Below are positions 1 to 64,000 of a stretch of 64,000 nt of DNA, one piece after another. The stretch comes from Escherichia phage P896. A program made the translations under genes and the position numbers. The stretch lies in sequence record OL451225.1; one strand, 5' to 3'. Numbering within the stretch: the stretch's first letter is position 1; every line of letters begins with the position of its first letter. The notes below the pieces were generated by a model. The model did no database searches. It was not told where the DNA came from and saw nothing but the letters and a program-made list of their open reading frames with translations.

Positions 1-423
1 GCCGCCTGTTCGGAACCAGAAGCAGTATTGAAGAATTCCAGTGGGACGTCAAGCGCGATTTTGCGCATCGCATCATGGTAACAAAAAGCTTTGGTCTGAT
101 TCAATCTGACGATAGTCCTAGTCACATATTCCATTGCAGCAAAATCTCTGGCAATACCATAGTCTTCTGTAAAGGAGGTTATCCTTCCAAATTCAAAAGG
201 TTGCATTGATTCTTTTGCTTCATCTAACAAATCAATCTCTTGTTGGGTAACCCCGCGATACAAGACTGTATCGGGTATAGATAACCTTGACTTGATGATT
301 GAGTTAACGTTTGAATGCAAGGTCTTATCAACCTTTGATGTGCGGCATTCAAATAATGAAGCTATCTCCATTTCATTAAATTTTAACTGGTTGGGTTCGG
401 TATCAGATTTGATGATGTTCATA
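1..423 (-). CDS. Partial CDS (N-terminal ~141 codons; 3' end beyond window edge); possible R-S-E-type ADP-ribosyltransferase (ModA/ModB-like)
   Basis: Minus-strand ATG at 421-423, open to position 1; translation MNIIKSDTEPNQLKF... contains LYRGV and ITSFT motifs resembling ART Arg and STS motifs. Confidence 0.4.
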
Positions 424-478
424 ATGGCCTCTCTGTTGTAAGAAAGACCATTATGTCATTAGGAGGGGAGTAAGTAAA

Positions 479-712
479 CTACTTAAATACTCCAAGTGGG
501 ACGCCAAAGACTGCAATGTCTACGGCCATGCCAATCGGAGATTGATATGATGAGTAAGAACTTTTCGATTCTGGCGGTCGTTCGGCTTTAATTGTCTTGG
601 ATTCAGTCTTAATCCTTTGTAAGCGATTAATTTTTTGTTGCTCAATTTCCTTATGAGCATGTTTACGGTCGATATCCAGTGCCGATATGGGGATATTTGT
701 TAACCAGTTCAT
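479..712 (-). CDS. Hypothetical protein (~77 aa)
   Basis: ORF track 479..733; probable start at MNWL with ATGA overlap to upstream small ORF. Confidence 0.4.
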   Translation of the reverse strand: MNWLTNIPISALDIDRKHAHKEIEQQKINRLQRIKTESKTIKAERPPESKSSYSSYQSPIGMAVDIAVFGVPLGVFK

Positions 713-887
713 CGTTTCACCCATGGTGCCCATGGAGGTGGGTCGTCGTAATATGAGGCCAGGTCGCGCAGAACTTCCGTTGGGAGACTAAAACCATGCT
801 TCTGTATAATCGCATCAAGTTCGTCAACTAGGTCCACACGGGCTTCCGTATGAGCTTTAGGCTCTTCAAAAAGTTCAAATAAATCCA

Positions 888-1376
888 TTAGTAACCACCA
901 ATCGGACCGTAACCATACATACGAGCACGCATTTTAGTATCTTGAATAGCTTCTTCTGTTAAAGTAAAGCGTAAACCAATATCAAAGTGCTTCCAAATCT
1001 GACGTTCAACTTCAGCAAGGTCGTCGGTAGTGGAAATCAGATATGTGCGACCTTTAAGTCGTTCTTCCGAAATTCTATCGGTATCTTTATAGAAAATATC
1101 CGCAGTACCTTCTGCATACGGGTCCGGGTGGCGATAGCCTTTGATGTGTAGAGCTTCGGAAACAGTAAACGGACACCCTTCAGCCACATTAACGTTTTTG
1201 TTATGATATACCTTCAACATAATATTTTCTGGCATCGTCAGGTTCATTAATTTTGTTTCCAACTCAGTAACCGAATCCATGCCATTATATGCAAAGATAA
1301 GACAGGCTGTTGCATCGTAAGGCCGTGTTTGCCCAGCAGAATCACGGACATAGAATTCTAATTCATATACTTTCAT
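888..1376 (-). CDS. Hypothetical protein (162 aa)
   Basis: Long minus ORF, tightly coupled to neighbours (TAATG junction). Confidence 0.6.
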
Positions 1377-1518
1377 AATGTTTTCCTCTTACCAACTAAT
1401 GGACCATCAGGAACTTTATTTTCCTTGATGTACTTTTCATTTTCTTCCATCATTTTACTGCCAATTTTCAAAAGCAAATCCAGTGCTTCTTTTGCCTGAC
1501 GTTCAGCTTCTTCTTGTG

Positions 1519-1713
1519 TCATGATTTATCTCCGTAGATATCACGCATCAGTTTAAGCACAGCTCGTTCAGCCTTCTTTTCCTGCATGACTTTAAGCCCT
1601 GTAGCCGCCCATTCTTCCGCTTCGCGCTGCATTTCTTCCTCGGCTCTGGCCACCCAAGAATCATCAATCCCTGGAGTAACCAACCAATCTTTAAGCCAAC
1701 TTGTAATTCTCAT
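1519..1713 (-). CDS. Hypothetical protein (64 aa)
   Basis: ORF track; contiguous with neighbouring minus-strand genes. Confidence 0.4.
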
Positions 1714-2073
1714 TTAATCACACGAGCTGGAAGACGAATCGCAGCTTCCTGAATCATAGGAGGAATAAGACGAATCACCAGTCCACGAACTGACAGCGGC
1801 CGCAGTAACCACAATCGGAGTGGTATCTATAATCGGAGTAGTATCAACATGACTCGTAGAACGTCTTGAATCCAGATGCTCTTTTAACTTTTTCGAATTC
1901 AATGGCAATGCACCTGGTCCGACATTACCGGCTTTTTCTGGTCGGCGACGAACTTCTTCCATCATACCATCGCCCATGTAAACATATTCTCTTAGCTTGA
2001 CATCTGGTAGGCTAACAGGAACCACACCTTCATTCGGTTTAGTCTTGAATAAATTCTTGAGCCAACTAATCAT
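1714..2073 (-). CDS. Hypothetical protein (119 aa), Ser/Thr-rich C-terminus
   Basis: ORF track; no recognised domain. Confidence 0.5.
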   Translation of the reverse strand: MISWLKNLFKTKPNEGVVPVSLPDVKLREYVYMGDGMMEEVRRRPEKAGNVGPGALPLNSKKLKEHLDSRRSTSHVDTTPIIDTTPIVVTAAAVSSWTGDSSYSSYDSGSCDSSSSSCD

Positions 2074-2267
2074 AGGAAACCTCGTTTAAATTCAACTTTA
2101 CCATCATCACAACGGATTTCAATATTGAATTCTAAAGAATCATCATCGTGCATCATGAACGAGTGTACGACAACCTCATCAAACACACCCAGACCATACT
2201 TAAAATGTACATCATGGGCAATAACTTCGTCTAAAGTTTTGTTCGGTTTAATCCAACGGTTTAACAT
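2070..2267 (-). CDS. Hypothetical protein (65 aa)
   Basis: ORF track; 4-nt overlap with downstream gene. Confidence 0.5.
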   Translation of the reverse strand: MLNRWIKPNKTLDEVIAHDVHFKYGLGVFDEVVVHSFMMHDDDSLEFNIEIRCDDGKVEFKRGFL

Positions 2268-2310
2268 AGTATTCTCCTCTGTAGTTGAGATAATTATACC
2301 ATCTCTATTA

Positions 2311-2338
2311 AAAGCAAAAAGGGAACCCGAAGGTTCCC
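2311..2338 (-). terminator. Rho-independent terminator downstream of soc
   Basis: Hairpin GGGAACC-CGAA-GGTTCCC followed on minus strand by T-run. Confidence 0.7.
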
Positions 2339-2343
2339 TATAA

Positions 2344-2577
2344 TTAAACTACTGGGGTAGGCGTAAACATTGCCGCGTTCTTAGTTCGCCAATCGGCTGC
2401 ATCAGTCACTACAGTAGTATATGCTGCAACGGCCGAAGGGAAAGTCTGATAGTGCGCATCAGCAATACGGTGCTCGTTCGAATAGATTTCAAACGGAACT
2501 GATACTTCAACGCCTTTAACTTCTTTACCTTCACCAGCTGGATGCGTGAAGGTTTTGATATTAACGAAACCACCCAT
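2344..2577 (-). CDS. soc: Small outer capsid protein Soc
   Basis: 77 aa; GFVNIKTF...HYQTFPS matches recalled T4 Soc; late promoter upstream. Confidence 0.85.
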   Translation of the reverse strand: MGGFVNIKTFTHPAGEGKEVKGVEVSVPFEIYSNEHRIADAHYQTFPSAVAAYTTVVTDAADWRTKNAAMFTPTPVV

Positions 2578-2608
2578 AATAAACTCCTTTGTTGTTTAAT
2601 TACAGGTG

Positions 2609-2616
2609 TATTTATA
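2609..2616 (-). promoter_or_regulatory. T4-type late promoter (TATAAATA) for soc
   Basis: Plus-strand tatttata = minus TATAAATA, ~30 nt upstream of soc ATG. Confidence 0.6.
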
Positions 2617-2618
2617 AC

Positions 2619-2900
2619 TTACAATTTGGCGGCTTGGACTGCTTTATTGGCTTCAGTCATTTTAGCTAGATTTTCAGCAGTAGGATTGGCAATGTATTCG
2701 GCTGTAGCTTGAGCAAAAACATTATGAGTTTCGATTACATTTTTAGCATTTTCAGTATTCATATCAATTTCTTGTTTAGATAAATTTTTTAGTTGATTGG
2801 CTAAGAGTTCTACAAAGATTTCAACATTAGCGTTTTCAATTATAGCATTAATATGCTTCTTACGAGCTTTCTTAAGTTGACGTTTATTTAAACGAGCCAT
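2619..2900 (-). CDS. Hypothetical protein (93 aa)
   Basis: ORF track; Lys-rich N-terminus. Confidence 0.5.
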   Translation of the reverse strand: MARLNKRQLKKARKKHINAIIENANVEIFVELLANQLKNLSKQEIDMNTENAKNVIETHNVFAQATAEYIANPTAENLAKMTEANKAVQAAKL

Positions 2901-3418
2901 TAATAACCTCGGTCTTGGCGAGCAAAGTTCTCGGCATTTTTCAGGTAATACAGTTTAAAGATTTCTTCTGCTGTCAGACCAAGACCATGGAACATATTCA
3001 GAACAAAGTGCAGGATATCAATCATTTCGAATTTAATTTCGAGCTGGTCTTCAGGAGACAATTCATCAATACGACGATTACGGAATTCAGCATGTTGCGC
3101 TTTCCACGGCTTCCAGCAACTGGATGCGGCTTTCTCACCATTAGACATGCCACCGAGCGAAGTCAGAAGTTCACGGAATTCGTCGTCGACATAATCTTTC
3201 TGGTTACGAAGCCATGCAACAACATCGCCTGCGGTTGCCAATTCATCTGGATGTGTGTTATATTCTGGTTTTTCTGTAGCCAGACGAACCTGCAAAGATT
3301 TCTGCATATCAAGCATAATCTGCAGAGGGTCATCATTGCCTTTTAGGACATCATTATACGCATCTTGCGCTTTATCAACACCAGCAATCAGTTGAGAACA
3401 CTCGTTAAAATGAGCCAT
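2900..3418 (-). CDS. 56: dCTP pyrophosphatase gp56 (MazG-like dCTPase/dUTPase)
   Basis: MAHFNEC...DPLQIMLDMQ...ETAGDVV...SPEDQLEIKFE...LYYLKNAENFARQD matches recalled T4 gp56; start set at second Met. Confidence 0.9.
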   Translation of the reverse strand: MAHFNECSQLIAGVDKAQDAYNDVLKGNDDPLQIMLDMQKSLQVRLATEKPEYNTHPDELATAGDVVAWLRNQKDYVDDEFRELLTSLGGMSNGEKAASSCWKPWKAQHAEFRNRRIDELSPEDQLEIKFEMIDILHFVLNMFHGLGLTAEEIFKLYYLKNAENFARQDRGY

Positions 3419-3502
3419 TATATTTTTCCTTATCAATTCATATTGTTTGTATGTTAATTATATCATATTGGTTTAAAGCATAAATACAAGAAAGGAGGAT
3501 GT

Positions 3503-3700
3503 ATGCTCAAACTATCTAGTCTAATTCAAGCCATCAAAGGCAGTCGTAAGCGAACGATTCTGGTCCTTTCGATACTCTGTTTTGTTCTACTCTGGAATTT
3601 CATTGTTGTCCCTATTGCATTGGCACATGGTGTTATATTGCCAGTCGTCGCGCTCGAATCAGTTGTAGATGTTTCACTGGCATTAATCGGCCTTATATAA
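3503..3700 (+). CDS. Small hydrophobic protein (65 aa), plus strand
   Basis: Strong RBS AAGGAGG 7 nt upstream of ATG; two predicted TM segments; only plus-strand ORF with good start signals in this interval. Confidence 0.35.
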   Translation: MLKLSSLIQAIKGSRKRTILVLSILCFVLLWNFIVVPIALAHGVILPVVALESVVDVSLALIGLI

Positions 3701-3808
3701 ATGGAACTTACTGGTTGTGCCTATCGCTGCAACACAAGGGGTGCACTTACCCCAGGTCACAATAGAACATATTCATTCCATCATCGGTTACTTTACCGGA
3801 ATCCCTTC

Positions 3809-4837
3809 CTAAACTTTTGCGTACTTCGAAAGTCGCATTCTCGCCATCAATCCTTGAGCAACGTTATCGGCCATATATGATTCGATTTGTTCAGGGGTTG
3901 CCCCTTCTGATTTAACCATCTCATTTATGTCTTTCGTATGCCATGGTGCATTGTCCCAGAACATAACAGCTTCGCCAGCTTCAACGAGCTTCTTCATACG
4001 TTTAATCGTATCCGGATGTCTTGGCTCGTTGTCCATTACCCATACTCTTGTTTCAGCATAAGGAACAGCTTCCAATGCCAATGTGCCACCGGTTATCGCA
4101 ATGCTGTTAGGGATAAACAAACTATCAATTGGACCTTCCATTACCCATACGCGTTTACGCTCATCAATCTTGTCTACTCCATAGACTTTGGAAGCTTCTG
4201 GGTGAGCTTTGATTGTGATATATTTTTGTGGTGCATCTTTGCGAAGAGCTCGTCCTTGGAAAGATTCGATTTCTTTTTTGCCGTTGAAGATAGGAATAAC
4301 CAAGCGTGGTTCATTCGTTTCATTCTTATACGTCCCAGGATTGACGGAGTTAACTAATGCAGGCCATTTGTTTGTAAACCATAACCGGTTCCAAACATTG
4401 CTAGGAATACACCGACTTTTTACATACTTAATTATCGGATGTGCTTCTGGTAAAGTATCGAGTCTTTCACAAAAAGCAAGCTGCTCGATAACCGGAGTTT
4501 TTTCTGGTTCTTTCGGAGTTTCTGCAACTTCATTGCGCTGTCTGCCAAAGGCATTCTCCTTATACTTCTCAACCATATATTCCCGGTGTAAATCCGGCTC
4601 AAACTCTTTTATGTATTTGCTTATATGCGTGGAGTAGTCACAGTTAAAACATTTCACGTAAACCGCGCCATCAGACGGATTGGTATACGCCCAGAATCTG
4701 GCTTTATGTGAATCTTTCTGGGAGTCGCCACAAACTTTACATCTGCAGTTTGCCTTAAATGTGCTCCCGGTGACTTCTCTATAACGTGGTTGATACGATA
4801 AAGCTCTGATTGCAAATTCTCTATCAATATATGACAT
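3809..4837 (-). CDS. 61: DNA primase gp61
   Basis: 342 aa (same as T4 gp61); N-terminal Cys4 zinc ribbon (CRCKVCGD...CFNC), TOPRIM-like core. Confidence 0.93.
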   Translation of the reverse strand: MSYIDREFAIRALSYQPRYREVTGSTFKANCRCKVCGDSQKDSHKARFWAYTNPSDGAVYVKCFNCDYSTHISKYIKEFEPDLHREYMVEKYKENAFGRQRNEVAETPKEPEKTPVIEQLAFCERLDTLPEAHPIIKYVKSRCIPSNVWNRLWFTNKWPALVNSVNPGTYKNETNEPRLVIPIFNGKKEIESFQGRALRKDAPQKYITIKAHPEASKVYGVDKIDERKRVWVMEGPIDSLFIPNSIAITGGTLALEAVPYAETRVWVMDNEPRHPDTIKRMKKLVEAGEAVMFWDNAPWHTKDINEMVKSEGATPEQIESYMADNVAQGLMARMRLSKYAKV

Positions 4838-4869
4838 AGTTTCCTCATTTCAATGGCCCCGAAGGACCA

Positions 4870-5037
4870 TTATACTGTAGGTTTATCGTCTTTGTTCTTA
4901 CGCTTTTTTGATGGGATTTGTTCAGGGCCTTTATTGACAACTGCCCCGGAAGTGGTACCTGTTGTGATATTAGTTGGGTTTCCACCTGCATCACCTGCAA
5001 CCATATCTTCGTTGATAAAATCTTTGAATGTTTTCAT
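4870..5037 (-). CDS. Small protein (55 aa) with internal-protein-like N-terminus MKTFKDFINE
   Basis: Own translation; RBS GGGGG upstream; below the ORF-track length cutoff. Confidence 0.4.
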   Translation of the reverse strand: MKTFKDFINEDMVAGDAGGNPTNITTGTTSGAVVNKGPEQIPSKKRKNKDDKPTV

Positions 5038-5056
5038 AACACCCCCTTTCCGCTAT

Positions 5057-5248
5057 TTATACAACAAAGATAGCTTTATCACCATTTGCATCAGTCACTT
5101 CATAAGTGTCTTCATGATACAACGGAATAATCCAGGTAACACCATCATCAGCGATAACATGGATTGCTTCTTGGTCTTGCGACACGATTTCATATTCTTC
5201 AAAAAGCTGGAAGACCGAAATCTTAGAGCCCGTACACATTGCACTCAT
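5057..5248 (-). CDS. Hypothetical protein (63 aa)
   Basis: ORF track. Confidence 0.4.
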   Translation of the reverse strand: MSAMCTGSKISVFQLFEEYEIVSQDQEAIHVIADDGVTWIIPLYHEDTYEVTDANGDKAIFVV

Positions 5249-5444
5249 ATTGTTCCCTTCTTTTAATCAATTGACGATGTGCCTTTTTAAGTTTACGAAT
5301 CTGACGTTTAGTCGGTCGCGCAACGTAAGCTTGTGTAGTTACTCGTCCAAAAACACCATACTTAGGCGAAGGAGTATCAATAAAGACTTCCCACTGGCAA
5401 GAGTAACTATATATTGCTTTAGAGAATTGGGTCAAAACAAACAT
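5223..5444 (-). CDS. Hypothetical basic protein (73 aa)
   Basis: ORF track; start in TAATATG junction copied from the upstream paralog junction. Confidence 0.45.
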   Translation of the reverse strand: MFVLTQFSKAIYSYSCQWEVFIDTPSPKYGVFGRVTTQAYVARPTKRQIRKLKKAHRQLIKRREQYECNVYGL

Positions 5445-5445
5445 A

Positions 5446-5805
5446 TTAACCTCGCTTCATGAAGGCATTAAAAATCTGGTCATCAATATCAGTAGGCGGT
5501 TCTTGAGCTTTGACCCAAGCCCCTTCCAGAATGTCATTTGCTTCAGTAGATATCATGACCCCAATTTCAGGGTTTCCGGTTATCCAGGCTGCACAATCGC
5601 GGACATTCTTTTTATCAAATGGATAACCACGATTATCTTCACAAGGCCCATTCATTGTCATAAATGAACGAGCCTTTATGATAACATCATCTTTAACGAT
5701 AATATAACCAATCGCCTGATTAAACCGTGGCTCACGAAATTCATAATGGGCATTACCATCATTATTGCTCGCCAGTTCAAAATTCAGAAAATTATAATAA
5801 CTCAT
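5446..5805 (-). CDS. Hypothetical protein (119 aa), paralog family ending DDQIFNAFMKRG
   Basis: C-terminal 13 aa and ~45 nt junction near-identical to 5807..6241. Confidence 0.6.
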   Translation of the reverse strand: MSYYNFLNFELASNNDGNAHYEFREPRFNQAIGYIIVKDDVIIKARSFMTMNGPCEDNRGYPFDKKNVRDCAAWITGNPEIGVMISTEANDILEGAWVKAQEPPTDIDDQIFNAFMKRG

Positions 5806-5806
5806 A

Positions 5807-6241
5807 TTAATCTCGCTTCATGAAAGCATTAAAAATCTGGTCATCAACTGAATATACAGGGGTTTCCAGAAGTTTCAAAAGACTGTTTTTGATGTACTTA
5901 CCCGGGATACCCTTAACAATACTGTCATTCAACTCATTATCAGGGTTGATGTCTTTAAATTCAAACCCGTCAAACTCAACCTTGTCAGGAATACCGTCAG
6001 CGAAAAAATAAACCAATTGGTGCATTGTATTGCGCGAAAATAATTTAGACTTGACCGCAATAAGTTCTTGCCAATGGTTTAATTCTTTGTTAAGAAGTTT
6101 ATGAGCAAACGTAATTCTATTATCACTATCAACAAGAAAATAACCCAGGTATTGAATCTCGTCGCTCCAAAACACCCTGTATGCCTGCGCATTTGGATTT
6201 TTACAACGAAGTTTTTTGATAACCAAATTTCTGTTAATCAT
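5807..6241 (-). CDS. Hypothetical protein (144 aa), paralog family ending DDQIFNAFMKRD
   Basis: Start set at MINRNL (TAAAATG coupling to sp); shared C-terminus with 5446..5805. Confidence 0.55.
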   Translation of the reverse strand: MINRNLVIKKLRCKNPNAQAYRVFWSDEIQYLGYFLVDSDNRITFAHKLLNKELNHWQELIAVKSKLFSRNTMHQLVYFFADGIPDKVEFDGFEFKDINPDNELNDSIVKGIPGKYIKNSLLKLLETPVYSVDDQIFNAFMKRD

Positions 6242-6242
6242 T

Positions 6243-6536
6243 TTATTCACCTGTAACCCATTGAACAATTTTGCTATTGTCAAATGAAGCATCGCAATAC
6301 AGAATATAGTTATACTGCATAACGTCACCAGAAGACAATTGGTCAGATACTTCTTTAACCATATCAGGGCGGTCACGTTTGGTTATGTTCATGATATCAG
6401 CACGAATCTGGGTTTCAACTTCAGATTGCTCTGCTGTCATAGACCATTCACAAAGGTTTTTATCAAGCCCAGCAGTAACTGGAGCTGTACCACATGATGC
6501 TACGGTAAGAATTGCTGCAATAATTAACTTTTTCAT
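6243..6536 (-). CDS. sp: Spackle (Sp) periplasmic superinfection-exclusion protein
   Basis: 97 aa; signal peptide; LCEWSMTA...VETQI...DIMNI.KRDRP...MQYNY.LYCD matches recalled T4 Sp (61.3). Confidence 0.8.
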   Translation of the reverse strand: MKKLIIAAILTVASCGTAPVTAGLDKNLCEWSMTAEQSEVETQIRADIMNITKRDRPDMVKEVSDQLSSGDVMQYNYILYCDASFDNSKIVQWVTGE

Positions 6537-6600
6537 AATGTTCTCCTCAGTAGTTGATATGGATAATATACTGCATTATCCCTTTGATGTAAACTGTTAT
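6537..6600 (-). promoter_or_regulatory. T4-type early promoter + conserved leader (family A)
   Basis: Minus strand GTTTACA...TATATTATCC...ACTACTGAGGAGAA-ATG. Confidence 0.6.
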
Positions 6601-6800
6601 TTTTCGTTAGAACGATAATCACATTCAAAAACTTTATTGTCATTAACAAAGGCTTTAACCAGCGCATTATTCACTTCTGCATACTGCACTGTAACCCATT
6701 CAATCATATTTTTGTCACTGACATCCAGCGCGGTTTCTTTGGTAAACATATTACCATTTTCAAACCAACCAATAAACAATACGTTCTCTAATTTATACAT
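6597..6800 (-). CDS. dmd: Dmd antitoxin (discriminator of mRNA degradation, anti-RnlA/LsoA)
   Basis: 67 aa; GWFENGNMFTKE...QYAEVNNALVKAF.ND.KV.E.D matches recalled T4 Dmd (61.5). Confidence 0.8.
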   Translation of the reverse strand: MYKLENVLFIGWFENGNMFTKETALDVSDKNMIEWVTVQYAEVNNALVKAFVNDNKVFECDYRSNEK

Positions 6801-7118
6801 TTAGATTTCCTCACAAAACGCCCAGGCAGCGTGATAAACTGTTGCGCCTTTAGTATCATTTAAACAAACCACGTCAACAGGTGCAATCACACGATAAAGA
6901 CGGGGTTCTCCTCCATATGAGCGAGCTGCTCTTCCTGCATAGATACGCGCCAAACCAATATCTTCAGTAAAAAACACACGCCCTAAATTTTTCTTACGCC
7001 CAACTTCTGACAGAACACCAGTTGCATCAGGAGGACAAAGCATATTTTGGATTCCAGCATTAGAGCTTGACCCATGATAATAAACTTTGTATTCTGCCTT
7101 GCAATCAATGGTTTTCAT
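6801..7118 (-). CDS. Small protein (105 aa) with diphtheria-toxin/PARP-like NAD-binding motif (putative ADP-ribosyltransferase-fold)
   Basis: VYYHGSSS motif (cf. SYHGT of DT, GYHGT of exotoxin A) followed by aromatic-x9-Y (FFTEDIGLARIY); preceded by family A promoter. Confidence 0.45.
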   Translation of the reverse strand: MKTIDCKAEYKVYYHGSSSNAGIQNMLCPPDATGVLSEVGRKKNLGRVFFTEDIGLARIYAGRAARSYGGEPRLYRVIAPVDVVCLNDTKGATVYHAAWAFCEEI

Positions 7119-7186
7119 TTTATTCTCCAGTAGTTGATAGGGTCATTATAACATAAGAAAAAGGGGCTGTAAGCCCCTTTGTTCAC
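7119..7186 (-). promoter_or_regulatory. Terminator hairpin + early promoter/leader (family A variant)
   Basis: GGGGCT-GTAA-AGCCCC hairpin then CAGTAGTTGATAGGG leader. Confidence 0.5.
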
Positions 7187-7489
7187 TTACGCCAACTCAT
7201 AGTTGTGCATAGTCAGACAACGAATTTTCCCAGTAGTTGGGTGCATAACAGTCACACTAATTGTGTAATCATCGCACACGTTAACAAAAGGTTCAGCGAT
7301 AACATATACTGCCCCGCCTGCAAGCAGATACTCACGAAGAGAGCTGCGAACAGATGAAGGTTGAACATCGCTTTTGAGCTTTATTAATTTACCAGTTTGA
7401 ATGCCTGATGCGATAAGAGCAGCACAGTTTTCATCACGGCGAGCGAATTGTCCAAAATAGTAACGATTCATATCGGTTTGATTAAACAT
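7187..7489 (-). CDS. Hypothetical protein (100 aa)
   Basis: ORF track; family B promoter upstream. Confidence 0.55.
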   Translation of the reverse strand: MFNQTDMNRYYFGQFARRDENCAALIASGIQTGKLIKLKSDVQPSSVRSSLREYLLAGGAVYVIAEPFVNVCDDYTISVTVMHPTTGKIRCLTMHNYELA

Positions 7490-7567
7490 ATGGTTTTCCT
7501 TTTAACAGTTGGTTTATTGTGTAACTCAGTATGGAATCATTATGTCCTAAGACAAGGGGCTTGTACA
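7490..7567 (-). promoter_or_regulatory. T4-type early promoter + conserved leader (family B)
   Basis: Minus strand GTGTACA...CATAATGATTCCATACTGAGTTACAC...ATG. Confidence 0.6.
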
Positions 7568-7816
7568 CTATTTTAATTCATTAATTAAATGAAAATCTTG
7601 TGCATTGAAAGTAATGAAAAAATAATCATTCCCTTCAACTGAAGCATGACAGGCAACACTACACCAGCGCCTTGCTCTGTTCAAGGAGCAATCCAAAATT
7701 TTAAAAGGCTTCAGACCAACAATGGCAGCTGTTCTTTTATTATGCTCACAAATATCAGCATACTTTTGGAGAGCTTCTTCAGATTTGAACTGGTAATGCA
7801 CATTAACTAATAACAT
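7568..7816 (-). CDS. Hypothetical protein (82 aa), Cys-containing
   Basis: ORF track; family A promoter upstream. Confidence 0.55.
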   Translation of the reverse strand: MLLVNVHYQFKSEEALQKYADICEHNKRTAAIVGLKPFKILDCSLNRARRWCSVACHASVEGNDYFFITFNAQDFHLINELK

Positions 7817-7906
7817 TTTATTATCCTCATCAGTAGTTGATGGGATAATAGTACACCCTTTTTATGAGGATGTAAACCCCTAAATGAAAAAAGGTCCACC
7901 CGAAGG
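7817..7906 (-). promoter_or_regulatory. Terminator hairpin (after gene 41) + early promoter/leader (family A)
   Basis: AAAGGTCCACCCGAAGGGTCTTT hairpin; GTTTACATCCTCAT...TATTATCCCATCAACTACTGATGAGGA. Confidence 0.65.
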
Positions 7907-7910
7907 GTCT

Positions 7911-9350
7911 TTAGAATTTCATTTGAGCAGCAAGGTCGTCCAGGTCGCTCCTGTTGACCCTGGTTTGTCTATTCATTTCAGCCTGGCGATTCATCTCACC
8001 GGTGGCTTCTTTAACCGTAGGGCCTTGTTTAGGAGCTGAATCATCATCAACCTCGTACCAGCGCTGATTACCTTTCTTAACACCCATCTTGAATTTATTA
8101 TAGTAGTTCTTATCGCCATAACGAGACTTAAGCTGTTTGATTAACTGCAGACCCATTTGAGCGAATTCTTCAGTCTCAACAACACCCAACATAAAGTCGG
8201 CCGTGTGAGCAATACCAAAGGATTCTGCGATGTCAGCCATATCAATCTCAGCTGCAACGTTCGCGCCCCTGGTTGTCTGTGCTGCAGTCCACAGGACCAC
8301 ATTTTTCTCAACAGCCAGACCACGAAGTTCTTCTGCAACCATCTTAATCAGGCCGTAACTGTTTTCGGTAAACGTTTTCAGTCTTGAGCTTGCACAGATT
8401 GCCAGGTAGTCAACAATAATCACATCCGGCACAAACCCTTGCTTCAGTTTGTATTCATTCAATAATGCACGGAAGGTATCTGCATGAGCACCGCCAGTTG
8501 GATATTGTTTTATCTTCAGAGTCCCAAGAGTCCCTGATGCCCGCCATTTTTCCATCTTAGCTTTGTATTCTGCCCATGATATATGACCTTCATCAATATC
8601 ATCCAGAGACACATCCAGCAAGTTGGCATCAATACGTTTGGCACATACTTCTTCAGCCATTTCCATGCTTATATAAAGCACGTTATGACCAGTCTGAAGA
8701 TAGTCGGCCGCTAACGAACAAAGTCCCAGAGATTTCCCGACGTTGGTCCCGGCCAGTAAAACGTTCTCTGTGCCATACTCAACCCCACCCTTTGTGATTT
8801 TATTCAGGATGTTAATACGGAACGGAACCTTCTTCGATTTGTTCAGATAAGTCTGGAATCGAGCCTCGTAATCGTTTAACCAGTCATGGCCGAGGGCAGA
8901 ATCAAAACAGATGGACAATGCATCACGCATGATGTCAGGGATAGCACCGATATCCGGGATTCGTTTATCACGTTTATCTTTCGGAAGTTCGGCATTACTC
9001 TGGATTTCGATAATCCTGGATGTGGCATTGAACATCGCAGATTTCTGCACATACTTCTCGGTTTCTCTAACCAACCATTCTTGGTCTTCTGGAGTATCGG
9101 CCAGGACTCCTAAGAGTTTCTTTGTGCCTTCATATTCGACTTCAGAAAGGTCAGAACTGTCGAGCGCGATATCAAGTGCAGTCTTAGTTGGTACCGCTTG
9201 ATATTCTTTTACGTGTTCGTTAATCGTATTAAAAAGAGTCTTCGCGGGACCCTTTTCAAAATATGTGTTATTCAGATACGGCCAGACTTTAACAAAATAT
9301 TCCTTGTTAAAGAGTAGCTGGGATAAAATAGTTTCTACCACTTCCACCAC
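7911..9350 (-). CDS. 41: Replicative DNA helicase gp41 (DnaB-like)
   Basis: 479 aa; Walker A GTNVGKSLGL, RecA-like core; position between 61-region and 40/uvsX as in T4. Confidence 0.93.
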   Translation of the reverse strand: MVEVVETILSQLLFNKEYFVKVWPYLNNTYFEKGPAKTLFNTINEHVKEYQAVPTKTALDIALDSSDLSEVEYEGTKKLLGVLADTPEDQEWLVRETEKYVQKSAMFNATSRIIEIQSNAELPKDKRDKRIPDIGAIPDIMRDALSICFDSALGHDWLNDYEARFQTYLNKSKKVPFRINILNKITKGGVEYGTENVLLAGTNVGKSLGLCSLAADYLQTGHNVLYISMEMAEEVCAKRIDANLLDVSLDDIDEGHISWAEYKAKMEKWRASGTLGTLKIKQYPTGGAHADTFRALLNEYKLKQGFVPDVIIVDYLAICASSRLKTFTENSYGLIKMVAEELRGLAVEKNVVLWTAAQTTRGANVAAEIDMADIAESFGIAHTADFMLGVVETEEFAQMGLQLIKQLKSRYGDKNYYNKFKMGVKKGNQRWYEVDDDSAPKQGPTVKEATGEMNRQAEMNRQTRVNRSDLDDLAAQMKF

Positions 9351-9679
9351 CTCTTTTTCATTTTAATTTTATCAATTTCATCTTGTATTTGCATTGTAAC
9401 ACACTTTTCTACATGCACAGCAAGCTCCGCTTTGCGGTCTTCAGAAGGGGTGCCGAAATCAACTGAAACTTTTCCAGATGGTTCAATTTTAATTCCGGTT
9501 ACGTACACAATGTGACTGGACCCATCAGGGAGTGATAACAGAATTTCCTGCCGTACAGTTCCCATGGATTGCCGGATAATCTCCAAACTTTTTTCGTAGT
9601 AAGGTACAGAAGGAGCCTTAGCTCCCTCCGCATCTTTCTCGAAATTATCTAAATCAGATAAATCGATATCATTCATCAA
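9335..9679 (-). CDS. 40: gp40 head vertex assembly chaperone homolog
   Basis: 114 aa ORF between 41 and uvsX; call by synteny and size. Confidence 0.6.
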   Translation of the reverse strand: MMNDIDLSDLDNFEKDAEGAKAPSVPYYEKSLEIIRQSMGTVRQEILLSLPDGSSHIVYVTGIKIEPSGKVSVDFGTPSEDRKAELAVHVEKCVTMQIQDEIDKIKMKKRWWKW

Positions 9680-10847
9680 GGTCTTCCATCATATCTAAAT
9701 CGTTTTCGATATCTGCCGCAGACGGTTTTGTCTTACCTTCAGGAGCAGTGTATTTTTCAACCTTGGAGGCAATAAGCGCATCAACTTCGGCATCAACAAC
9801 AGCATTGCTATCGATTGCACCCAGTTGGTAATGGCGTTTGATTGCATCACGGAAAGGTTCGTGCTTGAACAGCGGGCCCCAGAATTCGGTGCAGTTAGTA
9901 TCTTTTGCGCGCCATGATTTTTCTTCGCGGACCATTTCACCGGTCTCAACATCAAGATATTCACGGTTATACCAACCAACTTTTGGTTTCACCACAAATC
10001 CGATTTCCATTGCCATATCAAGCAGGCCAGAATACGGGTCAATACCCCCATCGAATTTTACATCAATGAAGAATTTACTTTTCTCTTTGACCATACGAGA
10101 TTTTTCGGCGTTCAGAACAAATTGGAAGCCTTCAAGTTCTTTACCAGTTTCTTTAATCTGGCGTTTGCCGATAATGAATACGGTGTCCGCAGAATACATA
10201 ACACCTGTACCGCCGGTCATAACGGTTTTACTGTACATCTCAATCGTCTCGATTGTATGGTTAACCGCGACACAAGGAATATCCTTGATGCTAAAATACG
10301 GGGTAACAATACGGAACAGAGATTTCAGGGATTTGGCACGAGTCATATCACCAACGACTTTTTCGTTCATCGCATCTTCTGTTTCTTTTTTCGACGCCAT
10401 GTTACCGATTGAGTCAATAAAAATAATGACTTTTTCACCACGCTCAATTGCTTCAAGCTGGTTAACCATATCAACTTTCAATTGTTCAACCGACTGGATT
10501 GGTGTATGGATAACACGTTCCGGGTCAACTTTCATTGCACGAAGATATGCTTCTGTGATACCAAATTCTGAATCATAGAACAAACAGATTGCATCGGGGT
10601 ATTTGTTCATATATGCAGAGACCATCGTTAAACCCATATTGGATTTAAAGTGTTTTGACGGACCAGCAAAAATAGTCAAACCTGACTGCATACCACCATC
10701 TAGTGCACCGCTGATTGCAATGTTCAGCATCGGGATTTTTGTACGAACTACATCTTTACCATTAAAGAACTTGGACTTGGTAAGAGTCGCGGTCATTTTG
10801 GATGTAGAAGCTTTAATCAAACGGGATTTCAAATCTGCAATAGACAT
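9669..10847 (-). CDS. uvsX: UvsX recombinase (RecA-like)
   Basis: 392 aa; RecA-fold Walker A FAGPSKHFKS; synteny 40-uvsX. Confidence 0.93.
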   Translation of the reverse strand: MSIADLKSRLIKASTSKMTATLTKSKFFNGKDVVRTKIPMLNIAISGALDGGMQSGLTIFAGPSKHFKSNMGLTMVSAYMNKYPDAICLFYDSEFGITEAYLRAMKVDPERVIHTPIQSVEQLKVDMVNQLEAIERGEKVIIFIDSIGNMASKKETEDAMNEKVVGDMTRAKSLKSLFRIVTPYFSIKDIPCVAVNHTIETIEMYSKTVMTGGTGVMYSADTVFIIGKRQIKETGKELEGFQFVLNAEKSRMVKEKSKFFIDVKFDGGIDPYSGLLDMAMEIGFVVKPKVGWYNREYLDVETGEMVREEKSWRAKDTNCTEFWGPLFKHEPFRDAIKRHYQLGAIDSNAVVDAEVDALIASKVEKYTAPEGKTKPSAADIENDLDMMEDLDE

Positions 10848-10894
10848 TCATTTTTTCCATAGGCACCATCATATTTTTCTCACAGGTTTAAGAT

Positions 10895-10930
10895 ATGATA
10901 ATTATATCACTGTATTTTTAGAGCAATTAA
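10895..10930 (-). promoter_or_regulatory. Candidate middle-mode promoter (MotA-box-like + -10) upstream of uvsX
   Basis: Minus strand AATTGCTCTA ...~13 nt... TATAAT upstream of uvsX ATG. Confidence 0.4.
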
Positions 10931-10932
10931 TG

Positions 10933-11436
10933 TTAGTTAATACCTTGGCGTGCTTTCTCTTTAGCTACACATTTATTAATATAGCTCAGACGGTTTTGAG
11001 CAGAACGCTGATACATATCGCGGTACTCATTAGCTTTTGGAGAACCCGTCTCCGCTGCCTGATAAGCTTCTGCGCGCATGATGTTTATCTGCATATTGAT
11101 ATATGACATGCAGACCTGCGAAATCTGGTTAACAGTATCCAGGTCATTTTGTCGCTTGGTTTCTGCTTCCAGCTTGGCAATGATTTCGTCATGCTTCGCA
11201 GCTTGCTCGCGTTTGTACTCAATTTCTTGTTGAGCATATTTCGCGCAGTTGTTTCCACATTGATTGTTGTCGCGTTTGTAGATAAGTCCAGTACCACCTT
11301 TGAAATCAAAGGAACCATTATGCACCTGACGGTCTGCAGCAATTCGCGCTTTACCAATCTCGTTGGCATTAACAACATCACCCTGGTAAGCACAACCAGA
11401 TAGCAGCATAACAGCTGCGATAGCTAACTTTTTCAT
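10933..11436 (-). CDS. Putative lipoprotein (167 aa)
   Basis: MKKLAIAAVMLLSGC signal peptide + lipobox Cys; occupies the slot where T4 has beta-gt/42. Confidence 0.65.
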   Translation of the reverse strand: MKKLAIAAVMLLSGCAYQGDVVNANEIGKARIAADRQVHNGSFDFKGGTGLIYKRDNNQCGNNCAKYAQQEIEYKREQAAKHDEIIAKLEAETKRQNDLDTVNQISQVCMSYINMQINIMRAEAYQAAETGSPKANEYRDMYQRSAQNRLSYINKCVAKEKARQGIN

Positions 11437-11442
11437 TGTATT

Positions 11443-11586
11443 TTCCTCAATTAAAACATTCATAGCGGGCTTGGAGCCCCAAAAATACCCAACCCAAAAT
11501 TAAAGTTGGAATCATATGTGGAGTCATTATTGCCCAGTAGATTGACATACTAAAAAATGCAATCAGTACAATAATTGTAATTATCT
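11443..11586 (-). CDS. Small membrane protein (47 aa)
   Basis: Own translation MKIITIIVLIAFF...; single hydrophobic helix. Confidence 0.35.
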
Positions 11587-11829
11587 TCATTTTGCTTCCT
11601 TGATGATAATTACTTGTGCATTTGATTTACGTTCAGCAACGAGTGCCCAGATAAATGCAATAAACCATCCGACCATTGTCCAACCTAACAGGAGGTTAAC
11701 AAAGAAGATTCCGCAATTACTTTTGGTTCCACGCAGTAGCGCGATAATCCACGGCAGAAAATATACCAGTGCAGCCAGGAAGAAAGAACCAGCCCCAAGA
11801 ACAACAGTACCCGCAATTAATGCTTCCAT
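11587..11829 (-). CDS. Two-TM membrane protein (80 aa), Imm-like by position
   Basis: Start at MEALIAG (upstream extension in track is read-through of promoter leader); 2 TM helices; immediately upstream of gene 43 as T4 imm. Confidence 0.5.
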   Translation of the reverse strand: MEALIAGTVVLGAGSFFLAALVYFLPWIIALLRGTKSNCGIFFVNLLLGWTMVGWFIAFIWALVAERKSNAQVIIIKEAK

Positions 11830-11901
11830 TTTAATATCCTCAAGTTTGTAATCAGTAGTTGATGGAACAATCATACGGCAATCCTTTGCCGTTGTAAACA
11901 C
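11830..11901 (-). promoter_or_regulatory. T4-type early promoter + leader (family A variant)
   Basis: Minus GTTTACAACGG...CCATCAACTACTGATTACAAACTTGAGGATATTAAAATG. Confidence 0.5.
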
Positions 11902-14616
11902 TTAAAAATCAAACATATCAAAAAGAGTTGCTTTCTTTTCGTAATCAACCTTTGCAGCTTCGGAGAAACCTGTTAATGGCTTAACAAAAGTCTTCTGGAA
12001 CAGTGTGTTGTAGTCCATCCACTGCAGAACCTGGTCACGGATTTCAATCGGGAGTTCAATCCCAGATGGCCATGCAATCACGGTTTCACCAAACGGGTTG
12101 CCGACTTTGAGCGGAAGTACATACACCTTTTCCCCTTCCATGATTTGCGGAACAGTCTTCAGACCTTTAGTTGCACGCATATATGCAAGCACACCTTTGA
12201 TATGAGCCGGACACTTAAATCCAGGGAAACCGCCTTCATTATATTTCTGGATGTTGTTAACCGATGATACACCTGCGATGGTCATGTAGTTAAGCTCATT
12301 AAATTCCTTATTGAATTCCTTGAAGTATGTCTGCAGAGATTCTTCACCTTCTTGCAGCATACGGCGGATACATTCTTTCAGAGCTTTCTGACATGCCTTT
12401 GGAGTACTCGACTTTTGAGTTTCCAGACCCATGATTTTCAGTTTCGGAACAGCATATCGTGTGCCTTCCATATCGTACACGTTCAACGCATAACGCTTCT
12501 TCGCTGTCCAGAATCCACCAACACCCTTCGAACCCAGTGGAGGACATGCAATCGCCTCACGGTCCATAAACATAAGGTGCTGTTTGTTGTTCATGTATTC
12601 AGCCAGCTCACGGAAAGCTTTATCGATTGCCGGTTCCAGACGGTCTTTCGCAAACTTGTCCATGAAGTCAACCAGGTGGTTTGTATCGCGGAATTTAGAT
12701 TCACCACCAACCTTTTTAATCAGGTTATCGCACTGGATATAAATGGAGTCAGTGTCACCATAGAATACGTAGGTTTCGCCGCTTGTCCCACAGACACTAT
12801 CGAAGTATTCGTTAACTTTACGCTCAATCCACTGCAATGCAAGTTGTCCGAAAGATGTAATCGCGGTTGCATTTCGCAGGTCAAAGTAACGGAACCATAT
12901 ATTGCCCAGAGCGCCATAACAACTGTTGATAAGCAGTTTACGGTTAATCTGTGCGGTCATGCCTGCAACTTCTTCCATCTGCGCTTTGTACAGCATACCA
13001 TTTAGGACTGTTTGATTCAGACCATGCAGGGCCGTTTTCATATTGTCATCAAAGTCATGACGATAATCAACTTCAGGCTCGGTTGTACCAGTTCCTGGAT
13101 TACGCAGAGCTTCCTTAATCAGTTCACCATTACGTTGAGCCGCAAGCATATAGCCTTTGTGTTCTTTACGCTGATTAAACACCTTGGTGACTTCTGTCGG
13201 AATAATACCCGCAACATCTTTAAAATACATCATACCATTTGGAGCACAACTAAATGTATCAGATGGACGGTCAGCAGTTCCTGCAATGTATTCGTACATC
13301 GGCGCTGGCGCAAATGACCCGGCAATCGTTTCTGGACTGATGTTAATCTGTCGGATAATGCTTGGATACAGAGATGTTAAGTCACAGCTCATTACATATT
13401 TGTATGCGTTCGGAATCGGTTCCTTAACAAATGCACCAGGGAACGATTGGCGAACATGTGATTTGGTTTCCGGAATGACTTTGTTTTGAGTCTTCAGGCT
13501 GTTAAAGATAATCGCATCCCAAGTTTTGATTGGGCTGAATACAGACTGAATCTGCATTTTTGCATAATAACCCATTGACTGGCTCAGGTTAATAAACTGC
13601 CGCTTACGGTCAATCTGCACAACACGATAAACGTCGATGATGTTATAAGAAATATACCGCTGGTGATTTGATTCACGCAGTTTAGAAATCGGGCCATCAT
13701 ACGGGAGTTTACCAACACCCAGTTCAGATTCCGCAACATAATCCAACGAATAAGACGGTTGGTTTGTGAAGCTGAACTTTTTATACAGGTCCAGATAATC
13801 CAGAACAGAGATACCCAGAATCTGAATGATTTCTTGTTCTTCACCAAAGCCGTTGTTAATGACTTTAACTTTTGTACGACGATGTGGGCTCAGACGTTTT
13901 GCCGTAGCTTCACCAAATACATTTTTAAGGCGGTTGTAGATATATGGAATATCAAACTTCTCGATGTTCCAACCAGTTAACATAACCGGAGTTTTCTCGT
14001 TCCAGAATACCAAATACTGCTGGAGCATTTCTTCTTCTGAATCGAAAGCCATATAAACAATTTTTTCCAGGATTTCTTCCGGGACTTCATCACCACCATC
14101 TTCCTGCAGCTTAGCAGCAATATCAATAGACCATTGCTCCACAGTGGCGTATGGTGAGCCCAAAAGGTCAAAGACATAGAATTTATCGTCTACCGAATCA
14201 TAGTGCGTCAGGGCGTCAATAGGGTGACGTGCTTCAGACGGCTCAGGGAACCCATCAGGAGATGTCACCTCGATATCGAAGTTAGCCACACGGATTTTAC
14301 TTGAATCGTATTTGATTTCGTGCGGGTAACGGTCGGACAAGTATGCGAGTTTAAAGTCGTCCATGCCCATGGCTTCGAGGCCCATGTCATTCATTCGCTT
14401 CATCCACTGGGATGCATCACGCATGGAATCGAATTCTTTTTTCACACAACCTTTATTATAGATGTCTGTATACTTTGCAGCTTGGTCTTCACGGGCGTGC
14501 ATAAACAAGCATGGAGCATAAGGGATTTCACGAACACGTTCATGACCATTCTTGTCAATATATCGTTCGTGTAGGTTGTCACCGATTTGTTCGATAGTTA
14601 AATAAAATTCTTGCAT
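11902..14616 (-). CDS. 43: DNA polymerase gp43 (family B)
   Basis: 904 aa; exonuclease motifs (FDIE), polymerase motifs (DxxSLYPS, YGDTDS). Confidence 0.97.
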   Translation of the reverse strand: MQEFYLTIEQIGDNLHERYIDKNGHERVREIPYAPCLFMHAREDQAAKYTDIYNKGCVKKEFDSMRDASQWMKRMNDMGLEAMGMDDFKLAYLSDRYPHEIKYDSSKIRVANFDIEVTSPDGFPEPSEARHPIDALTHYDSVDDKFYVFDLLGSPYATVEQWSIDIAAKLQEDGGDEVPEEILEKIVYMAFDSEEEMLQQYLVFWNEKTPVMLTGWNIEKFDIPYIYNRLKNVFGEATAKRLSPHRRTKVKVINNGFGEEQEIIQILGISVLDYLDLYKKFSFTNQPSYSLDYVAESELGVGKLPYDGPISKLRESNHQRYISYNIIDVYRVVQIDRKRQFINLSQSMGYYAKMQIQSVFSPIKTWDAIIFNSLKTQNKVIPETKSHVRQSFPGAFVKEPIPNAYKYVMSCDLTSLYPSIIRQINISPETIAGSFAPAPMYEYIAGTADRPSDTFSCAPNGMMYFKDVAGIIPTEVTKVFNQRKEHKGYMLAAQRNGELIKEALRNPGTGTTEPEVDYRHDFDDNMKTALHGLNQTVLNGMLYKAQMEEVAGMTAQINRKLLINSCYGALGNIWFRYFDLRNATAITSFGQLALQWIERKVNEYFDSVCGTSGETYVFYGDTDSIYIQCDNLIKKVGGESKFRDTNHLVDFMDKFAKDRLEPAIDKAFRELAEYMNNKQHLMFMDREAIACPPLGSKGVGGFWTAKKRYALNVYDMEGTRYAVPKLKIMGLETQKSSTPKACQKALKECIRRMLQEGEESLQTYFKEFNKEFNELNYMTIAGVSSVNNIQKYNEGGFPGFKCPAHIKGVLAYMRATKGLKTVPQIMEGEKVYVLPLKVGNPFGETVIAWPSGIELPIEIRDQVLQWMDYNTLFQKTFVKPLTGFSEAAKVDYEKKATLFDMFDF

Positions 14617-14628
14617 TTGGTTTCCTTT

Positions 14629-14646
14629 ATAGTCGAGTGATTGACT
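14629..14646 (-). promoter_or_regulatory. Candidate gp43 translational operator hairpin (4-5 bp stem, 8-nt loop) just 5' of RBS
   Basis: Minus AGTC-AATCACTC-GACT at -17 to -32 from ATG, followed by AAGGAAA RBS. Confidence 0.4.
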
Positions 14647-14677
14647 TTTGTTTTATGACTTGACGCTATTATACTAC

Positions 14678-14698
14678 AAAAGGGACCGAAGTCCCTTT
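14678..14698 (-). terminator. Hairpin terminator/attenuator between regA and gene 43
   Basis: GGGAC-TTCG-GTCCC + TTTTG on minus strand; followed by TATAAT. Confidence 0.55.
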
Positions 14699-14706
14699 GC
14701 TTTAAA

Positions 14707-15075
14707 TCAATTACCAATTGTATATTTGGCTACGAGCTTCCAGTCGTCTTTTTGTTTGAAGGAGATAACACGGAAGTTATTTGTTACTGCGAACAATTCA
14801 TTATGCTCTTCTTCTTTGATAGCGATTAAGCCCCAGTCTTCAAGCAGTTGAGCAATGGAATCACGGCGCTGATAGTCTTCGCCATCAATATCCACCTGAC
14901 GACCATCCATGCGCAGCATTTCTTTGAAGTGAACAATATAATAACGACCTTGCTTTTGGAGGATGTGGCAGCTCTGGTACAGCACACGGTCTTTATTATT
15001 TGCGATGCCCATACGGGTCAGAGTTTCTTTAACTTTCAGGAAGTCTTCAGGTTGCTTTAATGTAATTTCAATCAT
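14707..15075 (-). CDS. regA: Translational repressor RegA
   Basis: 122 aa; matches recalled T4 RegA size and position (between 62 and 43). Confidence 0.9.
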   Translation of the reverse strand: MIEITLKQPEDFLKVKETLTRMGIANNKDRVLYQSCHILQKQGRYYIVHFKEMLRMDGRQVDIDGEDYQRRDSIAQLLEDWGLIAIKEEEHNELFAVTNNFRVISFKQKDDWKLVAKYTIGN

Positions 15076-15076
15076 T

Positions 15077-15655
15077 TTACCATTCCAATATTTGTTTTTT
15101 AATTTCTTTTTGTTCTTTCACATTACTGGTAACGGTCTTTAAGAATTCATCCGTTACCAGACCTTTTGTCTTTTTCAAAACATCTTTAAGACTACCTTTG
15201 ACTTTCAATGTTTCCATATACATCAAAGCATCATCTGCATTAATTGTATAATATTTCATTAAAAGCTTGAGCACAAGCTGAACGCTGACTACATCCGGTT
15301 CAGACTTGGCCCATTTGCCATAACGCTTGCCTTGCGGAACCGCATGCAGCAAATAATTATAATGCTGCTGGTCTGTTAACCCGGAACCGATTAAGTTCAT
15401 CACGTTCACCTGCATGATGCAATCAACATGTTGACTCAATGCGTTATCCAGCCAGAATTTATTGTAGTTTTCCGATTGAATCAGGTTCCGTGGTTTTTTG
15501 CTAACGGTTATGTCGTTAAGAATCGCGAACAATTCATTTTCTGCTTTCTCTTTGTATGAATCGGACAATTCCTGAATTTTGTTAAAGTCGCGTGATTTCC
15601 ACGCAACCTCATGTTCGTTTAATTGAACGTCATCATCAAAGAGACTTACAGCCAT
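15077..15655 (-). CDS. 62: Clamp loader subunit gp62
   Basis: 192 aa; 44/62 overlapping pair as in T4. Confidence 0.85.
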   Translation of the reverse strand: MAVSLFDDDVQLNEHEVAWKSRDFNKIQELSDSYKEKAENELFAILNDITVSKKPRNLIQSENYNKFWLDNALSQHVDCIMQVNVMNLIGSGLTDQQHYNYLLHAVPQGKRYGKWAKSEPDVVSVQLVLKLLMKYYTINADDALMYMETLKVKGSLKDVLKKTKGLVTDEFLKTVTSNVKEQKEIKKQILEW

Positions 15656-16605
15656 TTCATTTCCCCAGCCAGTTGAGCAAACAAATAAGTCAAGTGAACT
15701 TCGGTATTGGCCGCAATGCCATGGTACTGATTATTCTCACCTACAATCTCATACATGCGGATGATACTTGCACCAGTCAGTTTGCCATACATTTCATCAG
15801 CCAGCTTTGCGATGAAGCTTGAATAATCATTTGCATGCTTAGGAGCCAGGCCACGGAGAACTTTAAAGTTACGGTCCTTAAGGGCATCAATCACATCATC
15901 AATTGGTGTGCGATTGTTTGTCACGATACTCAGAATACCAGAATCGATAACACCCTTTGCCGAGTAACGGTCAAGCTCGTTAATTGTCTTACGCAGGTCC
16001 GGGAAGTTATGCTTAACCAGAGCAGCAACAACTTTCAGGTCTTCGATTTCAACGCCTTCATTTTTACATACCGCAACTGCACGATGAATCATCTCTTTCA
16101 TCATGGTAGTCTGGTCAGCCGGAGTTGCTTCACCGAACTTAATGACGCGACAACGAGACTGCAACGGAGTAATGATGCCATCAATATTGTTCGCGGTCAT
16201 AATGATTGAACAGTTGCTCGAATAAGCTTCCATAAAGCTACGGAGGTGCCGTTGTGATTCAGCCAGACCTGCACGGTCGAACTCATCGATAACGATTACC
16301 TTGCGGCGACCTTCGATTGATTTGGATGATGCAAAGCGAGTCAATTCATTACGCACAAAGTCAATTCGACAATCGGAGCCGTTAACAAACAGCATATCAG
16401 AATTCGTATCTGCGCACATAGCTTTTGCAACTGTTGTCTTACCAGTACCAGGGGAACTACTGACCAGAATCAAGTTAGGAATCAAACCTTTTTTAACAAT
16501 CGCCTCTAATGTTTCTTTATCATGAGCCGGGAGAATACACTCTGATAATGTACCTGGGCGGTATTTTTGTTCCCACATGAATTCTTTGTCATTAACCGTT
16601 AACAT
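15646..16605 (-). CDS. 44: Clamp loader ATPase gp44 (AAA+)
   Basis: 319 aa; Walker A SPGTGKTT, DEFD Walker B, SRC motif. Confidence 0.95.
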   Translation of the reverse strand: MLTVNDKEFMWEQKYRPGTLSECILPAHDKETLEAIVKKGLIPNLILVSSSPGTGKTTVAKAMCADTNSDMLFVNGSDCRIDFVRNELTRFASSKSIEGRRKVIVIDEFDRAGLAESQRHLRSFMEAYSSNCSIIMTANNIDGIITPLQSRCRVIKFGEATPADQTTMMKEMIHRAVAVCKNEGVEIEDLKVVAALVKHNFPDLRKTINELDRYSAKGVIDSGILSIVTNNRTPIDDVIDALKDRNFKVLRGLAPKHANDYSSFIAKLADEMYGKLTGASIIRMYEIVGENNQYHGIAANTEVHLTYLFAQLAGEMKWL

Positions 16606-16661
16606 ATATTTTCCTCATATTAGTTTCTACTTTGTACTCCATGGGGTCAAAGCCCCATTTA

Positions 16662-17357
16662 TTAATCTTGGAATTCGTGGCTAGAGCCTTGTTCCATTGC
16701 AATCACATAGCTTGCTTGTGTGCCTTCAAACTTCGTAGCAAATTTATCATCTTTCGCCCAAAGCATAACACGGTAATCAGCCGGAATCATTTTCATGTTC
16801 AGTTTGTTAATGATAAATTTGAACGCTGCATCGCCTTCATAATCACCACACACCAGGGAATACAATGGACGCGTTAATTCTTTATCTTCGAGCTGGTTAT
16901 AACCATGGATAACAATCTTACCGTCTTTGTTGGTGATTGCAAAAGTATCCAGAGACAAACCACCAGCCACACGCAGAAGCTGCTGCAGGTCACTACCTTT
17001 CAGGTCGAAGATAACCTTAGCTACCGGGAAAGGAATCTTCTTAGCAGGGAACACGATAGTGCTCGGGTCAGCTGCAGGCCAGTGAATCGTTGAACGTTGG
17101 TCTTTGATAATGATATTCGATGCATCTTCAGCCAGGGATACTTCAGCTTGGTCAGTTACCAGGCCCAGAATACTTAAGAAGCCGTTCAGGTCATAAATTG
17201 CAGCTTCAAAGTCAATTGTATCATTGATTTCAGATTCACCATATGACGCTCCAGTTACAGAACGAGTCAGGATGGTATTACCCGGCTTAAGCATAATGCC
17301 AGAGTAAATGGAAGTGAAGTTTTTCAGAACTGCGATAGTGTCTTTAGAGAATTTCAT
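16662..17357 (-). CDS. 45: Sliding clamp gp45
   Basis: 231 aa; strong similarity to recalled T4 gp45 (MKFSKDT...LKNF...SGIMLK). Confidence 0.93.
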   Translation of the reverse strand: MKFSKDTIAVLKNFTSIYSGIMLKPGNTILTRSVTGASYGESEINDTIDFEAAIYDLNGFLSILGLVTDQAEVSLAEDASNIIIKDQRSTIHWPAADPSTIVFPAKKIPFPVAKVIFDLKGSDLQQLLRVAGGLSLDTFAITNKDGKIVIHGYNQLEDKELTRPLYSLVCGDYEGDAAFKFIINKLNMKMIPADYRVMLWAKDDKFATKFEGTQASYVIAMEQGSSHEFQD

Positions 17358-17387
17358 TTAATTACCTTTTATTCAAATCAAAATTAA

Positions 17388-17819
17388 TTAAGCAACAACT
17401 GCCATTTGTTTGCGGATAGCTTCTGGAAGAGATTCAATATACTCTGGAAGTTGCGCAGCAATAATAGAACCAGCTTGCACCAGATGGTCGTCAGAGTTAA
17501 CACAATAATCATCTTCAAGACGTTCGGAACCGTCGCGGTCGATAACCAGTTTAGCACCAGCAGCCAGTGAATCGTTGTAGTGATTGCGCATCAGTTCAAT
17601 CCACTTATCAGATACATCAGTATCAATCACACCATACAACATGAATTTAACTTCTTGAGGAAGTGATTTCAAACGGGTGGCAGATGCTTCATCACATGCC
17701 AGGACCCAGGATTTGCGGACGCGGTTTTGGTTATGTGGGTTGGCGTCGGTGCGGATGGTTTTAACTTGGATATCTTTAGCAGTTACGTTGTTCATAATAT
17801 TCTCTCTATTCATTATCAA
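17388..17819 (-). CDS. rpbA: RNA polymerase binding protein RpbA-like
   Basis: 143 aa ORF between 45 and 46 as T4 rpbA; call by synteny. Confidence 0.5.
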   Translation of the reverse strand: MIMNRENIMNNVTAKDIQVKTIRTDANPHNQNRVRKSWVLACDEASATRLKSLPQEVKFMLYGVIDTDVSDKWIELMRNHYNDSLAAGAKLVIDRDGSERLEDDYCVNSDDHLVQAGSIIAAQLPEYIESLPEAIRKQMAVVA

Positions 17820-18071
17820 TTAATCAAAGTATTCATATGCAAACCAGGCTTTGTGTCTGTTCGCGATTATTTTAACATATTCTTCACCGAAAGCGTTTTG
17901 TAAGTCACGTTCAGTAACAAGGTGTTCATCTTTCGAAAAGGTATTAACTAACACATACCGTTTAATTTCAGGGACAGCCAGTAAATGCTGCCCGGTTAAG
18001 AAGTCAGCCATAATAGCCTCTATTATAACATCCTTGTTTAAAGCATTATTCCATAACAGTGAATCGACCAA
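17820..18071 (-). CDS. Hypothetical protein (45.2-like position)
   Basis: ORF track; overlaps 3' end of gene 46, start may be internal. Confidence 0.4.
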   Translation of the reverse strand: MVDSLLWNNALNKDVIIEAIMADFLTGQHLLAVPEIKRYVLVNTFSKDEHLVTERDLQNAFGEEYVKIIANRHKAWFAYEYFD

Positions 18072-19740
18072 CTTTTTTCATCTGGAGATGTTGCCCGTAT
18101 GCTTCCGGGTCATGGTCTCGGTGACTGATAATAAAGATGTTGGTGTCTTCCAATTTGTTCAGGATGGTAGCAATTGCTTTAACCCCCTCTACATCAGTAG
18201 CTGAATCGAAAACTTCGTCCAGAATCAAGGTGTTAATATTAACACCAGATACTTTCGCAGCAATATCACGCCATGTAAACAGCAATGCAATATCGATACG
18301 AGCTTTTTCACCTTGGCTAAATGATGCATAGCTGAAGTCTTCACGTCCACGAGATTTAATCGTTTCGTTGAACTCTTCATCTAACGTAAAACTATAATCA
18401 GCTTCCATAACTTTAAGGTAAGCGTTTATCTGCTTATTAAAGATAGGAATATATTTCTTAATAATAGCACCTTTGATACCGGAATCTTTCAACATATCCG
18501 TTAGGATACCACGTTGATATTTTTCCATCACAAGGTCGGATTTCTGTTTGACTATTTTATCAAGCTGGTCTTGAAGCATTTTAATGTCTGCCGCATGGTC
18601 AATGAATTCTGACTTAGCTTGCTCGATTAATGCTTTAACCTTTTTAGCTTTTTCGACAGTCTGGACTAAGGTTTGTTTCTTAGTTTGAATGTCTTGAGCT
18701 ATTGTACGTTGTTTTTGTCTTGCAGCAGAATACGCATCAAATTGCTCCTGAACAGCGTTCTGGCGAGCTTTATGGTTATCAGCTGATACATTACATTCTT
18801 CAATCTTTGACTCAATCCTGGCGACAATGGGGTCTCCTGGATGCAACTGACTGGCACAAGTCTGACAACAACCACCTTTCTCGTACAGACCAACAACCTT
18901 TCGGTAATCGTCTATCTTCGACTTAATCAGGAATGATTCCTGCTTTAACTTCGTGAGTTCATGCTCAGGGTCTTCTCCCAAGATTATCTCGGTCAGTCTT
19001 GTCGTTGCTTCTTCGATAGTCGTTTTGATTCCACGTGCTTCCGTAGCAAGTTCATCATACATCGTTTGTAGCCGCAACAGATTATCACCTGATAATTTTC
19101 TTTGACGGTCTTCGTTGTCCTGATAGATTTTAATCTGTTGAACAATACCATCATGCTGCACATCCATCACCTGGATTTGACTATTGACTTCGCGGATAAG
19201 AGATTTGTTCAGCTTATCCATATCGGCCAGTACAGAAACCTCTAAAAGGTCTTCGACAAGTTTTCTTCTTGCAGGAGTGGATAGGCCCATAAAAGGGGTA
19301 TATCCAGCTGTGCCGAGTACGACAATCTGTTTGAAGCTTGCATAGGACATTCCGATAAGCTGTTCAAATTCCGCTTGGAAGTCTTTACTGCTGGCAGATT
19401 CATCAAGACGTTTACCGCCACAAGAGATTTCAAAAACATTGGGTTTTTGCCCGCGTTTGATATAGTATTCTTTTCCATCATATTCCATCCACAATTCAAC
19501 GAGCATATCTTTTTTGTTGCTCGAGTTAATCAACTGGCCTTTCTTTACATCACGGAAAGGCTTACCGAACATAGCAAAGGTAACCGCTTCAAGGAACGTA
19601 GATTTACCCGCGCCATTCTTACCGGTGACCAGAGTTTTTTGGACTTTATCCAGTTCAACAGTAATCGGTTGAGCACCAACCGACATAATATTTTTATAGA
19701 TAACTTTCTTAAGCTTAAAAGTCTTCATCGTAATAAGCAT
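18046..19740 (-). CDS. 46: Recombination endonuclease subunit gp46 (Rad50/SbcC-like ATPase)
   Basis: 564 aa; Walker A GKNGAGKST, coiled coil with CxxC hook (GCCQTCAS), C-terminal ABC signature. Confidence 0.93.
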   Translation of the reverse strand: MLITMKTFKLKKVIYKNIMSVGAQPITVELDKVQKTLVTGKNGAGKSTFLEAVTFAMFGKPFRDVKKGQLINSSNKKDMLVELWMEYDGKEYYIKRGQKPNVFEISCGGKRLDESASSKDFQAEFEQLIGMSYASFKQIVVLGTAGYTPFMGLSTPARRKLVEDLLEVSVLADMDKLNKSLIREVNSQIQVMDVQHDGIVQQIKIYQDNEDRQRKLSGDNLLRLQTMYDELATEARGIKTTIEEATTRLTEIILGEDPEHELTKLKQESFLIKSKIDDYRKVVGLYEKGGCCQTCASQLHPGDPIVARIESKIEECNVSADNHKARQNAVQEQFDAYSAARQKQRTIAQDIQTKKQTLVQTVEKAKKVKALIEQAKSEFIDHAADIKMLQDQLDKIVKQKSDLVMEKYQRGILTDMLKDSGIKGAIIKKYIPIFNKQINAYLKVMEADYSFTLDEEFNETIKSRGREDFSYASFSQGEKARIDIALLFTWRDIAAKVSGVNINTLILDEVFDSATDVEGVKAIATILNKLEDTNIFIISHRDHDPEAYGQHLQMKKVGRFTVME

Positions 19741-19978
19741 CCTTGATACATGATTCAGCCATATGGATTAATGCCTCTGGAGTATCATCTTCCATTACAT
19801 TAAAGCTAAATTCCACGGCCCAATCGGTGACTACATAGACTTTGATAAGTTGACCAGTTTCCCGGTCAGTGATAGCTTCAAACCAATACTTAATAGTATT
19901 CGGTTGATTATCGTCGTCAACCACATCACATTCGCGGATATGCTCAAGTCCCGCTTCATTAAAATCATAAAGTCTCAT
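19715..19978 (-). CDS. Hypothetical protein (87 aa)
   Basis: ORF track; between 47 and 46. Confidence 0.5.
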   Translation of the reverse strand: MRLYDFNEAGLEHIRECDVVDDDNQPNTIKYWFEAITDRETGQLIKVYVVTDWAVEFSFNVMEDDTPEALIHMAESCIKDAYYDEDF

Positions 19979-20996
19979 TGTTGCACCTCAAGATATAATT
20001 TGTTGGCCAATGCTTTGAGAGCTTTTGATTCTTTCTCATTGGCGTCAGGTAATGCATCGATATATTCTGCCATCATATCTGTTAAGCGTTTTATGTCTAA
20101 CTCTTCATCAGAGTCTGACGTATCAACACTGTTATCAACCTTATTGACAACACGCAATTCATGCACACGCTTTTCTAATTCAGATTCGAACTTGGTCAGG
20201 TCTTTATCGACTTTTTCTACAATAACACGGACTGATAAGTCTTTGAAGTCGTCGTAGTTAATAGTTTCGTTTGGATAGAAAATCTTCCGATGCCAGGTGG
20301 TTTCATTCGGAATAAATTTCATCTCTTCGGTTTCGGTATCAAATTCCCAGAACCCGCGCGGGTCGTTCTCATCACCTGCTGTTAATGTCCATGGTGTCCC
20401 GATGTACTTAACGTTTGCGGCTTCTGAAATGGTATGAAAGTGACCAGACCAAACTTGCTTGTACTTCTTAAGGAAATCAGGCTCAAGTCCGTGGGATTTC
20501 AATCCTTTATAGAAATAAAACCCGGTTAATTCCCAGTGACCGATGCAATATTCAGCCCCAGAAGTTTTGATGTGTTGATGAATGTCAGTTGCGTTCTCGT
20601 CACACATCCATGGAATCATATCAATCTGATAACCGTCAAAATCAACAGTCGTTGGCTTATCGTAGATTTTAACATGGTCATACTTATTCAGGAGTTCAGT
20701 GATAGCATTGGGATGAATCTTATTCTTCAGATTCATGTCATGGTTCCCGACTATCGTGTGCATAGTAATTCCTGCTTCACGAAGGAGTTCCATAATCTCA
20801 CGGCTGAATTCCATCGTCTTATGCGTTACGGCCTTACGGACGTCAAAAATATCACCATATTGAATCCAGACTTTAATCCCATTCGCTTTGGAATATGCAA
20901 TCGCCTGTAAAATACCATCGCGTTGAATGTTTTGAGCCCATGGGTCGTCAGCTTTGACACCCAAGTGCCAATCACCTAAATTTAAAATTTTCATAA
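19975..20996 (-). CDS. 47: Recombination nuclease subunit gp47 (Mre11/SbcD-like)
   Basis: Start at MKILNLGDWHLG (phosphoesterase motif I); 340 aa. Confidence 0.93.
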
Positions 20997-21134
20997 GCCA
21001 AGCACCGTTATCGCAATGCAAAATAAAATTATTGAAATGAACCCGTCAGGAGTGGAAAAGAATCCTATCCAACAAGCTCGTGTGAATGTATAGAATGCCA
21101 TGAATAGCACGACATATCCTAAAAATAATTCCAT
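20993..21134 (-). CDS. Small membrane protein (47 aa)
   Basis: Own translation MELFLGYVVLFMAF...; ATGA overlap with gene 47 start. Confidence 0.35.
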
Positions 21135-21180
21135 ATGTTCTCCTCAGTTGGTTCATTTTATCATCCCGAATATAAAGCAA

Positions 21181-21205
21181 AAAGGAAGCACTAGGCTTCC
21201 TTTCC
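21181..21205 (-). terminator. Hairpin terminator
   Basis: GGAAGC-ACTA-GGCTTCC palindrome flanked by A/T runs. Confidence 0.45.
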
Positions 21206-21422
21206 AATTAATACACCATACAGAGGTTCATGAGAAGACCTGAACTTGATAGGCTTATAGGTAATAGTACCTTCATTTTCTGCTTTAATACGAGCGGCTT
21301 CAAATTGAAGTATCATCTCATTTTTGTCAGATTTAATCTTATCAAAATCCGTCGAATTCGTCATTCATATGACCTCTTAAACTTTTTCGTATTCGTCGTT
21401 CATTAGCCTGCTGTCCATGTTA

Positions 21423-21629
21423 TCATCGTTGCCACCATTTCTTAAGTTGATGTGAGTCTACCCAAACTTTGGATGTCGGCTCAATTTTAACAATACCTTT
21501 TGGAACACCATAAGGGCCAAGGAGCTTACATTCGGTTTCGGACTGCTTGATACAGATATTACCGTATGAGCGAAGTCTGAAAGCGGCTCCAATAAGAAGC
21601 CGTTTAAAAGGTTTATTTACTAATGCCAT
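21423..21629 (-). CDS. Hypothetical protein (68 aa)
   Basis: ORF track. Confidence 0.45.
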   Translation of the reverse strand: MALVNKPFKRLLIGAAFRLRSYGNICIKQSETECKLLGPYGVPKGIVKIEPTSKVWVDSHQLKKWWQR

Positions 21630-21924
21630 TTACGATTTCCCAAATTTGTTTGCGAGTAGAATCCCACATCAACTTAATCAGGTCTTCCGTAACGGGTTGG
21701 CGGTAAATCCCACGCAGTTTAACTAAAGCGTATTTGTATGCTTCAAAATTGTTTTCCAGCACTGCGCCTTGAGCATGCTTATTCAGTCGTGCAATTTCAC
21801 GAGCATTCTTTTTCAGAATCTTCGCTGCTTGGCTGGTTGCTTCAAGTGCGTTCGCTTCTTCGAGACGTTCCTGTGCTTCTTCAATCTGCTTATCGGTCAG
21901 TTGAGAAATATCTGGAGCTTGCAT
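21613..21924 (-). CDS. Hypothetical protein (103 aa)
   Basis: ORF track. Confidence 0.5.
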   Translation of the reverse strand: MQAPDISQLTDKQIEEAQERLEEANALEATSQAAKILKKNAREIARLNKHAQGAVLENNFEAYKYALVKLRGIYRQPVTEDLIKLMWDSTRKQIWEIVNGISK

Positions 21925-21925
21925 A

Positions 21926-22177
21926 TTAATCCTTGGGAGTTAACTCAATTGTAAAATATAGATTAGCATTATCCACATGATAACGGTAATCAACGTTATT
22001 ATCCGGTGAAGTAAATTCCAGATTCCGGACGTTTAAAGGGTCGATATCAATTGGAAGACCTTTTATGTCTCGCAGATAAAGTTTAATGAAATATGGGAGC
22101 GCCGTAAAGTCTTCCTCGATTTTATCTAAAAAATCGGTAATATCAAATTGATGTTCCATATAAAAAATCCAAATCAC
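21926..22177 (-). CDS. Hypothetical protein (83 aa)
   Basis: ORF track. Confidence 0.5.
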
Positions 22178-22700
22178 CCTCTTTATCTTTGGCGCTCTTA
22201 TCAGACCCTGGCGCTTTAACTAAGGAGGATTCGTACTGTGTCATTTTGTCGTAGATGTCCTGGATAAATGTTTCATCAGCCAGAGCCACCATATCGTCAT
22301 CACGTGAATCGTATACGTTATGGACGAAGTAGCTATATTTCTTTGCCATTTCTTTACGTTCTTTTTTGATACGCTGAACGAAAGCATTGAAGCAAGCCAT
22401 TGTTATGTAAGCATGTGGATTATCGTATTTTGTTTCGTCGAAGTTGTGAAGACCTTTTATTGCGGCCTCAATTCCGTCCGCTATCATTTCTTGCTTCCAG
22501 GATTGGGTATATCCGGAGAAGTTGAAACGTTTGCTAAGACCTTCGGCTATAAGCATAATCGCCAGACCAATAACATCGTTCTGGCGAATAATTTTGTTCG
22601 GGTCAGTGTTCGCATTCAGCTTCTGTTTCCACTCCGAAATAGCTTTCAAAAGCTCTTTATTATTTACATAGTTATTCTTGGTTAATTTAATTTCGTTCAT
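22143..22700 (-). CDS. 55: Late sigma factor gp55
   Basis: 185 aa as T4 gp55; sigma region-2-like segment; position upstream of 47. Confidence 0.88.
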
Positions 22701-22748
22701 ATCGCCTCACTTAGTATATGAATATTATATCATCCTTTATACAAAGCA

Positions 22749-23015
22749 TTAGCGAAGTAAACAGTAAGCCTGGAAGACCTTCTCCATAATTGCCTTAAAT
22801 TCATGGATGTCAATATAAGGGATAACCTCGGCATCACTAATGAATTCCATCAGACGGTCATGCTCGTTGCGGTATTGTCCTTCATTCAACATGCCGATAT
22901 GGGACTCCCACGAGCCATACCCTTCTACGTGTGGGAAGAATGTTATTTTCATGAATTCATCCACCCAAAACGTTCCCAGGTCCTGGATGGATATCATTGT
23001 ATGATTGATGTGCAT
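22749..23015 (-). CDS. Hypothetical protein (88 aa)
   Basis: ORF track (55.x region). Confidence 0.5.
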   Translation of the reverse strand: MHINHTMISIQDLGTFWVDEFMKITFFPHVEGYGSWESHIGMLNEGQYRNEHDRLMEFISDAEVIPYIDIHEFKAIMEKVFQAYCLLR

Positions 23016-23281
23016 CAGTACACCAATTGAGCAGCTTCTAAAACATCATCAAGCTTATCAAACTGGTCAATATAATCAATCCCACCAACTTCATCTTTAG
23101 CATACAACCAATATTGGTGGAATTCATATTCAATAATAAAGTGGTCACCTTCAATCTGGAGAACCCCATCACCATTAAATTGAACTGCATAACCCGTAAA
23201 GCGGACATCATTCAGGAGTTCTTCTTTCATAGTAATCATTTCCAAGTTTTTATCGTAATTAGAGAGTTTTATTTTAATCAT
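23015..23281 (-). CDS. Hypothetical protein (88 aa)
   Basis: ORF track. Confidence 0.5.
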   Translation of the reverse strand: MIKIKLSNYDKNLEMITMKEELLNDVRFTGYAVQFNGDGVLQIEGDHFIIEYEFHQYWLYAKDEVGGIDYIDQFDKLDDVLEAAQLVY

Positions 23282-23537
23282 TTAAGTAGTCCAGGAATTC
23301 GTCTAATGTCATGCCTTCCGCCCAAGCTTCCCAAGCATCGATTTTAGTGTACTTGGTTTTAGTACACATAGGATAGATTCTGAATTCATATCCCATTGCA
23401 ATGAAATAATTTAAAGTCCTTTGTAAATAGTATCCTTGGCTAATTTTATGAGCTCGGCGAATTCCATTAGCATACGTATGTTTGTAAGATACTATCACCG
23501 CAACACCTTCAGGTAATTCAATAGCAGGACACATCAT
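23274..23537 (-). CDS. Hypothetical protein (87 aa)
   Basis: ORF track. Confidence 0.5.
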   Translation of the reverse strand: MMCPAIELPEGVAVIVSYKHTYANGIRRAHKISQGYYLQRTLNYFIAMGYEFRIYPMCTKTKYTKIDAWEAWAEGMTLDEFLDYLND

Positions 23538-23860
23538 TTCGCACCCTTAATAATTTTCAGGTCAACAAAACCTTTCTTACGCTGGGAATTCATGCGCTTG
23601 ATGGCTTTGTCAGAAACTTCTTTGTTTTCACGTGGAAGCGGCAGACCAAACGCTACTACATCAAATTCATTCAGGATATACTGGACAAGGCTTTCACGAA
23701 TACGCGCTTTACCCATTGTCTGACCTTCTGCAATAATTAGCTTCTGTACATCGCCTTCCCACTGGTCCAGAATTTCAGGGGTAACGAAACCAGATTTCAT
23801 CAGAGTGTTGACTTTAGCAAACGCGAAATTAGCGATGGTGTTAGTGATAGATGCAGTCAT
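23534..23860 (-). CDS. Hypothetical protein (108 aa)
   Basis: ORF track. Confidence 0.5.
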   Translation of the reverse strand: MTASITNTIANFAFAKVNTLMKSGFVTPEILDQWEGDVQKLIIAEGQTMGKARIRESLVQYILNEFDVVAFGLPLPRENKEVSDKAIKRMNSQRKKGFVDLKIIKGAK

Positions 23861-23932
23861 GATATATTCCTCAGTCTCATTAAATTAAAATTTTATTATC
23901 CTGGGGTCATTATACCATGACCCCGTTGGTTT

Positions 23933-24130
23933 TTATTGCGCTTTAGCCGCTTTCCAGCCTTCATACATCATTGCGGCTGATATTAATATCGCTCCTGAAC
24001 AACTTGAATACTTGTGATTCCAAAACCAGTTTAGAAAAACTTCGTCATCGATACCTTGAGCTATCATATTTTCAAAGAACTGACGACGAGCTTCAGCAAT
24101 TCGCTGTGATAATTTAGATTCAGGGTTCAT
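23933..24130 (-). CDS. Hypothetical protein (65 aa)
   Basis: ORF track. Confidence 0.45.
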   Translation of the reverse strand: MNPESKLSQRIAEARRQFFENMIAQGIDDEVFLNWFWNHKYSSCSGAILISAAMMYEGWKAAKAQ

Positions 24131-24269
24131 TTAAATTTTCCAGTTACCGTTTTCATCAATAAATTCAATCCAGTCATTTACTGACCACTTGGTTGTATCG
24201 CCTTTTGGAGCAGAATTTAAAGCGTATAATCCTTGTTTAAAAAGCATTCGTTTGATATTCATGTTTTCC

Positions 24270-24563
24270 TCAGCTGTAACGATAGCACTCGTTTGATTTA
24301 CGTTTTGCAACACGGTGAGAAGTATTATAATCAAAATCATCCTCAACGTATACATCTTTTTTCAACTGACGAACTTCTTTACGCAGTTGACGATTCATCT
24401 CATTCTTGACTTCTGAATCAACGCCACGCATACGCTTCCATTTGTCTGAACGGAAGATATTTTCTTCAACTTGTTCCTGACTTACACCATCAGGCGCTCG
24501 GCGACGCCCTGAATAATAAAAATCTTTTACAGACAATTCTTTGCGACGAATAGTTTTACCCAT
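24270..24563 (-). CDS. Hypothetical basic protein (97 aa)
   Basis: ORF track. Confidence 0.5.
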   Translation of the reverse strand: MGKTIRRKELSVKDFYYSGRRRAPDGVSQEQVEENIFRSDKWKRMRGVDSEVKNEMNRQLRKEVRQLKKDVYVEDDFDYNTSHRVAKRKSNECYRYS

Positions 24564-24565
24564 AG

Positions 24566-24820
24566 TTACCTCAGCAGTTTGTATCCAATAAGCTTTTTAA
24601 TGTACTGGATATCTTTGACATCCAAATCCAACTTAAGGTCTTTCAGACGGTCGACCAGGGTCAAAAAGGTTACATGTTTCCAATTCTTCACTGGGCAACA
24701 ATAAGTCTTAGGACCATTTGCAATTTCAATATTTTTATCTGTGACGGTGATAAAAATCAAACGTTCATCATCAAGATTAAGGGTGGCGACATTTTTCATT
24801 GAATGTAATTTCAGGCTCAT
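24566..24820 (-). CDS. Hypothetical protein (84 aa)
   Basis: ORF track. Confidence 0.5.
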   Translation of the reverse strand: MSLKLHSMKNVATLNLDDERLIFITVTDKNIEIANGPKTYCCPVKNWKHVTFLTLVDRLKDLKLDLDVKDIQYIKKLIGYKLLR

Positions 24821-24999
24821 AATTTAGGTCCTTTTGCAACTGTATTGAACAAGCTACGGTCACACACCATCAACGGAGCATCAGGCCATTTCAAAGGACG
24901 ATACCATACATCTTGGTCCGTCACTTTGGTTACTTGCACAGGATAGCCATTTACTGAATAATACTGGTCGGCTTTAATTTCTTTATCTTCAATAACCAT
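24817..24999 (-). CDS. Hypothetical protein (60 aa)
   Basis: Start at MVIEDKEIK; upstream extension in track is read-through of family A leader. Confidence 0.5.
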   Translation of the reverse strand: MVIEDKEIKADQYYSVNGYPVQVTKVTDQDVWYRPLKWPDAPLMVCDRSLFNTVAKGPKL

Positions 25000-25066
25000 T
25001 TTGTTTTCCTCATCAGTAGTTGATGGGATAATGATACACCGTTCAAAGGGGCTTGTACACCCCTTT
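25000..25066 (-). promoter_or_regulatory. T4-type early promoter + leader (family A)
   Basis: Minus TTGTACA...TATCATTATCCCATCAACTACTGATGAGGAAAAC. Confidence 0.6.
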
Positions 25067-25384
25067 TTAATCTTCAATTAAGTCCTGGTCATACCCCAGG
25101 GATATCAGTTTTGTTTTAAAGGCAGGAATATTTGTCATTTTTTCATCATTGACAAAAATCACTGGGTAACGAATGTTAAGGGTAGGATATCCAGCACGCT
25201 TAGCCAAAGACACGATTAATGGCCTGTCATAAGCGATTTCAGAGCCTTGTTTGTTAAGGACTGAATAGAATGTATAAGGAAGGTTTAAGGAGCCCAGAAG
25301 GCTCCTGACGTGCATACAACCTGGGCATCGACCGACTTCTTCGGGGATACCATAGATTTCAATCTTAGTCGAGTTTTGGTCCAC
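25067..25384 (-). CDS. nrdH: Glutaredoxin-like protein NrdH
   Basis: 105 aa; CPGC redox motif; position next to nrdG/nrdD. Confidence 0.7.
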   Translation of the reverse strand: MDQNSTKIEIYGIPEEVGRCPGCMHVRSLLGSLNLPYTFYSVLNKQGSEIAYDRPLIVSLAKRAGYPTLNIRYPVIFVNDEKMTNIPAFKTKLISLGYDQDLIED

Positions 25385-25664
25385 AGGAAATCACTCCTTG
25401 GTAGTTCCAGGTTTTAATAACTTCTTCATCGCTGGCAGTTGCGTACGGGACATAAACCTGAATAAGGAAACCCGTGTCATCGAAAGAGAAATAAACCGTC
25501 GGTTTGATTCCATGAATCTCAGACAATGCATAGATGTCTTTAAGGTCTTCTTCCTTACCGACAAAGAATTCCGGGTCCAGGTCACAGTCGTGGAAGTACC
25601 ATTCATCACCGAACTTGTCCCATGCGGTCCAATTAGTAGCTACATATTCTTCAAAACGTTTCAT
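25365..25664 (-). CDS. Hypothetical protein (99 aa)
   Basis: ORF track. Confidence 0.5.
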   Translation of the reverse strand: MKRFEEYVATNWTAWDKFGDEWYFHDCDLDPEFFVGKEEDLKDIYALSEIHGIKPTVYFSFDDTGFLIQVYVPYATASDEEVIKTWNYQGVISCGPKLD

Positions 25665-25900
25665 TCTTTCACCTTCAGCATTTTTGCAATGGTACTATGA
25701 ATAGTCTGGATTCTTTTGTTGAATTCAGAGCTTTCGAGGCCAGGATTGGTGCTTAACCAACCGATAATAACAAACAGCAAACCAAACGGGATAGCCAGAA
25801 TAAGCAGACAAACGATGAACAAAACAAGCGTTATGTTTGCCAGAATATCTGCTGTAGCATTACGAAATTTATTCATATTTACCCTTAATTGATTAACCAA
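25661..25900 (-). CDS. Small membrane protein (79 aa)
   Basis: ORF track; two hydrophobic helices. Confidence 0.5.
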   Translation of the reverse strand: MVNQLRVNMNKFRNATADILANITLVLFIVCLLILAIPFGLLFVIIGWLSTNPGLESSEFNKRIQTIHSTIAKMLKVKE

Positions 25901-25990
25901 GCATTGATAAACACTAAACTATACTGCGAATAAAATTCTGGACCAAAACGAAAAATCATATCATTTATAGTATCCATAATGTAATTCAAT

Positions 25991-26461
25991 TTAATCATGT
26001 TTCCACACCCCATCGGTATTTGACCAAAGTCGCTGATTATCCGACCCTCGCCACAGTTTTTTGGTCGGAAGATTTTTCTCATACTTCCCATCAATAATAA
26101 CATCAACATATTTAAGCATTTCTAGTTGTTTAATATCTTCAAACTTATATCCTGTCCACATCCAAATGCTTTTATTGGGATAAAGATTTTTAATAGTTTG
26201 AACCACAGAGTGAATAACATCTCGGTTATCAGGATAGAGAGGGTCTCCTCCGGTTATAGTTAATCCTTCTATATAATCATTATTCAAACATTCAATTAAT
26301 TGTTCTAGTGTTTTACCAGTAAATGGAACACCATTTCTAGCATTCCATGTTGATTTATTATAACACCCTTCGCATTTATGCAAACAACCTGTAACGAAAA
26401 GAACGACCCTGCATCCAGGGCCATTCACAAAATCGCAAGGATAAAATCTATCATAATTCAT
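25991..26461 (-). CDS. nrdG: Anaerobic ribonucleotide reductase activase NrdG (radical SAM)
   Basis: 156 aa as T4 NrdG; CxxxCxxC-type cluster (GCLHKCEGCYN). Confidence 0.9.
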   Translation of the reverse strand: MNYDRFYPCDFVNGPGCRVVLFVTGCLHKCEGCYNKSTWNARNGVPFTGKTLEQLIECLNNDYIEGLTITGGDPLYPDNRDVIHSVVQTIKNLYPNKSIWMWTGYKFEDIKQLEMLKYVDVIIDGKYEKNLPTKKLWRGSDNQRLWSNTDGVWKHD

Positions 26462-28275
26462 TGGTGTTTAACCCTATGCATGATTTCTTTATTTTTGCCG
26501 AGATTAAATCCGCGTTCGTTCGGATTTCCCAAATAACCACAAGTTCTTCTTATTGTGTTCATCTTTTTAGGGTCAGTTTCTCCACAAATAGAACAAACAA
26601 ATCCGTTTTCAGTAGGAGTCATTTCATGGGTACTTCCACATGTAAAACATTTATCTACTGGCATATTAACACCAAAATAATCTAAATGTTGTGCAGCATA
26701 ATCCCACACAGCCTCAAGACCTTTTAGGTTATTTTTCATATCAGGAAGTTCAACATAAGAAATGTGACCGCCTGTCGCAATGAAATGATACGGTGCTTCG
26801 CGAGAAATCTTTTCAAACGGAGTAATATTTTCTTCTACTGAAACATGGAAACTATTAGTGTACCAGCCTTTATCAGTAACATCTTTTACACTTCCATATT
26901 TTTCAGTATCAAGTTTACAGAAGCGATAGCACAGGTTTTCAGCAGGAGTAGAATACAAGCTAAAAGCAAAACCGGTTCTTTCGGTCCACTGCTTAAGACG
27001 AGCATTCATTTTAGTTAAAATTTCTTGCCCAATATCACGACCGACAAGAATATTCAATTCGTGAATACCAATGTATCCCAAAGACACTGAACTTCTACCG
27101 TTTTTAAATAACTCAATTATATCATCATCGGGTTTAAGACGAACCCCGAATGCACCTTCTTGGTAAAGAATAGGAGCAACAGTCGCTTTAACTCCTTTTA
27201 AGGAATTAATTCTACACATCAAAGCTTCAAAACACAAATCCATTCGCTCATTGAACAATTCAGTAAATTTCTGTTCATTGAACTGTGTTCCAATATAAGA
27301 ATCTAACGCAATACGAGGAAGATTCAGTGTTACAACGCCAAGATTATTACGCCCATCAAGAATTTCATTACCAGCCGAATCTTTCCATACGCTCAAGAAA
27401 CTACGGCAACCCATCGGAGAAACAGGAACTGAAGAACCGGTAATAGCTTTATTATTCTTAACCGAAATAATGTCAGGATACATTCTTTTGCTTGCACACT
27501 CTAAAGCAAGCTGCTTAATATCATAGTTCGGGTCGTCTTTATAAAGATTAACACCTTCTTCAACGAACATAACAAGTTTAGGGAAAATAGGAGTTATCCC
27601 ATCACGACCAAGACCTTTAATACGATTTTTCAGAATTGCTTTCTGAATCATTCGTTCGGTCCAGTCAGTTCCGGTACCAAATGTAATTGTCACAAAAGGA
27701 GTCTGACCATTTGAGCTAAAGAGAGTATTTACTTCATATTCATAAGCTTGGAATGCGTCGTATACGTCTTTTTCTGTTTTAGATTGTGCATAATTCAACG
27801 CATCAGTGATTTGCCATTTTTCCGCGTCCTCAATATGTTTCGCATAGGTACGTTTAACATAAGGAGAAAGTACTTTATCTACATTCGCAAAAGTCGTTCC
27901 GCCATATTGATGGGAAGCAACCTGTGCAGTAATTTGTGCCATAATTGCAGTAGCAACACTGATTGATTTAGGAGTTTCAATCTGTGCATTACCGAGCTTA
28001 AACCCGTTCTCAAGCATTCCTTTTAAATCTACTAAACAGCAATTAGTAAATGGAAGAGCAGGGGAATAATCAATATCATGGAAATGAATAATTCCACTTT
28101 CATGTGCTTTCATAATAAAAGACGCGACCATATTTTTGGCAATGTGTTTAGATACAATACCAGCCATAAGGTCCCGTTGAGTTGGAAAAACACGAGAATC
28201 TTTATTAGCATTCTCGTTTAAAAGGTCTTTATTAGTTTTATGAATCAATCCTTCAATTTCGTTTTCAATTGTCAT
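26458..28275 (-). CDS. nrdD: Anaerobic ribonucleoside-triphosphate reductase NrdD
   Basis: 605 aa as T4 NrdD; C-terminal glycyl-radical motif RTCGYLG and Cys4 Zn site; contiguous ORF (no intron). Confidence 0.93.
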   Translation of the reverse strand: MTIENEIEGLIHKTNKDLLNENANKDSRVFPTQRDLMAGIVSKHIAKNMVASFIMKAHESGIIHFHDIDYSPALPFTNCCLVDLKGMLENGFKLGNAQIETPKSISVATAIMAQITAQVASHQYGGTTFANVDKVLSPYVKRTYAKHIEDAEKWQITDALNYAQSKTEKDVYDAFQAYEYEVNTLFSSNGQTPFVTITFGTGTDWTERMIQKAILKNRIKGLGRDGITPIFPKLVMFVEEGVNLYKDDPNYDIKQLALECASKRMYPDIISVKNNKAITGSSVPVSPMGCRSFLSVWKDSAGNEILDGRNNLGVVTLNLPRIALDSYIGTQFNEQKFTELFNERMDLCFEALMCRINSLKGVKATVAPILYQEGAFGVRLKPDDDIIELFKNGRSSVSLGYIGIHELNILVGRDIGQEILTKMNARLKQWTERTGFAFSLYSTPAENLCYRFCKLDTEKYGSVKDVTDKGWYTNSFHVSVEENITPFEKISREAPYHFIATGGHISYVELPDMKNNLKGLEAVWDYAAQHLDYFGVNMPVDKCFTCGSTHEMTPTENGFVCSICGETDPKKMNTIRRTCGYLGNPNERGFNLGKNKEIMHRVKHQ

Positions 28276-28745
28276 TTTAAACTCTTTCTAAGCTGCTTCT
28301 TAAATGAAGCCATTAATTGTGTTTTTGTGTCAGATTCATTATAATTCATACCGTTCAAAAGCATTTCCCGAATCATTTCTTCTTTCCCCAGGCGACCGAA
28401 CTCTTTGGCTTTGTCTGCCACAAAATTAGGGTGAATATTGTTTTCGGTATAATCAGATTTCAGATAGACAAGCAAACTCTCTAACCATTCCAGGTAGTCA
28501 ACATCGCGACCTTTTAGACCCGAACGGCTGAACTTATGCTTCATTTGTCCTTCTGTTCCATTGCACAGATTGCATAGTAACCCGCGAACCTTACCGGCTT
28601 TTGGTCCGTTCAATTCGTGGTCATGGTCAAGATGGTTGGCCTGAACATCAGAGTCCAAATCACGGTGGCAAATTGGACACTTACCAGCTTGTGCATCATA
28701 AAGTTTTTGTTTTTCTTCTTTGTATAATTTGCCAGTCAACAACAT
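28272..28745 (-). CDS. 49: Endonuclease VII (Holliday junction resolvase) gp49
   Basis: 157 aa; near-identical to recalled T4 gp49 (MLLTGKLYKEEKQK...HLDHDHELNGPKAGKVRGLLCNLCN). Confidence 0.95.
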   Translation of the reverse strand: MLLTGKLYKEEKQKLYDAQAGKCPICHRDLDSDVQANHLDHDHELNGPKAGKVRGLLCNLCNGTEGQMKHKFSRSGLKGRDVDYLEWLESLLVYLKSDYTENNIHPNFVADKAKEFGRLGKEEMIREMLLNGMNYNESDTKTQLMASFKKQLRKSLK

Positions 28746-28780
28746 AATAAACCCTTACCATTATTAGATAAGGGTATTTA

Positions 28781-28966
28781 TTATTTTTCAAATGTGCTAT
28801 AGAACGAACGATGCAACCGTTTAAATTGACGAATCATCTTTTTGGTAGGACGAGTATACAATCCTACACAGGTGGCCATAAACTGGTCAGTAGGACTTCC
28901 TTTGATAAGAAGTTTCCAGACCTTGTCACCGTTTAACTTTTCGGTATAGACTAATTTAGTTTTCAT
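28781..28966 (-). CDS. Hypothetical protein (61 aa)
   Basis: ORF track. Confidence 0.45.
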   Translation of the reverse strand: MKTKLVYTEKLNGDKVWKLLIKGSPTDQFMATCVGLYTRPTKKMIRQFKRLHRSFYSTFEK

Positions 28967-29235
28967 TAAACAATCCTAAAACAAGGATAATGGCAGTCAA
29001 CGTTACCATTATCAATTATCATATACTCAGTGATACAGGTCCATGACCCTTCAATTTCTATGGTATCAAAAAGGTATTCATCTGTTTCAACAACGTCCCA
29101 AACATTACATTCAACGTCAGGGTCAAAACGTTGTCTTAACGCATGGATAACATCACCATTTTTAAATCCTGCGTCTTGAAGCTCTTTCATAAAACCTGAT
29201 TGAGCAGCATGAATATTAACAATTTCTAAAAACAT
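28966..29235 (-). CDS. Hypothetical protein (89 aa)
   Basis: ORF track. Confidence 0.5.
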   Translation of the reverse strand: MFLEIVNIHAAQSGFMKELQDAGFKNGDVIHALRQRFDPDVECNVWDVVETDEYLFDTIEIEGSWTCITEYMIIDNGNVDCHYPCFRIV

Positions 29236-29525
29236 TAAAAGACCTCATCAGAAAAGCGGAGTTGAGCTTCAAGCCAATGAATGTAGTCAGCTGCAGCAAA
29301 AATTAAAGCAGATTCTTCATCAGGTAACTTACGGGAATCCGACAATTCGTAAAGTGAATGTTCAATCAGACGGCCTTTATGACGGCCAACTTCAATTTTG
29401 GTACTCATATCCAAACTCCATATCGATTAAATCATTGTTTGAAGGTTCATTATAATCTATTTCGGAATCGTTGTAAACCGGTTCCTCTGGCTCGACGGTT
29501 TCCCATCGAGCGGTATACCATGGTT

Positions 29526-29846
29526 TTATAGCGTAATCCATTCTCGGATAGTTTGGGTTACGACACGTTCTTGGAGCTTAACCAGTTCAACAGTCGGGAC
29601 CATATGGTCCCAGTCGGTATGATAAGAGCCGGTACGAGTTTCGTTTACAGCCACATGCACATTATGTTTTTTGCTGAAATAAATTGCCTGGCGATATTGG
29701 TATTTGCCGGTTTGTGTCCATTCGCCTAATTCAACCGGAACCAGGTAGTCCGAAAATTCAAACTCGTATGATTCAGTAAACGCATCATGGTCTTCAATGA
29801 TTTCGCTTAAAACAGCATCAACATCTAATTCATTTTCAATAGTCAT
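29526..29846 (-). CDS. Hypothetical acidic protein (106 aa)
   Basis: ORF track. Confidence 0.5.
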   Translation of the reverse strand: MTIENELDVDAVLSEIIEDHDAFTESYEFEFSDYLVPVELGEWTQTGKYQYRQAIYFSKKHNVHVAVNETRTGSYHTDWDHMVPTVELVKLQERVVTQTIREWITL

Positions 29847-30151
29847 TGGTCACTCCAATAGCTTGATACTTCAAAATCAGGCTCGCCGTTTTCCCAGTAC
29901 CAAGGACCAACCGGATGCCAATCGCCATGCTTATCTTCTTCATATTCTTCAGATTCAAGCCCAACGTATTGCCATTGGACTTCATAAGCAGTGCCGCCGA
30001 TTACAACAGTGTTCTCACCATACGGGTGAGCCACAGCAAAGTCAATACCTTCTGCTTTAGCCAACCAAACCATATATTCGTATAGTTTATATTCCAGGTC
30101 ATCTTCGGTACCATCACCTAGAAAAATGGTTTGTTCGTTTAATTCAATCAT
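29843..30151 (-). CDS. Hypothetical acidic protein (102 aa)
   Basis: ORF track. Confidence 0.5.
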   Translation of the reverse strand: MIELNEQTIFLGDGTEDDLEYKLYEYMVWLAKAEGIDFAVAHPYGENTVVIGGTAYEVQWQYVGLESEEYEEDKHGDWHPVGPWYWENGEPDFEVSSYWSDQ

Positions 30152-30336
30152 AATTCCACCATAAATTCAAATAGCTGGTCACGTACACAAGTATCAGTCC
30201 AACCCCATTCGTTGGCTTCTTCTTTTAACCAATCCGGGAGATTTGCCAATACGGTTTCTTTACTAGGCGCGGGAGTATCAAACTCTCTCGTCAACTCTCT
30301 TGCGCAGGTTTTATAGGCCATATCAAATTCAGTCAT
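30148..30336 (-). CDS. Hypothetical protein (62 aa)
   Basis: ORF track. Confidence 0.45.
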   Translation of the reverse strand: MTEFDMAYKTCARELTREFDTPAPSKETVLANLPDWLKEEANEWGWTDTCVRDQLFEFMVEL

Positions 30337-30490
30337 TTAAAGTTCCAGAATGAAGCACCAACCAGAAATAAAGGCCAACAAATCATAGACGTCAGCCACC
30401 AACAAAAGTCACCTGAATCATCTAATTTAGCTAGGGTCTTAGCATAACCAATACCGATGATAAGATACAAAACAACCAACATTAATTCAA

Positions 30491-30754
30491 TCATTTGAAA
30501 TACGCTCGCAGTTGGTCAAAGCCACCAATATGACTTCCATCAGGGGCAAATACCTGTGGCAAGGTCAAACCAATTTGAGATTCACGACCAAGTGCCGCCA
30601 GGAGTTGAGCAATCTTCTCATCATCAAACACACCTTTTTCTGGCATAACGTTGATGAACTCGTAAGGTTGTTTTTTAACATCCAAAAAACGTTTTGCATT
30701 ATCGCAGAATACACAGCGATGAATAGATGAATCATAACCATATACTTTAAACAT
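30491..30754 (-). CDS. nrdC: Glutaredoxin/thioredoxin NrdC
   Basis: 87 aa; MFKVYGYDS.IH.CV.CDNAKR...QVFAPDGSHIGGFDQLR.YFK near-identical to recalled T4 NrdC. Confidence 0.93.
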   Translation of the reverse strand: MFKVYGYDSSIHRCVFCDNAKRFLDVKKQPYEFINVMPEKGVFDDEKIAQLLAALGRESQIGLTLPQVFAPDGSHIGGFDQLRAYFK

Positions 30755-30755
30755 A

Positions 30756-31013
30756 TTATTCCTTAATTCCTAATACTTGTTTGAAGGTCTCAGTATAATC
30801 GGGGTATTGACCGGTTTGTTCTTTATGTTTGACCATAATACCATAAACTTCTGAACGCATATTATTATATGAACGAGTTAAAGCAGATTTCAATACTGAA
30901 TAACTATCCGGAAGTTTACCGTGTTCTTTATAATAGGCCAGAGTTAATTCACGGACCGCCTTATCAGCAGTCTCAAGATATTCTTTACGCTTTGCCATTT
31001 TCTTCTCGCTCAA
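30756..31013 (-). CDS. Hypothetical protein (85 aa)
   Basis: ORF track. Confidence 0.5.
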
Positions 31014-31278
31014 ATTTGTGTTTGCAATGTCTGCATTTATAACGAAGATTACTAGTCTGCCAATGGACTAACTGGACCTGTTCAGTTCCACATTCTGGAC
31101 AGTTTGGAACGCTCTTAGAAGCACGTTCCCGGCGGCGAACCATAGCCATTACCATATCCCAATCAGGAACCTGACTATAATCATCAGTCCAGTTTATAAG
31201 ACCTTTATTAACCCCCGCTGCGGGGGTCCATTCTGGAAATGCAGTTTCTGCAATATCTTCAGCTAAACGTTGTTTCAT
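30985..31278 (-). CDS. Zinc-ribbon protein (97 aa)
   Basis: CPECG...CRHCKH Cys4 motif. Confidence 0.5.
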
Positions 31279-32264
31279 TTCAGCAGCTCCAGAGCTTGTT
31301 CCAGTTTATCCAGACGATTGGTTGATTCTTCCCAAAGTCGCTTGGCTTTAGTATAGTCTTCAGTTGCCTTTTTATTAACAGCAAGAGCTTTATTATACGC
31401 CATTTCCAGAGCAATAATTTCAGGCGCTTTTTGTTTCACTGGCTCATTGTTCAGATTATCAATCAGGTCTTCAAGGGTGGTTTCTTGTGGTGCATTCATA
31501 ATTTCCTCACTTTTCTTTTTATGGATTTCTGTAACAGTTGGTTGCTTTGCACATTTAACTTCGCGTAATGTCACCACAATTTTCCAACCTTTCCAACCAT
31601 GAGTACTGGTGATAGGGTCTACTTTAATTTTTTCAACAGTGCGCATATAGTTAAGGGCACACACCAGCTGATGAGTAAGCGTACAGGCAACATCAAGATA
31701 CTTTTTGACATTTTCTGGAGTAGCCACCGGCGTAAAGAACTCATGCTTAACTGTAATAATTACCTGGTTTTCACCAGACTCTTTAACCTTTATCATGTGC
31801 TCAGCCAAATGGGAGATAGTGCGAAAATCACCGCCCATCAATTTTGTCGCTGATTTTATGATAGACATTTTATTATCTCTGAATTCACGAGCCCAGCAAT
31901 GTGCGAATTCAGAAACAGTATAGCCTTGTTTATCAAGGTAGTATTTTTCAACATCGCCAAACCAATGATACCCAATTGTACCTTTACCGCGGTTGGATTC
32001 AACACCAAACTTATGAAGAAGGTCTTTATTAACCAGGTACGCCAGGACTCTGGAACCTTTAAAAGTTTTCTTGATATCATCATTACCGGCACGACTCGCA
32101 ATAGTTGCAATGTCTTTCTTGAAGCGACCAGATGCAACAATCGTCGAATCAATCTGATTTAACCAATAATTGATAATTAAAAGGATAGCCGATTCGCCTG
32201 TCAATGGTTTTACTTTTGTGTCGATAGTTGCGTTAAAGGCCTGGATATATTCGTTACGTGTCAT
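31275..32264 (-). CDS. Hypothetical protein (329 aa)
   Basis: Long ORF, no motif recognised. Confidence 0.65.
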   Translation of the reverse strand: MTRNEYIQAFNATIDTKVKPLTGESAILLIINYWLNQIDSTIVASGRFKKDIATIASRAGNDDIKKTFKGSRVLAYLVNKDLLHKFGVESNRGKGTIGYHWFGDVEKYYLDKQGYTVSEFAHCWAREFRDNKMSIIKSATKLMGGDFRTISHLAEHMIKVKESGENQVIITVKHEFFTPVATPENVKKYLDVACTLTHQLVCALNYMRTVEKIKVDPITSTHGWKGWKIVVTLREVKCAKQPTVTEIHKKKSEEIMNAPQETTLEDLIDNLNNEPVKQKAPEIIALEMAYNKALAVNKKATEDYTKAKRLWEESTNRLDKLEQALELLK

Positions 32265-32322
32265 AGTGTTCTCCTCATAAAGTAGGAATTCATTATACTC
32301 CCTCCATCCTTGGAAGTAAACA

Positions 32323-33228
32323 TTATTTTAATGCTAAAATCGCCGCCTGCAATTTATTGCGTTGTGTTTCCATGTTCTTGATGCGATTCAGAACATCCTG
32401 GATACCCTTTTTCTCATCTTCAATCAGACCATTTAAGCGGTTGACTGATTCCTGGATAGCATCAGCATGATGTTTCTCAATAGGCTTCATTGATGGGTTA
32501 AAGATTCCAAGAGAGCTAGCCGGTTTGACTTTCCATTGGTACATATTTTTAACGTCCAGCGGTGAAATAGGCTGTGTTTTATATTGACCTGCAAATGCTG
32601 GACCATATGATGCGGATGATGCGATAGGGGTACGTTCTGTCATTTCTGGTTCCTTTTTCTCCTGATAAGGAGCGTAAGACAAAAGATATTCTTTAGTCAA
32701 TTTAATATCAATGGTTATAGTTTTAAGGAATTTTTCCGTTTGGTGGATATAATTTGTATCTTCTTCAAACGTGTATGCTTCAACAGCATGGCGCATATAA
32801 AACAGCGCAATACCCATAACCTCTTTAAAGGTATCACAAAGAGCAACATCACCCTTGGTGGTTGGCTTGAACTTAATCTGCACACCATCATTCTTGATAT
32901 TGATAATCAAGTTACTGGAGGTAAAATTATAGTTCTTGATGTTAACTGGAGCTTTACGAATACGAAGTCCAGCTGCCAGGATTTCCTTGATACTCTTACG
33001 AACTGTGACACCAAACAAAAACGCAGGGCGGCGGCAGTAATCATTCAGAGAGTTAATTCTTACAATACGTTGACCATACCCCTGGGTGGCAGAACCAGAT
33101 TTGATTTTGCCAAAGTTAACCAGAGAATTCATCGCAATAAGACGGGTTGCACGTCCTTCACGCTGTTCAAATCGAGAATATTCTTTACGTGTTTTAATGT
33201 TCATATCAGAGTCCAAATAATTTTTCAT
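32323..33228 (-). CDS. Hypothetical protein (301 aa)
   Basis: Long ORF, no motif recognised. Confidence 0.65.
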   Translation of the reverse strand: MKNYLDSDMNIKTRKEYSRFEQREGRATRLIAMNSLVNFGKIKSGSATQGYGQRIVRINSLNDYCRRPAFLFGVTVRKSIKEILAAGLRIRKAPVNIKNYNFTSSNLIINIKNDGVQIKFKPTTKGDVALCDTFKEVMGIALFYMRHAVEAYTFEEDTNYIHQTEKFLKTITIDIKLTKEYLLSYAPYQEKKEPEMTERTPIASSASYGPAFAGQYKTQPISPLDVKNMYQWKVKPASSLGIFNPSMKPIEKHHADAIQESVNRLNGLIEDEKKGIQDVLNRIKNMETQRNKLQAAILALK

Positions 33229-33421
33229 AGAGTTTAGCGATAGGCCACAGAATTAGCATACATAACCAGGCAAAGCAAAATACTGGCCATACAAATGTAA
33301 TGAATACCGCATCATAGCTTGATTCAATTTTAACCGGGTTCCATGCGCCTGTTTTATGCGCAATCAAAGCAGTAATAAATCCTATCACAAGATAAGCAAG
33401 AATAAAACCAATAATTTCCAT
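33206..33421 (-). CDS. Small membrane protein (71 aa)
   Basis: Two hydrophobic helices. Confidence 0.5.
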   Translation of the reverse strand: MEIIGFILAYLVIGFITALIAHKTGAWNPVKIESSYDAVFITFVWPVFCFAWLCMLILWPIAKLYEKLFGL

Positions 33422-33423
33422 AA

Positions 33424-34269
33424 TTAATCCTTAAGAAGATTTAGGATATCGATATATTTCTGACGTTCAGCCTTGGCTTTAGCATTCAGACCGGAGAGTC
33501 GGAAAATCTCATCATCTTGTTGTTGAATTGTAACATTCAAGCAAGTAAGCAAATTGCTAAAATACTCAATCTGGGCTTGATGCTTCTCATTGCTTCGCAC
33601 TGGAACAGGTTCCATTTTAGGAGCTTGTTCTGAAGAGTCTTCAGCCAGGTCTTTAATTTTATAAAGTTTAATACGCTGACCTGCTCCAGTTTCGGCATCA
33701 CCAAAACTAAGAACACCATGCTGTTCTAATTCAGACAAGGCCAATCGGAGATGGAACTTCCAGTTGTCATATTGACAACCACTGTAATGGGAAATGGTAT
33801 ACTCATTTTCATTTCTGGGGTGGTTAACAATACTAAAGATAATCCAATCACCCGAACCATTGGTTTTAAAGGTCATTTGTTTATCTTGACCTTTTGCAAG
33901 GCGAGCACCTAGTGCTAGTAAACGTCGTTGGTTGGCATGAAGGTCTTTAACCACTTCATCAAACGTCATGGTGTTAATCGCACGACCATAAAGGTCGTAG
34001 CCTTTGTTATATTTTTTAAGAATAATTTTGGCATTAGCACGAGACAACATACCTGTTTTACGAAGAGTTTTCATGACTCGGTCTTCTAACGTAAACGAAC
34101 CTTTAGTCTTGTCAAAGATTTTAGTGAAGTCATTTTTAACAGTACAAACATTGAACTTGTCCCACATCATATATAGAACCTTTTCAACCACTTCTTTAGA
34201 ACTCGGGATACGACCAAATTTAATAACTTTTTTAACTTCAGAACGAATTTCATTAATTGCTTGTGACAT
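33424..34269 (-). CDS. Hypothetical protein (281 aa)
   Basis: Long ORF, no motif recognised. Confidence 0.65.
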   Translation of the reverse strand: MSQAINEIRSEVKKVIKFGRIPSSKEVVEKVLYMMWDKFNVCTVKNDFTKIFDKTKGSFTLEDRVMKTLRKTGMLSRANAKIILKKYNKGYDLYGRAINTMTFDEVVKDLHANQRRLLALGARLAKGQDKQMTFKTNGSGDWIIFSIVNHPRNENEYTISHYSGCQYDNWKFHLRLALSELEQHGVLSFGDAETGAGQRIKLYKIKDLAEDSSEQAPKMEPVPVRSNEKHQAQIEYFSNLLTCLNVTIQQQDDEIFRLSGLNAKAKAERQKYIDILNLLKD

Positions 34270-34332
34270 AATAATTTCCTCAATAGATTAATCAAAGGTC
34301 AGAACCATTATACCATCCTTGGTATAAAGCGT

Positions 34333-34857
34333 TTATGCGAGAACCGTCTTTAAACGCTCTTCAAACTTCTGAAGGAGTACCTGGCGCTCTGCTCTTTGTT
34401 TGGTATAGGTTTCAATACGCTCTGAAGTGAGATTGTATTGTTCATTAACTGATTCCCTCATGAATTCAGGAATCTCTTTACACGCCTTGATTTCATTGAA
34501 CTTATCAAGCACCGCTTGTTGTTCAGCAATCAGACCATCATAATATTGGATATCTGATTTGATGTTTTGTACATCAGATTCAGTAGGCATATTTTTCTTC
34601 GCTCTTGTCGCTTGATATTCTGCATTAGTCTCTCTTGACCAGAACAAAGAGCGGTTTTTGTTGGTGTTTTTATACACATCAACAATACCAACTGAATCAA
34701 CAGTCACAATCCAGTTCCAGGCGTTTTTATAAGTCTGACCACCTGATACTGTAATCTCACCTGCACAAGCAACATCATTAAAGAACTTGCTTTGCGCTTC
34801 TGATTTAAAATTACCATTATTGTAATTAATCAGATTAAAGATTGATTTTGCGTCCAT
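34333..34857 (-). CDS. Hypothetical protein (174 aa)
   Basis: ORF track; family B promoter upstream. Confidence 0.6.
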   Translation of the reverse strand: MDAKSIFNLINYNNGNFKSEAQSKFFNDVACAGEITVSGGQTYKNAWNWIVTVDSVGIVDVYKNTNKNRSLFWSRETNAEYQATRAKKNMPTESDVQNIKSDIQYYDGLIAEQQAVLDKFNEIKACKEIPEFMRESVNEQYNLTSERIETYTKQRAERQVLLQKFEERLKTVLA

Positions 34858-34925
34858 TTTATTCTCCAGTATTTGGTAACTCAGTATGGGAACATTATAC
34901 GTCTATCCCCATACTATGTACACAT
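34858..34925 (-). promoter_or_regulatory. T4-type early promoter + leader (family B)
   Basis: Minus ...TGTACATAGTATGGGGATAGACGTATAATGTTCCCATACTGAGTTACCAAATACTGGAGAAT. Confidence 0.6.
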
Positions 34926-35228
34926 TTAATTAAAAGTTCTTTCAGTATTTTCACCACTGAACCAGACGCTCTTAACGGCTTGCTGGGCACGATGAAGCTG
35001 CTCTGCCATATAAACACCAAGGGCCTCGGCTTTACGTGTCCTGTGAGCTTCTGCGGCGACCATTTGCAGCTTATCCATCATGATAAGAGCTTTACATTTC
35101 TCCTTCAGAGCATATCGCTTCTTCTCTTCTGGAGTTTTGACCATTCCTCTTAACTTGTGCATTTTCAGCTTAAAATGGTCAGCAGATTTCAGACATGCAT
35201 CAATCATGTCAAGTTCATACTTCTTCAT
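34926..35228 (-). CDS. Hypothetical protein (100 aa)
   Basis: ORF track. Confidence 0.5.
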   Translation of the reverse strand: MKKYELDMIDACLKSADHFKLKMHKLRGMVKTPEEKKRYALKEKCKALIMMDKLQMVAAEAHRTRKAEALGVYMAEQLHRAQQAVKSVWFSGENTERTFN

Positions 35229-35234
35229 AATTCC

Positions 35235-35441
35235 TCACTTGCGACGACGTTTTGGTAATGGTTTAGGGAAGAACATTGCTTTACCTGCAGGGGTCAAAGT
35301 CACACGCAAAGCATTACCAATACCAAGGGATGCTTTAACCAGACCTTTGGCTTTTAACTCACCAAATGCTTGACGTTGTTCAGGGTCACGAGTGTTAACC
35401 ATCAGACCTTTTTCACCAGCAGCTTTGATTAATTCTAACAT
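35235..35441 (-). CDS. Hypothetical basic protein (68 aa)
   Basis: ORF track. Confidence 0.5.
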   Translation of the reverse strand: MLELIKAAGEKGLMVNTRDPEQRQAFGELKAKGLVKASLGIGNALRVTLTPAGKAMFFPKPLPKRRRK

Positions 35442-35550
35442 TTTATTCTCCGTTTGTTTATTTGGTAACTCAGTATGGAATCATTATGCCTCATGACCAT
35501 CTGGTTGTACATTACTTTTTAAAATAAAAAAGGACCCCGAAGGGTCCTTA
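35442..35550 (-). promoter_or_regulatory. Terminator hairpin + early promoter/leader (family B)
   Basis: AGGACC-CCGAAG-GGTCCT hairpin (35525-35545) then TGTACA...CATAATGATTCCATACTGAGTTACC. Confidence 0.6.
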
Positions 35551-35554
35551 GAAT

Positions 35555-36565
35555 TTAACGATAATAGGAATTATGGTTGTCAAGATATACCTCTTCAACA
35601 AACTTGTCCCAGAACTTCATGTCCACCTTCGCAGGCATACCGTTCTTAGCAGCCTGAATGGCCAGGACTTCAACTTCATCGACGGTATTTTCCAACAGGC
35701 CTTGGACTACTTTAAAAGGCATATCACCAGCTTTTATTGCTTTAATAACAGAAGCATTTTTAAGCGGATAAACCAAATCGCCGGTTTGATAGATTTCCTT
35801 CAACTGGTATCCAGCACGATAAGCATGGCTCAGAGCTTTCCAGTCAATACCTTCATTGGCTTCTGCCTTACGAGCACGTTCACCATATTCGGCATCGAGC
35901 TTATTCAGAGATTGCTTGAGCTCGATTAAAGACAGGGTGGTTTGGTACTTACGTCCAAGAACAGTATAGAACGTTTGAGGACCTGTTTTCTCGTGGTTAT
36001 GGAATACCCATTCACAGAACTCATTTTCAGGGAGTCTGTGTTTGATATCTTCTACCTTAGTGCGACGTTGCTTAGTCGAACCGTCTTCTTGATAATCGAC
36101 CCACTGTTCAGGAATCTGGTTAACGATTGTCAGTACACCACGCAGTGCAGCCAATCGAGAACCTTTAACACCATATTTGGAAGCTTGCTTACGGACATAC
36201 CCCAAATAGGCTTTCATGTTAGTTGTATAGAACCGCGAACGGTTATCCTGAATAAACTTCCATACATCTGGTAAATCGGATTTGACAACCAGGTCAGCCG
36301 GTGTGTGAATCATGTCCAGGGCAACGGTTTCGCCATCGGCTGCCAGTTTAAAGAAATATTTCAGACTATAAAGTTCATGGTCAACATCATCTTTTGTATT
36401 TTTGGTAGCCGTGTTATTCGTGTTCAGGTTTGTATGGTTCATCGCGGTTCCGAGCAGGATATCTCGCGGATGAGGAACGAAGATTTCTTTAAAATCAACA
36501 TCAGATTCCGGAGTACTTGTTCCATAAAGGTGGGAGCCAAAATATCCCTTCATAACAGTTCTCAT
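35555..36565 (-). CDS. Pol-beta-superfamily nucleotidyltransferase-fold protein (336 aa)
   Basis: N-terminal GYFGSHLYGTSTPESDVDF = G[SG]-x9-13-DxD NTase signature; ATGA-coupled to upstream multi-TM gene. Confidence 0.6.
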   Translation of the reverse strand: MRTVMKGYFGSHLYGTSTPESDVDFKEIFVPHPRDILLGTAMNHTNLNTNNTATKNTKDDVDHELYSLKYFFKLAADGETVALDMIHTPADLVVKSDLPDVWKFIQDNRSRFYTTNMKAYLGYVRKQASKYGVKGSRLAALRGVLTIVNQIPEQWVDYQEDGSTKQRRTKVEDIKHRLPENEFCEWVFHNHEKTGPQTFYTVLGRKYQTTLSLIELKQSLNKLDAEYGERARKAEANEGIDWKALSHAYRAGYQLKEIYQTGDLVYPLKNASVIKAIKAGDMPFKVVQGLLENTVDEVEVLAIQAAKNGMPAKVDMKFWDKFVEEVYLDNHNSYYR

Positions 36566-37014
36566 TTTTTGTCCTCGAAGTGGATTACCGGACAGACCTT
36601 AGATTTACGAGCTTTAATGTACTGGATAACAATGTTTTCTTTAATTTCCTTTCCTTCACGTTTAGCTTTAATTAGTTGCCATTCCTTTTCTTCTTTACGT
36701 AAATCATACCAGGCCCATAAACTCATTATACAATACACAATACCAACGGCTACCGCTAGAATAAGGGCCAGTGTAACCAGTCCTAAAATAAAACCTAAAC
36801 TTAAACCAACAGGAGTACTCAATACAAAGAAATGCTCTAATACACCAGCACCTGCAACAGTTAAGCCGAAAATAGTACTACCTGCAAGCACAGAACACAT
36901 AAAGCACGCCCAAACCATTTTCCAGAAGTATGCGCATAATGAGCGCGGACGCGAATAACTGGCATAAAAACGGTCGTGTAGTTTAACGTGCCAAGAGTTT
37001 GTATTGATAATCAT
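36562..37014 (-). CDS. Multi-pass membrane protein (150 aa)
   Basis: Three or more hydrophobic helices, basic C-terminal tail. Confidence 0.6.
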   Translation of the reverse strand: MIINTNSWHVKLHDRFYASYSRPRSLCAYFWKMVWACFMCSVLAGSTIFGLTVAGAGVLEHFFVLSTPVGLSLGFILGLVTLALILAVAVGIVYCIMSLWAWYDLRKEEKEWQLIKAKREGKEIKENIVIQYIKARKSKVCPVIHFEDKK

Positions 37015-37024
37015 AATATTTTCC

Positions 37025-37585
37025 TTAAGAGTTCATAGTTGGGATAACAGAGTTCAGATAAGAGACTAAAACTTTTAGCTCGTCTTTAGTAAATACAACT
37101 TCACTTTCACCGTCATGTCTTTGGACAATGGACAACAAGTCACGGCCGTTATGTTGATGCACAGTCAGTTCAGTATTATAATCTAATTCCTCTTCATCGC
37201 CTTCAAACGTTTCGCTAGAGCGAATCAGTGCGTCTTGACCAGGGACTTTCCATTCAACTTCTGGCTTGCATTCTTCCTGGAACAGTTTGAAAATACAATC
37301 AAAGAATTTATCAGAATCGCTGATGCTCAGACATTCAATACCATTTTCTAAATTAAACCCGTTTTCGTTTTTATAGATATAGGCATACATATCATCATTG
37401 ATATCAACAGGAGCACTAGCACGACCATTAAGATAATCGTGTCTATCCAAAACCATTAAATCATAAAGCGGTTTAATATCAGCGATAGTCAGTACGATTT
37501 TATCGTCTTCTTGACAAAGCTCAATTGCGTTATTAACTACTTCAGCGGTCAGTTCGCCAAACAATTCAGTTGTTTCAATAATCAT
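37025..37585 (-). CDS. Hypothetical acidic protein (186 aa)
   Basis: ORF track. Confidence 0.55.
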   Translation of the reverse strand: MIIETTELFGELTAEVVNNAIELCQEDDKIVLTIADIKPLYDLMVLDRHDYLNGRASAPVDINDDMYAYIYKNENGFNLENGIECLSISDSDKFFDCIFKLFQEECKPEVEWKVPGQDALIRSSETFEGDEEELDYNTELTVHQHNGRDLLSIVQRHDGESEVVFTKDELKVLVSYLNSVIPTMNS

Positions 37586-37595
37586 TTTCTGTTCC

Positions 37596-37886
37596 TCAAC
37601 GGTTATGTTTTAAAATACTATAAAGAGCTTCTACTTGGCTTGCATCCAGGTAAATAACATCATCATCTTGCTCAATGGAAATCCCACCAGTATTACCTTT
37701 AACAAAATTACATTCGCACACTTCAACTGGACGGTATACGTCACCAACTGGATGCTCAGGCTCCAGAACAATCACACCATTTTCAGAATTACCACTTGGG
37801 TCATATAACATTACAGTTTCCTCGCTAACCATGAAAAGAATAAACCAATTAAAACAGGCCCTACAGCCATTGTTAACCAAGCCCAA
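37596..37886 (-). CDS. Hypothetical protein (96 aa)
   Basis: ORF track. Confidence 0.5.
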   Translation of the reverse strand: MGLVNNGCRACFNWFILFMVSEETVMLYDPSGNSENGVIVLEPEHPVGDVYRPVEVCECNFVKGNTGGISIEQDDDVIYLDASQVEALYSILKHNR

Positions 37887-37902
37887 GGTTCAAGATAGTA
37901 AA

Positions 37903-38160
37903 TCATCTCATGCTCCTATGCCAACAGTTTCTTGGCTCACGTTTAAAAATTTCATCATGCATTGATTGACAACCAACACAATATATCACGCCTTTAATCG
38001 CTTGTCTCCGCGCTTCAGGAATTTTTTCGTCGCAGTCAAAACAGAATTCAGCAGACTCCCTTTCAACTGCAACTTGTGCTCTCGCATGGGTGATAGCGGC
38101 CTGTACAACCGCTTCCATCTCTAACTGTTCAGCACCATCTTTTGCAAATCCAACAGCCAT
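37903..38160 (-). CDS. DksA/TraR-family C4 zinc-finger protein (85 aa)
   Basis: CFDCDEKIPEARRQAIKGVIYCVGC motif. Confidence 0.55.
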   Translation of the reverse strand: MAVGFAKDGAEQLEMEAVVQAAITHARAQVAVERESAEFCFDCDEKIPEARRQAIKGVIYCVGCQSMHDEIFKREPRNCWHRSMR

Positions 38161-38342
38161 TATTCTTTCAACCCATTCAGATAAGCAATTAATTCTTCTT
38201 TAGAGCTCTTTAAATCGCGCTCACATACTTCTACCCCAGAATATGAATAACCTTCGCAATGTTCAACAGCTAGTTCATAAGAGTTGATTTCAACATCACG
38301 AGCAAGTTTAAGGATTTTTTCAATCTGTTCAATAGTTAACAT
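38160..38342 (-). CDS. Hypothetical protein (60 aa)
   Basis: ORF track. Confidence 0.45.
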   Translation of the reverse strand: MLTIEQIEKILKLARDVEINSYELAVEHCEGYSYSGVEVCERDLKSSKEELIAYLNGLKE

Positions 38343-38346
38343 AATG

Positions 38347-38583
38347 TCACCAGTATTTGTTAATGTTAGAAATCAATTCTTGGACTTGTGTGTTTTTCAG
38401 CTTGCACCCGCAACTTTTTAATGTTTCTTTAAAAAGCTCAACATCTTTAAGTTGTTCCTTTTCTAGGCGGATTCTATATCCTCTGTAATCAGCAAATATG
38501 CTTCTGTCATCAAATATCTTAATTTCAAGAATATGATTATTGGTTTCATATTCCAATGAAACCATGGTATTTGTAAGTTTCAT
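38347..38583 (-). CDS. Hypothetical protein (78 aa)
   Basis: ORF track. Confidence 0.5.
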   Translation of the reverse strand: MKLTNTMVSLEYETNNHILEIKIFDDRSIFADYRGYRIRLEKEQLKDVELFKETLKSCGCKLKNTQVQELISNINKYW

Positions 38584-38786
38584 TATTCCACCACATATGA
38601 TAATGAGAAAATTGCTGATGAAAGATGGGTAGCATCTTCTTCACACAGTTCAAATGGAGCTTTCTGTAAGAGTTCAACCACTTCTTCATCAGTGACACTG
38701 TCCATAAAGATTGCATAATCATTAAGATAGATAACAACCTCATCACCAGTATTAACTGCATCAATCTTGATATTTTTAATTCTCAT
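38583..38786 (-). CDS. Hypothetical protein (67 aa)
   Basis: ORF track; family A promoter upstream. Confidence 0.5.
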   Translation of the reverse strand: MRIKNIKIDAVNTGDEVVIYLNDYAIFMDSVTDEEVVELLQKAPFELCEEDATHLSSAIFSLSYVVE

Positions 38787-38885
38787 TGTGTTCTCCTCAG
38801 TAGTTGATGGGATAATAGTACACCCTTTTTATGGTGATGTAAACCCCTAAATGAAAAAAGGTCCACCCGAAGGCAGACCTTTTGA
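38787..38885 (-). promoter_or_regulatory. Terminator hairpin + early promoter/leader (family A)
   Basis: AAAAGGTC-[12 nt]-GACCTTTT hairpin; GTTTACATCACCAT...TATTATCCCATCAACTACTGAGGAGAA. Confidence 0.65.
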
Positions 38886-38886
38886 A

Positions 38887-39270
38887 TTACTCTAGTGTTA
38901 ACAGATACTTAGTCTGAAAGAAAACTCCAACGATATCGTCCAGAGTCGATTGAATAGCCTTGGGTACAACTTTATAGACTCTTTCCGAGCTTTTAATCAT
39001 TTCATCTAAAAACAAAATTGTATCTTTCGGCAAGTCCGAGGCGGACGGTAATGCAGCTTTGTATTGTTTCCCGCTGTAACCTAACCATTGCTCACTGAAC
39101 TGGTCGAGTGGACCTTGGATTTCTGTGAAGTAGAAATCATAAGCTTTATGGCGGGCGTAACTTTTGGTTTCAAGATGGGCGGACTTAAAATAAGCCAAAG
39201 AGACTAACAACCACCCAATATATGAATCCACCTCAGACCCACGACCCGTTACGAAATCATCAAATTTCAT
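38887..39270 (-). CDS. Hypothetical protein (127 aa), rI.-1 position
   Basis: ORF track; adjacent to rI. Confidence 0.5.
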   Translation of the reverse strand: MKFDDFVTGRGSEVDSYIGWLLVSLAYFKSAHLETKSYARHKAYDFYFTEIQGPLDQFSEQWLGYSGKQYKAALPSASDLPKDTILFLDEMIKSSERVYKVVPKAIQSTLDDIVGVFFQTKYLLTLE

Positions 39271-39553
39271 CTTCCAATTTTACCTTCATTAATTTAGCGT
39301 ACTCTCTCGCCGCAGCTTTACCATCGCTTTTGCAGGTAATTTCAGTTTCGCATTGGCTTTTGTTGTTCCATTCAGTCTTGATAAACGCCCAGAACTGTTC
39401 GGATTGGTGCACGCTTGGTTCTTTGAATTGCGAATAAATCTTCATCGCACTATCTGCATATTGGGTAAACTTCCCCTCTGTTGCAGAGGACAGATTTGGG
39501 CCTAAACAACCCAGGAGTATTAGACTTAATGAAAGTCCTCGAATAAGGTCCAT
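39260..39553 (-). CDS. rI: Lysis-inhibition protein RI
   Basis: 97 aa; signal-anchor then SEQFW.F.KT....C.....C...AA.EYAKLM.VKLE resembling recalled T4 RI; upstream of tk. Confidence 0.7.
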   Translation of the reverse strand: MDLIRGLSLSLILLGCLGPNLSSATEGKFTQYADSAMKIYSQFKEPSVHQSEQFWAFIKTEWNNKSQCETEITCKSDGKAAAREYAKLMKVKLEDEI

Positions 39554-39625
39554 AAGGACTCCTATTGTTGGTCATGATTACGCTTTGCAGCCTTAACATA
39601 GCGGAATACTAGTTAGTAACTGTAT

Positions 39626-39901
39626 TTATAGACGTTTAAAATTAAAGCAATACTCTGAAAATAAACTTGCAAAATTACGTTCAACCCAGACCCGTTGTTT
39701 TGGACTGGTAATCGTTGACAAATAGTATGCTTGTTGCAGGCTTATTCCGTTTTTATTGGGGCACTCTTTGTTGAACGAGTGATAGGTACTTGCAACGATT
39801 TCGACTTCGCGCTCATACCTTTCCTGGTCCTGTTGCATAGGAACAAAAACCAAAACCAGGAATATCAAAATAGAGATATACGTCCAAACCTTGTATACCA
39901 T
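39626..39901 (-). CDS. Membrane-anchored protein (91 aa), rI.1 position
   Basis: N-terminal TM helix; between rI and tk. Confidence 0.5.
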   Translation of the reverse strand: MVYKVWTYISILIFLVLVFVPMQQDQERYEREVEIVASTYHSFNKECPNKNGISLQQAYYLSTITSPKQRVWVERNFASLFSEYCFNFKRL

Positions 39902-39908
39902 GCGAACC

Positions 39909-40481
39909 TCAGCTTGTTAATTCGAGCCAATGTTTTCTGCACAAAGATACGTACGATTCATTCCCACCGACCAATACTTGCTCGCCGTCCTTTACAGCAG
40001 CACCGTCGATTACTCGAGCGGTCATGGTTGCTTTCCGGCCGCAATGACAGACGCCCTTTAATTCAACCAGTTTATCCGAAATAGCCAGAAGTCTGGCCGA
40101 ACCGGGAAATAATTGACCCCGAAAATCTGTTCTTAACCCGTAACACATAACGGGGATATTGTAATTATCAACCACTTGAGCTAACTGGTCAATTTGCTCT
40201 GGTAACAAAAATTGAGCTTCATCGACCAGGACACAATGGATATCCTTTTGAGACTCGGCCCATTTATAGAATTCAAACAGGTTCATGTCGGCCGTTACCA
40301 GGTTTGCTTCCTGGCTAATACCAATGCGTGATTTAATTTCAGATTCCGAGTCCCGATTATCAATAACAGGTTTTAGCAAAAGCACACTCATTCCACGCTC
40401 TTTATAGGAATAAGCTGCAGTCAGCAATGAAGCTGTTTTGCCTGCATTCATTGCTGCGTAATGATAAATTAAACTCGCCAT
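39909..40481 (-). CDS. tk: Thymidine kinase
   Basis: 190 aa; MASLIY.YAAMNAGKTASLL (P-loop), CHCGRKA zinc motif; matches recalled T4 Tk. Confidence 0.93.
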   Translation of the reverse strand: MASLIYHYAAMNAGKTASLLTAAYSYKERGMSVLLLKPVIDNRDSESEIKSRIGISQEANLVTADMNLFEFYKWAESQKDIHCVLVDEAQFLLPEQIDQLAQVVDNYNIPVMCYGLRTDFRGQLFPGSARLLAISDKLVELKGVCHCGRKATMTARVIDGAAVKDGEQVLVGGNESYVSLCRKHWLELTS

Positions 40482-40490
40482 GTCACCTTC

Positions 40491-40676
40491 TTATTCTGTA
40501 ATACTTTCCAGATAATTTTCTAAATCGTCTGAAGCCTTATTAAGGGCTTCTAGCGCTTTATAATAGTCTTCACGGGAGTAATATTCTGTATGAAGTTCTT
40601 CGTCGTATTCGCTTTTAGCATCAACAACAGTTTCAATCATATCCAGAATTTTATTTTTCTGTTCTTTAGTAATCAT
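40491..40676 (-). CDS. Hypothetical acidic protein (61 aa)
   Basis: ORF track. Confidence 0.45.
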   Translation of the reverse strand: MITKEQKNKILDMIETVVDAKSEYDEELHTEYYSREDYYKALEALNKASDDLENYLESITE

Positions 40677-40684
40677 AATATACC

Positions 40685-40870
40685 TTAAAGAGTATTCACA
40701 TAAGCAATTAATTCGTTTTCTTTCTCATCAAACCGATTAGCAAATTCTTCCAGATGTTCGGCATCTATCGGGCCGTATTCATCATAAAAGGCGTTTGCTT
40801 CTGTATGCTCATCCAAAAGCTCATGGATAAGCTCAAATAATCTACTTTTCTGACTAATGCTTAAACTCAT
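40685..40870 (-). CDS. Hypothetical acidic protein (61 aa)
   Basis: ORF track. Confidence 0.45.
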   Translation of the reverse strand: MSLSISQKSRLFELIHELLDEHTEANAFYDEYGPIDAEHLEEFANRFDEKENELIAYVNTL

Positions 40871-41094
40871 TTCGGTTCCCCATATCGTACAAATTTAGGA
40901 TGTTCGCAATCACCAGAATGAAAACCTTCACCCTTATGATTAGAACATCCTTTATTAGAACAGTACCACCAGTAATCATATTCGCAATTCATTTCATCGT
41001 TGCATAAAGCTGCGATTACTGGCCATTCACATTTTTCACATTTGGCCGTTTTAAGAATTCGGGCTTGGCTCATAACCATTGCACCTTTAAGCAA
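40867..41094 (-). CDS. Cys-rich small protein (75 aa)
   Basis: CEKCEW...CNDEMNCEY...CSNKGCSNH...GDCEH; likely metal-binding. Confidence 0.5.
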   Translation of the reverse strand: MLKGAMVMSQARILKTAKCEKCEWPVIAALCNDEMNCEYDYWWYCSNKGCSNHKGEGFHSGDCEHPKFVRYGEPK

Positions 41095-41282
41095 TATTCT
41101 TCTACGTGCTGTTTACGTTTATTTTTATCTATAAAAGTATATTCAACATATTCACCGATATACCATTTATCAGTGTTGTGCTGACTTTTTATAGGACATT
41201 TGGTTACTCGAGTTTCGGTCCAGCGTCGAATAATTTCCGCTTTGTTTTTAGGGTCAAACGGATGTGGGTAATGTGCTTTCAT
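41070..41282 (-). CDS. Hypothetical protein (70 aa)
   Basis: ORF track. Confidence 0.45.
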   Translation of the reverse strand: MKAHYPHPFDPKNKAEIIRRWTETRVTKCPIKSQHNTDKWYIGEYVEYTFIDKNKRKQHVEEYCLKVQWL

Positions 41283-41733
41283 AATCCACCACTATTAAAT
41301 CAATGTCAGGAGTAAACATATCAATTAATTGAGATACCTTATCCCAATCACCACCAGCAATACCACAACCAATACGAGGAATATAAATTACCGGTTTAAA
41401 CAAAAGGGTTTCTGCTTGTAGATTTAATTCTATCATACAATTTACTAAAGCGCCATAATCAAGATTAGGGCCTGGCTCGTATTGCGTATACAAGTTATAG
41501 CACATGCCAAAACCTGTCGGCTTATGTTTAAAAACAATAGACATATCGCCTAATTTATCGCGAGAACCATATTCAGTAGTGGTTTTATCTATTTCTAAAA
41601 CTTTTGGATAAGCCTTCGCCAACTGTCCAGCTACGCCAGAACCCATTGTGTGAAAGCAGTTACAACCATGTGCAATAATATTGCCTTGAAGAAAGAGGGC
41701 GACGATATCGCCCTTAATATACTGGGTAATCAT
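41254..41733 (-). CDS. Macro-domain protein (putative ADP-ribose binding/hydrolase), 159 aa
   Basis: GDIVAL...GNIIAHGCNCFHTMGSGVAGQLAKAYP resembles macrodomain N-terminal Gly-rich ADP-ribose pocket; later IGCGIAGG. Confidence 0.6.
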   Translation of the reverse strand: MITQYIKGDIVALFLQGNIIAHGCNCFHTMGSGVAGQLAKAYPKVLEIDKTTTEYGSRDKLGDMSIVFKHKPTGFGMCYNLYTQYEPGPNLDYGALVNCMIELNLQAETLLFKPVIYIPRIGCGIAGGDWDKVSQLIDMFTPDIDLIVVDYESTLPTSV

Positions 41734-42089
41734 TTAGAGTTCAATCCTCTATTATATGAATCCACTAACCTGTCAACCATACTGGTGCAGGCCGCCTTAT
41801 ATTTTGCACTTGACAGAATGCAATCCATTTCAAATAATTTCTTTTCATATTTGTTGGATAATACATTCTTTTTCAAAAGCGTATGTTCAACATCATTTTG
41901 ACCATCTTTATAGGCTGCGGTGAGCTTGGCACTGAACCGGATTACACAATCCACATTGCTTGATGCGCAATAATCTTTAGCCGTCCTCGTTGCATATTCT
42001 ACGATGCTGTTGTTGTCGTCGCTCTGTACTGAAGCTATTCCTCCCGTGCTGAATACTAACCCTATGGCTAAAGTGATAACTCTTACCAT
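41730..42089 (-). CDS. Secreted protein (119 aa)
   Basis: N-terminal signal peptide MVRVITLAIGLVFSTGGIASVQS. Confidence 0.55.
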   Translation of the reverse strand: MVRVITLAIGLVFSTGGIASVQSDDNNSIVEYATRTAKDYCASSNVDCVIRFSAKLTAAYKDGQNDVEHTLLKKNVLSNKYEKKLFEMDCILSSAKYKAACTSMVDRLVDSYNRGLNSK

Positions 42090-42091
42090 TT

Positions 42092-42634
42092 TTAATCCAC
42101 CGTTTTTAATAGGCCTCGTGATTTTAAGTAGTTAGCTTTTTCTAGGACCTGTGAAGCATACTTATTACCAGCTTTCACATTCCACCCTGCGTTATATGAT
42201 GATAGTGTTTTCCTTATATCCCCCTTATGAATATTTAACCAATATGAAAGCTCAATATAAGCCCAGCGTGCACTGTTCTCTCTCTTGCTTATCATCTTGA
42301 TTATTTCTTTATCTGTCATTGTCCACCCAACCTGTTTCACGCGTTCGCGCACGGTTGGAAGATAATTTTGGAATATACCATATGCATGATGCTTATCTTT
42401 ATTTAATCCAGTATTAACCCCAGCAGAACTTTCCTGCCAGGTTAAACCAGCCATGATATATCCCAAACCATTATGTTGGTGCGGATTTTCTTTGTACTTG
42501 CCATTTTTCTGGAACTGTTCTCCAAACGCATAAGCATATTGGAGGTTCTCCATTTGTTCATTACTGAAAGTAGGCTCTACGCTATGGGCAGACATACTAA
42601 CTGTCAATAGTAAGGTGGCGATTACTTTTTTCAT
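42092..42634 (-). CDS. Secreted lytic-transglycosylase-like protein (180 aa)
   Basis: Signal peptide; E-S...AYGIFQ pattern reminiscent of SLT/lysozyme-like domain. Confidence 0.5.
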   Translation of the reverse strand: MKKVIATLLLTVSMSAHSVEPTFSNEQMENLQYAYAFGEQFQKNGKYKENPHQHNGLGYIMAGLTWQESSAGVNTGLNKDKHHAYGIFQNYLPTVRERVKQVGWTMTDKEIIKMISKRENSARWAYIELSYWLNIHKGDIRKTLSSYNAGWNVKAGNKYASQVLEKANYLKSRGLLKTVD

Positions 42635-42644
42635 GAATTCCCCA

Positions 42645-43103
42645 TTAGATATAAATCACTTTTGTGCTAATTTTTCCTTCCAGACGATTAGAGTTAACAA
42701 ACGCCATACGACAACACATGGTCGGAGACTTCCCAGGAAGAGCTGGGTTAACTGTCATTCCTAACCATAGGTTCTTGTCTGTGATTTCCAGACGAAGTGG
42801 ACGATAGTTCACATTCGGGTCAATTTGTGCTTCAACTTCCGGGAGTGGTTTCATCTCCAGGAATTCAACGATTTCTTTTACATGTGGTGTGATTTTTCCA
42901 AACAAATCAAAAACATATTGTTCATCAATTTCACGTTGGATTGCACGGTCCAACAGGTGTGGACTGTACTTAATGAAGAATGCCTCAAGGCCTGCTTCTT
43001 TACAAGCCTTGTTGATAGCATTATTAATTTTGAGGAACTCCGTTTCAAAAATGCGACGAAGTTTATTGCGGCGAATGTAAACACTTGAATCGATAGTAGT
43101 CAT
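42645..43103 (-). CDS. regB: Endoribonuclease RegB
   Basis: Start at MTTIDSS; IRRNKLRR.FE.EF...HLLDRAIQREIDE...YRP.RLEITD.NLWLG matches recalled T4 RegB. Confidence 0.88.
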   Translation of the reverse strand: MTTIDSSVYIRRNKLRRIFETEFLKINNAINKACKEAGLEAFFIKYSPHLLDRAIQREIDEQYVFDLFGKITPHVKEIVEFLEMKPLPEVEAQIDPNVNYRPLRLEITDKNLWLGMTVNPALPGKSPTMCCRMAFVNSNRLEGKISTKVIYI

Positions 43104-43159
43104 GATTATCTCCTTTTGTTTGATGGGATAATCATAACTCATTTCAATCTGCTTGTACA

Positions 43160-43160
<1 letters not shown>
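43104..43160 (-). promoter_or_regulatory. T4-type early promoter + leader (family A variant) for regB
   Basis: Minus GTAGTGTACAAGCAG...TATGATTATCCCATCAAACAAAAGGAGATAATCATG. Confidence 0.55.
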
Positions 43161-43739
<579 letters not shown>

Positions 43740-43743
<4 letters not shown>

Positions 43744-43973
43744 TTCACTTCCTCGCCAGTTGCGATATCATATTCTACTAAACGAAGGCCTTCAGTCCAA
43801 CCTTGCACGGAGATATAGGTAGACGGGTAAATCATTTCTTTACCATTCCACCGACCGCCATCCCAGACTTCCAGAAAGTCTTGTTCACCTGGTCCATTAA
43901 ACCATTCAACAAATCTTTTCAGAGCTTCATCAGAGCCTTCAATTGTCAATTTAGACATATTTTTTCCAATCAC
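43740..43973 (-). CDS. Hypothetical protein (77 aa)
   Basis: ORF track. Confidence 0.5.
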
Positions 43974-44250
43974 TAATTAATCGCACATCCTGGTCATAGG
44001 TCAGGAGGCTACGAGTGATAATACCCTTACACGGTCCAGAAATAAATTCCAGAGTAAAGTAAGGAACCAACTTCATCAAGCGAATACTCGGAGCAGTGCA
44101 ACGAAATCTGGACCCAATAAAAGGCCCAGACAAAAACACATACTCAAAGAAATTTGCTTTATTAAAGATTTCAAAATTCTTTACGAAATCTTCTGACCTA
44201 ACCTTTGGAATAAAATAGATTTGGTCAAAAAGCTCTTCATGGGTCATCAT
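43951..44250 (-). CDS. Hypothetical protein (99 aa)
   Basis: ORF track. Confidence 0.5.
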   Translation of the reverse strand: MMTHEELFDQIYFIPKVRSEDFVKNFEIFNKANFFEYVFLSGPFIGSRFRCTAPSIRLMKLVPYFTLEFISGPCKGIITRSLLTYDQDVRLISDWKKYV

Positions 44251-44774
44251 TGCATTCCTATCACAAAGAACAGTGGCAAAGGCTTATCACCTTGACACAT
44301 AAATTTATTCATCATTACCTGATAAGCTTCATAGAACTTATCCATTGCAGGGAGGCGAATAGGTTCTTCAATAATGATTAAAAGACGCGTAAAACGCAAT
44401 CCACGGTACTTATGGAAATTATCTTCATCAAGGAAACTGCGTACAGTATCATAGACAACGAATCCAGGTCGTTCAACATTAAGATGTGGTTGGGCCTTAG
44501 AAACCTGTTTTATTACATTACAAATTTCTCGTGAGCGATGTGAAGAACTCGACATAACAATCACATCATTACCTTTAGAAACCCAATCAGCTGCGAACTG
44601 TGCAATGGCACTTGTTTTACCTGTTTGTCTTCCACCGTCAAGTCTCAGAGTGCCAAACTCTTGCATTCTTGAAGCGGGTTCATACCAGGTGTATTGGTCT
44701 GAATCTAATCGTTCAATGGCGCGTTCAGCGAAGGCGTGCATTAAGGTTAGATAAATGGGAGTTAAAAATTTCAT
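44247..44774 (-). CDS. P-loop NTPase-like protein (175 aa)
   Basis: Walker A-like GGRQTGKTSA. Confidence 0.55.
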   Translation of the reverse strand: MKFLTPIYLTLMHAFAERAIERLDSDQYTWYEPASRMQEFGTLRLDGGRQTGKTSAIAQFAADWVSKGNDVIVMSSSSHRSREICNVIKQVSKAQPHLNVERPGFVVYDTVRSFLDEDNFHKYRGLRFTRLLIIIEEPIRLPAMDKFYEAYQVMMNKFMCQGDKPLPLFFVIGMQ

Positions 44775-44934
44775 AATTGTCTCTTAGTTGTGGGGCCATT
44801 CCTTGGCACATAATTCGTCCATGTATCCGTATGTAAACCCTTTACCGCACTTGGGCTCGACCTTATTACAGGTAGGGAAAGGCCCATCACTCAGAGGACA
44901 CGAAGTTCATGAGGAGAGGGTCGGCTTGCCTTTA

Positions 44935-45234
44935 TTAGAAAGAACCAGAACCTTTAATTGTGTTCTGGCGACCTTTATTTTCCAATTCAGAATGGTCAAT
45001 TTCATATGCTTGTGCCACGCCAAAAGCCTTTTTAACTTTAGCTAAAGAACCTTTAGATGTAACAATATTAAAAGTATTACCTTTGGTAAAATCAACCAAA
45101 TCCACTTGTACACCTTGTTTACCGAGGCTTGCGACAATAGCATCAACATATTGTTGGTCTAAATTGCCCTGGACTCCAATTTGGAATGCTTTAGGAGCTT
45201 TGGCTTCAGTAATAAATTCTTGATAAGTTTTCAT
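44935..45234 (-). CDS. Internal head protein (capsid-targeting sequence), 99 aa
   Basis: N-terminus MKTYQEFITEA = T4 internal-protein CTS. Confidence 0.7.
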   Translation of the reverse strand: MKTYQEFITEAKAPKAFQIGVQGNLDQQYVDAIVASLGKQGVQVDLVDFTKGNTFNIVTSKGSLAKVKKAFGVAQAYEIDHSELENKGRQNTIKGSGSF

Positions 45235-45291
45235 TTTATTCTCTCTAAGTTGATGGGATAATTATGCACTATCCCATCAAAAAGTAAACAG
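45235..45291 (-). promoter_or_regulatory. T4-type early promoter + leader (family A variant)
   Basis: Minus GTTTACTTTTTGATGGGATAGTGCATAATTATCCCATCAACTTAGAGAGAATAAAATG. Confidence 0.55.
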
Positions 45292-45555
45292 TTATGCTTT
45301 ACCGCCAGAAACAATACCAAAGGTCTCAAAGTCCCATTCAATATCGTCAACATCAACTTTCTTACCAGCAACCACGAATGCGATTTCGCGACGTTTTGCA
45401 TAGGTGACAATTTCTTTACCATCGCCGCCAAAGAAAGAATAACCATTGCGCTTCATGGTGCCAAAGTCTTCAGCATCACCAGCGAATGCGCGGACTTTAA
45501 AGGAACCAGCAGGAGCTTTGGCAGATTCAGTAATAAATTCTTGATAAGTTTTCAT
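45292..45555 (-). CDS. Internal head protein (CTS), ~87 aa
   Basis: Start at MKTYQEFITES; shares DAEDF..KRNGYSF motif with 59552..59851. Confidence 0.65.
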   Translation of the reverse strand: MKTYQEFITESAKAPAGSFKVRAFAGDAEDFGTMKRNGYSFFGGDGKEIVTYAKRREIAFVVAGKKVDVDDIEWDFETFGIVSGGKA

Positions 45556-45603
45556 TTTATATTCCATTGTTTGGTTGATAAAATCATTATACAACCTTTT
45601 TAG

Positions 45604-46020
45604 TTAAGCGTACACAGCTTTCCCATAGTATTTGTACCAGGTAGGCTTTTGAGAAATTTTCTCATTCAGTCTGGCTTGACTGATTTCAATTGACCAGATT
45701 GATGGTTGATAATCATTCTTCCATTCATCAGGAATATCATTTAAATCTTGGGTAGAAATATCTTTTATGTTAAACCCTCGCTTTAAACATTCCGCAATAA
45801 GTTCTTGATGACGGTTTTTAAGGAACAAAAGCTTATCATAAAAGAAGGTGACATGACCAGTCCCTAAAAGAAAAGATGATGGGATTTTAAAGTCAGAAAC
45901 CTTTTTACCATTTTGCACATGCTTACGAACAGCACCAAACACGCGAGGAAGTTCACGATATTCGGCCATAAGATGTTGGTCAGCAAGTTCAGATACCAGG
46001 GTCAAATTAATGCGAGTCAT
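45604..46020 (-). CDS. denV: Endonuclease V (pyrimidine dimer DNA glycosylase) DenV
   Basis: Start at [35 protein letters not shown]; near-identical to recalled T4 DenV. Confidence 0.93.
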
Positions 46021-46079
46021 GTTTGTTCTCCTATGTTTGTAGGAGAACATTATATCACACGTATCGTGGAAGTAAACTG

Positions 46080-46382
46080 TTATTTACCTTTAATTGCTTT
46101 AGCTGCTTCGATAGCCGCTTGCTGAAGGTCATCCATAGACATGCCGAACTTAGAAGCAAAGTTATCAATTTTCTTTTCGACAGAATTCAAAGGCTTGGCC
46201 TGTTTACCTTCGTTAGCGCCAGGGAGAGCTAGAATACGCTCTTTGTCAATATAAAGGCTTACAAGTTTCTTACGGTCTTTATCTGGTAAATCATGAAATG
46301 AATGGGCCTTTTTATTTACAGCGGCTTCTAATTTACCTGCACTTACGCGCGCTTCGGTGATAAATTCTTTATACGTTTTCAT
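46080..46382 (-). CDS. ipII: Internal protein II-like (CTS-bearing), 100 aa
   Basis: [23 protein letters not shown] with gp21-type L-x-E cleavage site; between denV and e. Confidence 0.7.
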
Positions 46383-46390
46383 ATTTTACC

Positions 46391-46882
46391 TTATTTGTAT
46401 GCGCTAAAAGTTCCGGTACGGAACGTTTCTATAACTCGTTTGGCTCGGTTCGGAGTCTGGACTTTATACCATCTCGAGTCGGCCAGTTCTTTGGCGGCGG
46501 CTTCCCACGATTTGGCCTTCAACAATCGCATACCCTTAGGAAAACCAGCAACACCAGCAACACCCATCTGGAATACCATATTAATGAGTGCACAACGACG
46601 AACTTCATCTAGCACATCATAAACAGGTTTTAAGACAGGGTGTCTCAAGATTCCGGCTTTAGCTTTTTCGACCGAACGGTTAAACAATGTTTCAGCTTCG
46701 TGCTGGGTTATGCGACCATTACAGACGCGACCCATGAGCTTGTCGAGCTCGGCACGAGCAACATCTTTTGATGGGTTCTTAGTTATCAGTTGCCCGATAC
46801 CAATGGTCCAAAAGCCTTCGGTATCTTTATACAAATCCAACTTACAACCTTCATCTATGCGTAACATTTCGAATATATTCAT
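46391..46882 (-). CDS. e: Lysozyme (endolysin) gpe
   Basis: 163 aa; [12 protein letters not shown]...YKDTEG..TIGIG...[18 protein letters not shown]...[19 protein letters not shown] matches T4 lysozyme. Confidence 0.95.
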
Positions 46883-46908
46883 AATACCCCCTTATATAGG
46901 GGTATTTA

Positions 46909-47361
46909 TTATCCGAAAATTTGAGTCATTACCTTGTACATCGATTTACCCATCACGTATTGCCATTGGCTCGGTTTAATCAGAGCAAATGCATCAAACT
47001 CTGGGACTGTACTGCCATCCGGAAAGGTATGATAGGCAGAGCATTTACTGTGTCTGAATTGTTCATGCTCGACAGGAACCGTATACAAAAACAGGTGAAG
47101 GTTTTTGTTATCTGAATAACGGAACTCACCGAGGTCTTTTAAGAATGCCGGGTCGTATTGGGTAAACCCAGTTTCTTCTTCGGTTTCACGAATAGCCGCT
47201 TCAATTGGGGATTCATCAGCTTCAACATGACCCTTAGGGATGTCCCATTTGTGTGCAGGCATACCTGGTTTACGAGAACCGGTCACACGACCCATGAATA
47301 ACTCTTTATCTTCGGTCATGAAAATAATGCCAGCAGATAATTCCTTCACTTTCTTACTCAT
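46909..47361 (-). CDS. nudE: Nudix hydrolase NudE
   Basis: Nudix box GHVEADESPIEAAIRETEEETGF; position next to e as T4 e.1/nudE; start set at MSKKVKEL. Confidence 0.85.
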   Translation of the reverse strand: MSKKVKELSAGIIFMTEDKELFMGRVTGSRKPGMPAHKWDIPKGHVEADESPIEAAIRETEEETGFTQYDPAFLKDLGEFRYSDNKNLHLFLYTVPVEHEQFRHSKCSAYHTFPDGSTVPEFDAFALIKPSQWQYVMGKSMYKVMTQIFG

Positions 47362-47590
47362 CGTCACGTTCCCAAGATTTTTTAAAGATTTCGGCCATAA
47401 TAATTTCAACGCGTGTTTCTGTTGATGGGCTTTCACTATCAGTTATTTGCACCATATAGTCAGAAATCGGGCAGAACATATCCAAGTCAGTTTCTAAATC
47501 ATCTTTGATTTTCTCTTCTGATGTACCTGTATCATAGGAATACAGATAAGAATCACATGACTCGGATTTAATATAAATTGCAATACTCAT
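47354..47590 (-). CDS. Hypothetical acidic protein (78 aa)
   Basis: ORF track. Confidence 0.5.
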   Translation of the reverse strand: MSIAIYIKSESCDSYLYSYDTGTSEEKIKDDLETDLDMFCPISDYMVQITDSESPSTETRVEIIMAEIFKKSWERDDE

Positions 47591-48171
47591 TTACGGCATT
47601 CCTCAATAAAAGAGTTTAATGTATTTTTCTTGGCGATATCATCATATACCTTTTTAACTTTAGAAATACGAAAAGGTACTTCAATAGCCATAGTCCATAA
47701 AAATGATGCAATAAGTCCAACAGCAGCAGAAGAAATGCACGCGCCCATTACAGCCACAGGTGCTTCATTTTTACCCGTCAAGAAAAACCACAGGATTGGT
47801 AAAAATAAGATTCCAGCCCAGGCATAAAACCTGGAACAAATTAACTTATCAAATTCATCTTTCCAGGTACGAAATCCATATTTCTTGCTATAAGAAATTA
47901 ATGGGTCGGGTGTCTGTTCTTTGAGTGGTTCCGGTTGATACCCATTAACAATATATCCCATTTTATATTCCTTAATTAAAAGCTCTTTCACATGACGATT
48001 GCATCGCGACCAATCAACATTTTCCACCTTGATTCCTTCATCACCATCGTCAAGGTTCGCCCAATATTTTTTGGTAATCATAAATTCATCTCTTGATACA
48101 ATTATACCTGCATTTTCTGCCCGACGGATGAAGTTTACATCAACACCCATACAACCAGGTTCATACAGCAT
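47587..48171 (-). CDS. Membrane protein (194 aa) with C-terminal FIEECRK tail
   Basis: C-terminal TM helices; shares terminal FI.EC[RK] motif with 52421/52761/53095 ORFs. Confidence 0.55.
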   Translation of the reverse strand: MLYEPGCMGVDVNFIRRAENAGIIVSRDEFMITKKYWANLDDGDEGIKVENVDWSRCNRHVKELLIKEYKMGYIVNGYQPEPLKEQTPDPLISYSKKYGFRTWKDEFDKLICSRFYAWAGILFLPILWFFLTGKNEAPVAVMGACISSAAVGLIASFLWTMAIEVPFRISKVKKVYDDIAKKNTLNSFIEECRK

Positions 48172-48857
48172 TACCAGCCCTCCATAGGAAATTCCAGATA
48201 TACTTGAGCATTAACGCGGATTTCATTGGTGATTTTATTAACGCGGTCAGTTTTACGAGATACGCGACCAAACCAGCGCCAACCATTACCAACCGTTTTT
48301 GTTCCAGTATGCCAGGTCTGCCAGTTGAATTCACACAACGTGCGGTCAGGAGCTTCTTGAACTAAAAGTTCACCCGCCTTGATTTTTTCCAGAACTTCCT
48401 GATGCCACTGGCGATAGATAAGTTCGCCATCAGGAATCTGACTGAATTCTGAAGTTCCCAGAGCAAAATGAGTAGGGCAAACAGAAGCGTTAACCAGACC
48501 CAGGATGTGTTCAGAATGGTAACGAGGGTTATCATAATCAGGTTGTCCTGCTGTAATAAAATGTTGTCCTGCTGGAATATCTGGACGTGGTACATCATCA
48601 TGGTGATACCCAGGGATAGCAGGATACCAACCAGGCATCAACATATGGACGCGAGAGTCAAATACAACCTGGTCAGTGTTCCAATCATCCGGCAGGTTCA
48701 TGATGAAGCTGCGAGTAATAGGACCGCCATTATCAAAAGCGAAGGCTAACGAGCTGTTGAAGAACATAGTTTCGTTTTTGATTTTATCGTTAGAAATTTT
48801 ACCAGCAAATTGACCAACTTCACGCATTTGACTATTAAAAGTTTTTGAGCTATTCAT
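48171..48857 (-). CDS. Hypothetical protein (~228 aa)
   Basis: Start set at MNSSKTFNS with GAGGAAA RBS; His/Asp-rich segment GYHHDD. Confidence 0.55.
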   Translation of the reverse strand: MNSSKTFNSQMREVGQFAGKISNDKIKNETMFFNSSLAFAFDNGGPITRSFIMNLPDDWNTDQVVFDSRVHMLMPGWYPAIPGYHHDDVPRPDIPAGQHFITAGQPDYDNPRYHSEHILGLVNASVCPTHFALGTSEFSQIPDGELIYRQWHQEVLEKIKAGELLVQEAPDRTLCEFNWQTWHTGTKTVGNGWRWFGRVSRKTDRVNKITNEIRVNAQVYLEFPMEGW

Positions 48858-48867
48858 GATATTTTCC

Positions 48868-49104
48868 TCAGTATTCTTCATCATATTCAAAGTCTTCATC
48901 AAACTCGGGTTCCAGAGAAATTTCTTCTTCCGGGTGGAATTCACAAGGGAAGTATTCCACTTCACCACAATCGGCGTCATAGGACTGGAAATCAATTTGG
49001 ATTACGGTTTCGGATACAACAATAACTTCAGCAACCAAGTCACCTGCAATTTCCATTCCAACTTTAACATCTTTAGCTTTGATAGTATTCATTTTATTCT
49101 CCAA
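48868..49104 (-). CDS. Hypothetical acidic protein (78 aa)
   Basis: ORF track; family B promoter upstream. Confidence 0.5.
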   Translation of the reverse strand: MENKMNTIKAKDVKVGMEIAGDLVAEVIVVSETVIQIDFQSYDADCGEVEYFPCEFHPEEEISLEPEFDEDFEYDEEY

Positions 49105-49158
49105 TTTGGTAACTCAGTATGGAATCATTATGCACTGACTCCATACTGATGTACACAC
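49105..49158 (-). promoter_or_regulatory. T4-type early promoter + leader (family B)
   Basis: Minus GTGTACATCAGTATGGAGTCAGTGCATAATGATTCCATACTGAGTTACCAAATTGGAGAAT. Confidence 0.6.
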
Positions 49159-50118
49159 TTATTTTGTGAAAGGACGAATTAAATGTTGGTTAGCCTTAAA
49201 GCGTTTAACATAGTCTTCGCGACCCAGGGTGTTGTACATATTAACCACTTCCTGGTAATGTTCCCAGGCATACTCGCGGAACCATCCAGAAGTAATGGAG
49301 GTACAGACTTTTTCCAGCGCAATATGGAAGCTCACAGATGGAGAGATATTGAACTCATTAGGAACCTGCGAACGCTCCAGAGCGAGCACACATGCTTCTT
49401 CATAAACCCCTGCCAGTTTAATAATCTCAGGGAGTGCTTCAAATTTTTCACGCGAGGTCATGACTTCTGAATCATCCTTCATATAAAACTTATATGCAGG
49501 CTTATCAGCAAGCGCCACAGCCTCGTGGATGGAGTCATGGTCAAGGGTGTAGATTGTATCATTAAAGAAAGTTTTCTTGCCCACGTCTAGTTTAGGGTGA
49601 CTGTATGACAGTGTTTCTGCCTGACGCTGCAGCATGATTTTCTGCAGTTCATCATTAAGAACAATACCCTTATTGCGAAGGTAATTAATATGACTCATGG
49701 TCTTCAGGAAGAATGGATTGTTCTTCAGGTAACGATGAGACAATTTAATCGCCAGACAAATATCAGGCGTCGCCCAATAGAAACCTGTAAGACGGTCTTT
49801 CTTAATATGATTTTCAGCGTATTTCAAGAGACGATAACTTGAGGTGAAATCTTCGTCTTGAAGCTCACCAGTAATTTCTCGTACGTTGGTCAGGGCACGG
49901 ACAATATAAGCTTCAAAATAGGTTTCTTTGCCATTGTACATACATTTAAAAGCTTGGACATCAGGGTTATCCACAGGAACATGAGCACCGAACATACGTG
50001 CTTTAAAGTGGTTCCAAGAACCCTGGTCAGCGATAAAGTCCCAATCAGAGTTTTCAATTTTCTGACTTTCAATCAGACCAGCGTTATGTAATGCACGAGA
50101 ACCAATAACTAACATCAT
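49159..50118 (-). CDS. Hypothetical protein (319 aa)
   Basis: Long ORF, no motif recognised. Confidence 0.65.
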   Translation of the reverse strand: MMLVIGSRALHNAGLIESQKIENSDWDFIADQGSWNHFKARMFGAHVPVDNPDVQAFKCMYNGKETYFEAYIVRALTNVREITGELQDEDFTSSYRLLKYAENHIKKDRLTGFYWATPDICLAIKLSHRYLKNNPFFLKTMSHINYLRNKGIVLNDELQKIMLQRQAETLSYSHPKLDVGKKTFFNDTIYTLDHDSIHEAVALADKPAYKFYMKDDSEVMTSREKFEALPEIIKLAGVYEEACVLALERSQVPNEFNISPSVSFHIALEKVCTSITSGWFREYAWEHYQEVVNMYNTLGREDYVKRFKANQHLIRPFTK

Positions 50119-50309
50119 AATATTTTCCTCATTAGTAAAGACGAGTTACTTCATATTTTCCAAGTGCCGATTTTTTCGCTTCAATTCGTGAGGCAGCAAG
50201 ATTGGCGGCCTCTAGTGAAGAAAATTGAACCACTTGAGAAGTATTCTGTCTTACTCCACCTTGCGGGTGAGTGACAAAAACAATAAGAACATTATACATA
50301 ATATTTTCC

Positions 50310-50510
50310 TCAAATAATACCGTATGCGTAAATATCTCTTTTAATGCAGGAAACTACTTCTTCCAGAGAATCACAAACACGTTCTGTGACGCCTGCGTAA
50401 TCACCACTGATGGTTACTTTAATGCCATCAGAAACTTCCTGGAGATTAACCTCCAGTTGGTTGACTTTGGCTTCGTTCAGAACTTTGATTAATTCGTTTG
50501 CGATAGACAT
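50310..50510 (-). CDS. Hypothetical protein (66 aa)
   Basis: ORF track. Confidence 0.45.
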   Translation of the reverse strand: MSIANELIKVLNEAKVNQLEVNLQEVSDGIKVTISGDYAGVTERVCDSLEEVVSCIKRDIYAYGII

Positions 50511-50574
50511 TTTTATTCTCCTGTTCTGATAACGTGATTGTCATCAGTTGATAGGAGTATAGTAACACAGTTTT

Positions 50575-50919
50575 TTAGACTTGTATACTGCTTCTACAAT
50601 ATTCTAAAAATAATTTATCGTTGTCTACCGTATCCCAACGACGCCAAGATGGATTCCAGACCAGAGCGTTGTCACCGCAATCATTGAGCTTAAAATGGTC
50701 GTAGTACATAGCTATATGTCTGGTTTCGTCACCAGAGAACCCCAGTATAGGCTCACCGTGAGTATGATACATATGATGATGCATTGAGAGGTCGCATTTG
50801 TAAAACATCTCACGTTTACCACGAACGAACAAGAAGGCTTGCCCATTCATATAGAATTCTTTATCTGTTTTCAAAAGATATTTGAATACCGAATCTTTAT
50901 GCATAATTCCTCCTACCAC
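50575..50919 (-). CDS. His-rich protein (114 aa), possible metal-binding
   Basis: HHHMYHTHGEPILGFSGD cluster. Confidence 0.5.
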   Translation of the reverse strand: MVGGIMHKDSVFKYLLKTDKEFYMNGQAFLFVRGKREMFYKCDLSMHHHMYHTHGEPILGFSGDETRHIAMYYDHFKLNDCGDNALVWNPSWRRWDTVDNDKLFLEYCRSSIQV

Positions 50920-50934
50920 ATCCTTGTGATTAAA

Positions 50935-51162
50935 TTATTTTCCTAACGAAATGCGAGTAGGTTTTTTACCGAAATATTCTTCATAGGAACCATCTAAACG
51001 ACCCGCTTTAGACCGACAATACGAATCATACTTTTTGTAATAAGCCAACTCGGTATTGTAACGTGGATGTCTATCAGCCATAATAATACTTAACGGCCAA
51101 CCTTTGGCGTAATCACGAAGACCATTTATTTTACGAATATATCTTTTCTTTAATTTTAACAT
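50935..51162 (-). CDS. Hypothetical basic protein (75 aa)
   Basis: ORF track. Confidence 0.45.
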   Translation of the reverse strand: MLKLKKRYIRKINGLRDYAKGWPLSIIMADRHPRYNTELAYYKKYDSYCRSKAGRLDGSYEEYFGKKPTRISLGK

Positions 51163-51389
51163 GAACTTGGGTACCAGATTTTACCATCGGCACTAGCAAC
51201 GAAGGTGCGACCAGCTTCTTCCCCATAACAAGAGCTGTTCAACCAGTCTTCAAGACGGACTTCGCCGTCATAATCATCAAGCTCAACACCAAAATCTTGA
51301 GCAGAAGCCATATCTTTTACTTTCTTATACAGTGCAGCCAGTTCAAGGGCGGCTTTTTCTAATTCAGCACGTTCAACAGCAGTAGTCAT
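51156..51389 (-). CDS. Hypothetical protein (77 aa)
   Basis: ORF track. Confidence 0.45.
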   Translation of the reverse strand: MTTAVERAELEKAALELAALYKKVKDMASAQDFGVELDDYDGEVRLEDWLNSSCYGEEAGRTFVASADGKIWYPSSC

Positions 51390-51398
51390 TTTATCACC

Positions 51399-51626
51399 TT
51401 AGCAAGACATAGAGGAGTTAAACCAGAAACCTTTACCATCTGGGATACCGTAATCACCACGAATCCAGTCATACTCTTCGTATTCTGGACAACCCGCAGG
51501 AATATATCGTTGAAGACTGTCAGCATACACATGAAAGTATTCACCAGTTTTATCGGCCAGTTGTTCACCTTCACAGATTAGTGCACGGATTTGGTCTTCA
51601 ATTTCTTTAACAGTTTTAGCAGTCAT
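51399..51626 (-). CDS. Small protein, W-x-S-S-x-x-C C-terminal family member 1 (75 aa)
   Basis: C-terminus GFWFNSSMSC. Confidence 0.55.
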   Translation of the reverse strand: MTAKTVKEIEDQIRALICEGEQLADKTGEYFHVYADSLQRYIPAGCPEYEEYDWIRGDYGIPDGKGFWFNSSMSC

Positions 51627-51635
51627 TTTATTTCC

Positions 51636-51833
51636 TTAGCATTCATAAGAGGAGGACACCCAGGAGCCACCCGTAATTGTAATACAGCCATTGTAAATCG
51701 TGATATGACGGTCCAGATGGTTTTCACCTTCGATATAGATATCAGCTTCTTCACGCTCTTCTTTACAAATCTGGATAACGTTTTCAATAGCTGCCGCGGC
51801 AGTACGGATTGCACAATCTAGTTCACGAGACAT
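51636..51833 (-). CDS. Small protein, W-V-S-S-S-x-x-C family member 2 (65 aa)
   Basis: C-terminus GGSWVSSSYEC. Confidence 0.55.
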   Translation of the reverse strand: MSRELDCAIRTAAAAIENVIQICKEEREEADIYIEGENHLDRHITIYNGCITITGGSWVSSSYEC

Positions 51834-51842
51834 AATAATTCC

Positions 51843-52124
51843 TTAACATTCAGCAGAAGAGGACACCCAACCACCATTTTCCAGGTCAGTTGTATAGTCA
51901 TGAGTATTAACAATAGCCCATTCAGGATGACCATGTTCTTCCCAATGAGCAAGGTCAGCTTTCAGGGCACCAGGAGAATAATAGTCACCGCCCATACCGC
52001 GAGCAGGGTATATATTAAAATGAGTCTCATATTTGTCTGCAATTTCCTCGGCACGACGAATAGCTTTATGGATGTCATTTACTGCGTTAGCCAGTTCTTT
52101 ATTTTTACGGTAATCATTCATCAT
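51843..52124 (-). CDS. Small protein, W-V-S-S-S-x-x-C family member 3 (93 aa)
   Basis: C-terminus NGGWVSSSAEC. Confidence 0.55.
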   Translation of the reverse strand: MMNDYRKNKELANAVNDIHKAIRRAEEIADKYETHFNIYPARGMGGDYYSPGALKADLAHWEEHGHPEWAIVNTHDYTTDLENGGWVSSSAEC

Positions 52125-52133
52125 AACGTTTCC

Positions 52134-52424
52134 TTAGCACATTGCCGAAGAGGAGACCCAAGCACCAACTGTAACGACACCGTTTTCAACTTCACCGCCG
52201 TTGTTTTCAATTTCATTTTTAAACCACTGGGAGCATTCATAACCGACAGGATAATATGTACGGCCCGAACCATAATCACCGGTACCAAATTGGATACCAT
52301 ATTCATCTGCGATTTCTTCACAGTGTTTTTCAATTTCAGAGGTCTTATTTAGAAGAGAATAGATAGCTTTTTCTGCAGATTTCTCATCATAATACTTGGG
52401 GATAGCAATTTCAATTTTATTCAT
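52134..52424 (-). CDS. Small protein, W-V-S-S-S-x-x-C family member 4 (96 aa)
   Basis: C-terminus VGAWVSSSAMC. Confidence 0.55.
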   Translation of the reverse strand: MNKIEIAIPKYYDEKSAEKAIYSLLNKTSEIEKHCEEIADEYGIQFGTGDYGSGRTYYPVGYECSQWFKNEIENNGGEVENGVVTVGAWVSSSAMC

Positions 52425-52774
52425 GATTTACATTCCTTAATAAAGGTTTCAAGTTCATTGCGTTTTGTTTTGTCTAGGAACTTATTATACTCAGCCATTG
52501 CTGAAGCATATCTCTTCCGACTAGGAGCATTCACGGCATTTGTGTGACAGATATCATACACAACAGGGATAAAATAAGACACAACAGCCGGAGCGATTAT
52601 CATAAAGAAGCCCATCTCAATAGGCATCACTCCCTCGATTGCAGCCATAACCGTGGTCATTACCAGGCCAACCAGGCCGCCAAGCATGGCGGTGACAATC
52701 CCTAATAATAAATTGGCACCAATATCATATTCAGCCAATTGATAAACATGTGATGCAAGACTAGGCCGTTCCAT
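52421..52774 (-). CDS. Membrane protein (~117 aa) with C-terminal ETFIKECKS
   Basis: Start at MERPSL with AGGAGG RBS; TM helices. Confidence 0.55.
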   Translation of the reverse strand: MERPSLASHVYQLAEYDIGANLLLGIVTAMLGGLVGLVMTTVMAAIEGVMPIEMGFFMIIAPAVVSYFIPVVYDICHTNAVNAPSRKRYASAMAEYNKFLDKTKRNELETFIKECKS

Positions 52775-53120
52775 TACGAACCTCCTTAATAAATTCTTCG
52801 GCGCATTTAATTTTGTGCTCTTCTTGTAGGGAAACACATTTTTGTTCCCACTCTTTAACTCGTCCACGATATCCTTTATTCATATGATTTTGATGCCACA
52901 CATTTATCAATACCATACACAGGACTGTAATAAAAGGAGCTGCAATTACTAGCGTCCAGGCGACTCCAACACTAATGATATTCATATCCCCACAAAGCAC
53001 CATCATTATAACCCCAACGATGCACATGGACAAAGCTCCAAATGGAGGCATAAGGTCTTTATCAATCTTGTCTGCGTATACAAATTTTTCTGGTTTACTT
53101 GGCAGATATAACGTTCGCAT
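52761..53120 (-). CDS. Membrane protein (~119 aa) with C-terminal EEFIKEVRNG
   Basis: Start at MRTLYL with AAGGGG RBS; TM helices. Confidence 0.55.
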   Translation of the reverse strand: MRTLYLPSKPEKFVYADKIDKDLMPPFGALSMCIVGVIMMVLCGDMNIISVGVAWTLVIAAPFITVLCMVLINVWHQNHMNKGYRGRVKEWEQKCVSLQEEHKIKCAEEFIKEVRNGTA

Positions 53121-53667
53121 TTTTAACCCCTTTAGCATATTCACGACATTCAGCAATAAAACGATTAAGCTTACGTTTCCGTTTACGACTCTCTAATGTG
53201 TACTCAGCCGCCAAATCAAGAAGCTCATCTTTATCATAATTTTTAATATCAGTATAAGTTGGGCGGCGGTCAACCATTCCAAAGTGGTCACCATTTTCCA
53301 ACATCAAATAACACACCAAATGGTCATCATCGTTCGCATTAATAAGTTGCCTATAATCATCTGGGTCATTTAACGCATACACGGAATAACTCAGCCCACC
53401 GAATTCCACTCGTTGAATACCTAGATTTACATCAATAATTTCCAAGGCATCTGCAAAAGAAAGGTCTTCAGCTAAAGCAAAAATAAAAGGCAATTTTGTA
53501 GTATCACCGCGGCTAGTTGTTCTTCTTAAGAAATCATTGGAATAACCCAAGTCACCGCGGATTCTATAAAGAACTGTGTTAGTTTCAGTGGCAAGACCAC
53601 TACCGCCAAACCAGTCTACATTTGATAGAAGGTCAGTATATAAGCTCATAATTTTCTCCTCTCCCAA
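53095..53667 (-). CDS. Hypothetical protein (190 aa) with C-terminal RFIAECREY
   Basis: ORF track; GGGGC-AAAG-CCCCC hairpin upstream. Confidence 0.55.
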   Translation of the reverse strand: MGEEKIMSLYTDLLSNVDWFGGSGLATETNTVLYRIRGDLGYSNDFLRRTTSRGDTTKLPFIFALAEDLSFADALEIIDVNLGIQRVEFGGLSYSVYALNDPDDYRQLINANDDDHLVCYLMLENGDHFGMVDRRPTYTDIKNYDKDELLDLAAEYTLESRKRKRKLNRFIAECREYAKGVKNANVISAK

Positions 53668-53692
53668 TTAGGGGGCAAAGCCCCCTTTTATC

Positions 53693-54286
53693 TTACTTAA
53701 GTGAATTGATGTATTCTTCAATGTCAGCGGACGTGGTATCCACACCAACCTGTGGACCTTTGAAGGTTTCAACACGCATCAGAGTGTCTTCAATATCAAT
53801 CTTGGTCAATGCAGCGATTTCAACAACATCATCTGCGGTTGCAATACCTAGGGCAGACACCTTACGGGTTTCGCGGATGTATTCCAGTTTAACAGCTAGT
53901 TCCTGACGAGAGTCATCCAGCTCTTTAACTTTCAATTTAATTTCATTACGCATTTCAACATAATCATCTGCCTTCTTACGAAGTTGTTTAGCAGTGCGAC
54001 GATACAGGAGACCCAGTTTAGCATGGACCTGGACATCAGCACCATCAGCAATCAGTTTTCGGATTTCACGCTCTTTTGAAGCGGCAAGCTGGTCTTTTTC
54101 ATTCGCTAACTCGCGGATGCGTTTTTCTTCATTAACAGACTTAACATGGGCAGTCTGGAGCTCAGTAATCTTATCAATCAGGGTAGAAGCTGCTTTAGTA
54201 TACTGGTCTTCAATAGACAGGTTTTGCGCCATTGCAGTACCCAGTTTGGAGCGGATGAATTCAACAATTTTCTTTAAAGTATTCAT
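53693..54286 (-). CDS. Coiled-coil protein (197 aa), PspA/IM30-like in composition
   Basis: Long amphipathic helical heptad-rich sequence; assignment tentative. Confidence 0.45.
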
Positions 54287-54361
54287 GGTATTTCCTTCAG
54301 ATGGTTAAAGTTTTATTATCCAGGGAACATACTATCATGTTCCCAGAGGTATGTAAACATT

Positions 54362-54790
54362 TTATTTCATTTTTGCGAGGCAGATTTCATTGGCTTCCCA
54401 TTGAGCTTGCTTAATAATAGCTTTGGATACAGGAACCTTTTGACCATAAGTTTTTGACGTTGAGAGAACAATATATTTGTTTGCCTCATTATGCCAACCC
54501 CATGATTTTTCACCATGAGTACCTTTAACTACAGCTGACACCTCAACAGAACAACCATCAGCGCCAATCTTGGTATCAACAATCCATTCATTTCGCTTAA
54601 TTGCTTCTTCCAATGCTGCCGCTTCCGCCATCCAGTGCGTTTCAGGGTCTATTTGTTCAATCTCACGAGTTAACGCAGCTCCCAGGTCTTTTGCATATTT
54701 TTGTTGCTCTGGGGTTAATGAGTCATATAACTTTTTCATTTCTTTATCTTCAATATTCATAATATTTTCCTCAGGGGGCTTTCGCCCCAA
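54362..54790 (-). CDS. Hypothetical protein (142 aa)
   Basis: ORF track. Confidence 0.5.
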   Translation of the reverse strand: MGRKPPEENIMNIEDKEMKKLYDSLTPEQQKYAKDLGAALTREIEQIDPETHWMAEAAALEEAIKRNEWIVDTKIGADGCSVEVSAVVKGTHGEKSWGWHNEANKYIVLSTSKTYGQKVPVSKAIIKQAQWEANEICLAKMK

Positions 54791-54794
54791 TCAT

Positions 54795-55100
54795 TTAGAT
54801 TTTGTTTTCCTGCACACCATAATAAAGTTCATCAGACACAATATCCAGGATGCGGCGAACATATTCATCATGGTATTGGCAGTCAAAATCAAATGCAACA
54901 GTAGTTTCCGCTTCACGAGTGAATTTAACTTGCACATTCAGGTGATTAACAACGTTAGTTAATTTATCAGTAAAGAACTCTTTTGCTACCGCCTGTTGGA
55001 CTTGCACTTTGAACTTGGTGTTACGAATCATATTTTCAGCAGATGCGAAATTACCAGTTTTATCAAAGTCAACAAGCGCCAGGTTGATGATGAATTTCAT
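54795..55100 (-). CDS. Hypothetical protein (101 aa)
   Basis: ORF track; family B promoter upstream. Confidence 0.5.
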   Translation of the reverse strand: MKFIINLALVDFDKTGNFASAENMIRNTKFKVQVQQAVAKEFFTDKLTNVVNHLNVQVKFTREAETTVAFDFDCQYHDEYVRRILDIVSDELYYGVQENKI

Positions 55101-55181
55101 TTTATTCTCCAGTGTTTTATTTGGTAACTCAGTATGGAATCATTATGCCTTAAAGCAGGGGGCTTGTATACCCCTTTTTAA
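55101..55181 (-). promoter_or_regulatory. T4-type early promoter + leader (family B)
   Basis: Minus GGTATACAAGCCCCCTGCTTTAAGGCATAATGATTCCATACTGAGTTACCAAATAAAACACTGGAGAAT. Confidence 0.6.
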
Positions 55182-55625
55182 TTAAATTTCAAATTCTTTG
55201 CGGAAGTTGGAAGCATAAGACTGAACTGATGCTTTGTTGAATCCAAACTCACGCACAATCATATCAATAACAGCTCTGCGAGCAGCACCATTAGACATAT
55301 TAACAGTTTTGAACATATCATAGCATAAATCTTTGTTGCTCATACCGGAGCGTTTAGGTGCCTTACGTTCAGCTTTTGGTTCAGCTTTAGGAGTAGGTTT
55401 AACTTCTGGTTTAACCTGTCCATCATTCAGACCTTTAAAAATTTTACCTGCCAGAGTTGCCAGTTTAGCAGCTTCGCCACGAGTGATACCAAATACTGCC
55501 GGGTTAAATGAAATACCTTCAGCTGTCAGACGTTTGAAGAACATACGTGCTGCGGATTGTGCTTCAGCTTCAGAAGAGTTGTTTAATGCCAGTTTAACAT
55601 ACTTAACCAGTTTTGAAGTTTTCAT
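55182..55625 (-). CDS. Hypothetical protein (147 aa), shared C-terminal domain with 56078..56503
   Basis: C-terminus NGAARRAVIDMIVREFGFNKASVQSYASNFRKEFEI. Confidence 0.55.
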   Translation of the reverse strand: MKTSKLVKYVKLALNNSSEAEAQSAARMFFKRLTAEGISFNPAVFGITRGEAAKLATLAGKIFKGLNDGQVKPEVKPTPKAEPKAERKAPKRSGMSNKDLCYDMFKTVNMSNGAARRAVIDMIVREFGFNKASVQSYASNFRKEFEI

Positions 55626-55698
55626 TTTATTATCCCGTTTGTTTATTTGTTAACTCAGTATGGAATCATTATGCCTTAGTTAAATTCCAAAGTACATA
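55626..55698 (-). promoter_or_regulatory. T4-type early promoter + leader (family B)
   Basis: Minus ...CATAATGATTCCATACTGAGTTAACAAATAAACAAACGGGAT. Confidence 0.55.
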
Positions 55699-55995
55699 TT
55701 AATTTTCAGAAGTTGGGAAATAAACTTCAAAGTCATACATGTTTACTACTGCAGACGCGATTGCTTGGTACTGCATACCCAAGAAAGTTTTCTTGTTCTT
55801 ACGCCACAAGTTAACCATTTCTGTTTTGATGCATGCCAGGGAGTAGTTGGATGCAGGATACTGTTTGATGATTGCAACAACTTCTTCAGAAGCAGTTTCG
55901 CACAATTCATTCAGTTGAGCTTCAATTTTAGCAGAAATGATTGCTTTGTTTTCTTCTTGAGCTTGGGTAGCGTGCCATGCAGGTGCGTTGAACAT
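55699..55995 (-). CDS. Hypothetical protein (98 aa)
   Basis: ORF track. Confidence 0.5.
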   Translation of the reverse strand: MFNAPAWHATQAQEENKAIISAKIEAQLNELCETASEEVVAIIKQYPASNYSLACIKTEMVNLWRKNKKTFLGMQYQAIASAVVNMYDFEVYFPTSEN

Positions 55996-56077
55996 TTTAT
56001 TCTCCAGTGTTTTATTTGTTAACTCAGTATGGGATAATTATACACTATCCCACCTGGAAGTAAAACACTTTTCTCAA
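55996..56077 (-). promoter_or_regulatory. T4-type early promoter + leader (family B/A hybrid)
   Basis: Minus GTGTTTTACTTCCAGGTGGGATAGTGTATAATTATCCCATACTGAGTTAACAAATAAAACACTGGAGAAT. Confidence 0.55.
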
Positions 56078-56503
56078 TTATTTTTGAGCTTTGCGGAAGT
56101 TGGATGCATATGACTGAACAACAGTCTTTTTGATATCATGGGTGGTAACCAGAACATCAATCAGAGCGCGACGAGCTGCATTATCATTCATATCAATTTC
56201 TGCAAATGCCTGGAAGCAAATGTCACGAGCGTTACCAGATTTGGACTGGATTTTTTCTTCTTTAACTTCTTCAATTGGGAATTCAATCATTTCAGCTTGG
56301 ATTAATTCAATGATAGATTCTTTTGACTGTTTGGTGTTTACCTTCAGTTCAGAATTAAGGGACTTGGCGATGGCAACAATCTGGGTTGAAGTCAGATGAA
56401 TAAGTGCATCTTCACGAATGCAGATTTCACATACTTCGTCAGCAACCATTTTGTTAGTGATGCGGGTAACAGAGAATGCAGAGGTCAGGGTCAGGAAGTT
56501 CAT
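56078..56503 (-). CDS. Hypothetical protein (141 aa), shared C-terminal domain with 55182..55625
   Basis: C-terminus NDNAARRALIDVLVTTHDIKKTVVQSYASNFRKAQK. Confidence 0.55.
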   Translation of the reverse strand: MNFLTLTSAFSVTRITNKMVADEVCEICIREDALIHLTSTQIVAIAKSLNSELKVNTKQSKESIIELIQAEMIEFPIEEVKEEKIQSKSGNARDICFQAFAEIDMNDNAARRALIDVLVTTHDIKKTVVQSYASNFRKAQK

Positions 56504-56600
56504 TTTATTTCTCCAAAGTTTTGTTTTGATTCAGTGTGTAACTCAGTATGGAATCATTATGCACCCGGTCAATCCGGATGTACACTACTTTTTGAAGAAA
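56504..56600 (-). promoter_or_regulatory. T4-type early promoter + leader (family B)
   Basis: Minus GTAGTGTACATCCGGATTGACCGGGTGCATAATGATTCCATACTGAGTTACACACTGAATC. Confidence 0.6.
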
Positions 56601-56623
56601 ATTTCAAATTTATTCGGGGTATA

Positions 56624-56660
56624 AAAAAACCCCAACCTTTCGGAAGGGGCCATACCTTGT
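56624..56660 (-). terminator. Rho-independent terminator
   Basis: Minus GGCCCCTTCCGAAAGGTTGGGGTTTTTTT (interrupted stem + T7 run). Confidence 0.6.
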
Positions 56661-56688
56661 CGGGGTTCCACCTGCAAGGCAAGTGTTC

Positions 56689-57072
56689 TTATCCGCGAGC
56701 AAAGGCCATTGCAGCGCGTTCGTTGGCACGGTCAGTGATGTTCAAGAATTTATCACGAGCGATTTCGATTGGAGCACCAACCCAGTCAGCGGCACCATTA
56801 CCTGGAGACTGTTTAGGACGAACCATATAAGTTGAAACTTTGGAACCAGCTAGTTTAGCACCAGGTGCTGCTGCGTTTTTAACATCTTTAGCTTTGATGC
56901 CAAACCCAGTTACGATACCCCAAGAAACGCCATTAACTGGTTTCTTGAACATAACACGGTCACCAATTGAAACACCGGCTTTTTCTGGAGCCACTAAAGA
57001 AAATTTGCCAGCTTCAGTCAGTACGGATTCGGTGATGGTATTGCGATTTAAAAATTCTGCATATGTAAGCAT
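56689..57072 (-). CDS. Internal-protein-like late protein with variant CTS (127 aa)
   Basis: N-terminus MLTYAEFLNRN resembles MKTYQEFI CTS; TATAAATA late promoter ~35 nt upstream. Confidence 0.55.
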   Translation of the reverse strand: MLTYAEFLNRNTITESVLTEAGKFSLVAPEKAGVSIGDRVMFKKPVNGVSWGIVTGFGIKAKDVKNAAAPGAKLAGSKVSTYMVRPKQSPGNGAADWVGAPIEIARDKFLNITDRANERAAMAFARG

Positions 57073-57103
57073 TTTGTTTTTCCATTATTAGGGTTGTTGT
57101 TAA

Positions 57104-57111
57104 TATTTATA
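57104..57111 (-). promoter_or_regulatory. T4-type late promoter (TATAAATA)
   Basis: Plus tatttata = minus TATAAATA upstream of 56689..57072. Confidence 0.55.
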
Positions 57112-57114
57112 TTC

Positions 57115-57300
57115 CATAGTACCGGATGCACCATCCGCTCGGATTTCTCATACTACCGGACGCACCGTCCGCTCTGGAAAAACTCCGTAAAAGGGTGCGC
57201 CGTTTCTGCTGTGATATAAGGGGACATCAACAAATCGTAAAGATTTATTAATGCCAGTCCTTAAACAGGGAACATCAGTCCGACGACTTACCGGTAGCGA
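57115..57300 (-). ncRNA. Candidate structured small RNA region downstream of tRNA-Arg (cf. T4 stable RNA species C/D)
   Basis: Non-coding; tandem near-identical hairpins CGGATG-CAC-CATCCG (57123-57137) and CGGACG-CAC-CGTCCG (57157-57171). Confidence 0.3.
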
Positions 57301-57309
57301 CCCGGTTTC

Positions 57310-57549
57310 TCATTCAATTGTAATAGCTAATTTGACTTTAACAACCTTATAATTGGAATCAAGGTCATTGAATTCCATAAAATTTGTTGCTAATCTGCGA
57401 GTCGGGAAACTTAGATATTTATTATGCTCAGGTGGAGCAGTTAATGCAAACCATGGGACTTGTTTATCATTTTCATCAAACTCATCAAAGCTATAAACCA
57501 GCTCGTTGCTGGTTATATCCATAACTGCATATGATTCACTAATAACCAT
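57310..57549 (-). CDS. Hypothetical acidic protein (~79 aa)
   Basis: Start set at MVISESYAVMD so as not to overlap tRNA-Arg. Confidence 0.45.
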   Translation of the reverse strand: MVISESYAVMDITSNELVYSFDEFDENDKQVPWFALTAPPEHNKYLSFPTRRLATNFMEFNDLDSNYKVVKVKLAITIE

Positions 57550-57564
57550 AATATCCTCAGTAAT

Positions 57565-57641
57565 TGGTCGGGGTGGTGGGATTCTAACCCACAACCTACG
57601 GTTTAGAAGACCGTTGCTCTATACAATTAAGCTACACCCCG
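57565..57641 (-). tRNA. tRNA-Arg (anticodon TCT), CCA encoded
   Basis: Cloverleaf read by eye: acceptor CGGGGTG/CACCCCG, anticodon arm ACGGT-CTTCTAA-ACCGT, T arm GTGGG-TTAGAAT-CCCAC. Confidence 0.7.
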
Positions 57642-57643
57642 GG

Positions 57644-57717
57644 TGGCCCCATCCGGACTTGAACCGGAAACCTGCCAGTTATGAGCCGGATGCTCTAACC
57701 AATTGAGCTACAGGGCC
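57644..57717 (-). tRNA. tRNA with CAT anticodon (Ile-lysidine type as in T4, or Met)
   Basis: Acceptor GGCCCTG/TGGGGCC, D arm GCTC-AATTGGTTA-GAGC, anticodon loop CTCATAA, T arm TCCGG-TTCAAGT-CCGGA; directly abuts tRNA-Arg. Confidence 0.8.
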
Positions 57718-57722
57718 TAAAA

Positions 57723-57998
57723 TTAAATTACAAATCCAGCGGGAGCATTATCATCTTTAGCCATATGCTGAATTGTATGATAAGTCATTTCTTCTGGTGC
57801 AACCAGATAAGCCGCCGTATTAACCAACGGGATTAATTTGACTTTATTGAATGTTGAACAACCAATTGACATAAAGGTTTCGCCTGTTGGATGCTGAATT
57901 TCGCCAAATTGACACTCATACGAAATAGAGCAACGTTTGGTAGTGGTTGTCTTTGTTTTAGGGTCATAAAAAGCTAATTTTAATACTAACATAAACAC
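57723..57998 (-). CDS. Hypothetical protein (91 aa)
   Basis: ORF track; immediately upstream of tRNAs. Confidence 0.45.
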   Translation of the reverse strand: MFMLVLKLAFYDPKTKTTTTKRCSISYECQFGEIQHPTGETFMSIGCSTFNKVKLIPLVNTAAYLVAPEEMTYHTIQHMAKDDNAPAGFVI

Positions 57999-58113
57999 CT
58001 CAAGTAAAATTAAGTAAAGTAAGTTTGATTAATAGCACATGCTATTATGAAAGGTTCTTTGAGGGAAGAACCTTTGGTAATAGAGGGTACTTATTAATAA
58101 TAACGCGTTTTTG

Positions 58114-58590
58114 TTAAAGCATATCAAGCGCTTTAACAGATGGGATTCGGATTTCTTCTTCGATTATATATAGCTTAACATAAGAAATTACACGCATGAA
58201 ATCGCCATCATATTCGCAAGCCATACCAAGGAGCTCAGTAAGGGATTCATTCAGGTAGTATGCTTCTTCATCATCATTCAGCAATGCATCTAAATCTTCT
58301 ACACCCAGAACCTTACTTAAAAATTCATGGGTTAACTGGCCAGATTTTACGCCAGATGCAATGTGGGCAATAACCAAGTGTTTAACCACATCCCATTCTG
58401 AATTACCACATTTATTGCGGTTGTTACAATGTGAACCATGGAAAAGTTCCAGGATATATTTGTACTGTTGGATTTCTTGTTCTTCTACGCCAAATACCGT
58501 TTGGGTTTTATAGTTGTCACCATCATTTTCCCAGGTTTCAATTTCAATCACATAACCTTTAGGGATGGTCTGACCAAATTTAATATTCAT
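58114..58590 (-). CDS. Hypothetical protein (158 aa)
   Basis: ORF track. Confidence 0.55.
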   Translation of the reverse strand: MNIKFGQTIPKGYVIEIETWENDGDNYKTQTVFGVEEQEIQQYKYILELFHGSHCNNRNKCGNSEWDVVKHLVIAHIASGVKSGQLTHEFLSKVLGVEDLDALLNDDEEAYYLNESLTELLGMACEYDGDFMRVISYVKLYIIEEEIRIPSVKALDML

Positions 58591-58592
58591 AA

Positions 58593-59021
58593 TCAGCCCT
58601 CATCAACAATAGTATGTGTATTGGCATTAACAATCTGCCACCAGTCAAAACGGTTGGAACCATAACAAGACTTCTTCTCGTTTTCTTTAATGATATCACG
58701 CAGTTCATCTTCAGTCGCAGCTTTTGCAATTAAGTCAGCATAACCGCCACGAGGATAATAGTTATCACCAGCAAAGAGCAAAAAGTTTGTTTTGATATTC
58801 TTGAATTCTTCAAGAGTAATAACTGTTCCACCAGGTTGAACAATATCTACATAACTATACCCTAATTTTTGAGCTTCATCTACCGCTTCAAGCAGGGTGT
58901 CATGTGCCCACCCAATTTGACAATCTGGTTTTTCAGATGGATTTGCCTGATAATCCGCATACACTTTATACATTTTACTCACCTTTAGAGATTTTATCCA
59001 TAACGAAAGAGATTGAACCAA
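58593..59021 (-). CDS. Hypothetical protein (142 aa or shorter from MYKVYADY)
   Basis: ORF track. Confidence 0.5.
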   Translation of the reverse strand: MVQSLSLWIKSLKVSKMYKVYADYQANPSEKPDCQIGWAHDTLLEAVDEAQKLGYSYVDIVQPGGTVITLEEFKNIKTNFLLFAGDNYYPRGGYADLIAKAATEDELRDIIKENEKKSCYGSNRFDWWQIVNANTHTIVDEG

Positions 59022-59160
59022 TTAAAAATGCAACTACTAAAGAGATTATATTCTCAGAAGTTGAAAGCATATTCAACATAAAGCCAGCAAACATGCTAAA
59101 ACCAAAAGCGGTAACAGCAACAAAGGCAGTAACATTTCTAATTAATTCGCAACGTTTCAT
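58975..59160 (-). CDS. Small membrane protein (61 aa)
   Basis: Start at MKRCELI; upstream track extension is promoter-leader read-through; two TM helices. Confidence 0.5.
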   Translation of the reverse strand: MKRCELIRNVTAFVAVTAFGFSMFAGFMLNMLSTSENIISLVVAFLIGSISFVMDKISKGE

Positions 59161-59217
59161 TTTATTCTCCTCAGTAGTTGATGGGATAATCATACTACAG
59201 TTATCCCATCACGTACA
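59161..59217 (-). promoter_or_regulatory. T4-type early promoter + leader (family A)
   Basis: Minus GTGTACGTGATGGGATAACTGTAGTATGATTATCCCATCAACTACTGAGGAGAATAAAATG. Confidence 0.6.
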
Positions 59218-59496
59218 CTAAATTTTTGTATATTGTCCAGCTTTAACTTTTTTCAGTTCACGAGGGCTTACCGCGTAAGTGAATGGAGCATTCCAGGAAG
59301 AACTGACTTTGTAACCTTTAGTCAACATCATTGCTGAAACTTTCTTGTTATCAGGACCGTTTTCGCCTTTAACAAGAAACAACTCAAATGCGCCCCCATC
59401 AACCGGTTTGGCCTTAACCATCAGATGTCCTTTCAGGTCTTCCAGCATATCCGGGTGACTAATTGATTCGTTAATAAATTCTTGATAAGTTTTCAT
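59218..59496 (-). CDS. Internal head protein (CTS), 92 aa
   Basis: N-terminus MKTYQEFINES. Confidence 0.65.
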   Translation of the reverse strand: MKTYQEFINESISHPDMLEDLKGHLMVKAKPVDGGAFELFLVKGENGPDNKKVSAMMLTKGYKVSSSWNAPFTYAVSPRELKKVKAGQYTKI

Positions 59497-59551
59497 TAGT
59501 AGCTCCAGTAGTTGATGGGATAATTATACTGCAACTATCCCATCGTGTACA
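59497..59551 (-). promoter_or_regulatory. T4-type early promoter + leader (family A)
   Basis: Minus ATGTACACGATGGGATAGTTGCAGTATAATTATCCCATCAACTACTGGAGCTACTAATG. Confidence 0.6.
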
Positions 59552-59851
59552 TTACATTTTTGAACCACGAATTACACCATAAGCGGCGAAGTCGTCAGAA
59601 ATATCTTTAGGTGAGTTCTTACCAGTTTCAATGAAGGCAATGCTTGACTTCTGACTAAAAGAGGTAATTTTGTTATAGTTGGAGTCAAGGAAGGTATAAC
59701 CATTTTTGCGTAGCTGGTCAAAGTCTTCAGCGTCGCCTTTGCCTTTGAAGTCAACCCATTTGTAGGTGTTTTTCTTCTGAAGACCCAGAGGCCAGGTTTT
59801 TGCTTCTGCCAGGTAATTGTTTTCTACCAAAAATTCATGAAAAGTTTGCAT
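59552..59851 (-). CDS. Internal-protein-like (variant CTS MQTFHEFLVEN), 99 aa
   Basis: Shares DAEDFDQLRKNGYTF motif with 45292..45555. Confidence 0.55.
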   Translation of the reverse strand: MQTFHEFLVENNYLAEAKTWPLGLQKKNTYKWVDFKGKGDAEDFDQLRKNGYTFLDSNYNKITSFSQKSSIAFIETGKNSPKDISDDFAAYGVIRGSKM

Positions 59852-59859
59852 TTGAAATC

Positions 59860-60132
59860 CTATTTTAGATAAATTGCATATTTTTTATAACCAGCTGTCT
59901 CATGACGGAGACCCTTGTCATTGGCAAAACGCTCAATGTTATTAATTTGGTTCTGGTCAAGTTCTGAAATGTCAAACGCGAAAAAGTTGCGTTTGTTACC
60001 AATTGTTATATGGTCAGTCAAGTCAATGCTATACAGGTGATTGATATTGTCAATCATAGCTTTGACTGCTTTACTAATTTTTACTTCTTCATTCAGTTGG
60101 GACTCGTTGAAAAGTTCATTGAAAGTTTTCAT
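59860..60132 (-). CDS. Internal-protein-like (CTS MKTFNELFNES), 90 aa
   Basis: CTS-like N-terminus. Confidence 0.55.
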   Translation of the reverse strand: MKTFNELFNESQLNEEVKISKAVKAMIDNINHLYSIDLTDHITIGNKRNFFAFDISELDQNQINNIERFANDKGLRHETAGYKKYAIYLK

Positions 60133-60140
60133 AAGAAACC

Positions 60141-60473
60141 TTATTTATATAGTTTTGCCAGTTCTTTACGTCCGCGAGCAGACATAATAAATTGTTCATC
60201 GCCAATTTTAAAATAAGCCATACCACCGTCAACAGCGATACCAATTTCTTTAGTACCTTCTTTGCCTTTCCACTTGCCACCAGATTTCAGAACAGCTTCA
60301 ACTGCAGCTTTGGAATATTTGGACGTTTGAAAACGTTCATTACCAATCTGAAAGAAAACACCATCTGCATTTTTGGTTAAACCAAATTTCAGAGAGCCTT
60401 CACTATCATCAATTGATTTGGTCTCATTGATGGCGGATTCGGCTAAAAACTCGTTGTAAGTTTTGATGTTCAT
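60141..60473 (-). CDS. Internal protein I-like (CTS MNIKTYNEFLAES), ~110 aa
   Basis: CTS-like N-terminus; adjacent to 57B as T4 ipI. Confidence 0.6.
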   Translation of the reverse strand: MNIKTYNEFLAESAINETKSIDDSEGSLKFGLTKNADGVFFQIGNERFQTSKYSKAAVEAVLKSGGKWKGKEGTKEIGIAVDGGMAYFKIGDEQFIMSARGRKELAKLYK

Positions 60474-60533
60474 ATTAACTCCGTTTGTTCGTTGGTGTAG
60501 GAACATAATACTGCGCCTACACTCATTTGTACA
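60474..60533 (-). promoter_or_regulatory. T4-type early promoter + leader (variant)
   Basis: Minus GTAGTGTACAAATGAGTGTAGGCGCAGTATTATGTTCCTACACC. Confidence 0.45.
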
Positions 60534-61218
<685 letters not shown>

Positions 61219-61219
<1 letters not shown>

Positions 61220-61896
61220 TATATTACCTTATTAATTTTATCAAAAAGTTCATCGAGTGTGCCATCGTTTTTAATAACAATGTCACTAGCTAGTGGTGGA
61301 AGTCCAGCTTCCGTAATGTGTGTATCAGTAGAATGATTTGCTTCATCGCGTTCTACAAAGATTATTGTAGCACCCATCGCCCGAAGCGAATCAAGTTCGT
61401 TCTTTTGGCGAACATCTGGGACAACGTAATATTTATATCCAGAATAGAGGTTGTCAAGATAGTCGCATGCAAAAGTTTTAATCCAAAACATGCTGTCGAA
61501 CTCTGTACAAACGATGTCAGTTCCAAGGGTCTGCATGAAACGTCTAACTGTCCAGGGCTCAACATTATTTAGTGTGTGAAATTCAATAATTTTACGAACC
61601 ATATCTGGATTCGGAAGGTCAAGATTATATTGTTGTTTCAACCATTCAAGAGCATCAACCAGAAGAATATAAGCTTCGGTGTTGTTCATTATCAAGGTTT
61701 TTTCACGGTCATAACCTTGCCCGTCAAAATTTTCCAGGGTCAAATTGTGTGGCAGGTCTTGACGAATCCACGCTTTATAAAGCGCTTCTTTAATCGGACC
61801 AGCAAGCTGCCACTTTGTTCCATTTTGACTAATAACATAATCAGCAGTCGTATCTTTACCGCTGCGTTTTTTACCCACAATCGCAATTAATTTCAT
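61219..61896 (-). CDS. 1: Deoxynucleoside monophosphate kinase gp1
   Basis: 225 aa; P-loop GKKRSGKDTTAD as T4 gp1. Confidence 0.9.
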
Positions 61897-62492
61897 ACGT
61901 TTCTCATAGATGGATGCATTGACTTAGACCTGATTTCCTGTTGCATTGCTGCATTACTATCAATCTGTGGTCTACCTTCTATTATTATACCATCAATTTC
62001 TACAGCAAAAGACTTAAAGTTAAAAGTTGCTGTTGCATTGATAGCCGGGTCAGAATCTTCTTTATACGAATACTGAATCTCTGACAGGTCGGACGGCCAT
62101 GCTCCATAGTAATGGATTGACATGACAATTTTGTCCTTGTTGTTATCTAAGATATGAAGCGTGACCGCTTCGGGACGACCCTTCGGATGCCATGCTTTTG
62201 ATTCGTGTGTGATGTAGTTGTTGAGCGAGAGCATCCATTTATAGATGTCAAGCCATGCTCTTAGGTCTTTGTCACACAGAAAGTTAACAATCAGGGGGTC
62301 GAATTCTATTGTACTACCAGGAAGACTGGAGCGATTTATACCTTGTGTTCCCCCAGGGACATCCGTTACAGGAATGTGAACTCCAGGGAGGGTAACGTCT
62401 TGAACGTTTAGTTTAAAGGTCTGTGTGAGGTTTGAATCGCTTACCTCTAATATAAAGTTAGTCGTGTTAGTTTGATTATATAAACCTGACAT
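61893..62492 (-). CDS. 3: Tail completion/sheath stabiliser gp3
   Basis: Start at MSGLYNQTN; synteny 1-3-2-4. Confidence 0.75.
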   Translation of the reverse strand: MSGLYNQTNTTNFILEVSDSNLTQTFKLNVQDVTLPGVHIPVTDVPGGTQGINRSSLPGSTIEFDPLIVNFLCDKDLRAWLDIYKWMLSLNNYITHESKAWHPKGRPEAVTLHILDNNKDKIVMSIHYYGAWPSDLSEIQYSYKEDSDPAINATATFNFKSFAVEIDGIIIEGRPQIDSNAAMQQEIRSKSMHPSMRNV

Positions 62493-62577
62493 AATGCACC
62501 TTGTTTGCTTTAAAACAATCAGTGTTATAATGGTTCTAGACCTTTTGTCCTTACAAATAACACTGACCGATAATAGA

Positions 62578-63402
62578 TTATGAATTTCTCCATACTTTCT
62601 GGGAAGAGAATCTTTTGCCTTTCGACATAAATTGTTGCAATGGAAGCATAACAACGTTTGCCCAGTCGCTGGGCTTGATTTCAGTAATAGTACCTTTTAT
62701 ATTGCCAGGTATATATGCTTTAATCATCTGGTCAGCCCCTTTAAATCCCTTCACCTTTGACCAATCAATTTTCAGATGAGTCTTGTTCGTAATCGTAGGA
62801 GTATTAGCATATTGCTTAAGAAGTTCCTCAAGGAATTCTTGACGTGCCTTTGGTGGAATATAGTGCAAGTTCAAACCATACATCAAATTGTGCTTACCTA
62901 GTCCAAGATAAATGATTAACGGGTATTTGTCCCAGTACGGAAGAGTATCCTTATGCTTTGCATCATAGATATAAGCATAAATCTTACCTGGTTGAGGTTT
63001 AGCCGTTACGTGGCCACGAACTGATTTCTTAATTGTCTCGGCGAACCATCTGGCAGATTTGGTGTTGCTTGCAGCACCTTCGTTAGCAATCTTATCTCTT
63101 ATGCTCTTCCTAAAACTATTCACCATTATCAGCTGGCGTTCAGCCTTCGTAAGTTTACCAGCAGGTTTCTTTTTGAGCTTGGATACTTTATAAGCAGTCT
63201 GAATTCTCGAATGGTATCTTGACATGCTTTTGGTAAAGGTCGAATAGTTGATTCCTTTCTCTTCAGCAAACTTCTTCGAGGTCATTCCCTTTTCTTTTGC
63301 TGTATAAAATTCAACCCCTATCTCAACCCATTGTTGTTCGGATTTACTGGGTTTCGGACCCGGTTTATCTGCAGATTCATTGATAAATGTAAAAATACTC
63401 AT
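62578..63402 (-). CDS. 2: DNA end-protector protein gp2
   Basis: 274 aa from MSIFTF (same length as T4 gp2); ATGA overlap with gene 4 stop. Confidence 0.85.
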
Positions 63403-63848
63403 CCTTTCCATCCTAATTTTTTCAGTGAGTTTTCAGTGATTATCCTGAACGTTATACCCATCTTATCAGCTGTAGCTTGCGCAGCTTTCCATTTGTCAGA
63501 GTTAACGCTCCAGGTGTACATCTCATTAATAAATCTCTTTTTACTCGCAGTGGTATTATTGGCCGGTTTGGTTGGGGGTCTTGTTTCTTTTAATGGCTTA
63601 ACTTCGAAAAAGAACTGTTGCCCCGTATCGAACTTAACCCAGAAATCCATATAATATCTGCGTTTTTTCCCTTCAGCGTTGCAGAAGTATGGAATAATCA
63701 CAGTCTCAGAACCCCATTGAACAACGTTCGGATGGTTGTCGAGCCATCTCATCAGCCACGCCTCCCAGCTTGACCGGTATTGTATTTTCTTCCAGTCGCC
63801 CTTATATTTTTCTATATTAGTGGGCTTGAATTTCCCGGAGTATGCCAT
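63399..63848 (-). CDS. 4: Head completion protein gp4
   Basis: 149 aa; synteny; GGAGG RBS. Confidence 0.88.
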
Positions 63849-63876
63849 ATAGCCTCCTAATAAATATTGATATACT

Positions 63877-63884
63877 TATTTATA
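63877..63884 (-). promoter_or_regulatory. T4-type late promoter (TATAAATA) for gene 4 in divergent 4/53 intergenic region
   Basis: Plus tatttata = minus TATAAATA ~29 nt upstream of gp4 ATG. Confidence 0.5.
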
Positions 63885-63896
63885 AATGGAGGCTTT

Positions 63897-64000
63897 ATGC
63901 TTTTTTCATTTTTTAACCCAATTGATTATGATGCGAAAACAATCAGAAAAAACTCGGCATCATTGACGAAAGAAGACGTCTTAAGCATTCCAATGACTGA
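63897..64000 (+). CDS. 53: Baseplate wedge protein gp53, N-terminal fragment (continues beyond window)
   Basis: Plus-strand ATG at 63897 with GGAGG RBS; MLFSFFNPIDYDAKT... resembles recalled T4 gp53 N-terminus; divergent from gene 4. Confidence 0.7.
   Translation, partial: MLFSFFNPIDYDAKTIRKNSASLTKEDVLSIPMT

Follow-up and report, generated by a model that had tools for sequence, protein, structure and literature searches.

An rnaD ortholog and the 5′ end of a predicted late-gene cassette with tandem hairpins in place of rnaC in a Gaprivervirus phage

Gene order at the locus

The window analyzed here (the whole stretch of DNA, 64,000 nt) belongs to a T4-like myovirus of the genus Gaprivervirus, close to VR20, and the locus is 95-98% identical to that of TH54, DK-13, UPEC07, and VR20. 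The minus strand carries every gene around the hairpins, and the 5′ to 3′ order is described on that strand. The following features were located:

57642..57717, minus strand: tRNA-Met (CAT), called by ARAGORN and matching the Rfam tRNA model with 62 bits
57565..57641, minus strand: tRNA-Arg (TCT), called by ARAGORN and matching the Rfam tRNA model with 72.5 bits
57310..57552, minus strand: ORF80, 80 codons, phrog_33509 (E = 5e-57), VR20_146 in the VR20 annotation
57194..57314, minus strand: rnaD ortholog (T4 species 2 small stable RNA), 90% identity over 121 nt
57175..57183, minus strand: GUUUUUCCA, candidate anti-Shine-Dalgarno (anti-SD) strand, abutting the 5′ side of hairpin 1 and perfectly complementary to UGGAAAAAC
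57157..57171, minus strand: hairpin 1, CGGACG-GUG-CGUCCG, in the repeat unit 57177-57147 (covariance model, 46 bits)
57123..57137, minus strand: hairpin 2, CGGAUG-GUG-CAUCCG, in the repeat unit 57143-57113 (covariance model, 45.2 bits)
57104..57111, minus strand: TATAAATA, match to the T4 late-promoter consensus, a predicted promoter, invariant in nine relatives
57076..57084, minus strand: UGGAAAAAC, Shine-Dalgarno (SD) region of ORF127, 3 nt before the AUG
56689..57072, minus strand: ORF127, 127 codons, an orphan predicted late gene
56624..56688, minus strand: terminator-like element, 77% identity to T4, with a near-identical flank in SP18 and CJ20

ORF80 is conserved and lies between tRNA-Arg and rnaD, its stop codon overlapping the first rnaD bases. 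The preliminary description of this DNA had placed an ORF-free region of about 190 nt directly after tRNA-Arg. This must be corrected, as ORF80 (57552-57310) intervenes; the real non-coding stretch runs from 57309 to 57073 (237 nt), and half of it is rnaD. In most GenBank records of these phages, the same stretch is blank or lies under doubtful "hypothetical protein" CDSs.

rnaD is present and rnaC is missing

A BLAST search with the non-coding stretch as the query, run on 50,697 phage records, divided it into two halves with distinct sets of matches. The first 119 nt matched hundreds of T-even phages with 78-97% identity, and the match coincides with the annotated rnaD (species 2 RNA) in T4T, RB27, and RB10. 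Aligned directly, 57314-57194 is 90% identical to positions 1-119 of the T4 rnaD (E = 1.6e-41); with the rnaD annotated in RB27 and RB10, the identity is 95%. The first 45 nt at the 5′ end and the last 25 nt at the 3′ end do not vary across the rnaD alignment. This ortholog takes up most of the coordinates that had been flagged for their hairpins. The second half, which contains the hairpins, matched 15 records, all from Gaprivervirus, in addition to a short match in Kosakonia phage 305. The rnaD homology ends at ...GGCGCACC (57194) and hairpin 1 begins 19 nt later, placing both hairpins (57171-57123) outside rnaD.

For rnaC (species 1), no match was found anywhere in the window at E < 0.9. 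A tRNA-like 3′ domain of the kind found in rnaC was not detected either, with ARAGORN and Rfam giving only the two tRNAs. A covariance search against Rfam, suggested earlier as a check of the hairpin region, likewise returned only tRNAs (Rfam 15, E up to 10); this silence is uninformative, because the T4 rnaC and rnaD themselves match no Rfam family. The earlier proposal that the region could be the counterpart of the T4 species C and D therefore holds in part: the rnaD ortholog at 57314-57194 is such a counterpart, but the hairpins lie outside it and rnaC is absent. As in T4, this true rnaD ortholog is found downstream of tRNA-Arg; unlike in T4, ORF80 is inserted between the two, and a hairpin cassette replaces rnaC. 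The function of rnaC and rnaD is still open in the literature (PMC3014915; PMC12685909).

A 505-bp cassette in place of rnaC

SP18 and CJ20 belong to the same genus and do not have the hairpins. Their gene order is rnaD (ending in GGCGCACC), rnaC (139 nt), and then CAAACACTTGCCTTGCAGG...GGTTGGGGCTTTTTT. In the window, rnaD (ending in GGCGCACC) is followed by a block from 57193 to 56689 and then by GAACACTTGCCTTGCAGG...GGTTGGGGTTTTTTT, the downstream flank being the same as in SP18. The breakpoints are thus directly after ...GGCGCACC, 19 nt upstream of hairpin 1, and directly after the ORF127 stop codon. The terminator-like element at 56624..56688, a homolog of the element found after rnaC in T4, SP18, and CJ20, is the right border of the replacement. 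From 5′ to 3′, the 505-bp block contains a spacer, hairpin 1, hairpin 2, TATAAATA, the ribosome binding site, and ORF127. Because SP18 and CJ20 carry rnaC between the same flanks, the block has cleanly replaced rnaC. ORF127 and the hairpins are found together in the same 15 phage records and in no others.

We conclude with high confidence that the flagged stretch consists of rnaD followed by the beginning of a late-gene cassette that now stands in the place of rnaC, and it is well supported that the hairpins form the front end of this cassette in a subgroup of Gaprivervirus. The annotation of the stretch can be corrected accordingly: it contains the gene for rnaD, an element of conserved structure, and a late internal-protein-like gene. 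The locus is also a clear case in nature of a protein-coding cassette taking over the site of a small RNA gene within the hyperplastic region of tRNA and internal protein (IP) genes. As rnaC-plus and rnaC-minus phages are found in one genus, their comparison could help with the 50-year-old question of rnaC and rnaD function.

Sequence and fold of the two hairpins

The 20-mer ACCGGAYGCACCRTCCGCTC is present in exactly two copies, at 57121-57140 and 57155-57174 of the plus strand (34 nt from start to start). It was found nowhere else in the 64 kb with three mismatches tolerated, and with the same tolerance it did not occur in any of 100 shuffled sequences. The repeat extends to 26 nt with 88% identity (57115-57140 versus 57149-57174). 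As sense (minus-strand) RNA, unit 1 is GAG-CGGACG-GUG-CGUCCG-GUA and unit 2 is GAG-CGGAUG-GUG-CAUCCG-GUA, each with a 6-bp stem and a 3-nt loop and with predicted energies of -9.3 and -7.9 kcal/mol, respectively. The twin near-identical hairpins noticed earlier, 34 nt apart, were thus recovered at both positions and agree with the folding. That they are paralogous copies of a unit of about 34 nt is well supported.

No U-tract follows either hairpin, the 3′ sequences being GUAGUAUGAG and GUACUAUGGA, and no minus-strand terminator was called here. Since the U-tract is missing, the hairpins are not classical intrinsic terminators. A coding repeat was considered and rejected: only mechanical ORFs of at most 41 aa overlap the units, and the substitutions keep the pairing and not a reading frame.

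The late promoter motif and ORF127

The motif TATAAATA follows hairpin 2 at a distance of 11 nt, and the ATG (57072) comes 31 nt after the motif. With 7 occurrences versus 5.1 expected, the octamer shows no enrichment in the window, so the weight of this assignment rests on its position and its conservation. A late promoter had been proposed at the downstream edge of the hairpin region, and the consensus motif at 57111-57104 of the minus strand agrees with this. Site calling on the minus strand gave nothing sigma-70-like between 57200 and 57073. Readings of the region as a sigma-70 promoter, a MotA box, an antisense promoter, or a terminator were rejected, as site calling and inspection of the sequence revealed no convincing sites. 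The idea that the repeats might be nothing but a promoter/terminator pair comes near to the best reading in that stem-loops sit on a late promoter, but the U-tract of a terminator is lacking.

ORF127 is 100% identical in 14 of the 15 records and 99.2% identical in the remaining one, and it forms a single cluster among 5.8 billion proteins. It has no match in Pfam or PHROGs, and no homolog was detectable beyond the leader. The N-terminus, MLTYAEFLNRNTITESVLTEAG, resembles that of the T4 internal proteins: ORF127 starts MLTYAEFL and continues with ITE and LTE motifs that fit the L/I-x-E processing site of these proteins, to be compared with MKTYQEFIAEA in ipII/ipIII and with MKTFKEFTS...ITEA in ipI. 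Y4 and F7, the targeting residues that match ipII/ipIII, are kept, as well as L8. Tyr4 and Phe7 have been reported to direct capsid targeting (Mullaney & Black 1996, as cited in PMC9026906), and the T4 IP genes have been described as cassettes in which the capsid targeting sequence is conserved (Repoila et al. 1994, as cited in PMC4122927). The locus lies within the same IP/tRNA hyperplastic region. No such hairpins are found in the 60 nt upstream of the ipII and ipIII starts in T4. Judged from its sequence, the ORF127 leader looks like a capsid targeting sequence, making the protein a candidate injected internal head protein. In the VR20 annotation, ip6 and ip9 are found about 2 kb from the locus.

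The same module heads a different gene in Kanagawavirus

A similar hairpin pair was identified in Kanagawavirus (Kosakonia 305, IME523, Q7622, CIP9, L294, and L336, a set that includes one IMG/VR contig and one metagenome contig), upstream of a gene starting MLNFNEF(I/L)... that corresponds to phrog_2280. The 5′ order there is a strong stem-loop, GGGUAUCU, hairpin unit 1, a spacer, hairpin unit 2, and AAUAU-GAUAAAUA. The units read GAG-CAAGCG-GUG-CGCUUG-GUA and GAG-(C/U)GGACG-GUG-CGUCC(G/A)-GCG, and the pair lies 8 nt upstream of the late-promoter-like motif GATAAATA. Hairpin 1 of the window and hairpin 2 of Kosakonia 305 share CCAGAGCGGACGGTGCGTCCGG identically (22/22), while the flanks diverge. 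In Kanagawavirus, rnaC is found upstream and rnaD is missing, with the hairpins following rnaC and the strong stem-loop; the hairpins therefore travel with the promoter and the gene start, and not with the small RNAs. Only one degenerate unit, with a broken stem, is found in EcS1, CHI14, and Vettismorki. In RB27, a phrog_2280 gene has the TATAAATA late promoter directly after the rnaC terminator and no hairpin, so the hairpins are not required for such a gene.

These comparisons bear on the possibility that the segment encodes a small stable RNA of its own, or a 3′ extension of rnaD, that functionally replaces rnaC. The segment is non-coding and sits in the position of rnaC, directly after rnaD, and its two G+C-rich hairpins could shield a processing product of about 60-80 nt. 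The sequence 57312-57073, rnaD included, folds better than its shuffles on the sense strand (z = -2.6, versus -0.8 for the antisense strand); the hairpin-containing leader alone reaches only z = -1.3. We nevertheless consider this reading improbable. The segment has neither homology to rnaC nor a tRNA-like domain of the kind that enables rnaC processing, and it has no promoter or terminator of its own. In addition, the Kanagawavirus hairpins coexist with rnaC instead of replacing it, and the hairpins strictly co-occur with the downstream gene module rather than with rnaD.

Paired changes in the stems

The Gaprivervirus and Kanagawavirus sequences provided nine distinct hairpin units, which are few and related. 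All 54 cells of the resulting table (54/54) form standard pairs, and five of the six pairs changed on both sides: C-G to U-A, G-C to A-U twice, A-U to G-C, and C-G to U-A. Neither the observed pairing nor the covariation score was reached in any of 500 shuffles, and the signal is lost once the partner is shifted by 1-3 columns. Three of the pair swaps are seen in Kanagawavirus hairpin 1. Single-sided changes were found only in hairpin 2 of TH44/TH40 and in hairpin 2 of L336, and these give G.U on the sense strand and A.C on the other strand. This asymmetry, seen in two events, is weak evidence that would favor an RNA in the sense orientation. Ten positions are invariant in the nine units, including the 5′ flanking GAG, the apical G-GUG-C, and the G that follows the stem. 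Within Gaprivervirus the cassette is almost invariant, and its few substitutions are concentrated in the stems. Two caveats apply to this analysis: the cassette may have spread horizontally, and a single template switch can be enough to make the arms of a DNA palindrome complementary again, with no selection on an RNA.

An invariant loop and invariant flanks on varying stems are a pattern that a pure structural spacer does not explain. One way to account for it would be a tandem operator, each hairpin being bound in a sequence-specific manner by an RNA-binding factor of phage or host origin, either protein or RNA, that recognizes the 5′ GAG flank, the G-GUG-C loop with its closing pair, and the 3′ G, and that would control the processing, stability, or translation of the transcript. 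The ten positions fixed in two genera while five of six stem pairs vary, the 22/22 identity of CCAGAGCGGACGGTGCGTCCGG between genera despite divergent flanks, and the two copies kept in both lineages are all consistent with such a role. However, no candidate factor was found, and to our knowledge GUG is not a recognition loop in T4 biology. The shared unit sequence may also reflect a recent horizontal transfer of the cassette and not constraint. Moreover, the motif must be dispensable for the downstream gene, because EcS1, CHI14, and Vettismorki keep one broken unit. An operator of this kind is in our view rather unlikely. The operator and the small RNA taken together amount to a minor possibility, kept alive by the invariant loop and flanks. 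The broader notion of a recognition element or of a new RNA replacing rnaC, with a factor steering the tRNA/rnaD precursor or the expression of the internal protein, would be unlikely.

The caveat of template switching leads to a reading in which the hairpins have no function and are relics: degenerate terminators or PeSL-type (early promoter/stem-loop) elements, duplicated by slippage at the cassette joint, whose palindromes are kept by template-switch correction. Degraded PeSLs with multiple stem-loops have been ascribed to recombinational slippage (Comeau et al., PMC4122927), the units sit exactly at the replacement breakpoint, and Gaprivervirus substitutions concentrated in the stems would fit quasi-palindrome mutagenesis. 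This explanation is quite unlikely given the complete pairing in two genera (54/54) with three pair swaps in a single Kanagawavirus hairpin, the occurrence of G.U on the sense strand only, the invariance of loop and flanks, and the retention of exactly two copies in both lineages.

The palindromes could alternatively act in the DNA, as a protein site or as a hairpin or cruciform serving replication, recombination, clamp loading for late transcription, or endonuclease targeting. They do lie, with their 6-3-6 geometry, about 25-80 bp upstream of the predicted late start and at a recombination joint. The half-sites, however, co-vary instead of staying fixed, unlike the site of a dimeric DNA binder, and the single-sided changes appear as A.C mismatches on the other strand. 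Six base pairs are generally too short for cruciform extrusion, and T4 late promoters are not known to need an upstream element. A DNA-level function is thus very unlikely.

Distribution of the hairpin unit

A covariance model of the unit found only the two tandem copies when the window and VR20 (1-50,000 and 64,000-170,336) were searched; for 50-64 kb of VR20, the homologous region is the one covered by the window. The model gave no match in the tRNA regions of T4 or RB27. Searches of 5,426 complete genomes of E. coli and of 72,556 PLSDB plasmids revealed nothing similar. In a scan of IMG/VR for one or two hairpins, the filter for complementarity was passed only by the known T4-like loci. The other pattern matches in IMG/VR were set aside, most of them falling by chance in G+C-rich DNA or in collagen-like, Gly-rich coding repeats whose stems lack complementarity. 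With structure-agnostic patterns, a scan of JGI metagenomes gave 24 matches, two of which are real, both of them T4-like.

A tandem non-coding hairpin repeat of about 34 nt in a phage, next to a gene that looks like an injected internal protein of the counter-defense type, might suggest an RNA decoy mimicking a host repeat RNA (a type III antitoxin such as ToxI, or a CRISPR repeat) against defense. The element has only two copies, no Rfam match, and nothing similar in the E. coli genomes and plasmids listed above, which makes a decoy exceedingly improbable. The relic, DNA-level, and decoy readings are less likely than insulation of the late gene, discussed below, and than the operator and small-RNA readings taken together.

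A possible role in insulating the late gene

The reading that we favor, tentatively and at somewhat less than an even chance, is that the hairpins are RNA stem-loops of the sense strand that insulate the late gene, with its internal-protein-like product, against transcripts reading through from the tRNA/rnaD unit, as an analog of a PeSL at a late promoter. PeSL and PmSL elements combine a stem-loop with a promoter, an SD sequence, and a start codon and attenuate upstream transcription; they mark the joints of gene replacement and have been proposed to keep early expression from spilling over into late genes (Arbiol et al. 2010, PMC2839356; Comeau et al. 2014, PMC4122927). Here as well, the stem-loops lie just upstream of a promoter, with the SD and AUG within 40 nt, and the element is found at a replacement boundary in a hyperplastic region, the same module heading different genes across phages. 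Several features differ. The promoter is of the late type (TATAAATA) and not a sigma-70 early or MotA middle promoter; two 6-bp hairpins with an invariant GUG loop are present instead of one stem with a G-tract and a C-tract; and the element is a single locus per genome with no U-tract, rather than a dispersed family.

The hairpins are upstream of the late promoter, so late transcripts would not contain them. Being absent from these transcripts, they can act only in the RNA read through from tRNA-ORF80-rnaD, or in the DNA. No terminator was predicted between the tRNA-ORF80-rnaD unit and the hairpins, and early or middle read-through from this operon would carry them as sense RNA. There, they might punctuate the end of the stable-RNA operon, attenuating or structuring the read-through RNA, and could block 3′-exonucleases. 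Pairing of GUUUUUCCA with UGGAAAAAC would keep ORF127 poorly translated from the read-through RNA. Late transcripts would start inside this helix, lacking the hairpins and the anti-SD strand, leaving ORF127 free for translation.

A comparable arrangement is known for the T4 genes e, soc, 49, and I-TevI, where the translation initiation region (TIR) is hidden in the long early transcripts and the late ones, starting inside the structure, escape (PMC3014915). As in these leaders, the late promoter of ORF127 lies between the TIR and an upstream strand complementary to it; the T4 structures are compact local stem-loops, whereas here the loop is about 90 nt long and contains two hairpins, with a small predicted effect. 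From the 3′ end of rnaD to position +40 of ORF127, the minimum free energy (MFE) and centroid folds are the same, and both have a 9-nt GUUUUUCCA/UGGAAAAAC helix enclosing the two hairpins and the late promoter. A perfect match to the TIR of at least 9 nt was obtained in only 9 of 2000 dinucleotide shuffles of the 80-nt spacer, which speaks for the insulation reading, although the support is limited. The predicted cost of opening the TIR is 3.9-4.5 kcal/mol in the read-through RNA versus 3.2 kcal/mol in the late RNA, a slight difference. When rnaD is included in the fold, the MFE structure pairs the anti-SD strand locally instead. Both strands of the helix are invariant in all nine aligned relatives, which leaves the helix with no covariation test; the SD run is one A shorter in L337, a metagenomic relative. 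In Kanagawavirus, the equivalent long-range helix has only 5 bp (UAUCU/AGAUG), and the late promoter is spanned by a conserved helix of 8 bp, GAAUAUGA/UCAUAUUC, that directly adjoins the SD.

Two other pairings were considered and set aside. A second anti-SD partner in ORF80 (57363-57339, -14.3 kcal/mol) was only marginal, being equaled in 40 of 1000 shuffles, and processing of rnaD would part it from the SD. The pairing of a hairpin loop with the 3′ end of rnaD (GGUGC/GCACC) was seen in one MFE structure only and is not conserved; we took it as chance, because Kanagawavirus has no rnaD.

The arrangement at this locus is a variation on known T4 regulatory architectures, and its chief practical value lies in the annotation and in the natural pair of phages with rnaC or the cassette. 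The earlier alternative of a processing or regulatory element is compatible with these findings. Should insulation of the late gene by the hairpins hold true, the promoter/stem-loop concept, so far represented by PeSL for early and PmSL for middle promoters, would extend to late promoters. Accessory genes may also be traded among T4-type phages at joints of this kind, made up of stem-loop(s), promoter, SD, and conserved gene start; such an exchange would explain the different gene found behind the same 5′ module in Kanagawavirus.

Organization of rnaD and its complementarity to the hairpins

The middle of rnaD (57194-57314 in the window), the species 2 small stable RNA of T4, is replaced over ~50 nt by unrelated sequence in UPEC01, TH41, TH44, and pEC-M719 (loci L005, L006, L008, and L010), and SP18 carries a third version. 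Because the centre is replaced while both ends (45 nt at the 5′ side and 25 nt at the 3′ side) are invariant, rnaD seems to be a conserved frame with an exchangeable middle domain. In some GenBank genomes, "hypothetical protein" CDSs are drawn across rnaD and the two hairpins, on either strand:

L005, 195-347: annotated CDS (GenBank MW233709)
L010, 154-408: annotated CDS (GenBank OQ845958)

Given the rnaD homology, these CDSs are probably spurious. Most of these deposited records leave rnaD without any annotation.

The 3′ end of rnaD (CGG-C-GCACC, 57194-57202, minus strand) complements the loop and 3′ strand of each hairpin (GGUGC-RU-CCG), and in one MFE prediction this pairing replaces hairpin 2. 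The complementary segments are:

57123-57133, minus strand: segment of hairpin 2
57157-57167, minus strand: segment of hairpin 1

Kanagawavirus has no rnaD and does not conserve the pairing, which is therefore probably due to chance.

A conserved, structured-looking non-coding segment of ~90 nt (...GGCGAATGGTACCTCTGGGTGCGACTACGTACAGCGCC...) is common to Kanagawavirus and Winklervirus phages, located after rnaC (the species 1 RNA) and before the stem-loop that precedes the hairpins:

L011, 1340-1430: conserved segment
L251-L256, ~590-680: conserved segment

No match to this segment was found in Rfam; it is possibly another small RNA.

ORF127, a candidate internal head protein

The 127-codon ORF127 (56689-57072, minus strand) is an orphan, with 100% identity in 14 of 15 phage records and 99.2% in the remaining one. 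Its N-terminus, MLTYAEFLNRNTITESVLTEAG, resembles the capsid targeting sequence found in T4 internal proteins (MKTYQEFIAEA in ipII/ipIII, ...ITEA in ipI), and a late-promoter motif is present. ORF127 is a candidate for a new injected internal head protein. RB27, Kanagawavirus, and EcS1 have phrog_2280 genes with similar leaders.

Within the 3′ end of the 80-codon ORF80 lies a second sequence (57339-57363, minus strand) that complements the ribosome-binding region of ORF127 (57076-57100), at 15/19 nt (-14.3 kcal/mol). At least as good a match arises in 40 of 1000 shuffles; the significance is marginal.

Repeated promoter and stem-loop motifs

The 24-nt motif CATAATGATTCCATACTGAGTTAC occurs seven times in the window, against 0 expected:

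7521, 34876, 35465, 49109, 55124, 55650, 56538, all minus strand: copies of CATAATGATTCCATACTGAGTTAC

A small ORF lies downstream at every copy examined for it, and the motif overlaps a predicted sigma-70-like promoter (TTGACC-16-CATACT, 56572-56545). The copies look like PeSL-type (early promoter/stem-loop) cassettes of P896.

Another stem-loop-plus-promoter arrangement of the hyperplastic region is a 10-bp hairpin, GATGGGATAA...TTATCCCATC, around a TATAAT box in VR20:

L308, 7800-7860: upstream of ip6
L308, 8133-8190: upstream of VR20_152

Both are internal-protein-type genes, in the same hyperplastic region as the hairpins.
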